Virus record (IMG/VR): IMGVR_UViG_2695420478_000017
Coordinates: 1 to 7,390 of that record
DNA from: a virus
Taxonomy: Duplodnaviria > Heunggongvirae > Uroviricota > Caudoviricetes
Length of the DNA: 7,390 nucleotides
Direction: 5' to 3' (one strand)
The notes under the pieces: model-generated
The model's input: only the letters and a program-made list of their open reading frames with translations
What the model was told of the DNA's origin: nothing
Databases searched by the model: none
Program-made: the position numbers and the translations under genes
Part shown: positions 1 through 7,390 of the stretch, piece after piece
How the letters are laid out: each line of letters starts with the position of its first letter
How positions within the stretch are numbered: position 1 is the stretch's first letter

Positions 1-24
1 CGGCAGAAGCAGAAAAAGCTTATT

Positions 25-570
25 ATGCTTCCATCGGAAACGATGATCTGGCAGCCTGAGTTCACAGATAAAACACTCTCCAGGAAACCCGGGGCGGTTC
101 AAACCGAAGAAGTGGACCAGCTGGCATCAAAGTTAATGGCTGCAAGTGAGGAACTTCAAAAGCTGGGATGTTCATTTTACTCATGCGATGTCAGTTCATG
201 TTCGATTTATCTGACTGTATCTGGAAGAAGGGTTGGCTGGCATTCATACGGAAAAGACGGCAACGGTGAAGATATATTGCTCCCTACCCCCGACAAAGAT
301 AAATGCATGTTTGACGCAGAACACAAAATAACAAAAAGGTTTGATGAAATCTGCGCATTGCAACAAAAACTTGAAGCCAGGAAAAAGGATATAGAATCAA
401 ACGTATGGGCTGCTTTGAACTCAGTCACAACAGTTAAGCGACTTATTGAAGTTTGGCCTGAAAGCAAAGAGTTGCTACCAAAAGAAGCAGATAAAGCAAG
501 TGCAGCACTTCCTGCTTTACGGGTAGAAGATTTGAATAAGATGATTGGACTTCCTTCCGAGGCCGCATAA
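25..570 (+). CDS. Hypothetical protein, 181 aa from first ATG; start uncertain and possibly 5'-partial
   Basis: Long ORF with protein-like composition in the slot upstream of cIII where lambda carries ea10/ral. The frame is open back to position 1 and no strong SD precedes the ATG at 25 or 43, so the gene may begin upstream of the window. Product not recognised. Confidence 0.5.
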   Translation: MLPSETMIWQPEFTDKTLSRKPGAVQTEEVDQLASKLMAASEELQKLGCSFYSCDVSSCSIYLTVSGRRVGWHSYGKDGNGEDILLPTPDKDKCMFDAEHKITKRFDEICALQQKLEARKKDIESNVWAALNSVTTVKRLIEVWPESKELLPKEADKASAALPALRVEDLNKMIGLPSEAA

Positions 571-585
571 TCGGCCTTTATTTTT
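560..585 (+). terminator. Putative intrinsic terminator (stem aggccg/cggcct, 6-nt loop, then TTATTTTT)
   Basis: Hairpin at 560-577 followed by a T-rich tract at 578-585; it overlaps the stop codon of the upstream ORF. Confidence 0.4.
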
Positions 586-614
586 GGCATAAACAACAGA
601 ATAAACACTGCACT

Positions 615-642
615 GTGTATTCATTCCAACGAGTGAATACAC
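615..642 (+). other. Strong 12-bp inverted repeat / RNA hairpin, 4-nt loop, no U-tract
   Basis: gtgtattcattc (615-626) pairs with gagtgaatacac (631-642) with one G-U wobble; loop is caac. Not followed by a T run. Confidence 0.4.
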
Positions 643-704
643 GGAGCAATGTCGCTCGTAACTAAACAGGAGCCGACTTGTTCTGATTATTGGAAATCTT
701 CTTT

Positions 705-728
705 GCCCTCCAATGTGAGGGCTTTTTT
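705..728 (+). terminator. Intrinsic terminator (gccctc / caatgt / gagggc + TTTTTT)
   Basis: 6-bp GC-rich stem at 705-710 and 717-722, followed directly by six T at 723-728. Confidence 0.55.
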
Positions 729-794
729 ATATGCATACCAATAACGCTTCACTAGAGGCGTTTTCGTTATGTGTAAATAAATAAGGAGCACACC

Positions 795-959
795 ATGCAA
801 TATGCCATTGCAGGGTGGCCTGTTGCTGGCTGCCCTTCCGAATCTTTACTTGAACGAATCACCCGTAAATTACGTGACGGATGGAAACGCCTTATCGACA
901 TACTTAATCAGCCAGGAGTTCCCAAAAATGGATCAAACACTTATGGCTATCCAGACTAA
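795..959 (+). CDS. cIII: CIII, protease (FtsH) inhibitor that stabilises CII
   Basis: Translation [54 protein letters not shown] (54 aa) matches lambda CIII as recalled; SD TAAGGAG at 782-788. It is not in the ORF track as a separate ORF because it overlaps the frame-1 ORF 802-1071. Confidence 0.9.
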   Translation: MQYAIAGWPVAGCPSESLLERITRKLRDGWKRLIDILNQPGVPKNGSNTYGYPD

Positions 960-1071
960 ATTCACTATCGCCACTTTTATTGGTGATGAAAAGATGTTTC
1001 GTGAAGCCGTCGACGCTTATAAAAAATGGATATTAATACTGAAACTGAGATCAAGCAAAAGCATTCACTAA
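928..1071 (+). CDS. kil: Kil, host cell-division (FtsZ) inhibitor
   Basis: Internal Met of track ORF 802-1071 gives [47 protein letters not shown] (47 aa), matching lambda Kil; overlaps the cIII 3' end by 32 nt as in lambda. Confidence 0.85.
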
Positions 1072-1091
1072 CCCCTTTCCTGTTTTCCTAA
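1026..1091 (+). pseudogene. gam: Frame-disrupted remnant of the long-form Gam N-terminal extension
   Basis: ATG at 1026 encodes [18 protein letters not shown] then LFS-stop. The continuation [29 protein letters not shown] is readable in the GamS frame from about 1079. The two ATGs are 119 nt apart (not a multiple of 3). Confidence 0.6.
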
Positions 1092-1144
1092 TCAGCCCGG
1101 CATTTCGCGGGCGATATTTTCACAGCTATTTCAGGAGTTCAGCC

Positions 1145-1441
1145 ATGAACGCTTATTACATTCAGGATCGTCTTGAGGCTCAGAGCTGGGCGCGTCACTA
1201 CCAGCAGATCGCCCGTGAAGAGAAAGAGGCAGAACTGGCAGACGACATGGAAAAAGGCCTGCCCCAGCACCTGTTTGAATCGCTATGCATCGATCATTTG
1301 CAACGCCACGGGGCCAGCAAAAAAGCCATTATCCGTGCGTTTGATGACGATGTTGAGTTTCAGGAGCGCATGGCAGAACACATCCGGTACATGGTTGAAA
1401 CCATTGCTCACCATCAGGTTGATATTGATTCAGAGGTATAA
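1145..1441 (+). CDS. gam: Gam, short form (GamS, 98 aa), RecBCD inhibitor
   Basis: Translation [21 protein letters not shown]...[10 protein letters not shown] matches lambda Gam; strong SD AGGAG at 1133-1137, 7 nt before the ATG. Confidence 0.9.
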
Positions 1442-1446
1442 AACGG

Positions 1447-2217
1447 ATGAGTACAGCACTCGCAACGCTGGCAGGGAAGCTGGCTGAACGTGTCGGCATG
1501 GATTCTGTCGACCCACAGGAACTGATCACCACTCTTCGCCAGACGGCATTTAAAGGCGATGCCAGCGATGCGCAGTTCATCGCATTGTTGATCGTCGCCA
1601 ACCAGTACGGCCTTAATCCGTGGACGAAAGAAATTTACGCCTTCCCTGATAAGCAGAACGGCATCGTTCCGGTGGTGGGCGTTGATGGCTGGTCCCGCAT
1701 CATCAATGAAAACCAGCATTTTGATGGCATGGACTTTGAGCAGGACAATGAATCCTGTACATGCCGGATTTACCGCAAGGACCGTAATCATCCGATCTGC
1801 GTTACCGAATGGATGGATGAATGCCGCCGCGAACCATTCAAAACCCGCGAAGGCAGAGAAATCACGGGGCCGTGGCAGTCGCATCCTAAACGGATGTTAC
1901 GGCATAAAGCTATGATTCAGTGTGCCCGTCTGGCCTTCGGATTTGCTGGTATCTATGACAAGGATGAAGCCGAGCGCATTGTCGAAAATACTGCATACAC
2001 TGCAGAACGCCAGCCGGAACGCGACATCACTCCGGTTAACGATGAAACCATGCAGGAGATTAACACTCTGCTAATCGCCCTGGATAAAACATGGGATGAC
2101 GACTTATTGCCGCTCTGTTCCCAGATATTTCGCCGCGACATTCGCGCATCGTCAGAACTGACACAGGCCGAAGCAGTGAAAGCTCTTGGATTCCTGAAAC
2201 AGAAAGCCACTGAGTAG
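1447..2217 (+). CDS. bet: Bet (Red-beta) single-strand annealing protein, 256 aa; C-terminus 5 aa shorter than lambda Bet
   Basis: Translation matches lambda Bet from [26 protein letters not shown] to ...LGFLKQKA; it ends at TAG 2215-2217, while the lambda-position stop TGA at 2230-2232 is still in frame downstream. Confidence 0.93.
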
Positions 2218-2228
2218 AAGGTGGCAGC

Positions 2229-2909
2229 ATGACACCGGACATTATCCTGCAGCGTACCGGGATCGACGTGAGAGCTGTCGAACAGGGGGATGATGCATGG
2301 CACAAATTACGGCTCGGCGTCATCACCGCTTCAGAAGTTCACAACGTGATAGCAAAGCCCCGCTCAGGAAAGAAGTGGCCTGACATGAAAATGTCCTACT
2401 TCCACACCCTGCTGGCTGAGGTTTGCACCGGTGTGGCTCCGGAAGTTAATGCTAAGGCGCTGGCCTGGGGAAAACAGTACGAGAACGACGCCAGAACCCT
2501 CTTTGAGTTCACTTCCGGCGTTAATGTTACTGAATCCCCGATCATCTATCGCGACGAAAGTATGCGCACCGCCTGCTCTCCCGATGGTTTATGCAGTGAC
2601 GGCAACGGCCTTGAACTGAAATGCCCGTTTACCTCCCGGGATTTCATGAAATTCCGGCTCGGTGGTTTCGAGGCCATAAAATCGGCTTACCTGGCCCAGG
2701 TGCAGTACAGCATGTGGGTGACACGAAAAGATGCCTGGTACTTTGCCAACTATGACCCGCGTATGAAGCGTGAAGGCCTGCATTATGTCGTGGTTGAGCG
2801 GGATGAAAAGTACATGGCGGGTTTTGACGAGATGGTGCCGGAGTTCATCGAAAAAATGGACGAGGCACTGGCTGAAATTGGTTTTGTATTTGGGGAGCAA
2901 TGGCGATGA
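2229..2909 (+). CDS. exo: Exo (Red-alpha) 5'-3' dsDNA exonuclease, 226 aa
   Basis: Translation [50 protein letters not shown]...[10 protein letters not shown] matches lambda Exo with a few substitutions; SD AGGTGG upstream. Confidence 0.93.
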
Positions 2910-3088
2910 AGCATCCTCACGATAATATCCGGGTAGGTGCGATCACTTTCGTCTACTCCGTTACAAAGCGAGGCTGGGTATTTCCCGGCCTTTCTGTTAT
3001 CCAAAATCCACTGAAAGCCCAGCGGCTGGCTGAGGAGATAAATAATAAACGAGGGGCTGTATGCACAAAGCATCTCCTGTTGAGTTAA
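2906..3088 (+). CDS. Small protein, lambda orf60a-like (60 aa from ATG 2906; alternative ATG at 2900 gives 62 aa)
   Basis: ORF directly after exo; ATG 2906 overlaps the exo stop as ATGA, and length and position match lambda orf60a as recalled. The sequence match itself is from memory and unverified. Confidence 0.55.
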
Positions 3089-3252
3089 GAACGAGCATTG
3101 AGATGGCACATAGCCTTGCTCAAATTGGAGTCAGGTTTGTGCCAATACCAGTAGAAACAGACGAAGAATTTCATACGTTAGCCACATCCCTTTCGCAAAA
3201 GCTGGAAATGATGGTGGCGAAAGCAGAAGCAGATGAGAGAGACCTGGTATGA
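3061..3252 (+). CDS. Small protein, lambda orf63-like (63 aa)
   Basis: 63-codon ORF overlapping the previous gene by 28 nt, same geometry as lambda orf63/orf60a; translation [63 protein letters not shown]. Confidence 0.6.
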   Translation: MHKASPVELRTSIEMAHSLAQIGVRFVPIPVETDEEFHTLATSLSQKLEMMVAKAEADERDLV

Positions 3253-3332
3253 CAACCACTGAATGCATTTTTCTGGCAGCGGGCTTCATATTCTGTGTGC
3301 TTATGCTTGCCGACATGGGACTTGTTCAATGA
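3249..3332 (+). CDS. Candidate small hydrophobic (membrane) peptide, 27 aa
   Basis: ATG 3249 overlaps the orf63-like stop (ATGA) and its stop TGA 3330-3332 overlaps the next ATG at 3329 (ATGA). Translation MTTTECIFLAAGFIFCVLMLADMGLVQ has a hydrophobic core consistent with one transmembrane helix. Too short for the ORF track. Confidence 0.35.
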   Translation: MTTTECIFLAAGFIFCVLMLADMGLVQ

Positions 3333-3544
3333 CACCTCAGCAAGAAAACGCCCTTCGCAGTATTGCCCGTCAGGCTAATTCTGAAATCAAAAAAGCCAGA
3401 CAGCAGTTTCCGGATAAAAACGTCGATGACATTTGCCGTAGCGTACTGAAGAAGCACCGCGAAACGGTAACGCTGATGGGATTCACACCGACTCATTTAA
3501 GCCTGGCGATCGGCATGTTAAACGGCGTCTTTAAGGAACGGTGA
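3329..3544 (+). CDS. Hypothetical protein, 71 aa (track ORF 3263-3544 trimmed to the coupled internal ATG)
   Basis: ORF in frame with track ORF 3263-3544; start at 3329 preferred because it is translationally coupled to the upstream peptide. Translation MTPQQENALRSIARQANSEIKKARQQFPDKNVDDICRSVLKKHRETVTLMGFTPTHLSLAIGMLNGVFKER. Product not recognised. Confidence 0.45.
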   Translation: MTPQQENALRSIARQANSEIKKARQQFPDKNVDDICRSVLKKHRETVTLMGFTPTHLSLAIGMLNGVFKER

Positions 3545-3566
3545 GCATGAAAAACAAAATCATCAT

Positions 3567-3590
3567 GGAGCTACAGGCTCCTTTTTTATT
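3567..3590 (+). terminator. Putative intrinsic terminator (ggagc / tacag / gctcc + TTTTTTATT)
   Basis: 5-bp GC-rich stem at 3567-3571 and 3577-3581, then six T at 3582-3587. Confidence 0.4.
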
Positions 3591-3642
3591 ATTCGCATTC
3601 ACCCTCAAGCGTATTAACCAACAATTCAGGGATTAATGAAAG

Positions 3643-3864
3643 ATGGCAGACATCATTGATTCAGCATCAGAAATTGAAGAATTACAGCGCAACACAGCAA
3701 TAAAAATGCGCCGCCTGAACCACCAGGCTATATCTGCCACTCATTGTTGTGAGTGTGGCGATCCGATAGATGAGCGAAGACGCCTGGCTGTTCAGGGTTG
3801 TCGGACTTGTGCAAGTTGCCAGGAGGATCTGGAACTTATCAGTAAACAGAGAGGTTCGAAGTGA
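3643..3864 (+). CDS. TraR/DksA-family C4-type zinc-finger protein (73 aa), likely RNA polymerase secondary-channel binder
   Basis: Translation carries CCECGDPIDERRRLAVQGCRTCASCQ, i.e. two Cys pairs (CxxC...CxxC) near the C-terminus with an acidic N-terminal segment, the layout of TraR-like phage and plasmid proteins. Confidence 0.7.
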   Translation: MADIIDSASEIEELQRNTAIKMRRLNHQAISATHCCECGDPIDERRRLAVQGCRTCASCQEDLELISKQRGSK

Positions 3865-4631
3865 GCGAAATTAATTATCAGGCACTGCGTGAAAAGGCAG
3901 AAAAAGCAACTAAAGGAAGCTACATCGTAGGGCATACATCTGTTAATCGGCATGGCAATTTAACAGGAGTTTTTGTTTGTCAAAAATGGAAAGGAGAACC
4001 CGGTGGCGTGATTGCAGAATGTCACGTTAACTGCCTGGTTGAAACAGATGCTCAGGCTTATGCAAACGCTGAATTCATAGCAGAGGCTAACCCGGCTACC
4101 GTGCTGGAACTGCTGGATGAACGGGAAAGAAACCAGCAATACATCAAACGCCGCGACCAGGAGAACGAGGAGATTGCGCTTACGGTTGGGAAGCTGCGTG
4201 TTGAGCTTGAAGCAGCAGAGAACAACCTTATTGATAGTGAATGCCATGTTGCTGAACTGGAAGAAGCTCTACGCGATAAGCAGGCGTTACTTGAAGCCTC
4301 AGAAAAGCGCAACGCAAAATTACAAAGCGAGAATGCATACATCCGCAACCGGTACAAAGAACTGGACCTATTAATCGGGAAAAACATTCTGGTCATGCAG
4401 GCTGCCATTATCGAATGGCAGGCAACTGGCGACGCTAAGAGCGGACTAGCATGGATTTATAACACACTGTTTGGCCCTGGCGAATTACCGGACGAATCTG
4501 AGAAAGATGCTCAGGCCTACTTTAATCGCAAATATGCACCGATTGACGAAAATCTCATGGAGCTTCACAAGTGGTTTTGGGAACAAAGTGAAGCCGAGCG
4601 CGCCGCTGGCATTCGCATCAAAGGAGAGTGA
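3861..4631 (+). CDS. Ea22-like protein (256 aa), GTG start overlapping the upstream stop
   Basis: N-terminus MSEINYQALRE, central LELLDERERNQQYIKRRDQENEEIALTVGKLRVELE coiled-coil segment and C-terminal AGIRIKGE resemble lambda Ea22 as recalled; GTGA overlap with the TraR-like gene; SD-like AGAGAGG upstream. Confidence 0.7.
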   Translation: MSEINYQALREKAEKATKGSYIVGHTSVNRHGNLTGVFVCQKWKGEPGGVIAECHVNCLVETDAQAYANAEFIAEANPATVLELLDERERNQQYIKRRDQENEEIALTVGKLRVELEAAENNLIDSECHVAELEEALRDKQALLEASEKRNAKLQSENAYIRNRYKELDLLIGKNILVMQAAIIEWQATGDAKSGLAWIYNTLFGPGELPDESEKDAQAYFNRKYAPIDENLMELHKWFWEQSEAERAAGIRIKGE

Positions 4632-4632
4632 T

Positions 4633-5280
4633 ATGAGCGCTATAACCAAAGATCGACTACTGACAATCAAGCAGTGGCGCGAAACATACGGACCGGGTAG
4701 CAACGTTGTACTGCCAGCAGAAGAAGCGGAAGAACTGGCACGAATTGCGCTGGCATCACTGGAACGCGAACAGATTCGCCACGAGCATGCCAAATGGTCT
4801 GACTCCACATTTGGCTGCGTTGGCCCCATTGGTCCGCTGAAACATCTCTCAAAAGAGGCACTGGAAGCCGCAGCCGAACCAGACGATCTTAGCGAGTGGG
4901 CTGATATGCAGTTTCTGTTGTGGGATGCACAGCGCCGTGCTGGCATCAGCGATGCTGAAATTAACGTTGCTATGGAAGATAAATTGAAGATCAACATGGA
5001 GCGCCAGTGGCCTGAGCCAAAAGATGGTGAGCCTCGCTTGCACATTAAAGAACCCGGCAACTCTCCGGTAACTCCTGATGGTTGGATAAGCTGTAGTGAG
5101 CGAATGCCGGATACCAAAACAGCCGTTCTTGTTGCCAGGGAGTTTGACAGGAAAGGTGACTGGCGAATGAAATGGGCGACTTACATCCCGGGGCATCCTG
5201 ACGCTAATGATGGGTGGATAATTCCTGGTGCGTCGTGGAAACCGTCACACTGGATGCCGCTACCAGAGCCTCCCCTTTGA
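4633..5280 (+). CDS. Two-domain protein (215 aa): MazG-like all-alpha NTP pyrophosphohydrolase-like N-domain (DUF550-type) plus DUF551-like C-domain
   Basis: Track ORF 4471-5280 trimmed to ATG 4633, which has SD AAGGAGAG and sits 2 nt after the Ea22-like stop. N-terminal motifs (EEAEEL, HAKWS, STFG, LKHLSKEALE, EWAD, INMERQW) and the C-terminal WISCSERMPD ... SHWMPLPEPP pattern match those families as recalled. Confidence 0.6.
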   Translation: MSAITKDRLLTIKQWRETYGPGSNVVLPAEEAEELARIALASLEREQIRHEHAKWSDSTFGCVGPIGPLKHLSKEALEAAAEPDDLSEWADMQFLLWDAQRRAGISDAEINVAMEDKLKINMERQWPEPKDGEPRLHIKEPGNSPVTPDGWISCSERMPDTKTAVLVAREFDRKGDWRMKWATYIPGHPDANDGWIIPGASWKPSHWMPLPEPPL

Positions 5281-5376
5281 TAGCTAAGCTTATACATATC
5301 TTTTACATCAGCAATCTATTGTTAATCTCCAATCAATGTTACGTTGTCATCTCTCTCATGCTTTGGAGGTAGTGAT

Positions 5377-5556
5377 ATGTCTTGTCCAAAATGCGGTTCT
5401 GGAAATATTGCAAAAGAAAAAACAATGCGTGGATGGTCTGATGATTATGTGTGCTGCGATTGCGGATACAACGACTCTAAAGACGCATTTGGAGAGCGTG
5501 GTAAAAACGATTTTGTCAAAATTAATAAAGAACGCGAAGGCAACGAAAAAAGCTAA
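5377..5556 (+). CDS. Small zinc-ribbon protein, 59 aa (CPKCG ... CCDCG)
   Basis: Track ORF 5344-5556 trimmed to ATG 5377, which has a strong SD GGAGG at 5365-5369 (7-nt spacing). Two CxxC-type motifs: MSCPKCGSGN ... YVCCDCGYN. Confidence 0.55.
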   Translation: MSCPKCGSGNIAKEKTMRGWSDDYVCCDCGYNDSKDAFGERGKNDFVKINKEREGNEKS

Positions 5557-5619
5557 TTTATTTATTCATATATGAAAACAATGTAACCAATATTCGAATT
5601 GAAGAACTGAAAGAACACC

Positions 5620-5644
5620 AAGCCGCCTGATGGCGGTTTTTTTT
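5620..5644 (+). terminator. Intrinsic terminator (ccgcc / tgat / ggcgg + 8 T)
   Basis: GC stem at 5623-5627 and 5632-5636, extendable by a G-U and two A-U pairs, followed by TTTTTTTT at 5637-5644. Confidence 0.6.
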
Positions 5645-5658
5645 ATTGGAGACAAGAA

Positions 5659-6003
5659 ATGTCAGATTTGGCTATGAAGGTTTTGAAATGGCAATCGACT
5701 GGCGATGTTGGCATCAGTAGCGCAACTCTTGCCTCAATCGCATGTGGACTGAAAAAGAATATCTATGGTCATCACTTCGGCGCTCCCCATGACGCAGCCG
5801 ATTTCAGACGATGCGTTGCACTTGTTGAGCAGATTCCAGAAATCAGAGATTCATTCAACAAGGTTGCAAAGCGCGTTCCGGCATTCAAAGGAATCCTCAA
5901 CGAATGGGATTCCCTCGTTGCTCTGTTGAAGTCTGAAATGAAGATACACGGAAACAAAGCACCAGAGACTTACAGAAGAATCAGCGAGCTACGCAAGGAC
6001 TAA
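5659..6003 (+). CDS. Hypothetical protein, 114 aa, unknown function
   Basis: Clean ORF with SD GGAGA at 5648-5652 (6-nt spacing); bracketed by a terminator upstream and a hairpin plus terminator downstream. Product not recognised. Confidence 0.6.
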   Translation: MSDLAMKVLKWQSTGDVGISSATLASIACGLKKNIYGHHFGAPHDAADFRRCVALVEQIPEIRDSFNKVAKRVPAFKGILNEWDSLVALLKSEMKIHGNKAPETYRRISELRKD

Positions 6004-6018
6004 CCATGAAATAACACC

Positions 6019-6037
6019 GCCTCACACTCGGTGAGGC
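6019..6037. other. Hairpin (gcctcac / actcg / gtgaggc) just after the stop of the 114-aa gene
   Basis: Perfect 7-bp inverted repeat with a 5-nt loop; no clear U-tract on either strand. Confidence 0.3.
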
Positions 6038-6072
6038 CTGTTCATTGCTCAATGATATCCAGACCTACCATC

Positions 6073-6096
6073 GCCGCATCAATGCGGCTTTTTCTT
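6073..6096 (+). terminator. Putative intrinsic terminator (gccgca / tcaa / tgcggc + TTTTTCTT)
   Basis: 6-bp stem at 6073-6078 and 6083-6088, followed by a T-rich tract at 6089-6096. Confidence 0.5.
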
Positions 6097-6108
6097 GCGT
6101 GTAATTGC
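6095..6108 (+). promoter_or_regulatory. CII-binding direct repeat TTGC-N6-TTGC, the pI-type activator site for int
   Basis: TTGC at 6095-6098 and at 6105-6108 (TTGCGTGTAATTGC), just upstream of the xis ATG at 6121. This is the arrangement known for lambda pI, whose transcript starts inside xis. Confidence 0.55.
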
Positions 6109-6120
6109 GGAGACTTTGCG

Positions 6121-6339
6121 ATGTACTTGACACTTCAGGAGTGGAACGCTCGCCAGCGACGCCCAAGAAGCCTTGAAACAGTTCGTCGATGGGTGCGCGA
6201 ATGCAGGATATTCCCTCCTCCGGTTAAGGATGGAAGAGAGTATCTGTTCCACGAATCAGCGGTAAAGGTTGACTTAAATCGACCAGTAACAGGTAGCCTT
6301 TTGAAGAGGATCAGAAATGGGAAGAAGGCGAAGTCATGA
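6121..6339 (+). CDS. xis: Excisionase Xis (72 aa)
   Basis: Internal Met of track ORF 6031-6339 gives MYLTLQEWNARQRRPRSLETVRRWVRECRIFPPPVKDGREYLFHESAVKVDLNRPVTGSLLKRIRNGKKAKS, matching lambda Xis; 3' end overlaps the int start. Confidence 0.9.
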   Translation: MYLTLQEWNARQRRPRSLETVRRWVRECRIFPPPVKDGREYLFHESAVKVDLNRPVTGSLLKRIRNGKKAKS

Positions 6340-7390
6340 GCGCCGGGATTTACCCCCTAACCTTTATATAAGAAACAATGGATATTACTGCTACAGGGAC
6401 CCAAGGACGGGTAAAGAGTTTGGTTTAGGCCGAGACAGGAGGATAGCAATCACTGAAGCAATACAGGCCAATATTGAGTTACTCTCAGACAGCGGACGCA
6501 AATCACTAATAGACAGAATTAAAGGCGGTGACGCAATCACTCTTCATGTGTGGCTTGACCGATATGAAACAATCCTCACCGAAAGGGGGATCAGGCCGAA
6601 AACTCTACTCGACTACGCCAGCAAAATCAGGGCAATCCGAAGAAAATTGCCGGACAAACCGCTCACTGACATATCAACGAAAGAAGTGGCAGCAATGCTA
6701 AACACCTACGTAGCAGAAGGTAAAGCAGCTTCCGCAAAATTAATCAGGTCAACCCTTGTTGACGTTTTTCGTGAAGCAATAGCCGAGGGGCATGTGGCAA
6801 CGAATCCGGTAACAGCAACCCGTACAGCAAAGTCAGAAGTAAGGCGCTCAAGGCTGACAGCTAATGAGTATGTCGAGATTTACCATGCAGCCGAACCTCT
6901 CCCTATCTGGCTAAGGCTGGCGATGGATTTGGCCGTCGTTACAGGGCAGAGAGTCGGCGATTTGTGCAGAATGAAATGGTCAGACATAAACGACAACCAT
7001 CTTCACATTGAACAGAGTAAAACAGGGGCTAAACTCGCCATTCCGCTAACGCTAACGATTGACGCGCTCAATATCTCATTGGCTGATACACTACAGAAAT
7101 GCAGGGAGGCCAGCAGCAGTGAAACTATAATCGCATCAAAGCATTACGATCCTCTTTCCCCGAAAACAGTATCAAAGTATTTTACAAAGGCGAGAAATGC
7201 ATCTGGACTCTCATTTGATGGAAACCCGCCAACATTCCATGAACTGCGTAGCCTGTCAGCGAGGCTATACCGGAACCAGATTGGCGATAAATTTGCTCAA
7301 CGTCTTCTCGGGCATAAATCAGATTCAATGGCGGCGCGGTATAGAGACAGCCGTGGACGGGAATGGGACAAAATTGAAATCGACAAATGA
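6317..7390 (+). CDS. int: Tyrosine-family site-specific integrase Int (357 aa)
   Basis: N-terminus MGRRRSHERRDLPPNLYIRNNGYYCYRDPRTGKEFGLGRDRRIAITEAIQANIEL matches lambda Int; C-terminal catalytic signature present (VVTGQRVGDL, HELRSLSARLY, LLGHKSDSMAARYRD). Stop codon is the last 3 nt of the window. Confidence 0.95.
   Translation: MGRRRSHERRDLPPNLYIRNNGYYCYRDPRTGKEFGLGRDRRIAITEAIQANIELLSDSGRKSLIDRIKGGDAITLHVWLDRYETILTERGIRPKTLLDYASKIRAIRRKLPDKPLTDISTKEVAAMLNTYVAEGKAASAKLIRSTLVDVFREAIAEGHVATNPVTATRTAKSEVRRSRLTANEYVEIYHAAEPLPIWLRLAMDLAVVTGQRVGDLCRMKWSDINDNHLHIEQSKTGAKLAIPLTLTIDALNISLADTLQKCREASSSETIIASKHYDPLSPKTVSKYFTKARNASGLSFDGNPPTFHELRSLSARLYRNQIGDKFAQRLLGHKSDSMAARYRDSRGREWDKIEIDK

Follow-up and report, generated by a model that had tools for sequence, protein, structure and literature searches.

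Here we report that the first 570 nucleotides of the window, by which we mean the whole 7,390-nucleotide stretch of phage DNA that was analysed, are very probably the downstream junction of an IS629 insertion in an Nmad5 gene, this copy of the gene being a pseudogene; that account as a whole is the best explanation of the region. A preliminary description of the same DNA had taken it for one unrecognised 181-aa gene, a replacement in the ea10/ral slot. The reading frame itself stands: ORF calls place an ATG-initiated ORF of 181 aa at 25-570 on the + strand, upstream of cIII, with its frame (frame 1) open back to base 1. However, the single gene dissolves into an IS629/Nmad5 fusion of which only the part from 102 to 570 is phage gene, truncated at its 5′ end. 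IS629 entered a lambda-like E. coli prophage, striking the gene that directly follows N in its leftward early (pL) operon. The insertion duplicated the three bases AAC and cut the Nmad5 gene into a 5′ and a 3′ fragment.

The IS629 junction and the divided Nmad5 gene

At least 2,000 plasmid records carry an IS629/IS1203 copy whose right end is 100% identical to window 1-100, and several of these copies bear the annotation 'IS629 ORF2' or 'IS3-like element IS1203 family transposase'. The right end of this IS3-family element occupies 1-101 on the + strand. Bases 3-59, read in another frame than the 181-aa ORF, hold the last 19 codons of the transposase OrfB (C-terminal residues ...AEAEKAYYASIGNDDLAA, stop at 57-59), and the right terminal inverted repeat follows, ending ...CCCGGGGCGGTTCA at 101. 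Similarity to lambdoid phage and E. coli prophage DNA sets in abruptly at base 101. Because the IS629 match covers 1-100 and the lambdoid similarity begins at 101, IS sequence makes up the ATG at 25 together with the first 26 codons, and also the open frame before them. The ATG and the 25 codons after it lie in a frame that the transposase does not use, and these 26 IS629-derived codons (MLPSETMIWQPEFTDKTLSRKPGAVQ) are joined in frame to residues T53-A207 of Nmad5. In the full contig described below, the frame that is open to base 1 shuts 84 nt further upstream, still within IS629. Read from the sequence, then, the 181-aa ORF arises from a chance in-frame ATG inside the IS629 end, lying upstream of an Nmad5 3′ fragment. 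The fragment itself runs from 102 to 570 on the + strand and corresponds to gene nucleotides 156-624, with T53-A207 read from base 103 and the stop codon at 568-570. Its first three bases, AAC at 102-104 (gene nucleotides 156-158), are the right copy of the target-site duplication; the left copy stands just before IS629, outside the window.

An exact-protein look-up places the ORF on two NCBI assemblies (loci L005 and L006). Contig JAOTHS010000057.1 of GCA_036925215.1 (L005) is identical to the window over 6570/6570 overlapping bases and shows the whole arrangement: N, Nmad5 nucleotides 1-158, IS629, Nmad5 nucleotides 156-624 (window 102-570), cIII, kil, gam, bet, exo and onwards to xis and int. 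The element lies at 4768-6077 of that locus, is exactly 1310 bp long and has imperfect terminal inverted repeats with TG...CA ends (TGAACCGCCCCGGG...CCCGGGGCGGTTCA). End to end it is 100% identical to copies annotated as IS629 OrfA/OrfB, so it is IS629 (also annotated IS1203) itself without any difference, its last 101 bp alone lying inside the window. In this element, OrfA (4822-5148, 108 aa) and OrfB (5145-6035, 296 aa) occupy different frames and overlap by 4 bases, and the Pfam models HTH_Tnp_1, HTH_21 and rve match the called product. In IS629, OrfA and OrfB, the latter with the DDE/rve domain, would be joined by frameshifting.

The element has the same orientation as the operon and entered after Nmad5 gene nucleotide 158. 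Its junctions read ...GAAAAC|TGAACCGCC...(1310 bp)...GGCGGTTCA|AACCGAAG, against GAAAAC|CGAAG in the uninterrupted allele; AAC flanks IS629 on both sides in the former and is single in the latter, which makes a clean 3-bp duplication. The start of the gene does lie outside the window, as the preliminary description had suspected from the open frame, but it is the start of an IS629-split gene, found in L005 1,468 nt upstream and beyond the element. The 5′ fragment outside the window comprises 52 native codons followed by 16 IS-encoded codons (68 aa).

Nor is the protein an unrecognised one. The window ORF matches the Pfam family PF18757 with 173.9 bits (E 6.1e-51; gathering threshold 27 bits for the whole-protein score) and PHROG 1965 with E 1.6e-60, and RefSeq names intact copies as Nmad5. 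The family match is confident, though the family it leads to is not biochemically characterised, so the idea of an uncharacterised gene gives way only in a weak sense. Full-length members have about 190-215 aa, and their profile match extends from position 1-4 to about 205; the window ORF covers only positions 45-206 of 206, and the 68-aa upstream fragment of L005 matches positions 1-55 (E 3.3e-13). Since the missing part of the profile is found upstream of IS629, the locus is a disrupted Nmad5 member, not an intact one.

The uninterrupted allele is found in E. coli SCU-104, which is identical to window 101-800 at 700/700 positions. Its protein WP_000095078.1 (207 aa; RefSeq name 'Nmad5 family putative nucleotide modification protein') has residues 53-207 that are 100% identical to the translation of window 103-567, and the copies in mEp235 (gp037), HK244 and Stx phages are about 90-97% identical to the window fragment. 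The intact copies share with the window copy their position after N and before cIII. They differ from it in that the window copy is without residues 1-52 and has 26 IS-derived codons instead, its 5′ part standing 1.3 kb off across IS629.

A repeat such as IS629, matched at 27,947 places in E. coli genomes, is also where an assembler may go wrong, and a contig mis-joined at the repeat would leave a similar join between IS and gene. In keeping with such an artefact, the exact 45-nt junction gave 0 matches in a scan of a species-representative genome collection and none among complete E. coli genomes. On the other side, both junctions lie within one 24-kb contig, around an element of exactly 1310 bp with a perfect 3-bp duplication; in the intact allele one half of the gene continues exactly where the other ends; and the identical IS629/Nmad5 junction is present in the second, independent assembly (L006). 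We regard a mis-join as extremely unlikely and keep to a real insertion of IS629 in the Nmad5 gene.

Both components, the intact allele and the exact chimeric ORF are already in public databases. The chimera is called there as P0001, the same ORF as that at 25-570 on the + strand. The NCBI product has 182 aa and begins MMLPSE..., so that its start would be the non-canonical ATT one codon earlier, at 22-24; NCBI names it an Nmad5 family protein and does not flag it as an IS-disrupted pseudogene. Annotation pipelines thus still call the IS629/Nmad5 chimera a protein, and a caution follows for similar cases: edge-open ORFs beside repeated elements can be IS-fusion artefacts. For the window itself little hangs on the finding, which comes down to an ordinary IS insertion into a prophage gene already catalogued.

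Nmad5 in the mosaic interval between N and cIII

Downstream of the remnant, the window carries cIII, kil, gam, bet, exo, the exo-xis genes, xis and int. The flanking genes from cIII to exo are lambda-like, as had been stated: window 733-3909 is 97.1% identical to lambda 33522-30347. Between the remnant and this block, window 573-733 matches lambda 34082-33920, the spacer between ral and ea10, and at 733 the match jumps to lambda 33522. It is this jump that shows ea10 to be deleted in the window. A 31-aa ORF at 649-744 (MSLVTKQEPTCSDYWKSSLPS...) is the conserved leader of longer variable lambdoid genes of 170 aa (L067) and 356 aa (L031), and looks like the remnant of a mosaic or moron junction.

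Further along, the window departs from lambda in the exo-xis region at 4633-5280. The 215-aa protein encoded there fuses a dATP/dGTP pyrophosphohydrolase domain, PF04447 (E 2.3e-41), to DUF551 (E 2.5e-21). The exo-xis region is otherwise known for cell-cycle and host-modulating genes; the 215-aa protein is a predicted nucleotide-pool enzyme. It is followed by a zinc-ribbon ORF at 5344-5556 with a sub-threshold match to the Lar restriction-alleviation family (22.4 bits, cut-off 28.6) and likewise sub-threshold matches to HVO_2753-like zinc fingers, and by a 114-aa ORF at 5659-6003, just upstream of xis, with no Pfam match. The xis/int region at 6073-7390 is 75.6% identical to lambda DNA, compared with 97% for cIII-exo; the integrase module is judged to be of another type than lambda's, and the attachment site probably is too.

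The placement of the gene in the variable interval between N and cIII was borne out when gene content was compared at the locus among viral contigs, in the 80 closest lambdoid relatives. Nmad5 follows an N-type antiterminator in 65 of these 80 loci, and what comes after it is mosaic, with 16 kinds of downstream neighbour. The ORF is also unlike Ea10, as the preliminary description had it: neither lambda Ea10 (122 aa) nor lambda Ral (66 aa) has sequence similarity to it, the best BLASTP match against the two being E 0.9 over 11 residues. What the three have in common is the N-to-cIII interval of the pL operon and non-essential accessory status. The further claim that the gene replaces ea10 or ral does not hold. 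Nmad5 has ea10 directly after it in 11 of 75 loci, and in one lambdoid locus (L096) ral lies 37 nt upstream of it; in the window ea10 is simply deleted. Because of this co-occurrence, Nmad5 is not a positional allele of ea10/ral; it directly follows N, in a stretch of mosaic gene content.

The family as a whole is large. A profile search returned 3,477 representatives of 50%-identity clusters at E ≤ 1e-3, of which 1,865 also pass E ≤ 1e-10; stand-alone proteins of 190-215 aa make up almost the whole set. The gene is present in 211 of 5,426 complete E. coli genomes, in 209 of them with 80% or more of its length as a single piece, and in 209 complete E. coli genomes the intact copies bear the RefSeq label 'Nmad5 family putative nucleotide modification protein'. 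The phages that carry it are varied and include lambdoids (HK244, mEp235, Stx1/Stx2), N4-like phages, Yuavirus (M6-like), Vibrio phages, eiAU, Hungariovirus and Dhillonvirus. A literature search for the PhiR12/mEp235 recombinant phages carrying Nmad5 found nothing, and a mention of 'NMAD' in connection with DefensePredictor does not specify Nmad5.

The name, short for 'nucleotide modification associated domain 5', reportedly goes back to Iyer et al. in 2013 (cited as ref. 29 in PMC11846954), who are said to have coined it by gene-neighbourhood inference from thymidine-hypermodification clusters; 'nucleotide modification' in the family name is guilt by association. In unrelated phages Nmad5 sits in early modules for DNA replication and nucleotide metabolism. 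One such neighbourhood runs RNR, ThyX, dUTPase, AAA, Nmad5 and RNase T, another runs DUF2800 nuclease, Nmad5, helicase, Dam and primase-polymerase, and in an N4-like phage thymidylate synthase is followed by Nmad5. In Yuavirus, Nmad5 stands between aGPT-Pplase1 and a thymidylate-synthase homologue (see also PMC9476957). In the lambdoid loci compared, no modification enzymes adjoin Nmad5.

Coding potential of the remnant and recurrent disruption

Whether the split copy still yields a working protein depends on its translation and on what it has lost. Shine-Dalgarno pairing upstream of the ATG at 25 amounts to −1.9 kcal/mol, which is essentially none, where the native Nmad5 start reaches −6.0 and the starts of cIII, gam, bet, exo and int lie between −5.8 and −8.5 kcal/mol. 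A promoter scan of window 1-1200 gave no sigma-70-like promoter and no sign of an outward IS promoter. The lost residues 1-52 hold the near-invariant positions R5, L6, I14, A39, R43 and G48 (alignment A1), and the family keeps its N-terminus, the profile match beginning at position 1-4 in nearly all of the best 150 representatives. An intact homologue modelled with AlphaFold2 (mean pLDDT 84.6, pTM 0.71) has helices at 8-22, 24-47 and 50-72 and a pLDDT of 91-96 for residues 11-60, so that the lost residues are the first two helices of a helical bundle and among its most confidently modelled parts. Because the IS-borne ATG has no ribosome-binding site and the conserved, family-wide residues 1-52 are gone, the IS629-split copy is most likely a pseudogene. 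Counting against that reading are the in-frame fusion, the retention of the invariant C-terminal motif and the CDS call by PGAP.

The motif in question, SVTTVKRLIEVWPE (S159-E172), lies at 421-462 on the + strand and is the most conserved of the family, with invariant columns S159, V160, L166, V169, W170, P171 and E172 in alignment A1. The window ORF thus retains both C-terminal motifs, LNSVTTxK[RK]LxEVWPE (415-462) and DLNxxIG (529-549). The 3′ fragment would still be transcribed in the N-antiterminated pL transcript, and low-level translation may occur.

The same gene has been struck more than once. In Sp5-type Stx2a-converting phages of E. coli O157:H7, for which complete phage genomes are deposited, IS629 sits in Nmad5 after gene nucleotide 107, in the opposite orientation and with a GAA duplication. 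This is the same gene and the same IS, 51 bp from the site in the window. It is an independent event, with another site, another orientation and an Stx backbone in place of a lambda-like one. The element lies at 1196-2505 in both L015 and L016, the latter with a second IS629 about 2 kb away, and at 1792-3101 in L003. In this last locus, from Stx2_12E092, the IS is flipped and the foreign left flank is the sequence found about 540 bp upstream of IS629 in L015, indicating a putative IS-mediated rearrangement. The supposition that some 48 Stx2a phages carry the L003 type of junction was rejected: in them IS629 is oppositely oriented and the target duplication is intact, and L003 is a rearranged derivative. 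P0007 presents a third kind of N-terminal disruption of Nmad5.

A rival reading has the chimeric ORF translated, starting at the ATG or ATT within the IS or at a codon further inside, into a functional or neo-functional N-truncated Nmad5 with its conserved C-terminal core. The rearranged junction in Stx2_12E092 is in frame with the same IS ATG, as is the fusion in the window; two in-frame cases of two, at a chance probability of 1/9, are no evidence. The ORF keeps motif S159-E172 and the C-terminal DLNxxIGLP, it is called as a CDS by PGAP, and an internal GTG at 112 has moderate SD-like pairing (−6.0). Yet the ATG at 25 pairs at −1.9 where real genes pair at −5.8 to −8.5 kcal/mol, a quarter of the protein is gone, including two high-confidence helices and six near-invariant residues, and members this short at the N-terminus are essentially always fragments. 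A functional protein made from the chimera is accordingly improbable in our judgement, and we retain the reading of a pseudogene.

At the end of the remnant, a predicted terminator-like hairpin, GAGGCCG-CATAAT-CGGCCTT with a T-rich run (TATTTTTGGC; 559-588, + strand), overlaps the Nmad5 stop codon. The same consensus scan gave 5 terminator-like sites in all in window 1-1200, against 1.3 expected; beyond the hairpin at the stop codon, two others lie at 705-722 and 743-762. On the minus strand, an antisense ORF of 133 aa (207-608) has no family match and was rejected as a gene, being treated as a shadow of the conserved + strand gene.

A possible role for intact Nmad5

The intact protein is small and mostly helical, with a pI near neutral and without a recognisable catalytic fold. 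Structure prediction, which had been proposed as a check, returned a helical model, and Foldseek found no match in the PDB at E ≤ 1e-3. Sequence searches of the PDB, with the single protein and with a profile, gave nothing below E 0.6, and BFVD returned only other unnamed or Nmad5 phage proteins. A scan of NCBIfam matched no model to the window ORF or to the intact protein P0003.

A genetic clue comes from Dhillonviruses, in which a single K-to-E change in nmad5 leads to escape from the Tmn defence (PMC11846954). The same study found that nmad5 is toxic to clone, and that its deletion gives a viable phage with Tmn sensitivity unchanged (PMC11846954). CDS6 of the Dhillonvirus SM_S22 is a true PF18757 member (E 1.2e-55), and its K296 aligns with R165 (codon 439-441 of the window), inside TTxK[R/K]LxEVWPE, in a column that is R or K in 26/26 sequences. 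The escape residue marks this motif as functionally sensitive, while the mechanism is not revealed by it. Family membership and the escape-residue motif are what the SM_S22 protein has in common with the window fragment. The two are otherwise distant: the SM_S22 protein is annotated with 334 aa, including an extra N-terminal extension of 80 residues, and its gene belongs to the head-gene module of a virulent siphovirus and is encoded on the opposite strand. In that genome (L097 5005-6216, minus strand) nmad5 overlaps the head scaffolding gene by about 200 nt, and the Pfam match starts at residue 81 (MRLTKDIK...). Because the match begins only there, the annotated start is probably too far upstream, and the published numbering (K296) is likely offset by about 80.

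The preliminary description had thought of a host-modulating or counter-defence function, and a ral-like accessory gene of the N-cIII hotspot for host takeover or counter-defence, rather than a DNA-metabolism factor, is one way to see Nmad5. Its place directly behind N in the early left operon, where gene content is highly mosaic and 16 kinds of neighbour follow it downstream, would suit such a gene, as would its being non-essential and toxic to clone; and a K-to-E change at the residue homologous to R165 is what lets Dhillonviruses escape Tmn. Against this, PADLOC gave no match at E ≤ 0.1 to any anti-defence or defence model for the window ORF or the intact P0003, and the protein is neither acidic nor DNA-mimic-like. 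Ral and Nmad5 stand together in one operon (L096), and the copies in lytic phages lie inside replication and nucleotide-metabolism clusters, not in anti-defence islands. Moreover, deletion of nmad5 left Tmn sensitivity unchanged, which makes the protein neither a Tmn inhibitor nor simply the trigger, and the window copy is disrupted anyway. On balance we consider a counter-defence gene of this kind rather unlikely.

Somewhat less doubtful, though still tentative, is that intact Nmad5 is a non-enzymatic binding or adaptor protein that acts early in infection, on phage DNA metabolism or in taking over the host, and whose interaction surface would be the invariant C-terminal motif; we infer this from the fold negatives and the gene neighbourhoods only. 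Intact Nmad5 is probably not itself a base-modifying enzyme. Given the name and the first description, it may have a non-canonical enzymatic or enzyme-activating role. Phage growth does not depend on it, since the gene is hit by IS629 in Sp5-type Stx2a phages and the Dhillonvirus deletion is viable.

The repeated IS629 hits raise the thought that lysogens are under selection against Nmad5, which could be toxic if its expression is leaky, or sensed by an abortive-infection system such as Tmn; on the same view, the in-frame C-terminal fragment kept in the window might even act as an altered-function variant. The events number only two or three, so that such selection cannot be told from target preference or neutrality, and we give this view very little credence. 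If it were true, a conserved early phage protein would be central to a phage-defence interaction. Nmad5 is a very widespread stand-alone early phage protein, one that has been named and comes with only one genetic clue, the escape from Tmn, and it is the intact copy of the gene, not the copy in the window, that is the sensible object of study.

What the first reader, a model, noticed from the sequence alone, without database searches (positions are those of the whole stretch)
1026..1147. A -1 frameshift removes the long-form Gam N-terminus; only GamS is intact
The ATG at 1026 encodes [18 protein letters not shown] and then stops after LFS, while the rest of the lambda long-Gam N-terminus ([24 protein letters not shown]) is readable in the GamS frame upstream of the ATG at 1145. 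The two ATGs are 119 nt apart where lambda needs 120, implying a single-base loss in the C/T run around 1074-1080. The element would make only the 98-aa GamS from its own strong SD, unless this is a homopolymer sequencing error.
Basis: partly seen in the sequence, partly recalled or inferred. Interest (0 to 1): 0.4.

Follow-up and report, generated by a model that had tools for sequence, protein, structure and literature searches.

The report
GamS-only allele of lambdoid gam
This prophage lacks one C in the short leader before its RecBCD-inhibitor gene gam, so lambda's optional 138-aa "long Gam" frame is closed, but the conserved 98-aa Gam is intact; most natural relatives are GamS-only too, so this is ordinary.

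Summary
ATG 1026 and ATG 1145 are 119 nt apart, against 120 in lambda. The window has CCCC at 1072-1075 where lambda has CCCCC. The ORF from 1026 stops after 21 aa, and the 98-aa GamS ORF (1145-1441) with its AGGAG Shine-Dalgarno is intact.

It is a real allele rather than a one-off read error. The identical 71-nt stretch occurs in 24 complete E. coli genomes, including the O55:H7 lineage, and RefSeq annotates a 98-aa Gam there.

It is not a notable loss. The GamL frame is unconserved across the family:
- A +1 T-insertion allele that also breaks it is the commonest form: 2,821 places in E. coli genomes against 960 for the lambda-type.
- The C-run also occurs as C6 and as T-interrupted forms.
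- Some phages carry a different upstream gene with no GamL ATG at all.
- Gam homologues at 74-83% identity have no such extension.
- The Pfam Gam model and all solved structures cover exactly GamS.

Positions 1072-1144 therefore behave as a non-coding kil-gam leader (hairpin plus SD). Lambda's GamL ORF is a minority configuration. Known biology, low interest.

The parts
931..1071 (+). kil (46 aa by Pfam scan plus stop; host cell-division inhibitor). Its stop TAA 1069-1071 sits immediately 5' of the C-run, so kil is unaffected by the indel.
   Evidence: Pfam PF06301 Lambda_Kil, E=2e-20. RefSeq annotates the same gene in genomes carrying the C4 allele.
1026..1091 (+). Remnant of the lambda GamL start, now a 21-aa ORF ([21 protein letters not shown]). 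It begins inside kil in another frame. There is no Shine-Dalgarno before it (upstream sequence is GCTTATAAAAA).
   Evidence: In lambda the same ATG opens the 138-aa gam CDS.
1072..1075 (+). C4 homopolymer, the site of the 1-nt deletion relative to lambda's C5. Natural relatives also carry C6, TC4 and T- or A-interrupted versions.
   Evidence: Alignment; haplotype lists.
1073..1079 (+). C_CCT_TTC in the frame of ATG 1026, which has the form of a canonical -1 slippery heptamer. A -1 slip here would recreate the exact lambda GamL sequence. It is listed only as a speculative feature.
   Evidence: Read from the sequence. Heptamers without a stimulator reach only 2-10 times a background of about 0.055% in E. 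coli (PMC4066793).
1091..1122 (+). Conserved terminator-like hairpin in the kil-gam leader. The core stem is GCCCG/CGGGC at 1095-1112 with an 8-nt loop, and AUC/GAU extends it. The tail GATATTTTCA follows.
   Evidence: Terminator scan; RNA fold -19.8 kcal/mol, z=-1.9. Across 17 leader haplotypes including Citrobacter, 95.6% of cells are paired, and one pair varies as C-G, U.G and U-A. Covariation is not statistically supported.
1133..1137 (+). Shine-Dalgarno AGGAG for GamS, 7 nt upstream of the ATG. The block TTCAGGAGTTCAGCCATGAACGC is kept even in the Salmonella and Citrobacter gam loci (74-76% protein identity).
1145..1441 (+). gam (GamS form, 98 aa), the RecBCD inhibitor. It is the only intact Gam product of this element.
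   Evidence: Pfam PF06064 Gam, E=2e-64, profile positions 1-98 of 98. PDB 5MBV and 2UUZ/2UV1, E=2e-60, full length. 98% identical to the 98-aa cluster P0001 with 1,844 member sequences.
1447..2217 (+). bet (RecT-family annealase), the downstream Red-operon neighbour. Here it is 256 aa because of a TAG at 2215-2217.
   Evidence: Pfam PF03837; alignment with lambda and CB9615.
2229..2909 (+). exo (lambda exonuclease, YqaJ family), 226 aa and intact.
   Evidence: Pfam PF09588.

Best explanation
The window is the early-left (pL) recombination module of a lambdoid prophage: cIII, kil, gam, bet, exo and on to xis and int.

The interval 1072-1144 is best read as the non-coding kil-gam leader. It contains a length-variable C homopolymer, a conserved terminator-like hairpin, and the AGGAG Shine-Dalgarno of gam. 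Gam is made as the 98-aa GamS form by direct initiation at ATG 1145 and inhibits RecBCD. In the solved complex GamS acts as a DNA mimic, and its N-terminal helix plugs the RecB ssDNA channel.

In phage lambda an SD-less ATG inside kil happens to be in frame with gam across this leader. That gives the 138-aa GamL ORF. Here one C fewer (C4 rather than C5) closes that frame after 21 codons.

This is a neutral or nearly neutral natural polymorphism, not a defect. The element should have normal Gam function.

Shown: the indel, its recurrence in many genomes, the non-conservation of the GamL frame, and the conservation of the GamS ORF and its SD.

Inferred: that ATG 1026 is little used, and that loss of GamL has no phenotype.
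For: - One-base difference from lambda in the C-run.
- The identical 71-nt allele is in 24 complete E. coli genomes from different hosts and countries, with 27 records in the >=99% band. PGAP annotates a plain 98-aa 'host-nuclease inhibitor Gam family protein' there, with three different Gam accessions and different upstream genes.
- In the IMG/VR sample of gam loci with the lambda-type kil junction, 61 are intact at 138 aa (plus 11 cut by a contig end), 41 carry a +1 T insertion (50-aa uORF) and 7 carry C4 (8 with the window). GamS was intact in 112 of 114 complete loci.
- E. coli complete genomes: the +1 (T4) leader is in 2,821 places in 2,553 genomes, against 960 places in 889 genomes for the lambda-type T3 leader. 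In the phage collection the split is 90 versus 90.
- The same 75-nt leader follows a different upstream gene with no GamL ATG. The C-run there is TC4, C4 or C6.
- All listed full-length Gam clusters at 93% identity or lower are 97-100 aa. Among listed clusters, 138-aa forms occur only at 97% identity or higher.
- In the recE-linked E. coli, Salmonella and Citrobacter loci the in-frame upstream region closes after 2-30 codons. The SD+ATG block is conserved in the Salmonella and Citrobacter loci.
- The Pfam Gam model has 98 positions, matching lambda residues 41-138. The PDB chains are 98-99 aa.
- Among 67 haplotypes, two frame-breaking indels occur in the 74-nt GamL-only stretch and none in the 297-nt GamS ORF.
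- GamS alone inhibits RecBCD, and its N-terminal helix inserts into RecB (PMC5218532).
Against: - The literature treats GamL as a real isoform (PMC5218532, citing Sakaki 1973). [quoted passage not shown]
- pBAD-GamL was slightly more effective than GamS in some K. pneumoniae strains. That construct still contains the internal GamS start.
- From my own memory, unverified here: early purifications reported a subunit of about 16.5 kDa, which is closer to GamL.
- The SNP pattern does not discriminate. Nonsynonymous to synonymous counts are 12:6 in GamL-only codons and 31:27 in GamS.
- About a quarter of E. coli loci and half of the phage records keep the lambda-type T3 leader. I did not show that GamL is untranslated in those.
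Confidence: 0.85

Rival explanations
1. Sequencing or assembly artefact: the window's true sequence is C5, and the missing C is a homopolymer miscall.
For: The site is a homopolymer. No reads are available for this window. In the same 2.4 kb the window also carries a nonsense codon near the end of bet.
Against: The identical C4 allele occurs in 24 complete genomes assembled by different groups, including a whole clonal lineage (O55:H7 CB9615, RM12579, DEC5A/B/D, TB182A, USDA5905). It also occurs in 7 IMG/VR contigs and in phage PhiR5_1. A C4 run is short for a systematic homopolymer error. The window's other indels relative to CB9615 lie in non-coding DNA or restore the lambda cIII reading.
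Confidence: 0.05
2. Genuine loss of function: GamL is a functionally distinct isoform. This prophage, and the other GamS-only elements, have lost it as part of prophage decay or adaptive tuning.
For: GamL is described as an isoform and is active when over-expressed. The window's bet also carries a late nonsense codon, which could hint at decay.
Against: GamS-only loci are the majority, and they include inducible, plaque-forming Stx phages and PhiR5_1. Divergent Gam homologues never have the extension. exo, int, kil, cIII and GamS in the window are intact. The same GamS protein, WP_000995439.1, occurs behind C4, behind T4, and behind alternative upstream genes.
Confidence: 0.07
3. Recoding or phase variation: GamL is still made at a low level by -1 ribosomal slippage on C_CCU_UUC (1073-1079), or the C- and T-runs act as a heritable switch between GamL+GamS and GamS-only states.
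For: In the ATG 1026 frame the C4 allele forms a perfect X_XXY_YYZ heptamer, and a -1 slip would give exactly the lambda GamL sequence. Both frame-breaking indels lie in homopolymer runs, and the C-run takes at least three lengths in nature.
Against: ATG 1026 has no SD. No stimulatory structure lies at the usual 5-9 nt spacing, since the hairpin starts 15 nt downstream. Heptamers without a stimulator give at most about 0.5% slippage in E. coli (PMC4066793). Runs of 4-6 nt are too short for efficient slipped-strand phase variation. The alleles are stably inherited in clonal lineages. The +1 allele has no matching +1 recoding site.
Confidence: 0.03

Closest known systems
Phage lambda gam (J02459 32816-33232; GamL 138 aa / GamS 98 aa), the Red-gamma RecBCD inhibitor
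   Same: Same gene and same operon position (kil-gam-bet-exo). The GamS region is about 97% identical in protein (L62I, S101A and T103I relative to lambda). The SD and ATG are identical, and so is the leader apart from one C.
   Different: C4 instead of C5 in the leader closes the upstream in-frame ORF, so no 138-aa product is encoded.
GamS-only gam loci of Stx-converting and other lambdoid phages (Stx2 phage 86 AB255436, AU6Stx1 KU977420, BP-4795) and E. coli prophages annotated by PGAP as 98-aa 'host-nuclease inhibitor Gam family protein'
   Same: Only the 98-aa Gam is intact, and the upstream ATG opens a short dead-end ORF. The leader, hairpin and SD are the same.
   Different: Those loci break the frame with a +1 T insertion next to the SD (121-nt spacing, 50-aa uORF overlapping the gam start). 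The window breaks it with a -1 deletion in the C-run (119 nt, 21-aa uORF ending 54 nt before the gam ATG). The C4 allele is much the rarer of the two: 24-27 E. coli records against more than 2,500.
Prophage of E. coli O55:H7 CB9615 (NC_013941, gam G2583_RS01475)
   Same: It carries the same C4 allele. It is 99.0% identical to window 573-2310. Gam is annotated at 98 aa.
   Different: It differs by a few SNPs and indels (A-to-G in the spacer before the ATG, a cIII C-terminal variant). Its bet is full length at 261 aa.

Membership tests
Gam host-nuclease inhibitor family (Pfam PF06064; lambda Red-gamma) | Full-length match to the 98-position Gam profile above the curated cut-off | tested here: met
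   Window 1145-1441 scores 214.3 bits (cut-off 25), E=2.1e-64, covering profile positions 1-98 of 98.
Gam host-nuclease inhibitor family (Pfam PF06064; lambda Red-gamma) | Sequence identity with the structurally solved GamS dimer that binds RecBCD | tested here: met
   phmmer against PDB 5MBV_A and 2UUZ_A gives E=2e-60, aligning residues 1-98. Three substitutions relative to lambda.
Gam host-nuclease inhibitor family (Pfam PF06064; lambda Red-gamma) | Genomic context: immediately upstream of bet (RecT-type annealase) and exo in the pL operon | tested here: met
   bet at 1447-2217 (PF03837) and exo at 2229-2909 (PF09588), with kil (PF06301) upstream.
Gam host-nuclease inhibitor family (Pfam PF06064; lambda Red-gamma) | Inhibition of RecBCD nuclease and helicase activity | not testable with these tools
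   Inferred from near-identity to lambda GamS (PMC5218532).
Lambda-type two-isoform gam (GamL + GamS) | An upstream ATG in frame with GamS, 120 nt apart, giving an uninterrupted 138-aa ORF | tested here: not met
   Spacing is 119 nt. The ORF from 1026 ends at 1091 after 21 aa. No start codon lies in the GamS frame upstream.
Programmed -1 ribosomal frameshift site | X_XXY_YYZ slippery heptamer in the zero frame | tested here: met
   C_CCT_TTC at 1073-1079 in the frame of ATG 1026.
Programmed -1 ribosomal frameshift site | A stimulatory element (upstream SD-like sequence, or a downstream hairpin or pseudoknot 5-9 nt away) and conservation of the two-frame arrangement among relatives | tested here: not met
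   The nearest stable hairpin begins 15 nt downstream. Most relatives have C5 or a T-interrupted run, where no shift is needed or the heptamer is absent. The zero-frame ATG has no SD.
Intrinsic (rho-independent) terminator | GC-rich stem-loop followed directly by a U-tract | tested here: inconclusive
   There is a 5-bp all-GC stem (8 bp with the extension) followed by GATATTTTCA. The scan finds 1 site against 0.5 expected in shuffles. The U-tract is interrupted, and it is absent in the Citrobacter homologues that keep the stem. There is no statistical covariation. From memory, it may belong to lambda's tL2 cluster; I did not verify this. It is not tL3, which lies downstream of exo according to descriptions of pKD46 (my recollection, prompted by the hits).

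The most novel reading that the evidence does not exclude
GamL is a functionally distinct isoform only in the lambda-type minority. Under this reading the C-run (C4, C5, C6) and T-run (T3, T4) in the kil-gam leader act as a heritable contingency switch that turns it on or off. In the C4 state the C_CCU_UUC heptamer (1073-1079) would allow leaky -1 ribosomal slippage that regenerates the exact GamL protein.
Probability: 0.04. Interest if true: 0.45.

Novelty: already known. Interest (0 to 1): 0.12.

Why it matters
It matters little for this element, whose Gam function should be normal.

The useful by-product is a population-level point. The long Gam isoform quoted in the lambda literature is encoded by only a minority of natural gam loci: at most about 25% in complete E. 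coli genomes and about half of the phage records. It is absent from all the divergent homologues examined.

This argues that GamS is the selected product. It also suggests that annotating lambda gam as 138 aa, or using "full-length GamL" constructs, has no evolutionary backing.

For annotation pipelines, the kil-gam interval in these phages should be treated as a leader and not flagged as a frameshifted pseudogene.

Tried and rejected
- dN/dS-style SNP counts to test protein-level constraint on the GamL-only codons gave 12 nonsynonymous to 6 synonymous, against 31:27 in GamS. The test is underpowered because the loci are about 98% identical. I rely on indels and divergent homologues instead.
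- I tried to identify the leader hairpin as lambda tL3. I rejected this because tL3 lies downstream of exo according to descriptions of pKD46 (my recollection, prompted by the hits). An assignment to the tL2 cluster rests on memory only.
- The covariation test of the hairpin shows the stem is kept but with no statistical support.
- Literature on which Gam form is made in vivo was not available. Court 2007, Sakaki 1973, Liu 2013 (ribosome profiling) and the Casjens & Hendrix review are not held. Text searches gave only that there are two isoforms, "presumably" from two starts.
- No record in the E. coli or phage collections covers more than about 82% of the whole window, so the source prophage is a mosaic not present there as such.
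- I considered -1 PRF at C_CCU_UUC and rejected it as a significant mechanism.
- I skipped structure prediction of the 40-aa extension. All GamL sequences are 97% identical or more, so the alignment would have no depth.

Full report
**What is there**

The window is the early-left recombination and integration arm of a lambdoid prophage. Reading on the + strand it holds:
- cIII (795-959)
- kil (931-1071; PF06301)
- gam (1145-1441; PF06064)
- bet (1447-2217; RecT family)
- exo (2229-2909; YqaJ family)
- several ea-region ORFs, then xis and int, which ends at 7390

No record in the phage or complete E. coli genome collections covers more than about 82% of it. It is a mosaic of familiar modules, at 91.5% identity to lambda and 97-98% to various prophages over the shared parts.

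**Checking the observation**

The sequence reads as follows:
- ATG at 1026-1028 is followed by codons for [21 protein letters not shown] and a TAA at 1089-1091.
- The next relevant ATG is at 1145-1147, 119 nt downstream.
- That ATG is preceded by AGGAG at 1133-1137 with a 7-nt spacer.
- It opens an intact 98-aa ORF.

Alignment with lambda J02459 shows that the ATG-to-ATG interval is identical to lambda except for one missing C. The window has AAC CCC TTT, with C4 at 1072-1075, and lambda has C5.

The kil stop (TAA, 1069-1071) lies immediately before the run, so kil is untouched.

**Is it an artefact?**

Read data are not available for this window. The allele itself is real.
- The identical 71-nt stretch (1040-1110) occurs at 100% identity and full length in 24 complete E. 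coli genomes, and 27 records fall in the >=99% band.
- These include the whole O55:H7 lineage (CB9615, RM12579, DEC5A/B/D, TB182A, USDA5905), some O157:H7 strains, and unrelated isolates from pig, poultry, cattle, waterfowl and seawater.
- In three of these genomes that I opened, PGAP annotates a plain 98-aa "host-nuclease inhibitor Gam family protein". The three carry different Gam accessions and different upstream genes.
- Seven IMG/VR contigs carry the allele on two leader haplotypes.
- One plaque-forming phage, PhiR5_1, carries it.
- CB9615 is 99.0% identical to window 573-2310.

**What the GamL-specific stretch really is**

Four lines of evidence show that the 74 nt between the kil stop and the GamS ATG are not under selection as coding sequence.

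First, frame-breaking indels are common there and absent from GamS.
- In 120 IMG/VR loci with the lambda-type kil junction, 61 have the intact 138-aa ORF (plus 11 cut by contig ends), 41 have a +1 T insertion next to the SD, and 7 have C4.
- The +1 allele changes CTATTTC to CCATTTTC. This gives 121-nt spacing and a 50-aa dead-end ORF that overlaps the gam start.
- GamS was intact in 112 of 114 complete loci.
- Among 67 full haplotypes there were two indels in the 74-nt leader and none in the 297-nt GamS ORF.
- In complete E. coli genomes a 35-mer specific for the +1 (T4) leader hits 2,821 places in 2,553 genomes. The lambda-type (T3) 35-mer hits 960 places in 889 genomes.
- In the phage collection the split is 90 records against 90, and many of the T3 records are lambda laboratory derivatives.
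- Inducible Stx phages such as Stx2 phage 86, AU6Stx1 and BP-4795 carry the +1 form. The depositors of phage 86 annotated two separate "gam" CDSs.

Second, the leader is a module of its own.
- In many prophages, and in PhiR5_1, a different cell-division-inhibitor gene replaces lambda kil.
- The joint lies exactly at that gene's stop codon plus the C-run, and the same 75-nt leader follows.
- No GamL ATG exists in that context, and the run there is TC4, C4 or C6.
- The identical GamS protein WP_000995439.1 is found behind the C4 leader, behind the T4 leader with lambda kil, and behind the T4 leader with the alternative gene.

Third, more distant homologues lack the extension.
- All listed full-length Gam clusters at 93% identity or lower are 97-100 aa.
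- Among listed clusters, 138-aa forms occur only at 97% identity or higher.
- I examined three divergent kinds of locus: recE-linked E. coli (83% identity), Salmonella (74%) and Citrobacter (76%).
- In all three, the frame upstream of the Gam ATG closes after 2-30 codons.
- The block TTCAGGAGTTCAGCCATGAACGC, which is the SD plus the start, is conserved in the Salmonella and Citrobacter loci.

Fourth, the family definition is GamS.
- The Pfam Gam model has 98 positions and matches lambda residues 41-138.
- All solved structures (2UUZ, 2UV1, 5MBV) are the 98-99-aa form.
- In the RecBCD complex the N-terminal helix of GamS is buried in the RecB ssDNA channel (PMC5218532).

A SNP-based test of constraint was uninformative, with 12 nonsynonymous to 6 synonymous changes in GamL-only codons and 31:27 in GamS.

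The leader does contain something conserved.
- There is a hairpin with core GCCCG/CGGGC at 1095-1112, extended by AUC/GAU at 1091-1115.
- It is followed by GATATTTTCA and is picked up by the terminator scan.
- It appears in the MFE fold at -19.8 kcal/mol, z=-1.9.
- The stem persists in Citrobacter with a different loop.
- The commonest "nonsynonymous GamL" polymorphism (P25L, C to T) merely converts a C-G pair to U.G. One haplotype completes the change to U-A.
- The divergence is too small for statistical covariation, so I treat the hairpin as a plausible RNA element of unproven function.
- One candidate, from memory only, is a member of lambda's tL2 terminator cluster. It is not tL3, which lies downstream of exo according to descriptions of pKD46 (my recollection; only listed papers that mention tL3).

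**How it most likely works**

Gam is translated as GamS from its own strong SD. [quoted passage not shown] That mechanism is established for lambda GamS and inferred here from 97% identity.

The upstream ATG at 1026 has no SD (its context is GCTTATAAAAAATG) and lies inside kil in another frame. In this allele it can only make a 21-aa peptide, ending 54 nt before the gam ATG.

Three very different upstream configurations coexist freely in nature:
- read-through into GamS (lambda)
- a stop 54 nt upstream of the gam ATG (C4)
- a stop 32 nt inside gam (T4)

From this I infer that initiation at the upstream ATG is too weak to matter. The one-base deletion is therefore a neutral polymorphism of a leader homopolymer.

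**Rivals**

- A sequencing error in this particular window cannot be excluded without reads. It is unnecessary, given the allele's wide occurrence (about 5%).
- A true functional loss of a distinct GamL isoform (about 7%) has some literature support, since GamL is described as an isoform that is active when over-expressed. The comparative data above contradict it, and "GamL" expression constructs still contain the internal GamS start.
- Recoding is a curiosity. In the C4 allele the zero frame reads C_CCU_UUC, a canonical -1 heptamer, and a slip there would regenerate exactly the lambda GamL sequence.
- Against recoding, the ATG has no SD and no stimulator lies at the right distance. Unstimulated heptamers give at most about 0.5% slippage in E. 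coli (PMC4066793). I give it about 3%.

**Comparison with the known, and novelty**

This is a member of the Gam (PF06064) family in its usual kil-gam-bet-exo context. It fails only the test for the lambda-specific two-isoform arrangement.

The GamS-only state is already what RefSeq annotates in thousands of prophages, and the C4 allele itself is already in public genomes. Nothing here is new in kind.

The by-product is a useful but minor correction to how lambda gam is usually described. The GamL ORF is a minority, lambda-clade accident, and most natural gam loci cannot encode it. Interest is low.

Noticed in passing
window 2215-2217: bet ends at a TAG where lambda and CB9615 have CAG (Q257). 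Bet is 256 aa instead of 261, and the usual bet-stop/exo-start ATGA overlap is lost (exo ATG at 2229). I did not survey how common this nonsense allele is.
   Followed up: partly
window 1091-1122: A terminator-like hairpin (GCCCG-8 nt-CGGGC, extended by AUC/GAU, then GATATTTTCA) sits inside the supposed GamL coding stretch. It is conserved in the E. coli lambda-type leaders and in Citrobacter, which has a different loop and no U-tract. One stem pair varies as C-G, U.G and U-A. It may be one of lambda's tL2 sites (from memory only).
   Followed up: partly
L135, L137, L138 (E. coli prophages) and L140 (phage PhiR5_1), about 75 nt upstream of gam: There is a mosaic joint exactly at the upstream gene's stop codon plus the C-run. 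A different 'cell division inhibitor' gene replaces lambda kil, yet the same leader follows, with the run as TC4, C4 or C6. The homopolymer may mark a recombination boundary between modules.
   Followed up: partly
proteins P0002, P0009, P0010: 171-aa Kil-Gam fusion ORFs appear in a few Logan read-assemblies. Further indels or substitutions around the kil stop and C-run put kil, the leader and GamS in one frame. They could be real rare alleles or assembly errors.
   Followed up: no
L136 (E. coli E2865), kil stop: The kil stop TAA is changed to TAC (CACTACCCCCC), which extends the annotated Kil CDS to 165 nt.
   Followed up: no
phage collection record MW057783.1: 'Campylobacter phage CJLB-4' (48,361 bp) matches the window with the same coverage, identity and score as phage lambda itself. 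It is probably lambda control DNA deposited under a Campylobacter name.
   Followed up: no
window 753-790 and 915-930: Relative to CB9615 the window has small indels upstream of the cIII SD. It also has a compensating +1/-1 pair in the last codons of cIII. The window's CIII ends ...[18 protein letters not shown] (54 aa), which from memory is the lambda reading; this is natural variation.
   Followed up: partly

Follow-up and report, generated by a model that had tools for sequence, protein, structure and literature searches.

Inner-membrane proteins of fewer than 50 residues are known from enterobacteria (KdpF, 29 aa; MgtS, 31 aa; AcrZ, 49 aa; CydX, 37 aa), and bulk predictions have yielded small transmembrane genes in phage genomes. 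Type I toxins (TisB, 29 aa; DinQ, 27 aa; ShoB, 26 aa; Ibs, 18–19 aa) are expressed from a promoter of their own with a structured 5′ UTR, are paired with an antisense RNA and usually contain basic residues. In phage lambda, the early pL transcript encodes two small host-directed peptides, Kil and cIII, whose targets are FtsZ and FtsH. The exo–xis block of the same operon is described in reviews as comprising orf60a, orf63, orf61, orf73, ea22 and two ORFs from ribosome profiling (PMC8614690); a 27-codon ORF between orf63 and orf61, the subject of this work, is not in that list. In the account given in the same review, the ORFs that ribosome profiling of lambda (Liu et al. 2013) added in the block were just two, of 7 and 31 aa (PMC8614690). 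The region is non-essential for lambda growth according to CRISPRi mapping (PMC10695390).

Here we analyse this ORF in a 7,390-nucleotide stretch of viral DNA (IMGVR_UViG_2695420478_000017:1-7390; hereafter the window), whose + strand is the coding strand of a lambdoid pL operon. On balance, we consider it probable from the sequence comparisons below that the 84-nt stretch at 3249–3332 is a genuine small gene of the pL (exo–xis) early operon, translated, coupled, selected and bridging orf63 and orf61. The features of the window are as follows.

782–840, + strand: cIII thermoregulator RNA (Rfam search)
795–959, + strand: cIII
within 802–1071, + strand: kil
after kil and before bet, + strand: gam
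1447–2217, + strand: bet
2229–2909, + strand: exo
2900–3088, + strand: orf60a/DUF1317
3061–3252, + strand: orf63/DUF1382 (PF07131, E 7.8e-31; lambda orf63 translation); its stop TGA overlaps the peptide ATG
3235–3241, + strand: Shine–Dalgarno (SD)-like GAGAGAG, 7–13 nt upstream of the peptide ATG (−5.6 kcal/mol)
3249–3332, + strand: 27-codon ORF encoding MTTTECIFLAAGFIFCVLMLADMGLVQ, 27 aa (identical in lambda; substitution pattern; codon usage)
3263–3328, + strand: disputed 22-codon N-terminal extension of the 93-aa Orf61 (933W L0070, Phi24B vb_24B_7c), in the orf61 frame; judged non-coding
3264–3311, + strand: hydrophobic core CIFLAAGFIFCVLMLA, codons 6–21, a predicted membrane-embedded helix (hydropathy)
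3329–3544, + strand: orf61 proper, 71 aa, the form called by PGAP; start codon overlapping the peptide stop, with a weak SD of its own
3389–3394, + strand: six-A run (seven A in reference lambda)
3541/3547–3636, + strand: 29/31-aa ORF (29 aa from ATG, 31 aa from GTG)
3643–3864, + strand: orf73/TraR-DksA
downstream of orf73, + strand: Ea22-like gene, several accessory genes, xis, int

Some of these neighbours merit a comment in their own right. The 71-aa protein is often named "cell division protein ZapA" in RefSeq, which looks like over-annotation, given that ZapA in Pfam matches it with only 16.1 bits (E 0.014), short of the 23.8-bit cut-off. The second small ORF (3541/3547–3636) sits in the orf61–orf73 gap, is annotated in some phage records, shows a weak codon-position bias (8, 8, 11) and contains a terminator-like hairpin, GGAGCTACAGGCTCC, with a T-run at 3567–3581. 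Further downstream, the variable part of the exo–xis block carries an accessory gene for a dATP/dGTP pyrophosphohydrolase fused to DUF551 (4633–5280), and a small zinc-finger protein is encoded at 5344–5556, with sub-threshold similarity to Lar restriction alleviation.

The 27-codon ORF is joined to both neighbours in the same way. Its ATG (3249–3251) overlaps the orf63 stop TGA (3250–3252) as ATGA (ggtATGAcaa), and its stop TGA (3330–3332) overlaps the ATG of the 71-aa gene (3329–3331) as ATGA (caATGAcac). An earlier reading of the sequence alone had described a short ORF with an ATGA overlap at each end, and its coordinates and translation, MTTTECIFLAAGFIFCVLMLADMGLVQ, were reproduced here. 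The coupling that it proposed on both sides is borne out as far as the 4-nt overlaps are concerned, the upstream one being kept behind orf63 variants, a Dam methylase and a DndB-like gene. Shuffling the 26 internal codons left the frame open in 28% of cases; multiplying this by 1/3 for the frame match and by ~0.27 twice (once for the A that must precede the upstream TGA, once for the A that must follow the downstream ATG), we infer that chance would produce a double-overlap open frame at this spacer length with a probability of roughly 0.7%.

The ORF is widespread and unevenly annotated. The sequence-only reading had called it unannotated, which holds for lambda (NC_001416), for phages 21, 434, 1W, 4A7, phi345 and Lambda_ev110 and for current RefSeq E. 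coli; it does not hold for GenBank E. coli drafts and a UniProt entry, in which the exact peptide appears as a "hypothetical protein" (UniRef A0A0A2SGE8_ECOLX; at least 981 contigs). Two variants of the peptide are also found among the "hypothetical protein" entries of GenBank drafts, and some gene-calling pipelines have called the ORF as a gene. Conservation in related prophages, the check that the same reading had suggested, is found: the ORF is present in lambda and in 176 phage records at 92.6% peptide identity or more, with the ATGA junction kept. Of 5426 complete E. coli genomes, 3349 contain the surrounding 601 nt, which places the ORF-bearing segment in about 60% of them, often in multiple copies.

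In lambda NC_001416, the identical peptide ORF lies at complement 30925–31008, with one synonymous difference. The idea that a lambda-like gene order breaks down at this point is therefore wrong: the window is collinear with lambda here (92% mean column identity, a figure lowered by a 53-column end overhang), and it is the annotation that differs, not the genes. The 20-nt overlap of orf63 and orf61 that was named along with this idea is correct for the lambda annotation (31005–31196 versus 30839–31024). There, orf61 is annotated from an ATG inside orf63, in a frame that crosses the whole peptide ORF, and in Stx phages the annotated 93-aa Orf61 begins in the same frame at the ATG at 3263. Because both are annotated across it in another frame, the peptide ORF has been hidden in lambda. 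The annotated N-termini of lambda orf61 and Stx-phage Orf61 (PHROG 26061, PHROG 303) accordingly cover the peptide DNA in a reading frame different from that of the peptide.

Several observations bear on where Orf61 begins. The window has a T at 3260 where lambda has a G, which creates a TGA in the frame of the lambda orf61 start, and this start is cut off by the TGA in most haplotypes as well. At the other end, the seventh A of lambda (window 3389–3394; lambda about 30,866) shifts the frame of orf61 and gives rise to the truncated 61-aa annotation; the lambda product is thus a truncated hybrid, in which the extra A puts the last two thirds of the 71-aa protein out of frame. In the PGAP annotation, and in the curated records of phages 21 and 434, orf61 starts at 3329 (71 aa), which leaves a 76-nt "gap" after orf63. 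A single-sequence AlphaFold prediction of the 93-aa form gave pLDDT values of 40–52 for residues 1–20 and of 73–91 from about residue 21. This break agrees with the published modelling of Phi24B Orf61, in which only residues 24–93 model consistently and residues 1–23 were left out of the model statistics (PMC8614690). Across 3263–3328, no coding constraint was found in the orf61 frame (substitutions at codon positions 17, 7, 7; omega 0.7–2). These results favour the peptide frame for 3249–3332, with Orf61 starting at 3329. The accepted orf61 start is probably wrong, and the first 22 residues of the 93-aa Orf61 and the first 32 of lambda orf61 are most likely an annotation artefact.

To compare substitution patterns, we collected 315 related loci (IMG/VR, GTDB, phage and E. 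coli records), which gave 190 distinct haplotypes spanning 2900–3864. Observed counts were compared with the synonymous fraction expected over all possible single changes to obtain p-values. Counts are given below for codon positions 1, 2 and 3, then as synonymous to non-synonymous changes.

27-aa frame, all 31 events: 7, 7, 17; 15:16; omega about 0.33–0.38
27-aa frame, events in at least 2 haplotypes: 3, 4, 14; 13:8 (p 2e-4 to 7e-4); omega about 0.2
27-aa frame, events in at least 4 haplotypes: 2, 1, 10; 10:3; omega about 0.1
orf61-extension frame, all events: 17, 7, 7; 9:22; omega 0.7–2, not significant
71-aa gene, all events: 10, 15, 31; 26:30; omega 0.33–0.43
orf73, all events: 17, 15, 35; 35:32; omega 0.26–0.33
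orf63, all events: 14, 14, 18; 16:30; omega 0.54–0.69

Purifying selection is thus shown to act in the 27-aa frame and not in the orf61 frame. Over the whole range of tests, omega in the peptide frame was about 0.1–0.38, with a synonymous excess at p 7e-5 to 7e-3 and a third-position excess at p 0.002–0.01; the test rests on 31 events because all sequences are 95–99% identical. Constraint in this frame equals that of the 71-aa orf61 and of orf73 and is stronger than that of orf63 and orf60a. There were no indels in the peptide ORF among the 190 haplotypes, and the common polymorphisms (ORF positions 9, 12, 33, 72 and 81) are all synonymous third positions. Codon usage, scored as log-odds against the genes of the window itself, was +0.165 in the peptide frame and −0.25 in the other two frames, compared with 0.27 ± 0.18 for in-frame windows of known genes.

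Residue changes are mostly terminal (T3A, E5K, A21S/V, D22G/N, V26I/A). Positions 9–20 are nearly invariant, the only changes being A11V (in locus L011), G12D/V and F15L, all in rare haplotypes. Disruptive events comprise an ATG>ATA change in two loci that share one extended haplotype (L073 and L086) and a Q27stop in one locus. The sole radical change in the core, G12D, occurs in L194/L195 (E. coli 52F4 and TUM1887), prophages with pseudogenised exo and/or ea22, and is consistent with relaxed selection in decaying prophages. As a separate observation, orf63 (3061–3252), an accepted gene, shows almost no third-position excess and weaker constraint than the 27-aa ORF; it has been described as encoding a structured protein (PMC6213356).

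Initiation signals were compared by the energy of the duplex with the 3′ end of 16S rRNA. The peptide ATG at 3249 scores −5.6 kcal/mol, the 93-aa start at 3263 scores −2.8 kcal/mol (no SD) and the 71-aa start at 3329 scores −3.9 kcal/mol (weak SD). In the window, orf61 proper begins with ATG; in 32 of the 190 haplotypes A3329G makes this codon GTG, which leaves the peptide sequence unchanged (CAA>CAG). Shuffled versions of the RNA fold more stably than the RNA itself (z +2.4), which has neither a sequestering hairpin nor a stable fold, and Rfam gave no match in the peptide region. No promoter-like site was found on either strand at 3200–3400, nor any promoter or terminator inside 3249–3332. 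A programmed frameshift fusing the peptide to Orf61 was also considered and was rejected on inspection, since a slippery heptamer is absent at GUUCAAUGA. Taken as sequence signals, these features would fit serial termination–reinitiation from orf63 to the peptide and on to orf61.

The locus is mosaic. In 19 distinct contexts a phage Dam methylase stands in place of orf63, and the break falls exactly at the peptide ATG; the methylase ends in ...GGGAGGCTGCATGA, which preserves the 4-nt overlap with that ATG. One such Dam methylase module (PF05869) lies at the orf63 position of L127 (167–724), where the peptide gene is kept, and in this class GGGAGG precedes the same peptide ATG (−10.3 kcal/mol). 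Where orf63 is present, its C-terminus varies (ERDLV, ERNQV, ERDQV, ERDPA, ERELA) and the ATGA is retained in all cases. The junction thereby persists behind three upstream genes, namely orf63 variants, the Dam methylase and the DndB-like gene. In a further class of 8 distinct sequence contexts (the L030 class), orf63 and the peptide are both missing, with an unrelated 250-aa gene in their place; the 71-aa gene still begins at the ATG used elsewhere and has a GAGG of its own (−5.6 kcal/mol), its product belonging to a 344-member cluster (P0010). This class indicates that 3329 is a real start and that the peptide gene is a separable module; that the 71-aa gene functions here without the peptide was counted against a peptide gene. 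The 250-aa protein itself (L030, 741–1493) has no Pfam or PADLOC match.

One locus has lost the peptide by another route. In Escherichia sp. E1V33 (L011, 1435–1716), a 14-nt deletion after ATGACAA joins the peptide start and its strong SD to the orf61 frame, giving a fusion product of 93 aa downstream of a DndB-like gene (PF14072) instead of orf63. Because the deletion fuses its ATG to the orf61 frame, the peptide must be dispensable in this locus; read in the peptide frame, most of its other differences are still synonymous. This type of junction was not found in any complete E. coli genome, apparent matches being ordinary copies.

The predicted product has 16 uninterrupted hydrophobic residues (C6–A21) flanked by E5 and D22, and a GRAVY of 1.62. 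On the Hessa scale the sum is −3.5 for the best 15-mer, about 0 for 19–21-mers and a borderline −0.14 for the 21-mer CIFLAAGFIFCVLMLADMGLV, which includes D22. The peptide contains no K, R or H, and hence no basic flanks that would conform to the positive-inside rule; a complete absence of basic residues is atypical both for membrane-anchored small proteins and for type I toxins. The single transmembrane helix proposed by the sequence-only reading is therefore only partly upheld: the segment is hydrophobic and of helix length, but positive-inside flanks are absent and the core, at just 16 residues, is short enough to leave stable single-pass insertion uncertain. The near-invariance of the hydrophobic core, with variation confined largely to the ends, makes membrane association likely. 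Judged from hydropathy, the peptide is probably membrane-associated, and a classical positive-inside single-pass topology is not supported.

Nothing significant was found for the peptide in Pfam, NCBIfam, PHROGs or PADLOC, and tblastn against phages and plasmids returned only near-identical lambdoid copies and lambda contamination; no homologues were found outside Escherichia lambdoid phages. A GTDB scan with the 71-aa protein gave Escherichia and many lambda spike-in contigs in unrelated genomes, and a search of 5.8 billion proteins with the same query gave E. coli alone, apparent matches of 50–80% identity being frameshifted reads. Among the GTDB loci, L012–L025 are low-coverage contigs of up to about 48 kb that match laboratory lambda exactly, its extra A included; they occur in genomes of Shewanella, Pseudomonas, Oceanobacillus, Kitasatospora and others, and are most likely lambda DNA contamination of assemblies.

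Compared with KdpF, MgtS, AcrZ and CydX, the peptide is alike in size, in its single hydrophobic segment of helix length, in having been missed by pipelines and in the operon-internal position that is often seen among them; it differs in that it has no sequence similarity to them, lacks basic flanks and is restricted to Escherichia lambdoid phages. By analogy, it may work like other small hydrophobic operon-internal peptides. With lambda Kil (47 aa) and cIII (54 aa) it shares the early N-antiterminated pL transcript, small size, a non-essential accessory character and packed or overlapping genes, but these two are soluble or amphipathic, whereas the peptide is much more hydrophobic and unrelated in sequence. 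The sequence-only reading had raised a role as a host-directed inhibitor or toxin as a possibility, and the peptide does resemble type I toxins in length and hydrophobicity. By contrast with their own transcription unit and antisense RNA, neither of which is found here, the peptide ORF lies inside the pL operon as one of its cistrons, coupled on both sides, and no antisense promoter-like site overlaps it; by architecture it is not a type I toxin. Like the 31-aa ORF of lambda (30620–30715; window 3541/3547–3636), it is an unlisted small ORF in an inter-cistronic gap of the same block; the two are unrelated, and the 31-aa ORF has a GRAVY of about 0, is not overlap-coupled, has a weaker codon-position bias and carries the terminator-like hairpin. 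In lambda the 31 codons of this ORF are counted from an ATG. It matches the 31-aa ORF added by profiling and is probably the one cited in PMC8614690 as "orf2313".

Four other explanations were weighed. The 27 codons might be translated just to carry ribosomes from orf63 to orf61, the peptide itself being functionless and degraded. The two 4-nt ATGA overlaps would serve such a relay equally well, as would the weak SD of orf61 (−3.9 kcal/mol) set against the better GAGG (−5.6) of the L030 class, in which the peptide is missing; the orf61 start also tolerates ATG>GTG in 32 haplotypes, and the peptide has no homologues or family and is lost by deletion in L011. A relay, however, needs only an open frame, yet amino-acid changes are avoided (omega about 0.1–0.3) and the core is almost invariant. 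Moreover, a 76-nt relay is unnecessary, as orf61 could abut orf63 directly, in the way that orf63 overlaps orf60a. We regard this explanation as unlikely. That the long Orf61 is right, starting at the ATG at 3263 or at the lambda ATG inside orf63 with the 27-aa frame accidentally open, is improbable. It has the annotation or discussion of 933W, Phi24B, phi345 and lambda in its favour, together with PHROG 303, which is built on the long form, and in L011 a strong SD and ATG do read into the orf61 frame. The ATG at 3263 is invariant too, which is explained by the peptide codons E5 and C6. The variable sites of the extension nevertheless fall at first codon positions (17, 7, 7) with omega 0.7–2, no SD precedes 3263 (−2.8), and the lambda start is cut by a TGA in the window and most haplotypes; PGAP and the annotators of phages 21 and 434 chose the 71-aa start, at whose ATG the gene of the L030 class also begins, and the extension has low pLDDT. 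The annotated form of orf61 was, in addition, insoluble when over-expressed (PMC6213356).

An identity of 95–99% would preserve an 84-nt ORF in any case, and 28% of shuffles are open, so that the ORF might be open by chance in a slowly diverging non-coding spacer, with nothing translated between orf63 and orf61; current RefSeq makes no call here, and the profiling study, in the account cited above, is not reported to list the ORF. Against such a spacer stand the third-position excess (p 0.002–0.01) and the synonymous excess (p 2e-4 to 7e-3), codon usage that is coding-like in the peptide frame only, the absence of any indel in 190 haplotypes, and ATGA junctions that are kept behind three upstream genes, one class having a strong SD besides; the joint chance of a double-overlap open frame is about 0.7%. 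We hold a chance ORF to be very improbable. A 61-aa ORF on the minus strand (3316–3131) was considered as the source of the third-position pattern for its shared wobble register, being open in nearly all loci with third codon positions that coincide with those of the peptide frame. It was rejected on its worse fit: common events are 4 synonymous to 4 non-synonymous, versus 7:2 for the sense frame, there is no third-position bias over the 117 nt inside orf63 (6, 10, 7), C3314T removes its ATG in the Dam-methylase class, the polymorphic wobble sites 3320 and 3329 fall outside it, and no promoter-like site faces it, antisense as it is to the pL transcript. An antisense gene is hardly credible as an explanation.

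We therefore return to the reading of 3249–3332 as a small coupled gene, for which translation, coupling, membrane location and any target of the peptide are what we infer from the features above. Ribosomes that end orf63 at the UGA at 3250–3252 would restart on the overlapping AUG at 3249, aided by the moderate SD GAGAGAG, and those ending the Dam methylase gene would restart likewise in the other mosaic class. The 27 codons would then be translated and termination at the UGA at 3330–3332 would occur directly on the AUG or GUG of orf61 proper, such that the peptide gene would pass ribosomes to orf61, whose own SD is weak. The 27-residue product would most likely be found within the inner membrane or on its surface soon after induction or infection, and may act there on a host or phage partner.

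This reading bears on published work. The delta-orf61 mutants of lambda and Phi24B were made by replacing the annotated orf61 sequence (PMC6213356). As the replaced sequence spans the whole 27-codon ORF in lambda and codons 6–27 in Phi24B, these mutants also removed the peptide gene. The peptide sequence was not found in the literature searched, nor in the small-gene and Ribo-seq supplements for EHEC Sakai, and any profiling footprints over it would have been assigned to the annotated orf61, which overlaps it.

Should the peptide gene prove real, the gene maps of lambda and Stx phages would need a new gene, and Orf61 would be corrected to a shorter 71-aa protein, a clean three-helix domain. 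The published delta-orf61 phenotypes, two-hybrid interactions and insoluble products would then have come from a wrong or compound construct. A long, mis-started ORF that hides a small coupled gene from annotation and from the assignment of ribosome-profiling reads is a failure mode of general relevance. The interest of the case lies chiefly in its location in lambda itself, the reference temperate phage, whose exo–xis block influences the induction of Shiga-toxin prophages, and in the confounding of published orf61 work. It is possible, though we propose it only tentatively and with some doubt, that lambda and Stx phages make a 27-residue, acidic-flanked membrane micropeptide early and that part of the delta-orf61 phenotypes belongs to it; those concerned would be the effects on lysis–lysogeny, prophage induction and adsorption published for delta-orf61.

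Follow-up and report, generated by a model that had tools for sequence, protein, structure and literature searches.

What lies between orf63 and xis in this lambda-like prophage, and how much of it is new? The window, meaning the whole stretch of 7,390 nucleotides analysed here, had been credited in a preliminary description with a mosaic accessory block at 3249-6003 that replaced the lambda ea8.5/ea22/orf61 region. We assign the stretch to a lambda-like prophage and, within it, to the "exo-xis" accessory region, the nonessential distal end of the pL early operon, which is antiterminated by N. No observation spoke against this identification, and we give the explanation as a whole a probability of about 0.9. 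The region is a new combination of known modules, ordinary rather than new, because its first quarter is nearly identical to lambda and the rest consists of modules common in Shiga-toxin, 434 and P22-type phages. The supposed novelty of the block gives way to a published architecture, the "exo-xis region" (PMC8614690, PMC10834534), in which a conserved orf60a-orf63-orf61-orf73-ea22 block is followed by variable downstream genes (PMC8614690) and for which mosaic Ea22 variants are described (PMC10834534). The layout of the window, a conserved block and then variable genes, fits this architecture.

2900-3088, + strand: orf60a, Pfam DUF1317, 96.8% identical to lambda; first gene of the conserved exo-xis block.
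3061-3252, + strand: orf63, Pfam DUF1382, 92.1% identical to lambda; second gene of the conserved block.
3249-3332, + strand: 27-codon hydrophobic ORF (MTTTECIFLAAGFIFCVLMLADMGLVQ), an unannotated candidate micropeptide with an ATGA overlap at each end.
3329-3544, + strand: orf61, intact, 71 aa; phrog_303 (E=4.7e-36), about 98% identical at the DNA level to both lambda and 434.
3541-3636, + strand: 31-codon ORF (29 codons if counted from the first ATG); 27 of 31 residues match the lambda ORF.
3643-3864, + strand: orf73, 73 aa, regulator of the TraR family (RNA polymerase secondary channel); 72 of 73 residues agree with lambda Orf73.
3861-4631, + strand: ea22, 256 aa, Pfam Ead_Ea22 (E=2.1e-35), Stx-phage 933W/Sakai type.
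4633-5280, + strand: EaA-like two-domain protein, 215 aa, DUF550 (PF04447, dATP/dGTP pyrophosphohydrolase, MazG-like) plus DUF551.
5281-5376, no strand: AT-rich spacer 5' of eaG, with no terminator and no promoter above chance.
5377-5556, + strand: eaG, 59 aa, CxxC...CxxC zinc-ribbon protein of the P22 "ea" region; phrog_2945 (E=5e-31).
5583-5642, + strand: lambda orf55 remnant, its last 15 codons and TGA (5583-5630), then a hairpin (5620-5639) and T-run; 60/60 identical to lambda.
5659-6003, + strand: gene for a 114-aa all-alpha protein, phrog_1229, a large phage family; also in phage 434.
6019-6093, + strand: two hairpins 3' of the 114-aa gene, the second (6073-6088 plus T5) terminator-like.
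6095-6108, + strand: CII site TTGC-N6-TTGC in the pI region; the 434 equivalent is annotated as pI promoter and CII site.
6121-6339, + strand: xis, 71/72 identical to lambda.
6317-7390, + strand: int, with lambda identity of only 75% (protein) and 75.6% (DNA).

All genes of the region lie on one strand (+). The seven ORFs described earlier (27, 71, 73, 256, 215, 59 and 114 aa) are all present on it, but an eighth, the 31-aa ORF at 3541-3636, had been missed. The TraR-like, Ea22-like and MazG/DUF551-like calls are borne out by zf-dskA_traR, Ead_Ea22 and PF04447 with DUF551. So is the tight coupling of the set: four-nucleotide ATGA/GTGA overlaps join orf63 to the 27-aa ORF, the latter to orf61, orf61 to the 31-aa ORF and orf73 to ea22, and a single nucleotide separates ea22 from the DUF550 gene. 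The gaps 5' of eaG, the 114-aa gene and xis measure 96, 102 and 117 nt, respectively.

Alignment to reference genomes moves the boundary of the block. The DNA alignment with lambda is unbroken over 733-3909 (97.1% identity), and phage 434 is colinear with 733-3877 at 98.5%. The segment 3249-3909, which holds the 27-codon ORF, orf61, the 31-codon ORF, orf73 and codons 1-16 of ea22, matches reference lambda at 97%. About 24% of a block said to match lambda only in Ea22 is thus present in reference lambda, orf61 and orf73 included; orf61 is retained at 3329-3544, not replaced. Since the orf61-orf73 segment is lambda's own, the block does not begin at orf63, and the replaced interval is 3910-6093. 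Lambda carries this first quarter with its genes annotated, but not the rest. Within the replaced interval lambda sequence persists as islands at 4101-4217 and 4604-4634 (both in ea22) and at 5583-5642 (orf55 end and hairpin). Lambda exo-xis (orf60a, orf63, orf61, orf73, ea22, ea8.5, orf55) matches the window in position and orientation between exo and xis, in 97% DNA identity from orf60a through ea22 codon 16, and in the hairpin and T-run before pI/xis. The window differs in having an intact orf61 where that of lambda is frameshifted, another type of Ea22 body, no ea8.5, an orf55 cut down to 15 codons, and three genes without lambda counterpart (DUF550-DUF551, eaG and the 114-aa gene).

The conserved block includes two very short ORFs. 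The 27-codon ORF is translationally coupled, as judged from its ATGA overlaps with the orf63 stop upstream and the orf61 start downstream. Its lambda copy is 100% identical. Of 89 related loci, 85 keep it intact, and the only variants are three single-residue changes. It is not present 5' of the orf61 homologs in SfI or Klebsiella, and a Yersinia phage has an unrelated 31-codon hydrophobic ORF at its position. The 31-codon ORF, which contains a hairpin and T-run at 3567-3581, is the equivalent of a 31-codon lambda ORF detected by ribosome profiling; the phage 434 record and lambda record PV340536 both annotate it, and a 31-aa peptide gene (orf2313) has been reported in the conserved region (PMC8614690). 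Papers on Stx phages give orf61 a length of 93 aa, with the start at ATG 3263. In distant homologs from Klebsiella and Yersinia the start corresponds to 3329. The window has six A in the run at 3389-3394 (A6), as do 84/89 loci, but two independent lambda records have A7; this +1 A frameshift explains the truncated Orf61 of laboratory lambda (PMC8614690). The Pfam match of Orf61 to ZapA falls under the cut-off (16.1 vs 23.8 bits).

Orf73 scores 35.8 bits against zf-dskA_traR (cut-off 24.9), belongs to phrog_54 (E=2e-25), and has a DxxDxA motif (D3, D6, A8) and a cysteine cluster; F-plasmid TraR and E. coli DksA have the same N-terminal motif and a C4 zinc finger. Lambda Orf73 is a biochemically characterised, RNA-polymerase-binding inhibitor of rRNA promoters, which occupies the same site as TraR/DksA and inhibits rrnB P1 (PMC9239242). 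Unlike TraR/DksA, it barely activates amino-acid biosynthesis promoters, if at all, and it has two extra cysteines; its role is in phage yield where that of TraR is in conjugation. Near-identity to this protein points to a TraR/DksA-like role at the secondary channel for the Orf73 of the window. The host-takeover component of the region, suspected at first to be uncharacterised, has been characterised biochemically already.

The replaced sequence begins inside ea22. Ea22 is 96.5% identical to ST933Wp09/L0069 of 933W and to VT2-Sakai, but only 35% identical overall to lambda Ea22, with common islands at 3861-3909, 4101-4217 and 4604-4634. It comprises a shared N-terminus, a 63-aa insert, a coiled coil and a non-lambda C-terminal domain. 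As it is without DUF551, it falls by elimination into class "V1" of the published variant scheme (PMC10834534). Ea22 is a coiled-coil tetramer, and published genetics points to an effect of Ea22 and the small Orf proteins on the lysis-lysogeny balance.

In the 215-aa protein, PF04447 matches over the full-length model (140.4 bits, cut-off 23) and DUF551 at 76.7 bits (cut-off 22). In the family alignment E75xxE78 and E88xxD91 of DUF550 do not vary; all-alpha MazG-like NTP pyrophosphohydrolases typically have such conserved acidic ExxE...ExxD residues. DUF551 has a hypervariable interior between invariant flanks. The structure model (pLDDT 54) is too poor to confirm a MazG-like fold, and the best PDB profile match, to the solved S-2L MazZ (7ODY), is marginal (E=0.23). 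By analogy with a distant family member from an Acinetobacter Z-genome phage, the DUF550 domain most likely hydrolyses dATP/dGTP to monophosphates, an activity reported for a DUF550 protein in the Z-phage literature (PMC12884076). Could the enzyme then belong to a DNA base-replacement pathway, that of 2-aminoadenine "Z" genomes? It has PF04447 in common with MazZ and the Z-phage DUF550 enzymes, and in such phages a characterised member of the family provides dGMP and eliminates dATP. We nevertheless consider this extremely improbable. The window, like its close relatives, belongs to an ordinary lambdoid phage and lacks a Z-genome pathway; DUF550 is fused to DUF551 rather than to the DUF5664 of the MazZ/DUF550 Z-phage systems; the homologs, which make up at least 8000 protein clusters from enterobacterial prophages, never occur with other pathway enzymes in the regions examined; and the DUF550 proteins of Z phages fall into a monophyletic group of their own (PMC12884076).

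The two small genes that follow are separated otherwise than first described. Terminator-like hairpins with T-runs occur at 5620-5639, a clean one between eaG and the 114-aa gene, and at 6073-6088, past the 114-aa gene, but none in 5281-5376 between the DUF551 gene and eaG, where the fold is no better than that of shuffled sequence (z = -0.02). The orf55 hairpin is intrinsic-terminator-like (fold z-score -2.04), and the orf55 remnant is common to 24/80 loci, its flanks to only 2-13. EaG shares 100% of its residues with Sf101 Eag and 94.9% with P22 EaG; its Pfam match to Lar_restr_allev is under the cut-off (23.0 vs 28.6 bits). The 114-aa protein has a confidently predicted all-alpha fold, and no solved structural relative was found for it. 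The GC content is about 0.36-0.40 across 5251-5700. An unlikely reading takes eaG and the 114-aa gene as "morons", autonomous cassettes each with a promoter and terminator of its own, which the repressed prophage would express to the benefit of the lysogen and not within the early lytic transcript. It draws on the 96-117-nt spacers that set the two genes apart, on the terminator-like hairpins that bracket the 114-aa gene, and on the distinct AT-richness of eaG (GC 0.389, GC3 0.317, unlike its neighbours), suggestive of foreign origin. However, the spacers upstream of the two genes yielded no sigma-70-like promoter; promoter-like sites inside the region number 2 against 4.3 expected, fewer than in shuffled controls; both genes are oriented as the pL transcript; and their homologs lie within early operons in P22-like phages and PY54.

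The hairpin at 6073-6088 with its T5 forms the right-hand boundary of the inserted cassette. At base level the junction is the terminator T-tract, 3' of which the window is again colinear with lambda, and the phage 434 record annotates the equivalent element as a terminator. Beyond it, the expected closeness of xis-int to lambda holds for Xis and fails for Int.

The distribution of these segments agrees with exchangeable, nonessential early cargo of the pL operon, as had been proposed. Among related prophage loci in IMG/VR, 3250-3800 is common to 80/80, and any given segment of 3900-6100 to only 1-30. Each module has its own distribution: Ea22 in 933W/Sakai, eaG in P22/Sf101, the 114-aa gene in 434 and P22-like phages. 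None of 50,697 phage records contains the exact 2.75-kb combination intact, so its assembly history is deduced from its parts; among 5,426 E. coli genomes, only a single one covers 80% or more of it. The exo-xis regions of the Shiga-toxin phages 933W, VT2-Sakai and Phi24B have the conserved block with intact orf61, the same Ea22 variant and DUF551-containing EaA-like genes downstream. 933W differs in a longer downstream set (several hypotheticals, an ASCH-domain protein), in unrelated xis/int and in having no eaG or 114-aa gene at the equivalent position. The right end of 434 is arranged as that of the window, from the orf55 terminator hairpin through the 114-aa gene (96% protein identity), second hairpin and pI/CII site to xis; 434 keeps full orf55, has no Ea22 gene, and carries two opposite-strand membrane-protein genes where the window has ea22, DUF550-DUF551 and eaG. 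The P22 early-left operon shares "ea" genes (eaA, eaG), with EaG 95% identical and EaA-type DUF551 proteins in common, and the order eaA, 114-aa homolog, int in P22-like SPN9CC mirrors the window; P22 has erf/abc recombination genes, not lambda bet/exo/gam, and is without the orf60a-orf73 cassette.

Is the variable cargo (DUF550-DUF551, EaG, 114-aa protein) mainly a counter-defence island that inhibits or evades host anti-phage systems? Its routes might be, for instance, nucleotide-pool or signalling-nucleotide hydrolysis, a restriction-alleviation-like zinc ribbon or a tRNA-related protector; we judge the idea doubtful. This part of the operon is early, nonessential and highly exchangeable and adjoins host-nuclease inhibitors such as gam, and the DUF551 interior varies as expected for an arms-race domain; EaG also has some similarity to Lar restriction alleviation, and one homolog of the 114-aa domain is fused to a phage tRNA nucleotidyltransferase. 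The Lar similarity is weak, though, and below threshold; the fusion is a lone case in 2796 representatives and may stem from a gene call that merged two genes; characterised anti-defence proteins give no significant match; and published exo-xis phenotypes concern lysis-lysogeny and host transcription, not defence.

We favor a two-part exo-xis region. The breakpoints coincide with conserved linkers and terminator T-tracts: the short conserved sequences at the exchange points are, in ea22, the first 16 codons, the coiled coil and the last 8 codons; in the EaA-like gene, the invariant DUF550-DUF551 linker; and, before pI/xis, the hairpin T-tracts. Recombination probably took place at such linkers. 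It would have built the variable cargo at 3910-6093 from modules circulating among enterobacterial temperate phages, namely a 933W-type Ea22 body, the EaA-like DUF550-DUF551 gene, P22 EaG, a dead 15-codon orf55 stub and the 114-aa gene, the last apparently a self-contained cassette between terminator hairpins. This cargo would be expressed by read-through from pL, and hydrolysis of dATP/dGTP by DUF550 may perturb the early dNTP pool. The first part, 2900-3909 with the conserved ea22 pieces, would be a host-reprogramming cassette of essentially lambda sequence. Its orf73 product would bind the RNA polymerase secondary channel and shut down rRNA and ribosomal-protein promoters, and this shutdown would raise phage yield.

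The window is 7.4 kb of lambdoid phage DNA and represents the early-left (pL) operon in the direction of transcription. In a search of 50,697 phage records, Stx-converting phages, phage 434 and lambda match most of its length, and the order along it is cIII, gam, bet, exo, orf60a, orf63, the flagged block (3249-6003), xis and int. The published description of the exo-xis region, which is expressed early from pL and affects the lysis-lysogeny decision (PMC8614690, PMC4195576), fits the window exactly. The block lies between exo and xis on the strand of the pL operon, with all genes on the + strand; orf60a, orf63, orf61, orf73 and ea22 follow each other in this order (Pfam DUF1317, DUF1382, zf-dskA_traR and Ead_Ea22, with phrog_303 for orf61); and the gene set between ea22 and xis varies, other cargo being present in 933W, 434 and E. 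coli 13E0767. Each module has close relatives in named phages, and it is the combination that is particular to the window.

Boundaries of the exo-xis region in the window
2229-2909, + strand, exo, left boundary
6121-6339, + strand, xis, right boundary

Upstream of the block, only positions 1-572 are free of a lambda or 434 match. The first ORF (25-570, 181 aa, phrog_1965) lies in this stretch, which forms a second variable module where lambda has ral/sieB and 434 has the Nun-like gene. The only Rfam match in the window is the cIII thermoregulator RNA element Lambda_thermo (782-840, full length, 88.5 bits), outside the block.

The preliminary description held that nothing in the block except Ea22 matches lambda. 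This is wrong: direct BLASTN aligns window 733-3909 with lambda in one piece at 97.1% identity and the window with phage 434 at 98.5% up to 3877, and a three-way alignment of 3200-3920 has a mean column identity of 97%. The 27-codon ORF, the 71-aa gene, the 31-codon ORF, the TraR-like gene and the first 16 codons of ea22 are thus lambda's own (protein identities of 100% for the 27-codon ORF, 27/31 for the 31-codon ORF and 72/73 for the TraR-like gene). As orf73 and the small ORFs carry no annotation in the NCBI lambda record, their earlier non-recognition may be explained. All of the ORFs then listed were found, with an eighth at 3541-3636, and the account of a tightly coupled set is accurate. 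Overlaps of four bases (ATGA or GTGA) occur at four junctions (orf63/27-codon ORF, 27-codon ORF/orf61, orf61/31-codon ORF and orf73/ea22), and a single nucleotide separates ea22 from the 215-aa gene. The gaps upstream of eaG, the 114-aa gene and xis are 96, 102 and 117 nt. Close similarity of the xis-int module to lambda holds for Xis (71/72 residues identical) but not for Int, which is only 75% identical. The E. coli 13E0767 locus (L090, 6637-10549) is a prophage with the same right end of eaG, 114-aa gene, xis and int, adjoining torS; its integrase equals that of the window in length (357 aa), which suggests that this int type targets a torS-proximal site.

The 71-aa gene is orf61. The annotated 61-aa Orf61 of lambda has MTPQQENALRSIARQANSEIKK in common with it and diverges thereafter. 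A poly-A run explains the divergence: the window has A6 at 3389-3394, and lambda has one A more in the alignment (A7, around 3715-3721 of the lambda locus L001). The A7 run occurs in two independent lambda records (NC_001416 and the 2025 record PV340536), while A6 is found in the window, in phage 434 and in 84 of 89 related loci. The annotated lambda protein is a +1 frameshift allele of the 71-aa protein, which accounts for the comment in PMC8614690 that Orf61 of lambda, set against Stx phages, "appears to be truncated". Homologs of orf61 bear the RefSeq name "cell division protein ZapA" (for example NC_000924 ST933Wp10). The Pfam ZapA model PF05164 scores 16.1 bits against a cut-off of 23.8 and covers only 33 residues, which makes the name a probable over-annotation. 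In Klebsiella phage ST101-KPC2phi6.1 (L088, 601-1039) a TraR/DksA gene lies directly behind an orf61 homolog of only 47% identity. Conservation of the pairing of orf61 with orf73 thus extends well beyond the E. coli lambdoid phages, which suggests that the two genes work together.

The hydrophobic 27-codon ORF (3249-3332) is coupled by ATGA both to the orf63 stop and to the orf61 start. Lambda has it with 100% identity, none of the records examined annotates it, and it could encode a genuine membrane micropeptide of lambda that has so far escaped annotation. Among the 80 IMG/VR loci the orf61 gene is 100% identical throughout and the upstream sequence nearly so, which leaves no substitutions from which coding could be judged, and distant homologs give a mixed picture. 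Yersinia phage vB_YenM_29.18 has an unrelated, unannotated hydrophobic ORF of 31 codons (L089, about 503-598) at the same position before a distant orf61 homolog; phage SfI and a Klebsiella phage have no such ORF at this position.

Orf73 belongs to the TraR/DksA family with a C4 zinc finger. It scores 35.8 bits with PF01258 (zf-dskA_traR; cut-off 24.9) and falls just under the cut-off of NCBIfam TIGR02419 (55.7 against 59.7). The N-terminus MADIIDSA supplies D3, D6 and A8 of the DxxDxA motif, and six cysteines are readable. A single residue separates it from lambda Orf73, a change from V to A (RRRLVVQG/RRRLAVQG). In lambda, Orf73 binds in the RNA polymerase secondary channel in competition with DksA and inhibits rRNA promoters (rrnB P1 with an IC50 of ~50 nM, without ppGpp); the DxxDxA motif is needed for function, with D3/D6 required, and the protein makes the host grow more slowly and increases the yield of phage three- to four-fold (PMC9239242).

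By sequence alignment, the interval replaced relative to lambda is 3910-6093. Three islands of lambda sequence persist within it.

Lambda islands in the replaced interval
4101-4217, ea22 coiled coil, 94.9%
4604-4634, last eight ea22 codons
5583-5642, end of orf55 and hairpin, 60/60 identical

Sharing was counted in 80 IMG/VR loci with identical Orf61, each compared against the window. Beyond about 3900 it drops from 80 to 1-30 of the 80 loci, with peaks at the DUF550-DUF551 linker and at the hairpin that are flanked on both sides by poorly shared sequence. These peaks point to sequences common to many otherwise different cassettes, and their pattern is the expected product of recombination at conserved boundaries.

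Sharing of parts of the window among 80 loci with identical Orf61
3250-3800, conserved block: 80/80
3850-3899, ea22 start: 50/80
Ea22 N-terminal part: about 24-35 of 80
Ea22 C-terminal domain: 9-11 of 80
DUF550 part: 4-8 of 80
5050-5099, DUF550-DUF551 linker: 30/80
eaG: 1-2 of 80
5600-5649, hairpin: 24/80
114-aa gene: 11-13 of 80

Two E. coli prophages have the same outer frame and different middle modules. Of 5,426 complete E. coli genomes, 116 carry the arrangement of eaG, orf55 stub and 114-aa gene, and in five of these the identity is 100%. The whole 2.75 kb was not found intact among the 50,697 phage records, and at least 80% of it is covered in just one of the 5,426 E. coli genomes.

The preliminary description had also separated the last small genes by terminators. 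The terminator scan confirms this in part: hairpins followed by T-runs lie on either side of the 114-aa gene, but the spacer in front of eaG (5281-5376) has no terminator in the scan, and its folding is no better than that of shuffled sequence (z = -0.02).

Hairpins with T-runs in the terminator scan
3567-3581, inside the 31-codon ORF
5620-5639, between eaG and the 114-aa gene
6073-6088, after the 114-aa gene

The right junction can be read at nucleotide level. Island 5583-5642 consists of the last 15 codons of lambda orf55 (VTNIRIEELKEHQAA, stop at 5628-5630) and the hairpin behind them. In lambda the T-run of this hairpin runs straight into CTTGCGTGTAATTGCGGAGACTTTGCG-ATG(xis), whereas in the window and in 434 the 114-aa gene comes next, with its ribosome-binding site and start. 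Behind this gene, a second hairpin and T-run (6073-6093) forms the junction at which the same CTTGCG...ATG(xis) sequence, containing the CII site TTGC-N6-TTGC (6095-6108), is regained. It follows that the 114-aa gene is a cassette that sits precisely at a terminator T-tract and brings its own terminator. A moron, that is, an autonomous cassette, would bring a promoter as well as a terminator. The promoter scan of the region gave two promoter-like sites against 4.3 expected, nothing above chance, and this makes the moron a less probable reading of eaG and the 114-aa gene.

Ea22 carries the N-terminal/coiled-coil signature of PF13935 (Ead_Ea22; 122.7 bits, cut-off 27, residues 2-141) and shares 96.5% identity with the Ea22-like proteins of 933W, VT2-Sakai and F422. 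Ea22 is a pro-lysogenic tetramer composed of an N-terminal segment, a coiled coil and a variable C-terminal domain, and occurs in Stx phages as variants V1-V3; V1 is the Stx-phage type with a 63-aa insert and a C-terminal domain unlike that of lambda, DUF551 is present in V2 only, and 933W, Sakai and F422 are given as carriers of V1 and V2 (PMC10834534). The window protein has no DUF551 match, and an insert relative to lambda Ea22 is visible in the alignment. As it lacks DUF551 and matches phages given as V1 and V2 carriers, the window Ea22 would by elimination be variant V1. Its C-terminal domain (residues 145-243, window 4293-4628) matches PADLOC model PDLC02890 "DpdH" at E=6.7e-35. DpdH is a component of the 7-deazaguanine Dpd system, and a match of this strength may reflect true homology; it may also reflect a contaminated PADLOC model. 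The 120 closest relatives of the domain are all prophage Ea22-like proteins, none named DpdH, the window contains no dpd genes, and DpdH is hardly mentioned in the open-access dpd literature. One relative was historically named "enterohemolysin 2".

The 215-aa protein combines DUF550 (PF04447, 140.4 bits against a cut-off of 23, model positions 1-96 of 97) with DUF551 (PF04448, 76.7 bits against 22, residues 150-214). Relatives are named EaA-like in several records, and there are at least 8000 homolog clusters. All 17 family members compared keep the acidic residues E75xxE78 and E88xxD91, and these align with the metal-binding EExxE/ExxD residues of the MazG-like enzyme MazZ from cyanophage S-2L (7ODY), which is also the best, non-significant, PDB profile match (E=0.23). 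A phmmer search of the PDB with the single sequence gave no match. The AlphaFold2 model from the 17-sequence alignment is unreliable (pLDDT 54), its DUF550 region being helical, and it was left out of the fold search. As cited within PMC12884076, a DUF550 protein of the Acinetobacter Z-genome phage SH-Ab 15497 converts dATP/dGTP to dAMP/dGMP and pyrophosphate. A Z-genome role for the window protein was rejected because the accompanying pathway genes are missing from the regions examined. The family is itself a mosaic: in the 17-sequence alignment (A4) the N-terminal leader varies, the DUF550 core and the linker (PEPKDGEPRLHIKEPGNSPVTPDGWISCSERMP) are near-invariant, the DUF551 interior is hypervariable with at least four unrelated versions, and the C-terminus HWMPLPEPP is invariant.

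The 59-aa protein is EaG, being 94.9% identical to the P22 protein over 59/59 residues and 100% identical to Sf101 Eag. It is a zinc-ribbon protein, and eaG has a GC3 of 0.32, unlike its neighbours. The restriction-alleviation protein Lar was considered for it, but PF14354 scores below its cut-off (23.0 bits against 28.6). A search of the literature on eaA/eaG function gave genome-description papers only.

The 114-aa protein is matched by no Pfam, NCBIfam or PADLOC model. It matches phrog_1229 and is 96% identical to a protein of phage 434. Relatives occur in P22-like Salmonella phages, Yersinia PY54, about 150 Vibrio phages and Arthrobacter phages, and a profile search gives 2796 cluster representatives. 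AlphaFold2 yields a confident, all-alpha model of seven helices (pLDDT 94) with no significant neighbour in the PDB and only uncharacterised proteins in a viral structure library. The homologs of other phages have early accessory genes or recombination genes as neighbours, and xis/int are not always among these. One of ten longer relatives is a complete phage tRNA nucleotidyltransferase with the domain appended (P0411, 558 aa: PolyA_pol head, RNA-binding domain, HD and a C-terminal phrog_1229 copy); from this single observation a tRNA-end-directed or counter-defence role of the 114-aa protein is conceivable. Another relative, P0307, carries two tandem phrog_1229 copies. P0063, an apparent remote link of this family to PF04447, was rejected as a recombinant chimera and no homolog.

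The anti-defence function anticipated for the block is supported by none of the tests run. We consider it rather unlikely that at least one of the three uncharacterised cargo products targets host nucleic-acid or defence machinery through a new function in early infection. The 114-aa protein, with its large family and confident fold without a solved relative, would be the first candidate, followed by the DUF551 domain, whose hypervariable interior lies between invariant flanks.

The most probable mode of action of the region is as follows. On infection or induction, N-modified RNA polymerase from pL would read through the hairpins and transcribe the whole interval; we infer this read-through from the gene orientation, the lack of a promoter-like excess and knowledge of lambda. 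The run of 4-nt overlaps would couple translation from orf60a through ea22. Orf73, by analogy with its lambda counterpart, would turn host RNA polymerase away from ribosome synthesis, and the Orf60a, Orf63 and Orf61 proteins together with Ea22 would, from published genetics, modulate the balance between lysis and lysogeny. The DUF550 domain, again by analogy, probably hydrolyses dATP/dGTP early in infection.

Lambdoid phages have long been known to exchange modules, and the window is a further case, in a region with a literature of its own; the module boundaries here fall on short conserved linkers and on terminator T-tracts. The practical value lies in annotation: the common allele of orf61 is the intact one of 71 aa, laboratory lambda being the frameshifted exception, and the "ZapA" label on orf61 homologs is unsupported. 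Prophages of E. coli and Salmonella carry the uncharacterised cargo families in great abundance; if it is true that they act on host defence or on nucleotide/tRNA metabolism, they would be relevant to the biology of Stx-prophage induction.

Follow-up and report, generated by a model that had tools for sequence, protein, structure and literature searches.

A lambdoid-prophage orf73 gene and its TraR-family product, a probable early inhibitor of host rRNA promoters

Does the short reading frame at positions 3643-3864 of a stretch of viral DNA from the class Caudoviricetes (IMG/VR record IMGVR_UViG_2695420478_000017, positions 1 to 7,390) encode a protein that acts on the host RNA polymerase (RNAP), and if so, in which way? 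Here, the whole 7,390-nucleotide stretch that was analyzed is referred to as the window. A sequence-only reading had described the product as a 73-residue protein with a C4 zinc finger of the TraR/DksA type, and had attributed to it a ppGpp-like reprogramming of host transcription. Its position at the head of a coupled block with an Ea22-like gene was taken as a sign of a role in host-transcription takeover.

The plus strand at 3643..3864 holds an intact 73-codon ORF with an ATG start and a TGA stop, as seen both in the ORF list and in the DNA itself. The translated product (73 aa) is MADIIDSASEIEELQRNTAIKMRRLNHQAISATHCCECGDPIDERRRLAVQGCRTCASCQEDLELISKQRGSK, in which the translation and the alignments place six cysteines, i.e., C35, C36, C38, C53, C56 and C59. 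A 73-aa ORF with a C4 zinc finger, as proposed at the outset, is thus borne out by the translation and by Pfam and PHROG matches beyond chance. The gene and the segment just ahead of it are as follows.

3628..3642, plus strand: putative ribosome-binding region AGGGATTAATGAAAG, just 5' of the orf73 ATG (sequence; phage 434 annotation)
3643..3864, plus strand: orf73, 73-aa TraR-family zinc-finger protein (ORF; Pfam PF01258; lambda and 434 identity)

The segment at 3628..3642 is likely the ribosome-binding region of orf73; the phage 434 annotation gives the corresponding bases as the ribosome-binding site of an identical gene, and lambda has the same bases with no difference. Two antisense ORFs on the minus strand, at 3633-3740 and 3792-3953, were set aside as mechanical, the homology and annotation evidence being all on the plus strand.

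A Pfam search, which was among the checks suggested with the sequence-only reading, identified the TraR/DksA zinc-finger family in the product. The domain PF01258 (zf-dskA_traR, prokaryotic dksA/traR C4-type zinc finger) matches residues 33-64 with 35.8 bits (E = 7.7e-9), against a gathering score of 24.9 bits, and PHROG 54 ("DksA-like zinc-finger protein") is aligned over residues 1-71 with E = 2e-25. The NCBIfam model TIGR02419 (C4_traR_proteo), which describes the proteobacterial TraR family of phages and conjugal plasmids, is aligned over model positions 1-64 of 64 with E = 5.6e-15 and 55.7 bits, i.e., a little under the NCBI curated cut-off of 59.7. The best full-length structural relative is F-plasmid TraR in its complexes with RNAP (PDB 5w1s, 6n57/6n58 and 6psq-6psv), aligned over residues 1-64 with E about 1e-4, while the alignment with E. 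coli YbiI (2kgo) is confined to the zinc finger, residues 29-65.

The residues by which TraR is recognized are found in the product as well. The arrangement C35xxC38, 17 residues, C56xxC59 falls on C37/C40/C58/C61 of TraR in the alignments, and this CxxC-17-CxxC element is predicted to be a zinc site that matches that of TraR. The N-terminal DxxDxA motif is present in the translation as D3-I-I-D6-S-A8, where D6 and A8 are near-invariant across the aligned homologues, and R46/R47, also near-invariant among them, align with TraR R48/R49. The features of DksA, on the other hand, are absent, i.e., Orf73 has 73 residues as compared to about 150, and in the alignment its N-terminal region pairs with the single TraR helix. 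Taken at the level of sequence, these comparisons support assignment of Orf73 to the TraR family. A single-sequence AlphaFold2 model gave, as expected, helices at residues 5-30 and 56-70 with a loop region between them, but at low confidence (pLDDT 58.5, pTM 0.30). A Foldseek search of the PDB with that model (pLDDT 58.5) returned no match, a blank that is uninformative, rather than counter-evidence to the fold, because of the low model confidence. For lambda Orf73, an AlphaFold model with a pLDDT of 93 and a docked Orf73-RNAP model have been published (PMC8614690).

Comparison with known phages gives the gene its name. The protein is identical to lambda Orf73 at 72 of 73 residues, the sole difference being A49 here and V49 in lambda, and the genes differ at 4 bases of 222 (DNA about 98% identical). 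In phage 434 the product CPT_434B_37, annotated as a "zinc finger domain protein", is 100% identical to the protein encoded here, and the 933W protein is 99% identical, differing at one residue other than 49. The alignment shows A49 to be the usual allele, found in 434, 933W and Stx1 phages, with lambda V49 as the exception. In lambda, the unannotated gap between ea22 and orf61 contains, at the corresponding place, a 73-codon ORF that overlaps ea22 by 4 nt just as in the window. Judged by these comparisons, the gene at 3643-3864 belongs to a lambdoid prophage of the 434/Stx-phage-like type and is its orf73, an orthologue of lambda orf73. The lambda protein (alias Orf2310), encoded in the exo-xis region of the pL operon, has the same length, neighbours, six cysteines, family hallmarks and GTGA overlap; the exo-xis layout is also the same in phage 434, where the protein is without any difference, and in Stx phages (933W and Phi24B-type).

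The early-left (pL) operon of a 434/Stx-like lambdoid prophage makes up the window. Its genes were assigned from the ORFs and Pfam matches, compared with the annotations of lambda and phage 434, and are listed in the direction of transcription.

795-959: cIII
within 802-1071: kil
1145-1441, plus strand: gam
1447-2217: bet
2229-2909: exo
2900-3088: orf60a (DUF1317)
3061-3252: orf63 (DUF1382)
3263..3544, plus strand: orf61-like gene, 93 aa, the full-length form that Stx phages also have (PHROG 303, E = 2.5e-43)
3861..4631, plus strand: ea22-like gene, 256 aa, GTG start (Pfam Ead_Ea22 PF13935, E = 2.1e-35)
4633-5280, plus strand: dATP/dGTP pyrophosphohydrolase + DUF551
5344-5556 and 5659-6003, plus strand: two small genes, function not known
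6121-6339: xis
6317 to the window end: int

The order exo-orf60a-orf63-orf61-orf73-ea22 is the same in the window, lambda, 434 and 933W, and a conserved exo-xis block orf60a-orf63-orf61-orf73-ea22 has been described for lambda and Stx phages (PMC8614690). Four bases, GTGA, are common to the orf73 stop and the ea22 GTG start, as they are in lambda, which suggests translational coupling of the two genes. The proposal that orf73 heads a coupled block therefore holds as far as the coupling with the Ea22-like gene is concerned, but not for its place at the head, because a 31-codon ORF precedes orf73 by 6 nt. The coupled chain extends past ea22, since the ATG of the gene at 4633-5280 lies one base beyond the ea22 stop. 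The genomic position, which had been read as a pointer to a takeover function, is no evidence of function.

Unlike in lambda, the orf61-like gene is full length in the window. When aligned with lambda and 933W, it encodes 93 aa both here and in 933W, whereas in lambda one extra A in an A6 run (near window position 3390) ends Orf61 after 61 aa, with a second ORF of 60 aa remaining; the lambda truncation has been recorded previously (PMC8614690). The RefSeq name of the 933W counterpart, "cell division protein ZapA", finds no support from Pfam or NCBIfam. The ea22 gene also differs, as it encodes 256 aa here as compared to 182 in lambda; the N-terminus, the central coiled-coil (LELLDERERNQQYIKRRDQENE...) and the final AGIRIKGE are common to both and the remainder differs, i.e., judging from the aligned segments, ea22 is a mosaic gene here.

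Further observations concern the other genes of the operon. The 215-aa product of 4633-5280 (plus strand) consists of a dATP/dGTP pyrophosphohydrolase domain (PF04447, E = 2.3e-41) fused to DUF551 (E = 2.5e-21). The 70-aa product of 5344-5556 (plus strand; PHROG 2945) is a zinc ribbon, whose matches to Lar and HVO_2753-type fingers are weak and below threshold, and the 114-aa product of 5659-6003 (plus strand; PHROG 1229) is without a Pfam or NCBIfam match. A 181-aa protein (PHROG 1965) encoded at 25-570 on the plus strand occupies the place of lambda ea10/ral. From the first listed ATG, gam at 1145-1441 encodes 98 aa as compared to 138 aa in the lambda RefSeq record, the same as the 98-aa form of 434.

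The function of lambda Orf73 was studied directly by Gopalkrishnan et al. (mBio 2022; PMC9239242), and the assays that the sequence-only reading had named, i.e., RNAP binding and transcription from rrnB P1 and amino-acid promoters, are already published there for the lambda protein. [quoted passage not shown] Labelled DksA and lambda Orf73 compete for E. coli RNAP, showing that the two bind at the same site, and the variants D3N and D6N have much reduced activity (PMC9239242). In lambda, Orf73 is expressed from pL at 5-20 min post induction, and expression of orf73 from pL or from a plasmid slows host growth, while the lambda lytic promoters that were tested are unaffected (PMC9239242). After treatment with mitomycin C, the phage yield of the wild-type lysogen is 3-4 fold above that of in-frame deletion or D3A/D6A lysogens (PMC9239242). 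Activation of thrABC, argI and rpoH P3 by lambda Orf73 is weak, if any, which the authors suggest may reflect the two extra cysteines of Orf73 (PMC9239242).

These data bear on the two functional claims of the sequence-only reading. Takeover of host transcription is supported by the RNAP binding and rrnB P1 inhibition of the 99%-identical lambda Orf73 (PMC9239242). A ppGpp-like reprogramming stands with respect to its inhibitory arm, but the lambda protein barely activates amino-acid promoters (PMC9239242), so that the activating arm falls away.

The same studies and our alignments also place Orf73 among its relatives. F-plasmid TraR belongs to the same 73-aa class and has the same layout, with an N-terminal DxxDxA motif, CxxC-17-CxxC and an RR pair; both TraR and lambda Orf73 act at the DksA site of RNAP. 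The two proteins differ in that the identity is about 34%, C36 and C53 are extra in Orf73, the gene is found in a phage early operon rather than a conjugation operon, and TraR activates thrABC, argI and rpoH P3. E. coli DksA and YbiI have the dksA/traR C4 zinc-finger domain in common with Orf73, and DksA shares its RNAP site with lambda Orf73. DksA stands apart by a length roughly double that of Orf73, by its coiled-coil hairpin and by a requirement for ppGpp to reach full activity.

From the above, it appears very probable that the window protein works in the same way as lambda Orf73, i.e., as an early inhibitor that acts through the RNAP secondary channel on rRNA and ribosomal-protein promoters without ppGpp. 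Here, the biochemistry and the phenotypes would be carried over from a lambda protein that differs at one residue (V49A), which adjoins the R46/R47 pair, and we infer that this single difference changes nothing. The structural contacts of Orf73 would be those seen for TraR, where the conserved contacts are made between the DxxDxA tip and the active-site region, R48 and the rim helices, R49 and beta'Si3, and the C-terminal helix and betaSi1 (PMC9239242).

According to this model, orf73 would be transcribed early from pL within the exo-xis block, and Orf73 would enter the secondary channel of the host RNAP with no binding to DNA. The N-terminal helix would bring the D3xxD6xA8 tip toward the RNAP active site. 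The globular Zn-ribbon domain, with C35, C38, C56 and C59 and the R46/R47 pair, would rest against beta'Si3 and the rim helices, and betaSi1 would be contacted by the C-terminal helix. The altered RNAP conformation would destabilize the short-lived open complexes formed at rRNA and ribosomal-protein promoters, which would lead to shutdown of these promoters without ppGpp. Host transcription and resources would then be diverted to the phage, so that the host would grow more slowly and the burst would be enlarged 3-4 fold.

The only serious rival to this account concerns the biological role of Orf73 and not its biochemistry. The main role could be a pro-lysogenic or cell-cycle one, in which Orf73, Ea22 and neighbours block initiation of host replication ("bin") and favour lysogeny, and such a role could be compatible with the RNAP-binding biochemistry. 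The literature is in conflict on this point, as an earlier study, cited in PMC9239242 and PMC8614690, had orf73 as pro-lysogenic and reducing phage yield. In assays from the Wegrzyn laboratory, as summarized in PMC8614690, deletion of orf73 lowered host survival and the efficiency of lysogenization, and both orf73 and ea22 were classed as pro-lysogenic; earlier work, as cited in PMC9239242, implicated orf73, ea22, ea8.5 and orf55 in the block of host replication initiation. The translational coupling to ea22 that the GTGA overlap suggests for the window would fit such a joint action. However, non-polar point mutations and the in-frame deletion of lambda orf73 lower the yield after induction 3-4 fold, dnaA mRNA is lowered weakly or not at all, and the authors put the conflict with the pro-lysogenic data down to polar effects and to differing methods of inactivation and induction (PMC9239242). 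We consider a mainly pro-lysogenic role to be possible but on the unlikely side.

Two other readings would alter the biochemistry itself. Orf73 shares the dksA/traR zinc-finger domain with DksA and might by that token be a DksA-type cofactor that requires ppGpp and amplifies the host stringent response instead of replacing it. Yet, the protein has 73 residues and apparently a single N-terminal helix, with no DksA coiled-coil hairpin in the alignment or in the low-confidence model, and the reading is contradicted by the inhibition of rrnB P1 by lambda Orf73 without ppGpp and below DksA concentrations (PMC9239242), which makes it extremely improbable. The small size of the ORF and the missing annotation in RefSeq lambda (NC_001416) could also be taken to indicate a chance ORF, or else the product could be some general zinc-finger regulator that binds DNA and has no link to RNAP. 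Against chance, the 73-codon ORF is kept intact across hundreds of phages (435 phage records encode a relative), orf73 DNA is found in 3316 of 5426 complete E. coli genomes (about 61%), the family matches are significant across the full length, and ribosome profiling shows that orf73 is translated in lambda (PMC9239242, PMC8614690). TraR-family proteins, moreover, act without binding DNA (PMC9239242), and we assign practically no probability to either form of this reading. Early inhibition of rRNA and ribosomal-protein promoters through the RNAP secondary channel is the reading that we retain.

The two cysteines outside the predicted zinc site have different distributions. C36 is found in the lambdoid clade only, according to the alignment of homologues. 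C53 is conserved among phage homologues, even those of Enterobacter and Klebsiella phages that are about 52% identical, but in P2-type proteins and in F-plasmid TraR the position is V. It is conceivable, if improbable, that with C36 and C53 Orf73 might be a TraR variant that senses redox state or metals, through an alternative zinc ligation or a C36-C53 disulfide. If so, oxidative stress, also the inducing signal of Stx prophages, might modulate the inhibition of host rRNA transcription, and the finding of inhibition without activation by Orf73 could be explained as well.

The region between the orf61-like gene and orf73 holds two further features.

3541..3636, plus strand: 31-codon small ORF between the orf61-like gene and orf73 (ORF list)
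3567..3590, plus strand: terminator-like hairpin GGAGCU-ACA-GGCUCC, followed by UUUUUUAUUA (U-tract) (consensus scan)

The GTG of the small ORF and the stop of the orf61-like gene share the bases GTGA, an ATG is present at 3547, and the ORF ends 6 nt 5' of the orf73 ATG. An equivalent 31-aa ORF is found at the same place in lambda (MNMKSKIIRELQAPFLLFAFTLKRINQQFRD), and the counterpart in phage 434 is annotated. Ribosome profiling has identified an "orf2313" of 31 aa (PMC8614690), and the ORF at 3541-3636 is, by our own identification, probably this "orf2313". The hairpin, at 3567-3581 and with its U-tract reaching to 3590, lies inside the small ORF, appears in both the MFE and the centroid folds and is identical at every base in lambda; the z-score of the region is only -1.25, i.e., not unusual. 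From its sequence it is a candidate terminator. The consensus scan also returned a second terminator-like site at 2970-2992. The plasmid pKD46 carries lambda 31088-33241, which we take to include tL3 and hence to place tL3 just 3' of exo, so that lambda tL3 presumably corresponds to the site at 2970-2992. The hairpin at 3567 was considered as tL3 and rejected, as this assumed location just after exo matches 2970-2992.

The orf73 gene is already known, named, experimentally characterized and very common. In E. coli genomes the DNA is labelled by PGAP as "TraR/DksA family transcriptional regulator", several Stx-phage records label the product "hypothetical protein", and RefSeq lambda NC_001416 and 933W NC_000924 have no CDS for orf73, though the ORF is intact in both. 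The practical value of the present analysis is in annotation, i.e., both RefSeq records have a gap at an experimentally characterized gene. For Shiga-toxin phages, orf73 would matter because shutdown of host ribosome synthesis by Orf73 raises phage yield. The best phage matches span only 69-78% of the window and the widest match to any single phage or genome about 82%, a limit that is expected of a lambdoid mosaic. In lambda NC_001416 the orf73 ORF is located at 30392-30613 on the minus strand.

Follow-up and report, generated by a model that had tools for sequence, protein, structure and literature searches.

An EaA-type protein of a lambdoid prophage with a MazZ-type (DUF550) domain and a DUF551 domain of exchangeable core

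Introduction

What is understood of MazZ-type enzymes comes solely from phages whose DNA is built with 2-aminoadenine. In MazZ of phage S-2L, Mn2+ ions are bound by E34/E35/E38, E50/D53 and E38/E50, and the pocket is closed by K76, N80, W85 and A92-H95 of the partner chain (PMC8342488). R83 of MazZ faces the beta-phosphate, D60 contacts the 2-amino group of guanine, and E34 is, according to the authors of that study, not conserved among MazZ-1 homologues (PMC8342488). The Pfam family PF04447, formerly DUF550, takes its present name from the enzyme of Acinetobacter phage SH-Ab 15497, which is reported to convert dGTP and dATP to monophosphates and pyrophosphate and so to feed PurZ in the synthesis of 2-aminoadenine DNA (PMC12884076, PMC8342488). 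This catalytic domain, its active site intact, is also found in E. coli genomes and in numerous virulent phages of Klebsiella and mycobacteria in which a Z pathway is lacking.

A second family, DUF551 (PF04448), has been termed a 'portable domain' (PMC10834534). Here we describe a gene of a lambdoid prophage in which DUF550 and DUF551 are joined in one protein, referred to below as the target, and compare it with the closest described systems.

Results

The window, by which we mean the whole stretch of 7,390 nucleotides analysed here, is the early-left (pL) operon of a lambdoid prophage. The gene order begins with an Nmad5-domain ORF, cIII, kil, gam, bet, exo, a DUF1317 gene (orf60a type) and a DUF1382 gene (orf63 type), and continues with an orf61-type ORF, a TraR/DksA zinc-finger ORF (orf73 type), an Ead/Ea22-like gene and the target. 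On the 3' side of the target lie, in this order, an Eag-type zinc-ribbon gene, a 114-aa ORF, xis and int. Between the target and the upstream genes of the pL operon, the sequence shows neither a promoter-like nor a terminator-like site. Therefore, the target should be a delayed-early gene that is silent in the lysogen. The TGA of the Ea22-like gene ends at 4631 and abuts the ATG of the target at 4633. Since this stop codon is combined with a Shine-Dalgarno-like sequence 6 nt 5' of the ATG, the two genes are probably translationally coupled.

The coordinates 4633-5280 and the C-terminal HWMPLPEPP that the first-pass annotation had given are exact: the ORF starts with ATG at 4633, its stop codon ends at 5280, and the 215-aa product ends in HWMPLPEPPL (Table 1). 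An identical CDS is present in E. coli NZ_CP148357.1, where PGAP names the product 'dATP/dGTP pyrophosphohydrolase domain-containing protein' (WP_001274529.1). A longer TTG-initiated ORF from 4471 was rejected as superfluous, since it runs across part of the upstream gene in a different frame; the PGAP locus corresponds to 4633-5280 exactly. A search of NCBIfam with the target gave zero matches, and all PHROG matches of the target are labelled 'unknown function'. The identical RefSeq protein already bears the name that the first-pass annotation proposed, and EaA of Salmonella phage P22, the classical homologue, shares its architecture, so that at the level of annotation the finding is known.

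Table 1. Coordinates in the window of the target gene, its parts and one further gene of the operon
Feature	Position	Strand	Evidence or remark
TraR/DksA-type zinc-finger protein gene	3643-3864		same operon as target
Shine-Dalgarno-like AAGGAG, 6 nt 5' of target ATG	4621..4626	+	direct sequence reading
Target EaA-type CDS, 215 aa + stop codon	4633..5280	+	identical to PGAP CDS WP_001274529.1
N-terminal helical module, aa 1-47	4633..4773	+	separate PHROG matches
PF04447 (former DUF550), MazZ-type (d)NTP diphosphohydrolase domain, aa 48-143	4774..5061	+	Pfam E=2.3e-41
First metal-binding motif E75-A-L-E78 (MazZ E35, E38)	4855..4866	+	alignments A1, A7
Second metal-binding motif E88-W-A-D91 (MazZ E50, D53)	4894..4905	+	alignments
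R124 codon (MazZ R83), proposed transition-state stabiliser	5002..5004	+	alignments
Conserved junction and 5' edge of DUF551, aa 144-159, ...SPVTPDGWISCSERMP	5062..5109	+	95% mean identity
PF04448 (DUF551), small all-beta domain, aa 150-214	5080..5274	+	Pfam E=2.5e-21
Exchangeable DUF551 core, aa 160-205	5110..5247	+	25% mean identity, 2.0 bits entropy
Conserved 3' edge of DUF551, aa 206-215 HWMPLPEPPL + stop	5248..5280	+	85% mean identity

The first-pass annotation read the protein as a MazG-like DUF550 domain followed by DUF551, and Pfam agrees. PF04447 matches the target at 140.4 bits (cut-off 23) over profile positions 1-96 of 97, and PF04448 matches at 76.7 bits (cut-off 22) at the C-terminus of the 215-aa protein; both scores greatly exceed what chance would give. 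The enzyme domain had been placed in the 'N-terminal 150 aa'; its identity stands and its extent does not, as the domain covers aa 48-143 only and aa 1-47 are a separate, variable helical module. PF04447 is also matched above threshold, and independently of the target, by S-2L MazZ (PDB 7ODY; 44 bits) and by the SH-Ab 15497 enzyme (33 bits), so that a solved family member with defined catalytic residues is available. As the target and MazZ each pass PF04447 and their catalytic residues align, the refuting condition named in the earlier annotation, a lack of any similarity to MazG-like folds, does not refute it.

Residue conservation was followed in two alignments, one of five sequences (the target, P22 EaA, mycobacteriophage Toto gp110, MazZ and the SH-Ab 15497 domain) and one of nine, in which four phages of Klebsiella, Paracoccus, Pseudomonas and Rhodococcus were added (seven host genera, 28-75% identity). 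Thirteen columns are invariant in both alignments: E75, E78, D85, E88, D91, L95, D98, G104, A113, K117, N121, R124 and W126. E35, E38, E50, D53 and R83 of MazZ align with E75, E78, E88, D91 and R124 of the target, and D60, K76, N80 and W85 align with D98, K117, N121 and W126. R124 sits within the motif K117-x3-N121-x2-R124-x-W126, and R135 and H137 are the counterparts of R94 and H95 in the second-subunit pocket of MazZ. Every family-conserved metal ligand, the transition-state arginine and the guanine-contacting aspartate are retained in the target. In a set of 119 distinct domain sequences of enterobacterial origin, each key residue is conserved in 117-119 members and each metal ligand in 118-119 (E75 in 119, E78 in 118).

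From this homology we infer that aa 48-143 form an active MazZ-type diphosphohydrolase, whose activity, substrate and oligomeric state would correspond to those of its relatives. The SH-Ab 15497 enzyme is reported to act on both dATP and dGTP, and it shares the aspartate with which MazZ contacts guanine N2; therefore, substrate specificity is unreadable from the sequence. A catalytically dead sensor or scaffold that binds nucleotide without hydrolysis has a precedent in KomB of the Kongming system, an inactivated NTP pyrophosphatase that serves as sensor. The catalytic site of KomB is mutated, however, whereas the metal ligands and the transition-state arginine of the target are intact and essentially invariant, and we consider a KomB-like role very improbable.

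Membership of PF04447 is shared by the target, MazZ and the SH-Ab 15497 enzyme, and this might suggest that the target is part of a 2-aminoadenine (Z-genome) pathway and supplies dGMP to PurZ as MazZ does. The window contains neither purZ nor datZ, and the same holds for the regions that flank the identical locus of E. coli; in Z-phages, datZ, mazZ and purZ are adjacent. A Z-genome role is therefore excluded for practical purposes, and we rate it as extremely improbable. P22 and the lambdoid phages are also classical A-containing phages. Among viral DUF550 homologues, moreover, the Z-phage proteins are reported to form a monophyletic group of their own (PMC12884076).

In hhalign, the target-family profile matched MazZ with E=5e-4 over target aa 51-138, with a probability of just 31%. 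An HMM search with a profile of close relatives alone (A3) found nothing and did not reach 7ODY, and a single-sequence search of PDB sequences with the target gave no match. A match to 7ODY by a profile that contains MazZ was set aside as circular. The full-length AlphaFold model, built with 75 close homologues, has low confidence (pLDDT 50); it is all-helical over aa 6-123 and was excluded from fold searching. Because this model is poor, the link to the MazG-HisE fold rests on curated-family membership and residue agreement, that is, on sequence. The canonical MazG families of Pfam gave no match to the target at E<=0.1, and MazZ itself has a sub-threshold match to PF12643 (18 bits). By these searches, the kinship of the target with canonical MazG is at the superfamily level only.

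The DUF550 module is present in 501 of 5426 complete E. coli genomes (about 9%). It occurs without DUF551 in 93 of the best 120 DUF550 matches; standing alone in many prophages and phages, the domain is self-sufficient. Broad profile searches with DUF550 and with DUF551 returned solely close enterobacterial relatives among the matches listed (best 120), and the alignments were not widened with them.

The variable part of the N-terminal module covers 4633-4731, and a conserved 'ELARIALASLERE' junction begins at 4732. DNA homology to other loci also begins at 4732, and this boundary recurs in five loci. The module is present in two alternative versions among related loci, and aa 1-54 of the target match other PHROGs (phrog_3323 and phrog_660).

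An AlphaFold2 model of aa 143-215 gave a beta domain with a mean pLDDT of 91.5 and a pTM of 0.79. A PDB fold search with this model gave no significant match, and its matches in BFVD are other DUF551 proteins only. Nominally significant matches of the DUF551 profile to designed 'Cake' propellers in the PDB were rejected, since their total scores add up identical blades, with no more than about 4.6 bits per repeat. The alignment for the model was built from trimmed representatives of 50% clusters. An exhaustive search with aa 143-215 found 793 clusters (50% identity) at E<=0.001. In nearly all representatives among the matches listed (150 of the 793 clusters) DUF551 is at the extreme C-terminus, in proteins of 50-418 aa. 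When 137 DUF551 representatives were scanned with Pfam, DUF551 was the sole domain in 129; five also had Ead_Ea22, two had DUF550 (one of them the query) and one had a calcineurin-like phosphoesterase domain.

DUF550 is often found without DUF551 and DUF551 often without DUF550, which makes the fusion optional both ways. To judge from this distribution, DUF551 is a promiscuous C-terminal module and no dedicated partner of the enzyme. The earlier view of the fusion as a functional unit was not borne out, as DUF551 is promiscuous and exchangeable and DUF550 is commonly found without it. Because DUF551 is joined to unrelated proteins and has a conserved frame around a variable body, we infer that it may be a binding or targeting module outside the catalytic machinery.

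The variability of DUF551 is confined to its middle part. Mean identity to the target, taken over its 120 closest homologues, is 97% in DUF550 (entropy 0.10 bit), 95% in the 5' edge of DUF551 (...PVTPDGWISCSERMP) and 85% in the 3' edge (HWMPLPEPP), and falls to 25% in the core (2.0 bits). The same homologues contain 55 distinct cores of 38-65 aa, which belong to at least 16 mutually unalignable types. Every core type tested gave an end-to-end Pfam match to DUF551 with its edges (44-82 bits), whereas the isolated core gave 18 bits or nothing. This indicates one family that is recognisable mainly by its edges. In six loci, DNA homology ends at 5108-5113. It resumes at 5246-5248 in three loci and runs into the downstream Eag-type gene at 97-99% identity, also in P22. 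Between the target and P22, DNA identity is 71% in DUF550, 91% in the junction and 97% in the 3' edge and eaG, and the core has no detectable similarity. Some relatives contain an extra module of about 55 aa with the repeated junction PV(I/T)PDG on either side, and the tail of one relative is not of the DUF551 type.

Of 5426 complete E. coli genomes, 645 contain the core of the target. It often lies within Ead/Ea22-like genes, those of O157:H7 included, or within genes for DUF551 only, with 97-98% DNA identity. The full-length combination of modules was found in just 52 of the 5426 genomes, though each part is common. PGAP annotates an 'incomplete pseudogene plus shorter CDS' in five related loci. 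Frequent gene disruption was rejected as the explanation, because all five are open in one frame; the pattern is an annotation artefact.

Discussion

Our data indicate that the target belongs to the EaA family of delayed-early lambdoid proteins and consists of an N-terminal module, a putative MazZ-type purine (d)NTP diphosphohydrolase domain and a portable DUF551 domain. Together with a role in the nucleotide pool, this is the explanation that we consider probable. Transcription would be as part of the pL operon, in which the Ea22-like gene precedes the target and the Eag-type zinc-ribbon gene follows it. By analogy with MazZ, aa 48-143 would most likely form a homo-oligomer with active sites at the subunit interfaces, each completed by a second subunit. 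Mg2+ or Mn2+ would be bound through E75, E78, E88 and D91, and a purine (d)NTP would be hydrolysed to yield pyrophosphate and the monophosphate. Among the candidate substrates (d)GTP is the most probable, perhaps along with dATP. DUF551 (aa 150-215) would act as a portable domain whose edges, N- and C-terminal, are conserved and whose core is exchangeable. As to the role of the protein, we favour adjustment or sanitation of the purine nucleotide pool in the early phase of lytic growth, and this is the weakest step. Hydrolysis of dGTP looks counter-productive for a replicating phage, which counts against it, and to our knowledge no PurZ pathway that consumes dGMP exists in lambdoid phages.

Modular exchange at the domain level has long been described for lambdoid phages. 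The target appears as a clear example of this mosaicism and adds no new principle. Its only mildly new element is the hypervariable DUF551 core, which is most simply explained by ordinary mosaic recombination. The cassette-like behaviour of DUF551 offers a clean handle on whether this common phage tail domain is a binding module. A different reading takes DUF551 as a diversifying recognition cassette, in which a fixed 'clasp' (GWISCSERMP ... HWMPLPEPP) holds a rewritable beta surface and steers different early phage proteins, in this case a purine (d)NTP pyrophosphohydrolase and in others Ea22-type proteins, to a variable host or defence target. If this were true, the DUF551 allele would set the host factor or immune system beside which the enzyme acts. 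We think it quite unlikely that DUF551 works in this way.

The first-pass annotation had also suggested, as a hypothesis, that the enzyme might counter nucleotide-depletion or nucleotide-signalling defences. In such a case the target might destroy an alarmone or immune signal of the guanine or purine polyphosphate kind, for example (p)ppGpp or dITP, rather than bulk (d)GTP, and the diversity of DUF551 would reflect an arms race with the host. The MazG-like protein Atd1 of a phage is reported in a preprint to deplete (p)ppGpp and to protect against TIR-STING toxicity, but the sole assayed PF04447 enzymes act on (d)GTP or dATP. A cyanophage MazG is reported to be unable to hydrolyse magic-spot nucleotides (PMC6850273). 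dITP is an immune signal in the Kongming system. However, the known anti-Kongming factor is a dNMP phosphatase and not a MazG-type enzyme, and we rejected a role of the target enzyme against Kongming dITP signalling as unsupported. A gene for a TraR/DksA-type zinc-finger protein shares the operon, and stringent-response mimicry is therefore already a theme of the region. The hypervariable core of DUF551 would fit an arms race, yet its diversity has the appearance of old alleles swapped at fixed breakpoints, as in ordinary lambdoid mosaicism. The PADLOC models of defence components gave no match to the target, and the sole precedent, Atd1, is a MazG-like protein of non-DUF550 type. The counter-defence hypothesis thus found no direct support, and hydrolysis of an alarmone or immune signal is unlikely in our judgement.

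Removal of damaged or non-canonical nucleotides is the classical role of MazG-type NTP pyrophosphohydrolases (PMC10014863). The target could accordingly clear 8-oxo-dGTP, dITP and 2-oxo-dATP that form when oxidative or SOS conditions induce the prophage, and so guard new phage DNA from mutation. Expression early after induction, as judged from the pL position, would suit this task, and a link to H2O2 tolerance has been described for YfdS, a DUF551 protein. That link concerns DUF551 and not the enzyme domain, however, and the reported substrates of MazZ and of the SH-Ab 15497 enzyme are canonical, namely (d)GTP or dATP. We regard a house-cleaning function as distinctly improbable, and retain a MazZ-type purine (d)NTP diphosphohydrolase with a role in the purine nucleotide pool as the preferred explanation. 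In the literature searched we found no experimental work on enteric EaA/DUF550 proteins, enzyme assays included. The target thus marks a gap in the biology of non-Z DUF550 enzymes and of DUF551.

The closest described relative of the target is EaA of Salmonella phage P22 (NP_059588.1, 317 aa), which has the same N-terminal helical module, PF04447 and a C-terminal PF04448. The gene eaA occupies the same slot, between eaD/eaI (Ead/Ea22-type) and eaG/eaC/xis/int. The DUF550 parts share 79% protein identity, but P22 EaA exceeds the target by about 100 aa and has an insert on either side of DUF550. S-2L MazZ is like the target in PF04447 and in the aligned metal ligands, R83, D60, K76, N80, W85 and C-terminal R-x-H strand region, with about 29% identity, and the position of MazZ E34 is K74 in the target. 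Unlike the target, which has extra N- and C-terminal modules and lacks a Z-cluster, MazZ is a 105-aa stand-alone protein encoded in a datZ-mazZ-purZ cluster. The DUF5664-DUF550 protein of SH-Ab 15497 shares PF04447 and the same invariant catalytic columns (about 27% identity); it has an N-terminal PF18909 fusion and not a C-terminal DUF551, and its gene adjoins purZ and an HD phosphohydrolase gene. Atd1 belongs to the same all-alpha NTP pyrophosphohydrolase superfamily and, in the preprint, is a (p)ppGpp pyrophosphatase with a proposed anti-defence role. By its description it is the catalytic domain of a canonical MazG and, unlike the target, lacks DUF551. The Ead/Ea22-like proteins of Stx/O157 prophages ('Ea22 V2') and YfdS of CPS-53 have a C-terminal DUF551 as in the target, but their N-terminal parts are unrelated and consist of a coiled-coil Ead/Ea22 region or are absent. 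The phenotype of ea22 is pro-lysogenic. For yfdS, the phenotypes are sensitivity to H2O2 and, together with yfdQR, suppression of over-initiation.

Results

The EaA-type gene, in which DUF550 is followed by DUF551, has relatives at E. coli loci that are annotated differently. At five of these loci (L006, L008, L009, L010 and L011), PGAP splits the EaA-type ORF into a short 'incomplete' pseudogene fragment and a shorter downstream CDS. Gene disruption was ruled out, since translation gave one intact, uninterrupted frame in 5/5. The pseudogene calls are therefore a systematic annotation artefact, due to an alternative module in the variable N-terminal part of the protein. In L006, L009 and L010 (at about locus positions 1800–2000), an additional module of ~55 aa (LSTVCAEAYQVVGVMADALGVF...) separates DUF550 from DUF551 and has the PV(I/T)PDG junction directly repeated on either side of it. 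The C-terminal tail of the L006 protein is different and is not of the DUF551 type.

Features surrounding the EaA-type gene in the window
Feature	Position	Strand	Assignment
Nmad5-domain ORF, 181 aa	25-570	+	PF18757 match; slot of lambda ea10
TraR/DksA C4 zinc-finger protein, 73 aa	3643-3864	+	lambda orf73 type; PF01258, E=8e-9
Ead/Ea22-like gene	3861-4631	+	aa 145-243 match PADLOC model DpdH
Eag-type small zinc-ribbon gene	5377-5556	+	PGAP: 'Eag protein'
Terminator-like hairpin, then T-run	5620-5639		directly downstream of Eag-type gene
114-aa ORF	5659-6003	+	between Eag-type gene and xis

Downstream, the Eag-type gene and the final 33 nt of the EaA-type gene show 97% DNA identity to the eaG region of Salmonella phage P22, against only 71% for the DUF550 DNA next to them. 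In Pfam, the Eag-type product had matches below threshold to the Lar family (restriction alleviation) and the HVO_2753 family (zinc binding). The window is 100% identical to E. coli NZ_CP148357.1 up to position 5642, right past the hairpin, so that a mosaic boundary coincides with this hairpin. Beyond the boundary NZ_CP148357.1 has torI and then host genes, and the integrase is absent there. The 114-aa ORF had no match in Pfam (E ≤ 0.1) and none in PADLOC.

Upstream, the C-terminal half of the Ead/Ea22-like protein matched the DpdH model with E=6.7e-35, and no Pfam domain was found in this segment. DpdH is a component of the Dpd island for 7-deazaguanine DNA modification and defence. At the left end of the window, the 181-aa ORF matched 'Nucleotide modification associated domain 5' (Nmad5) in Pfam with E=5e-51, the match being limited to profile positions 45-206; PGAP names its E. 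coli counterpart simply 'hypothetical protein'.

Discussion

With the TraR/DksA-type protein, the operon would combine a regulator mimicking the ppGpp/DksA pair with a homologue of a guanine-nucleotide pyrophosphohydrolase, a co-occurrence that is suggestive. With respect to the Nmad5-domain ORF, Dhillonvirus phages can escape from the Tmn defence system via one missense change in an Nmad5 gene (PMC11846954).

In the CPS-53 prophage of E. coli K-12, yfdR adjoins the gene for the DUF551 protein YfdS, and YfdR is an HD-domain protein described as structurally homologous to the nucleotidase YfbR (PMC4776307). DatZ proteins of Z-genomes, the 2-aminoadenine phage genomes, are assigned to the YfbR-like family, PF12917 (PMC12884076). 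DUF551 thus occurs next to, or in one protein with, relatives of each of the two nucleotide hydrolases of the datZ-mazZ-purZ cluster, the DatZ-like and the MazZ-like, an association that may be a coincidence.

Follow-up and report, generated by a model that had tools for sequence, protein, structure and literature searches.

A terminator-flanked ORF114 gene beside xis is probably a mosaic accessory cassette at the distal end of a lambdoid pL operon

Is a small gene that lies between two transcription terminators and directly upstream of xis and int an independently acquired piece of cargo? A preliminary description of a 7,390-nucleotide stretch of tailed-phage DNA (hereafter the window, meaning the whole stretch analyzed, positions 1-7,390 of the IMG/VR record IMGVR_UViG_2695420478_000017) had singled out a 114-aa gene as such a moron-like unit, insulated by terminators and a candidate for lysogen-benefit or defense functions. 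Morons, in the concept of Hendrix and Juhala, are reportedly units of promoter, gene and terminator that have been inserted between genes standing side by side in related phages. Here, we examine the anatomy, relatives and predicted fold of this gene, and propose that it forms a mosaic accessory cassette, located at the far end of the pL operon, a reading to which we assign a probability of roughly 60%.

The window corresponds to the leftward early (pL) arm of a lambdoid prophage and runs along pL transcription, with nutL and N lying outside it. Judged by its closest matches, the host element appears to be a lambdoid Stx1a-type prophage; the stretch from 5560 to 6120 is 100% identical to the Stx1a-converting phage Stx1a_EH2115 and ~95% identical to phages 434 and HK022, and the same values hold for the ORF114 unit against Stx1a phage LC744180 (100%) and 434 and HK022 (~95%). 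The arm upstream of the locus comprises:

782-840, Rfam Lambda_thermo (cIII thermoregulator), 88.5 bits, preceding cIII
795-959, cIII
after cIII and before gam, kil
1145-1441, gam
1447-2217, bet
2229-2909, exo
between exo and the Ea22-like gene, orf60a/orf63-like genes
3861-4631, Ea22-like gene
4633-5280, dATP/dGTP pyrophosphohydrolase-DUF551 gene (PF04447 E 2e-41, DUF551 E 2.5e-21)
5344-5556, Zn-ribbon gene, 70 aa, four cysteines (weak Pfam matches to HVO_2753_ZBP and Lar_restr_allev; phrog_2945)

If read from TTG 4471, which gives its longest reading frame, the pyrophosphohydrolase-DUF551 gene shares sequence with the end of the Ea22-like gene. The Ea22-like product matches the PADLOC model DpdH over residues 145-243 (PDLC02890, E 6.7e-35), a model that may simply capture a phage-derived domain. 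The locus under study follows, all on the plus strand:

5583-5630, +, non-coding remnant of orf55: the last 15 codons and stop (VTNIRIEELKEHQAA*) of lambda/434 orf55
5620-5644, +, intrinsic terminator T1: 8-bp stem AAGCCGCC/GGCGGTTT (5620-5639), loop TGAT, eight T (5637-5644)
5648-5651, +, Shine-Dalgarno GGAG, 7 nt before the ATG, within the conserved linker (A)TTGGAGACAAGAAATG
5659-6003, +, ORF114, 114 aa: phage 434 ORF114, homolog of HK022p30, PHROG 1229; predicted seven-helix protein
6006-6069, +, 5' fossil of an HTH_17-type excisionase gene: ATG 6006, stop at codon 3, 1-nt insertion near 6052
6073-6096, +, intrinsic terminator T2, t'I of phage 434: 6-bp GC stem, T5
6095-6126, +, pI promoter with CII box TTGC-N6-TTGC (6095-6108), overlapping the T2 end and the xis start
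6121-6339, +, xis, lambda-type excisionase, 72 aa, aligned with 434 and lambda
6317-7390, +, int, lambda-type tyrosine integrase, 357 aa

The reading frame and its ribosome-binding site were recovered exactly as first described, with the quoted translation at 5659-6003, GGAG at 5648-5651 and a gap of exactly 14 nucleotides (5645-5658) between the upstream T-tract and the ATG. The linker (A)TTGGAGACAAGAAATG is invariant in five phages. ORF114 is a real gene, since dN/dS is 0.08-0.15 in every informative pair among five phage copies, homologs reach into phages of Actinobacteria, and AlphaFold2 (59 diverse sequences) returns a seven-helix model with pLDDT 95.6 and pTM 0.88. It is also neither new nor rare. 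The gene and t'I were already known and long sequenced: GenBank M60848 of phage 434 annotates, in order, ORF55, ORF114, terminator t'-I, xis and int. ORF114 of coliphage 434 (protein AAA67902; CPT_434_33 in OL657226) and HK022p30 are the same gene as the window's; the 434 copy is of equal length, 96.5% identical in amino acids and ~95% in DNA, and phage 720R6 differs from the window copy by one synonymous change and nothing else. Window, 434 and HK022 are alike in the Shine-Dalgarno sequence, the xis fossil, the t'I terminator and the position before pI-xis-int. They differ upstream, where 434 and HK022 carry an intact orf55 while the window retains only its last 48 nt, preceded by the Zn-ribbon gene, and the window differs from 434 by a 10-nt insertion after the ORF114 stop codon.

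An intact copy is present in 915 of 5426 complete E. coli genomes (17%), including Stx phages, always annotated as "hypothetical protein". The protein was found in no searchable paper by name, PHROG number or sequence, is absent from the supplements of the accessory-gene screen of Silas et al., and falls outside the coverage of the exo-xis review. The initial statement that the gene has no recognizable family thus stands insofar as no characterized family is matched; it falls insofar as the gene is known as 434 ORF114 and PHROG 1229. In Stx phages 86 and P27 the first 56 codons alone remain, and eight database proteins (P0015, P0018, P0030, P0037, P0051, P0053, P0063 and P0193) combine a portion of ORF114 with fragments of Ea22, ERF, Kil or the pyrophosphohydrolase. 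These chimeras and remnants suggest recombination joints and deletions inside the gene.

Both terminators reported beside the gene are present. T1 folds at -13.1 kcal/mol (z = -2.7 against shuffles) and carries its eight T as described; T2 reads GCCGCA-TCAA-TGCGGC (6073-6088) followed by TTTTT and folds at -10.5 kcal/mol (z = -2.5). What does not survive is their interpretation as insulation of acquired cargo. T2 carries the label t'-I in M60848 and is recorded as a terminator, with PMID 6305007 cited, in OL657226, where the CII-dependent pI promoter and CII box are annotated directly after it. Carrying the pI and CII-box coordinates over from OL657226 by alignment places T2 at 6073-6096, the CII box at 6095-6108 and the xis ATG at 6121, the junction of lambda, in which t'I stands immediately upstream of the CII-activated int promoter; in the window, T2 and the CII box have 2 nt in common. 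By comparison with relatives, T1 is the terminator that closes orf55/lambdap35, and in lambda it lies directly before pI/xis. The T1 hairpin thus fills the t'I place in lambda, whereas the window has both T1 and T2 with ORF114 between them, and this duplicated-terminator geometry could pass for private insulation.

Terminator-like hairpins are moreover in excess throughout the window, which contains 20 of them, mostly on the plus strand, where 7.8 +/- 2.9 would be expected, so terminator flanking is a property of the operon and no special mark of ORF114. Such an excess fits an operon that depends on antitermination. Further plus-strand examples lie at 559-578, 705-722, 743-762, 2970-2992 and 3567-3581. 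A search for sigma-70-like promoters on the plus strand near 5300-5660 found none, in agreement with the earlier remark that no promoter could be assigned, and Rfam gave no RNA family in or near the ORF114 unit.

The flanks of the gene are lined with remnants of other genes. Upstream, homology to 434 and lambda begins at 5583 and ends with the orf55 stop, whose TGA (5628-5630) sits in the T1 loop; no ORF of at least 40 aa covers 5583-5630. In phage 933W, too, these last 16 codons of orf55 are retained, there next to an unrelated xis (locus L145, 1714-1761), in line with a remark in PMC8614690. The Zn-ribbon gene took the place of the 5' part of orf55. It lies within the only low-GC patch of the window (5250-5700, GC 0.36-0.40), upstream of ORF114, and is by composition the better candidate for a recent acquisition.

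Downstream, the palindrome that had been counted as part of the gene unit does exist (6019-6037; 7-bp stem, -13.4 kcal/mol, z = -4.0, with none of 200 shuffles folding as well), but it is explained by coding sequence. A frame opening at ATG 6006, two bases past the ORF114 stop, reads MK*HRLTLGEACSLLNDIQTYHRR, and the palindrome within it corresponds to codons LTL(D/G)EAC. An exact-pattern scan of viral contigs returned at least 120 palindrome loci. Among those listed, 29 have ORF114 upstream, and in most the palindrome forms codons 5-12 (LTLDEAC) of an intact ORF of 116-151 aa. The intact ORFs begin ME(S/P)YSLTLDEAC.FLKISRPTA.NWIRTGRLQ... and contain an HTH_17 excisionase-type domain (E 1.2e-8); such HTH_17 proteins adjoin or overlap integrase genes in 162 phage records. 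On the strength of these matches we rejected a functional RNA hairpin of the cassette. The segment 6006-6069 is the stub of another xis gene, left when the lambda-type t'I-pI-xis-int module was joined on, and records an earlier arrangement of ORF114 with an HTH_17 xis.

Alignment to lambda shows where the genomes differ. Lambda joins orf55 and T1 directly to pI/xis, its junction reading ...GGCGGTTTTTTCT followed by TGCGTGTAATTGC, whereas 434 and the window hold ~450 bp between these points, made up of the Shine-Dalgarno sequence, ORF114, a 70-nt spacer with the xis fossil, and the second terminator t'I. Lambda's T1-pI join (...GGCGGTTTTTTCT to TGCGTGTAATTGCGG) has its counterpart at the second terminator of 434 and the window (GCGGCTTTTT to CTTGCGTG). 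The aligned sequences indicate that the block of Shine-Dalgarno sequence, ORF114, xis fossil and t'I is an insertion or deletion relative to lambda. The T-tracts of two terminators that resemble each other (GGCGGTTTTTT and GCGGCTTTTT) hold both junctions, so that the difference is a short-homology indel. The comparison of collinear phages that had been suggested as a check therefore comes out positive: the block is present in 434, 720R6 and the window and missing in lambda, between genes that are adjacent in the relative.

The unit that travels is smaller than this block. The Shine-Dalgarno sequence, ORF114 and the xis stub are conserved in 434, 720R6, Stx2a_WGPS6 and Salmonella phage g341c, and stand beside three unrelated integration modules: lambda-type, AlpA/P4-type and HK620-type. 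Stx2a_WGPS6 has an AlpA-type xis and a different terminator, and g341c an HK620-type module. An obligatory pairing of orf55 with ORF114 was considered and rejected, as lambda has orf55 alone while the window and g341c have ORF114 alone. A census of the 300 nt upstream of an HTH_17 xis or stub, covering 118 contigs among the matches listed, found at least 20 unrelated sequence clusters in this slot; among these listed contigs ORF114 occupies 27, and two other occupants take 50 and 18.

The linkers that precede ORF114 also differ, being of the orf55 type in some phages and, in g341c and SPN9CC, of the lambda "tL4" type that precedes orf55 in lambda. Each consists of a terminator, then a T-tract, (A)T(T)GGAGA, N7 and ATG, and analogous linkers of terminator, T-tract, GGAG(A/G) and ATG are found before orf55 in lambda and in Mannheimia phage vB_MhS_1152AP2. 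A 33%-identical homolog in the latter phage (locus L019, 2444-3140) has the layout terminator, gene, terminator, xis, int; its upstream terminator is annotated, its Int is of the lambda family (26% identical) and its Xis is unrelated. Because varied linkers and 1152AP2 share one layout, terminator flanking is normal punctuation of this operon segment rather than private insulation.

In lambda-type phages, N-modified polymerase resists terminators, and HK022 uses put-mediated antitermination. As ORF114 has no sigma-70-like promoter of its own, T1 lies 14 nt upstream and pI lies downstream, it should be reachable only by terminator-resistant pL transcription, although a weak or non-sigma-70 promoter is conceivable. 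We propose that the gene would be transcribed solely by antiterminated (N-modified) pL read-through of the terminator chain, and would therefore be delayed-early, switched on early after infection or after induction and silent in a repressed lysogen. The terminators would act as operon punctuation that keeps xis and int silent when antitermination is off, and may double as short homology patches for cassette exchange. This dependence on read-through is inferred from the anatomy of the locus and from textbook lambda N antitermination.

The protein belongs to a large family. An exhaustive HMMER search yielded at least 1859 cluster representatives (50% identity) at E 1e-3 or better, 182 of them at 1e-10 or better, and tblastn placed members in Vibrio, Salmonella, Klebsiella, Mannheimia, Gordonia and Arthrobacter phages, all annotated "hypothetical". 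The window protein matches phrog_1229 over residues 1-114 (E 1.1e-51); the related PHROGs 1229, 15291, 4212 and 8038 are all families of unknown function. Pfam, NCBIfam and PADLOC profiles gave no match, nor did PDB sequence searches with the single protein and the family profile, and the predicted fold resembles no solved structure. Invariant or near-invariant positions are W11, G18, S20, S21, P43, D45, D48, R51, C52, L55, P60, E61, W83 and D84, with R63 and E93 conserved alongside the polar ones; the signature residues W11, G18, S20, S21, P43, D45, D48, R51, C52 and W83 (59 and 39 diverse members) all occur in the window protein. The domain is also found fused to several unrelated, unannotated partner domains, and no fold match was obtained when one of these fusions was modeled. 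One metagenomic phage contig carries tandem family paralogs (L008, 5604-6372), and protein P0076 (333 aa) contains the domain twice. Since the family is mostly acidic (pI median 5.7, range 4.5-9.7), generic, charge-driven DNA binding is unlikely, and a classical HTH or TetR-like DNA binder was rejected on fold, profile and charge.

Distant members of the family reside almost without exception in co-directional phage early clusters. A family gene comes directly after RdgC, its start overlapping the RdgC stop by 4 nt, in Salmonella phage SP069 (L023, 1572-2818), Klebsiella phage BU9 (L017, 1072-2315) and a metagenomic contig (L014, 5096-6594). This pairing occurs in at least two separate lineages. 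In a Brevibacterium prophage the family member lies downstream of YqaJ-RecT-SSB, in Vibrio phage K250 RusA lies upstream of it, and in SPN9CC it ends an erf-abc operon, bet-exo being in the same arm in the window; integrases or excisionases are nearby in several prophages.

We tentatively propose, as a minority possibility, that ORF114 is a compact, non-membrane seven-helix module whose polar patch (S20, S21, D45, D48, R51, C52, E61, R63, D84, E93) would bind a specific partner, most likely a recombination or repair protein of phage or host, and that this binding would tune early development, as other exo-xis genes do. For the family at large, a role in keeping with this is conceivable though rather doubtful: widespread phage early proteins, from phages of Proteobacteria to those of Actinobacteria, with no Pfam entry and a fold unseen in solved structures, might act specifically at the interface of recombination/repair and host control, for example as partner or regulator of RdgC/RecT-type proteins or as a counter-defense binder. 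The recombination/repair link is weak guilt by association, as such genes are common in early regions anyway.

A catalytic or ligand-binding pocket could account just as well for many of the invariant acidic, basic, Ser and Cys residues, and the protein might then be a small enzyme or a binder of small molecules or nucleotides, such as a sponge or modifier of a host signal or nucleotide, rather than a protein-protein binder. Polar invariants (S20, S21, D45, D48, R51 and C52, with conserved E61, R63, D84 and E93) are unusually dense for 114 aa, the Ser-Ser at a helix N-terminus and the acidic cluster would be typical of phosphate or metal sites, and the operon is shared with a dATP/dGTP pyrophosphohydrolase. 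We regard this alternative as unlikely.

Position directly upstream of xis raises another possibility, that ORF114 is an accessory factor of site-specific recombination acting with Xis/Int, for example on the directionality or timing of excision. The gene adjoins xis/int in lambda-type, AlpA/P4-type and HK620-type modules, the 33%-identical homolog in 1152AP2 holds the same position beside its 26%-identical lambda-family Int, and two further prophages have an integrase 1-6 genes away from the homolog. However, lambda, Phi24B and 933W integrate and excise without ORF114, the neighboring Xis proteins are mutually unrelated and so offer no common partner, and many homologs have annotated neighbors that include RdgC, RusA, methylases or tail genes but no integrase. 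With at least 20 unrelated occupants of the xis-proximal slot, position alone is weak evidence, and we consider a role with Xis/Int quite improbable.

Least of all do we favor a true moron or lysogenic-conversion gene, with its own transcription in the repressed prophage, a benefit such as anti-phage defense, and terminators that insulate it. ORF114 does resemble lambdoid morons as a single gene with a downstream terminator, present or absent between collinear genomes and bounded by terminators in a variable accessory slot beside the integration module; an intact copy in 17% of complete E. coli genomes and two distant homologs reversed inside tail-gene clusters, as classical morons are, point the same way. 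These two, at L013 6001-6357 and in Vibrio phage K72 (L022, 2372-2830), lie between tail genes, so family members can be expressed independently. Unlike morons, however, ORF114 has no promoter-like site by the sigma-70-like search, its ATG following 14 nt after the T-run of a strong terminator, and it shares the orientation and apparent transcription unit of the operon. Its composition (GC 0.464, GC3 0.478) equals that of the window (GC 0.476), and so gives no sign of foreign origin. The terminator directly downstream is T2, which belongs to the pI/xis junction, and the flanking terminators also occur in genomes that lack the gene, t'I being annotated in 434 and T1 being present in lambda and 933W without ORF114. 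PADLOC-DB 2.0 defense-system HMMs returned 0 families at E up to 1. The suggestion of a lysogen-benefit or defense function is further undercut by the distant homologs, most of which are embedded in co-directional phage early operons, often translationally coupled through overlapping stop and start codons, and point to a role early in lytic growth or induction. A moron in the full sense is thus very improbable; of the original proposal, the mobile unit, the variable slot and the uncharacterized protein stand, and the autonomous, insulated, lysogen-expressed cargo does not.

As a cassette of the pL operon, ORF114 shares a compartment with the lambdoid exo-xis genes such as lambda ea8.5 and orf55, which are small, non-essential and expressed early from pL (PMC8614690, PMC3824215). 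It belongs to the "variable set of downstream genes" that follows the orf60a-orf63-orf61-orf73-ea22 block, and is related neither in sequence nor in fold to Ea8.5, orf55 or other exo-xis products. Studies of the exo-xis region have used lambda, Phi24B and 933W (PMC3824215, PMC8614690; work of Wegrzyn and Donaldson). A search of these three phages found ORF114 absent from all of them; because the model phages lack it, the gene was never tested in those studies, and none of the phenotypes and models reported for them covers it.

As a genomic feature the locus is ordinary, a known hypothetical gene in a known lambdoid mosaic architecture, in which shared punctuation of the operon and remnants of genes account for the "insulating" terminators and the "hairpin". 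It provides a clean, base-resolved case of cassette exchange beside xis whose traces are terminator/Shine-Dalgarno linkers and gene stubs, and a caution for readers who take terminator flanking as a moron signature. The remaining interest lies in the protein family, which is large, conserved and structurally unlike anything solved. Intact in 17% of complete E. coli genomes, under purifying selection, confidently modeled and without a Pfam entry, the ORF114 protein is a good experimental target.
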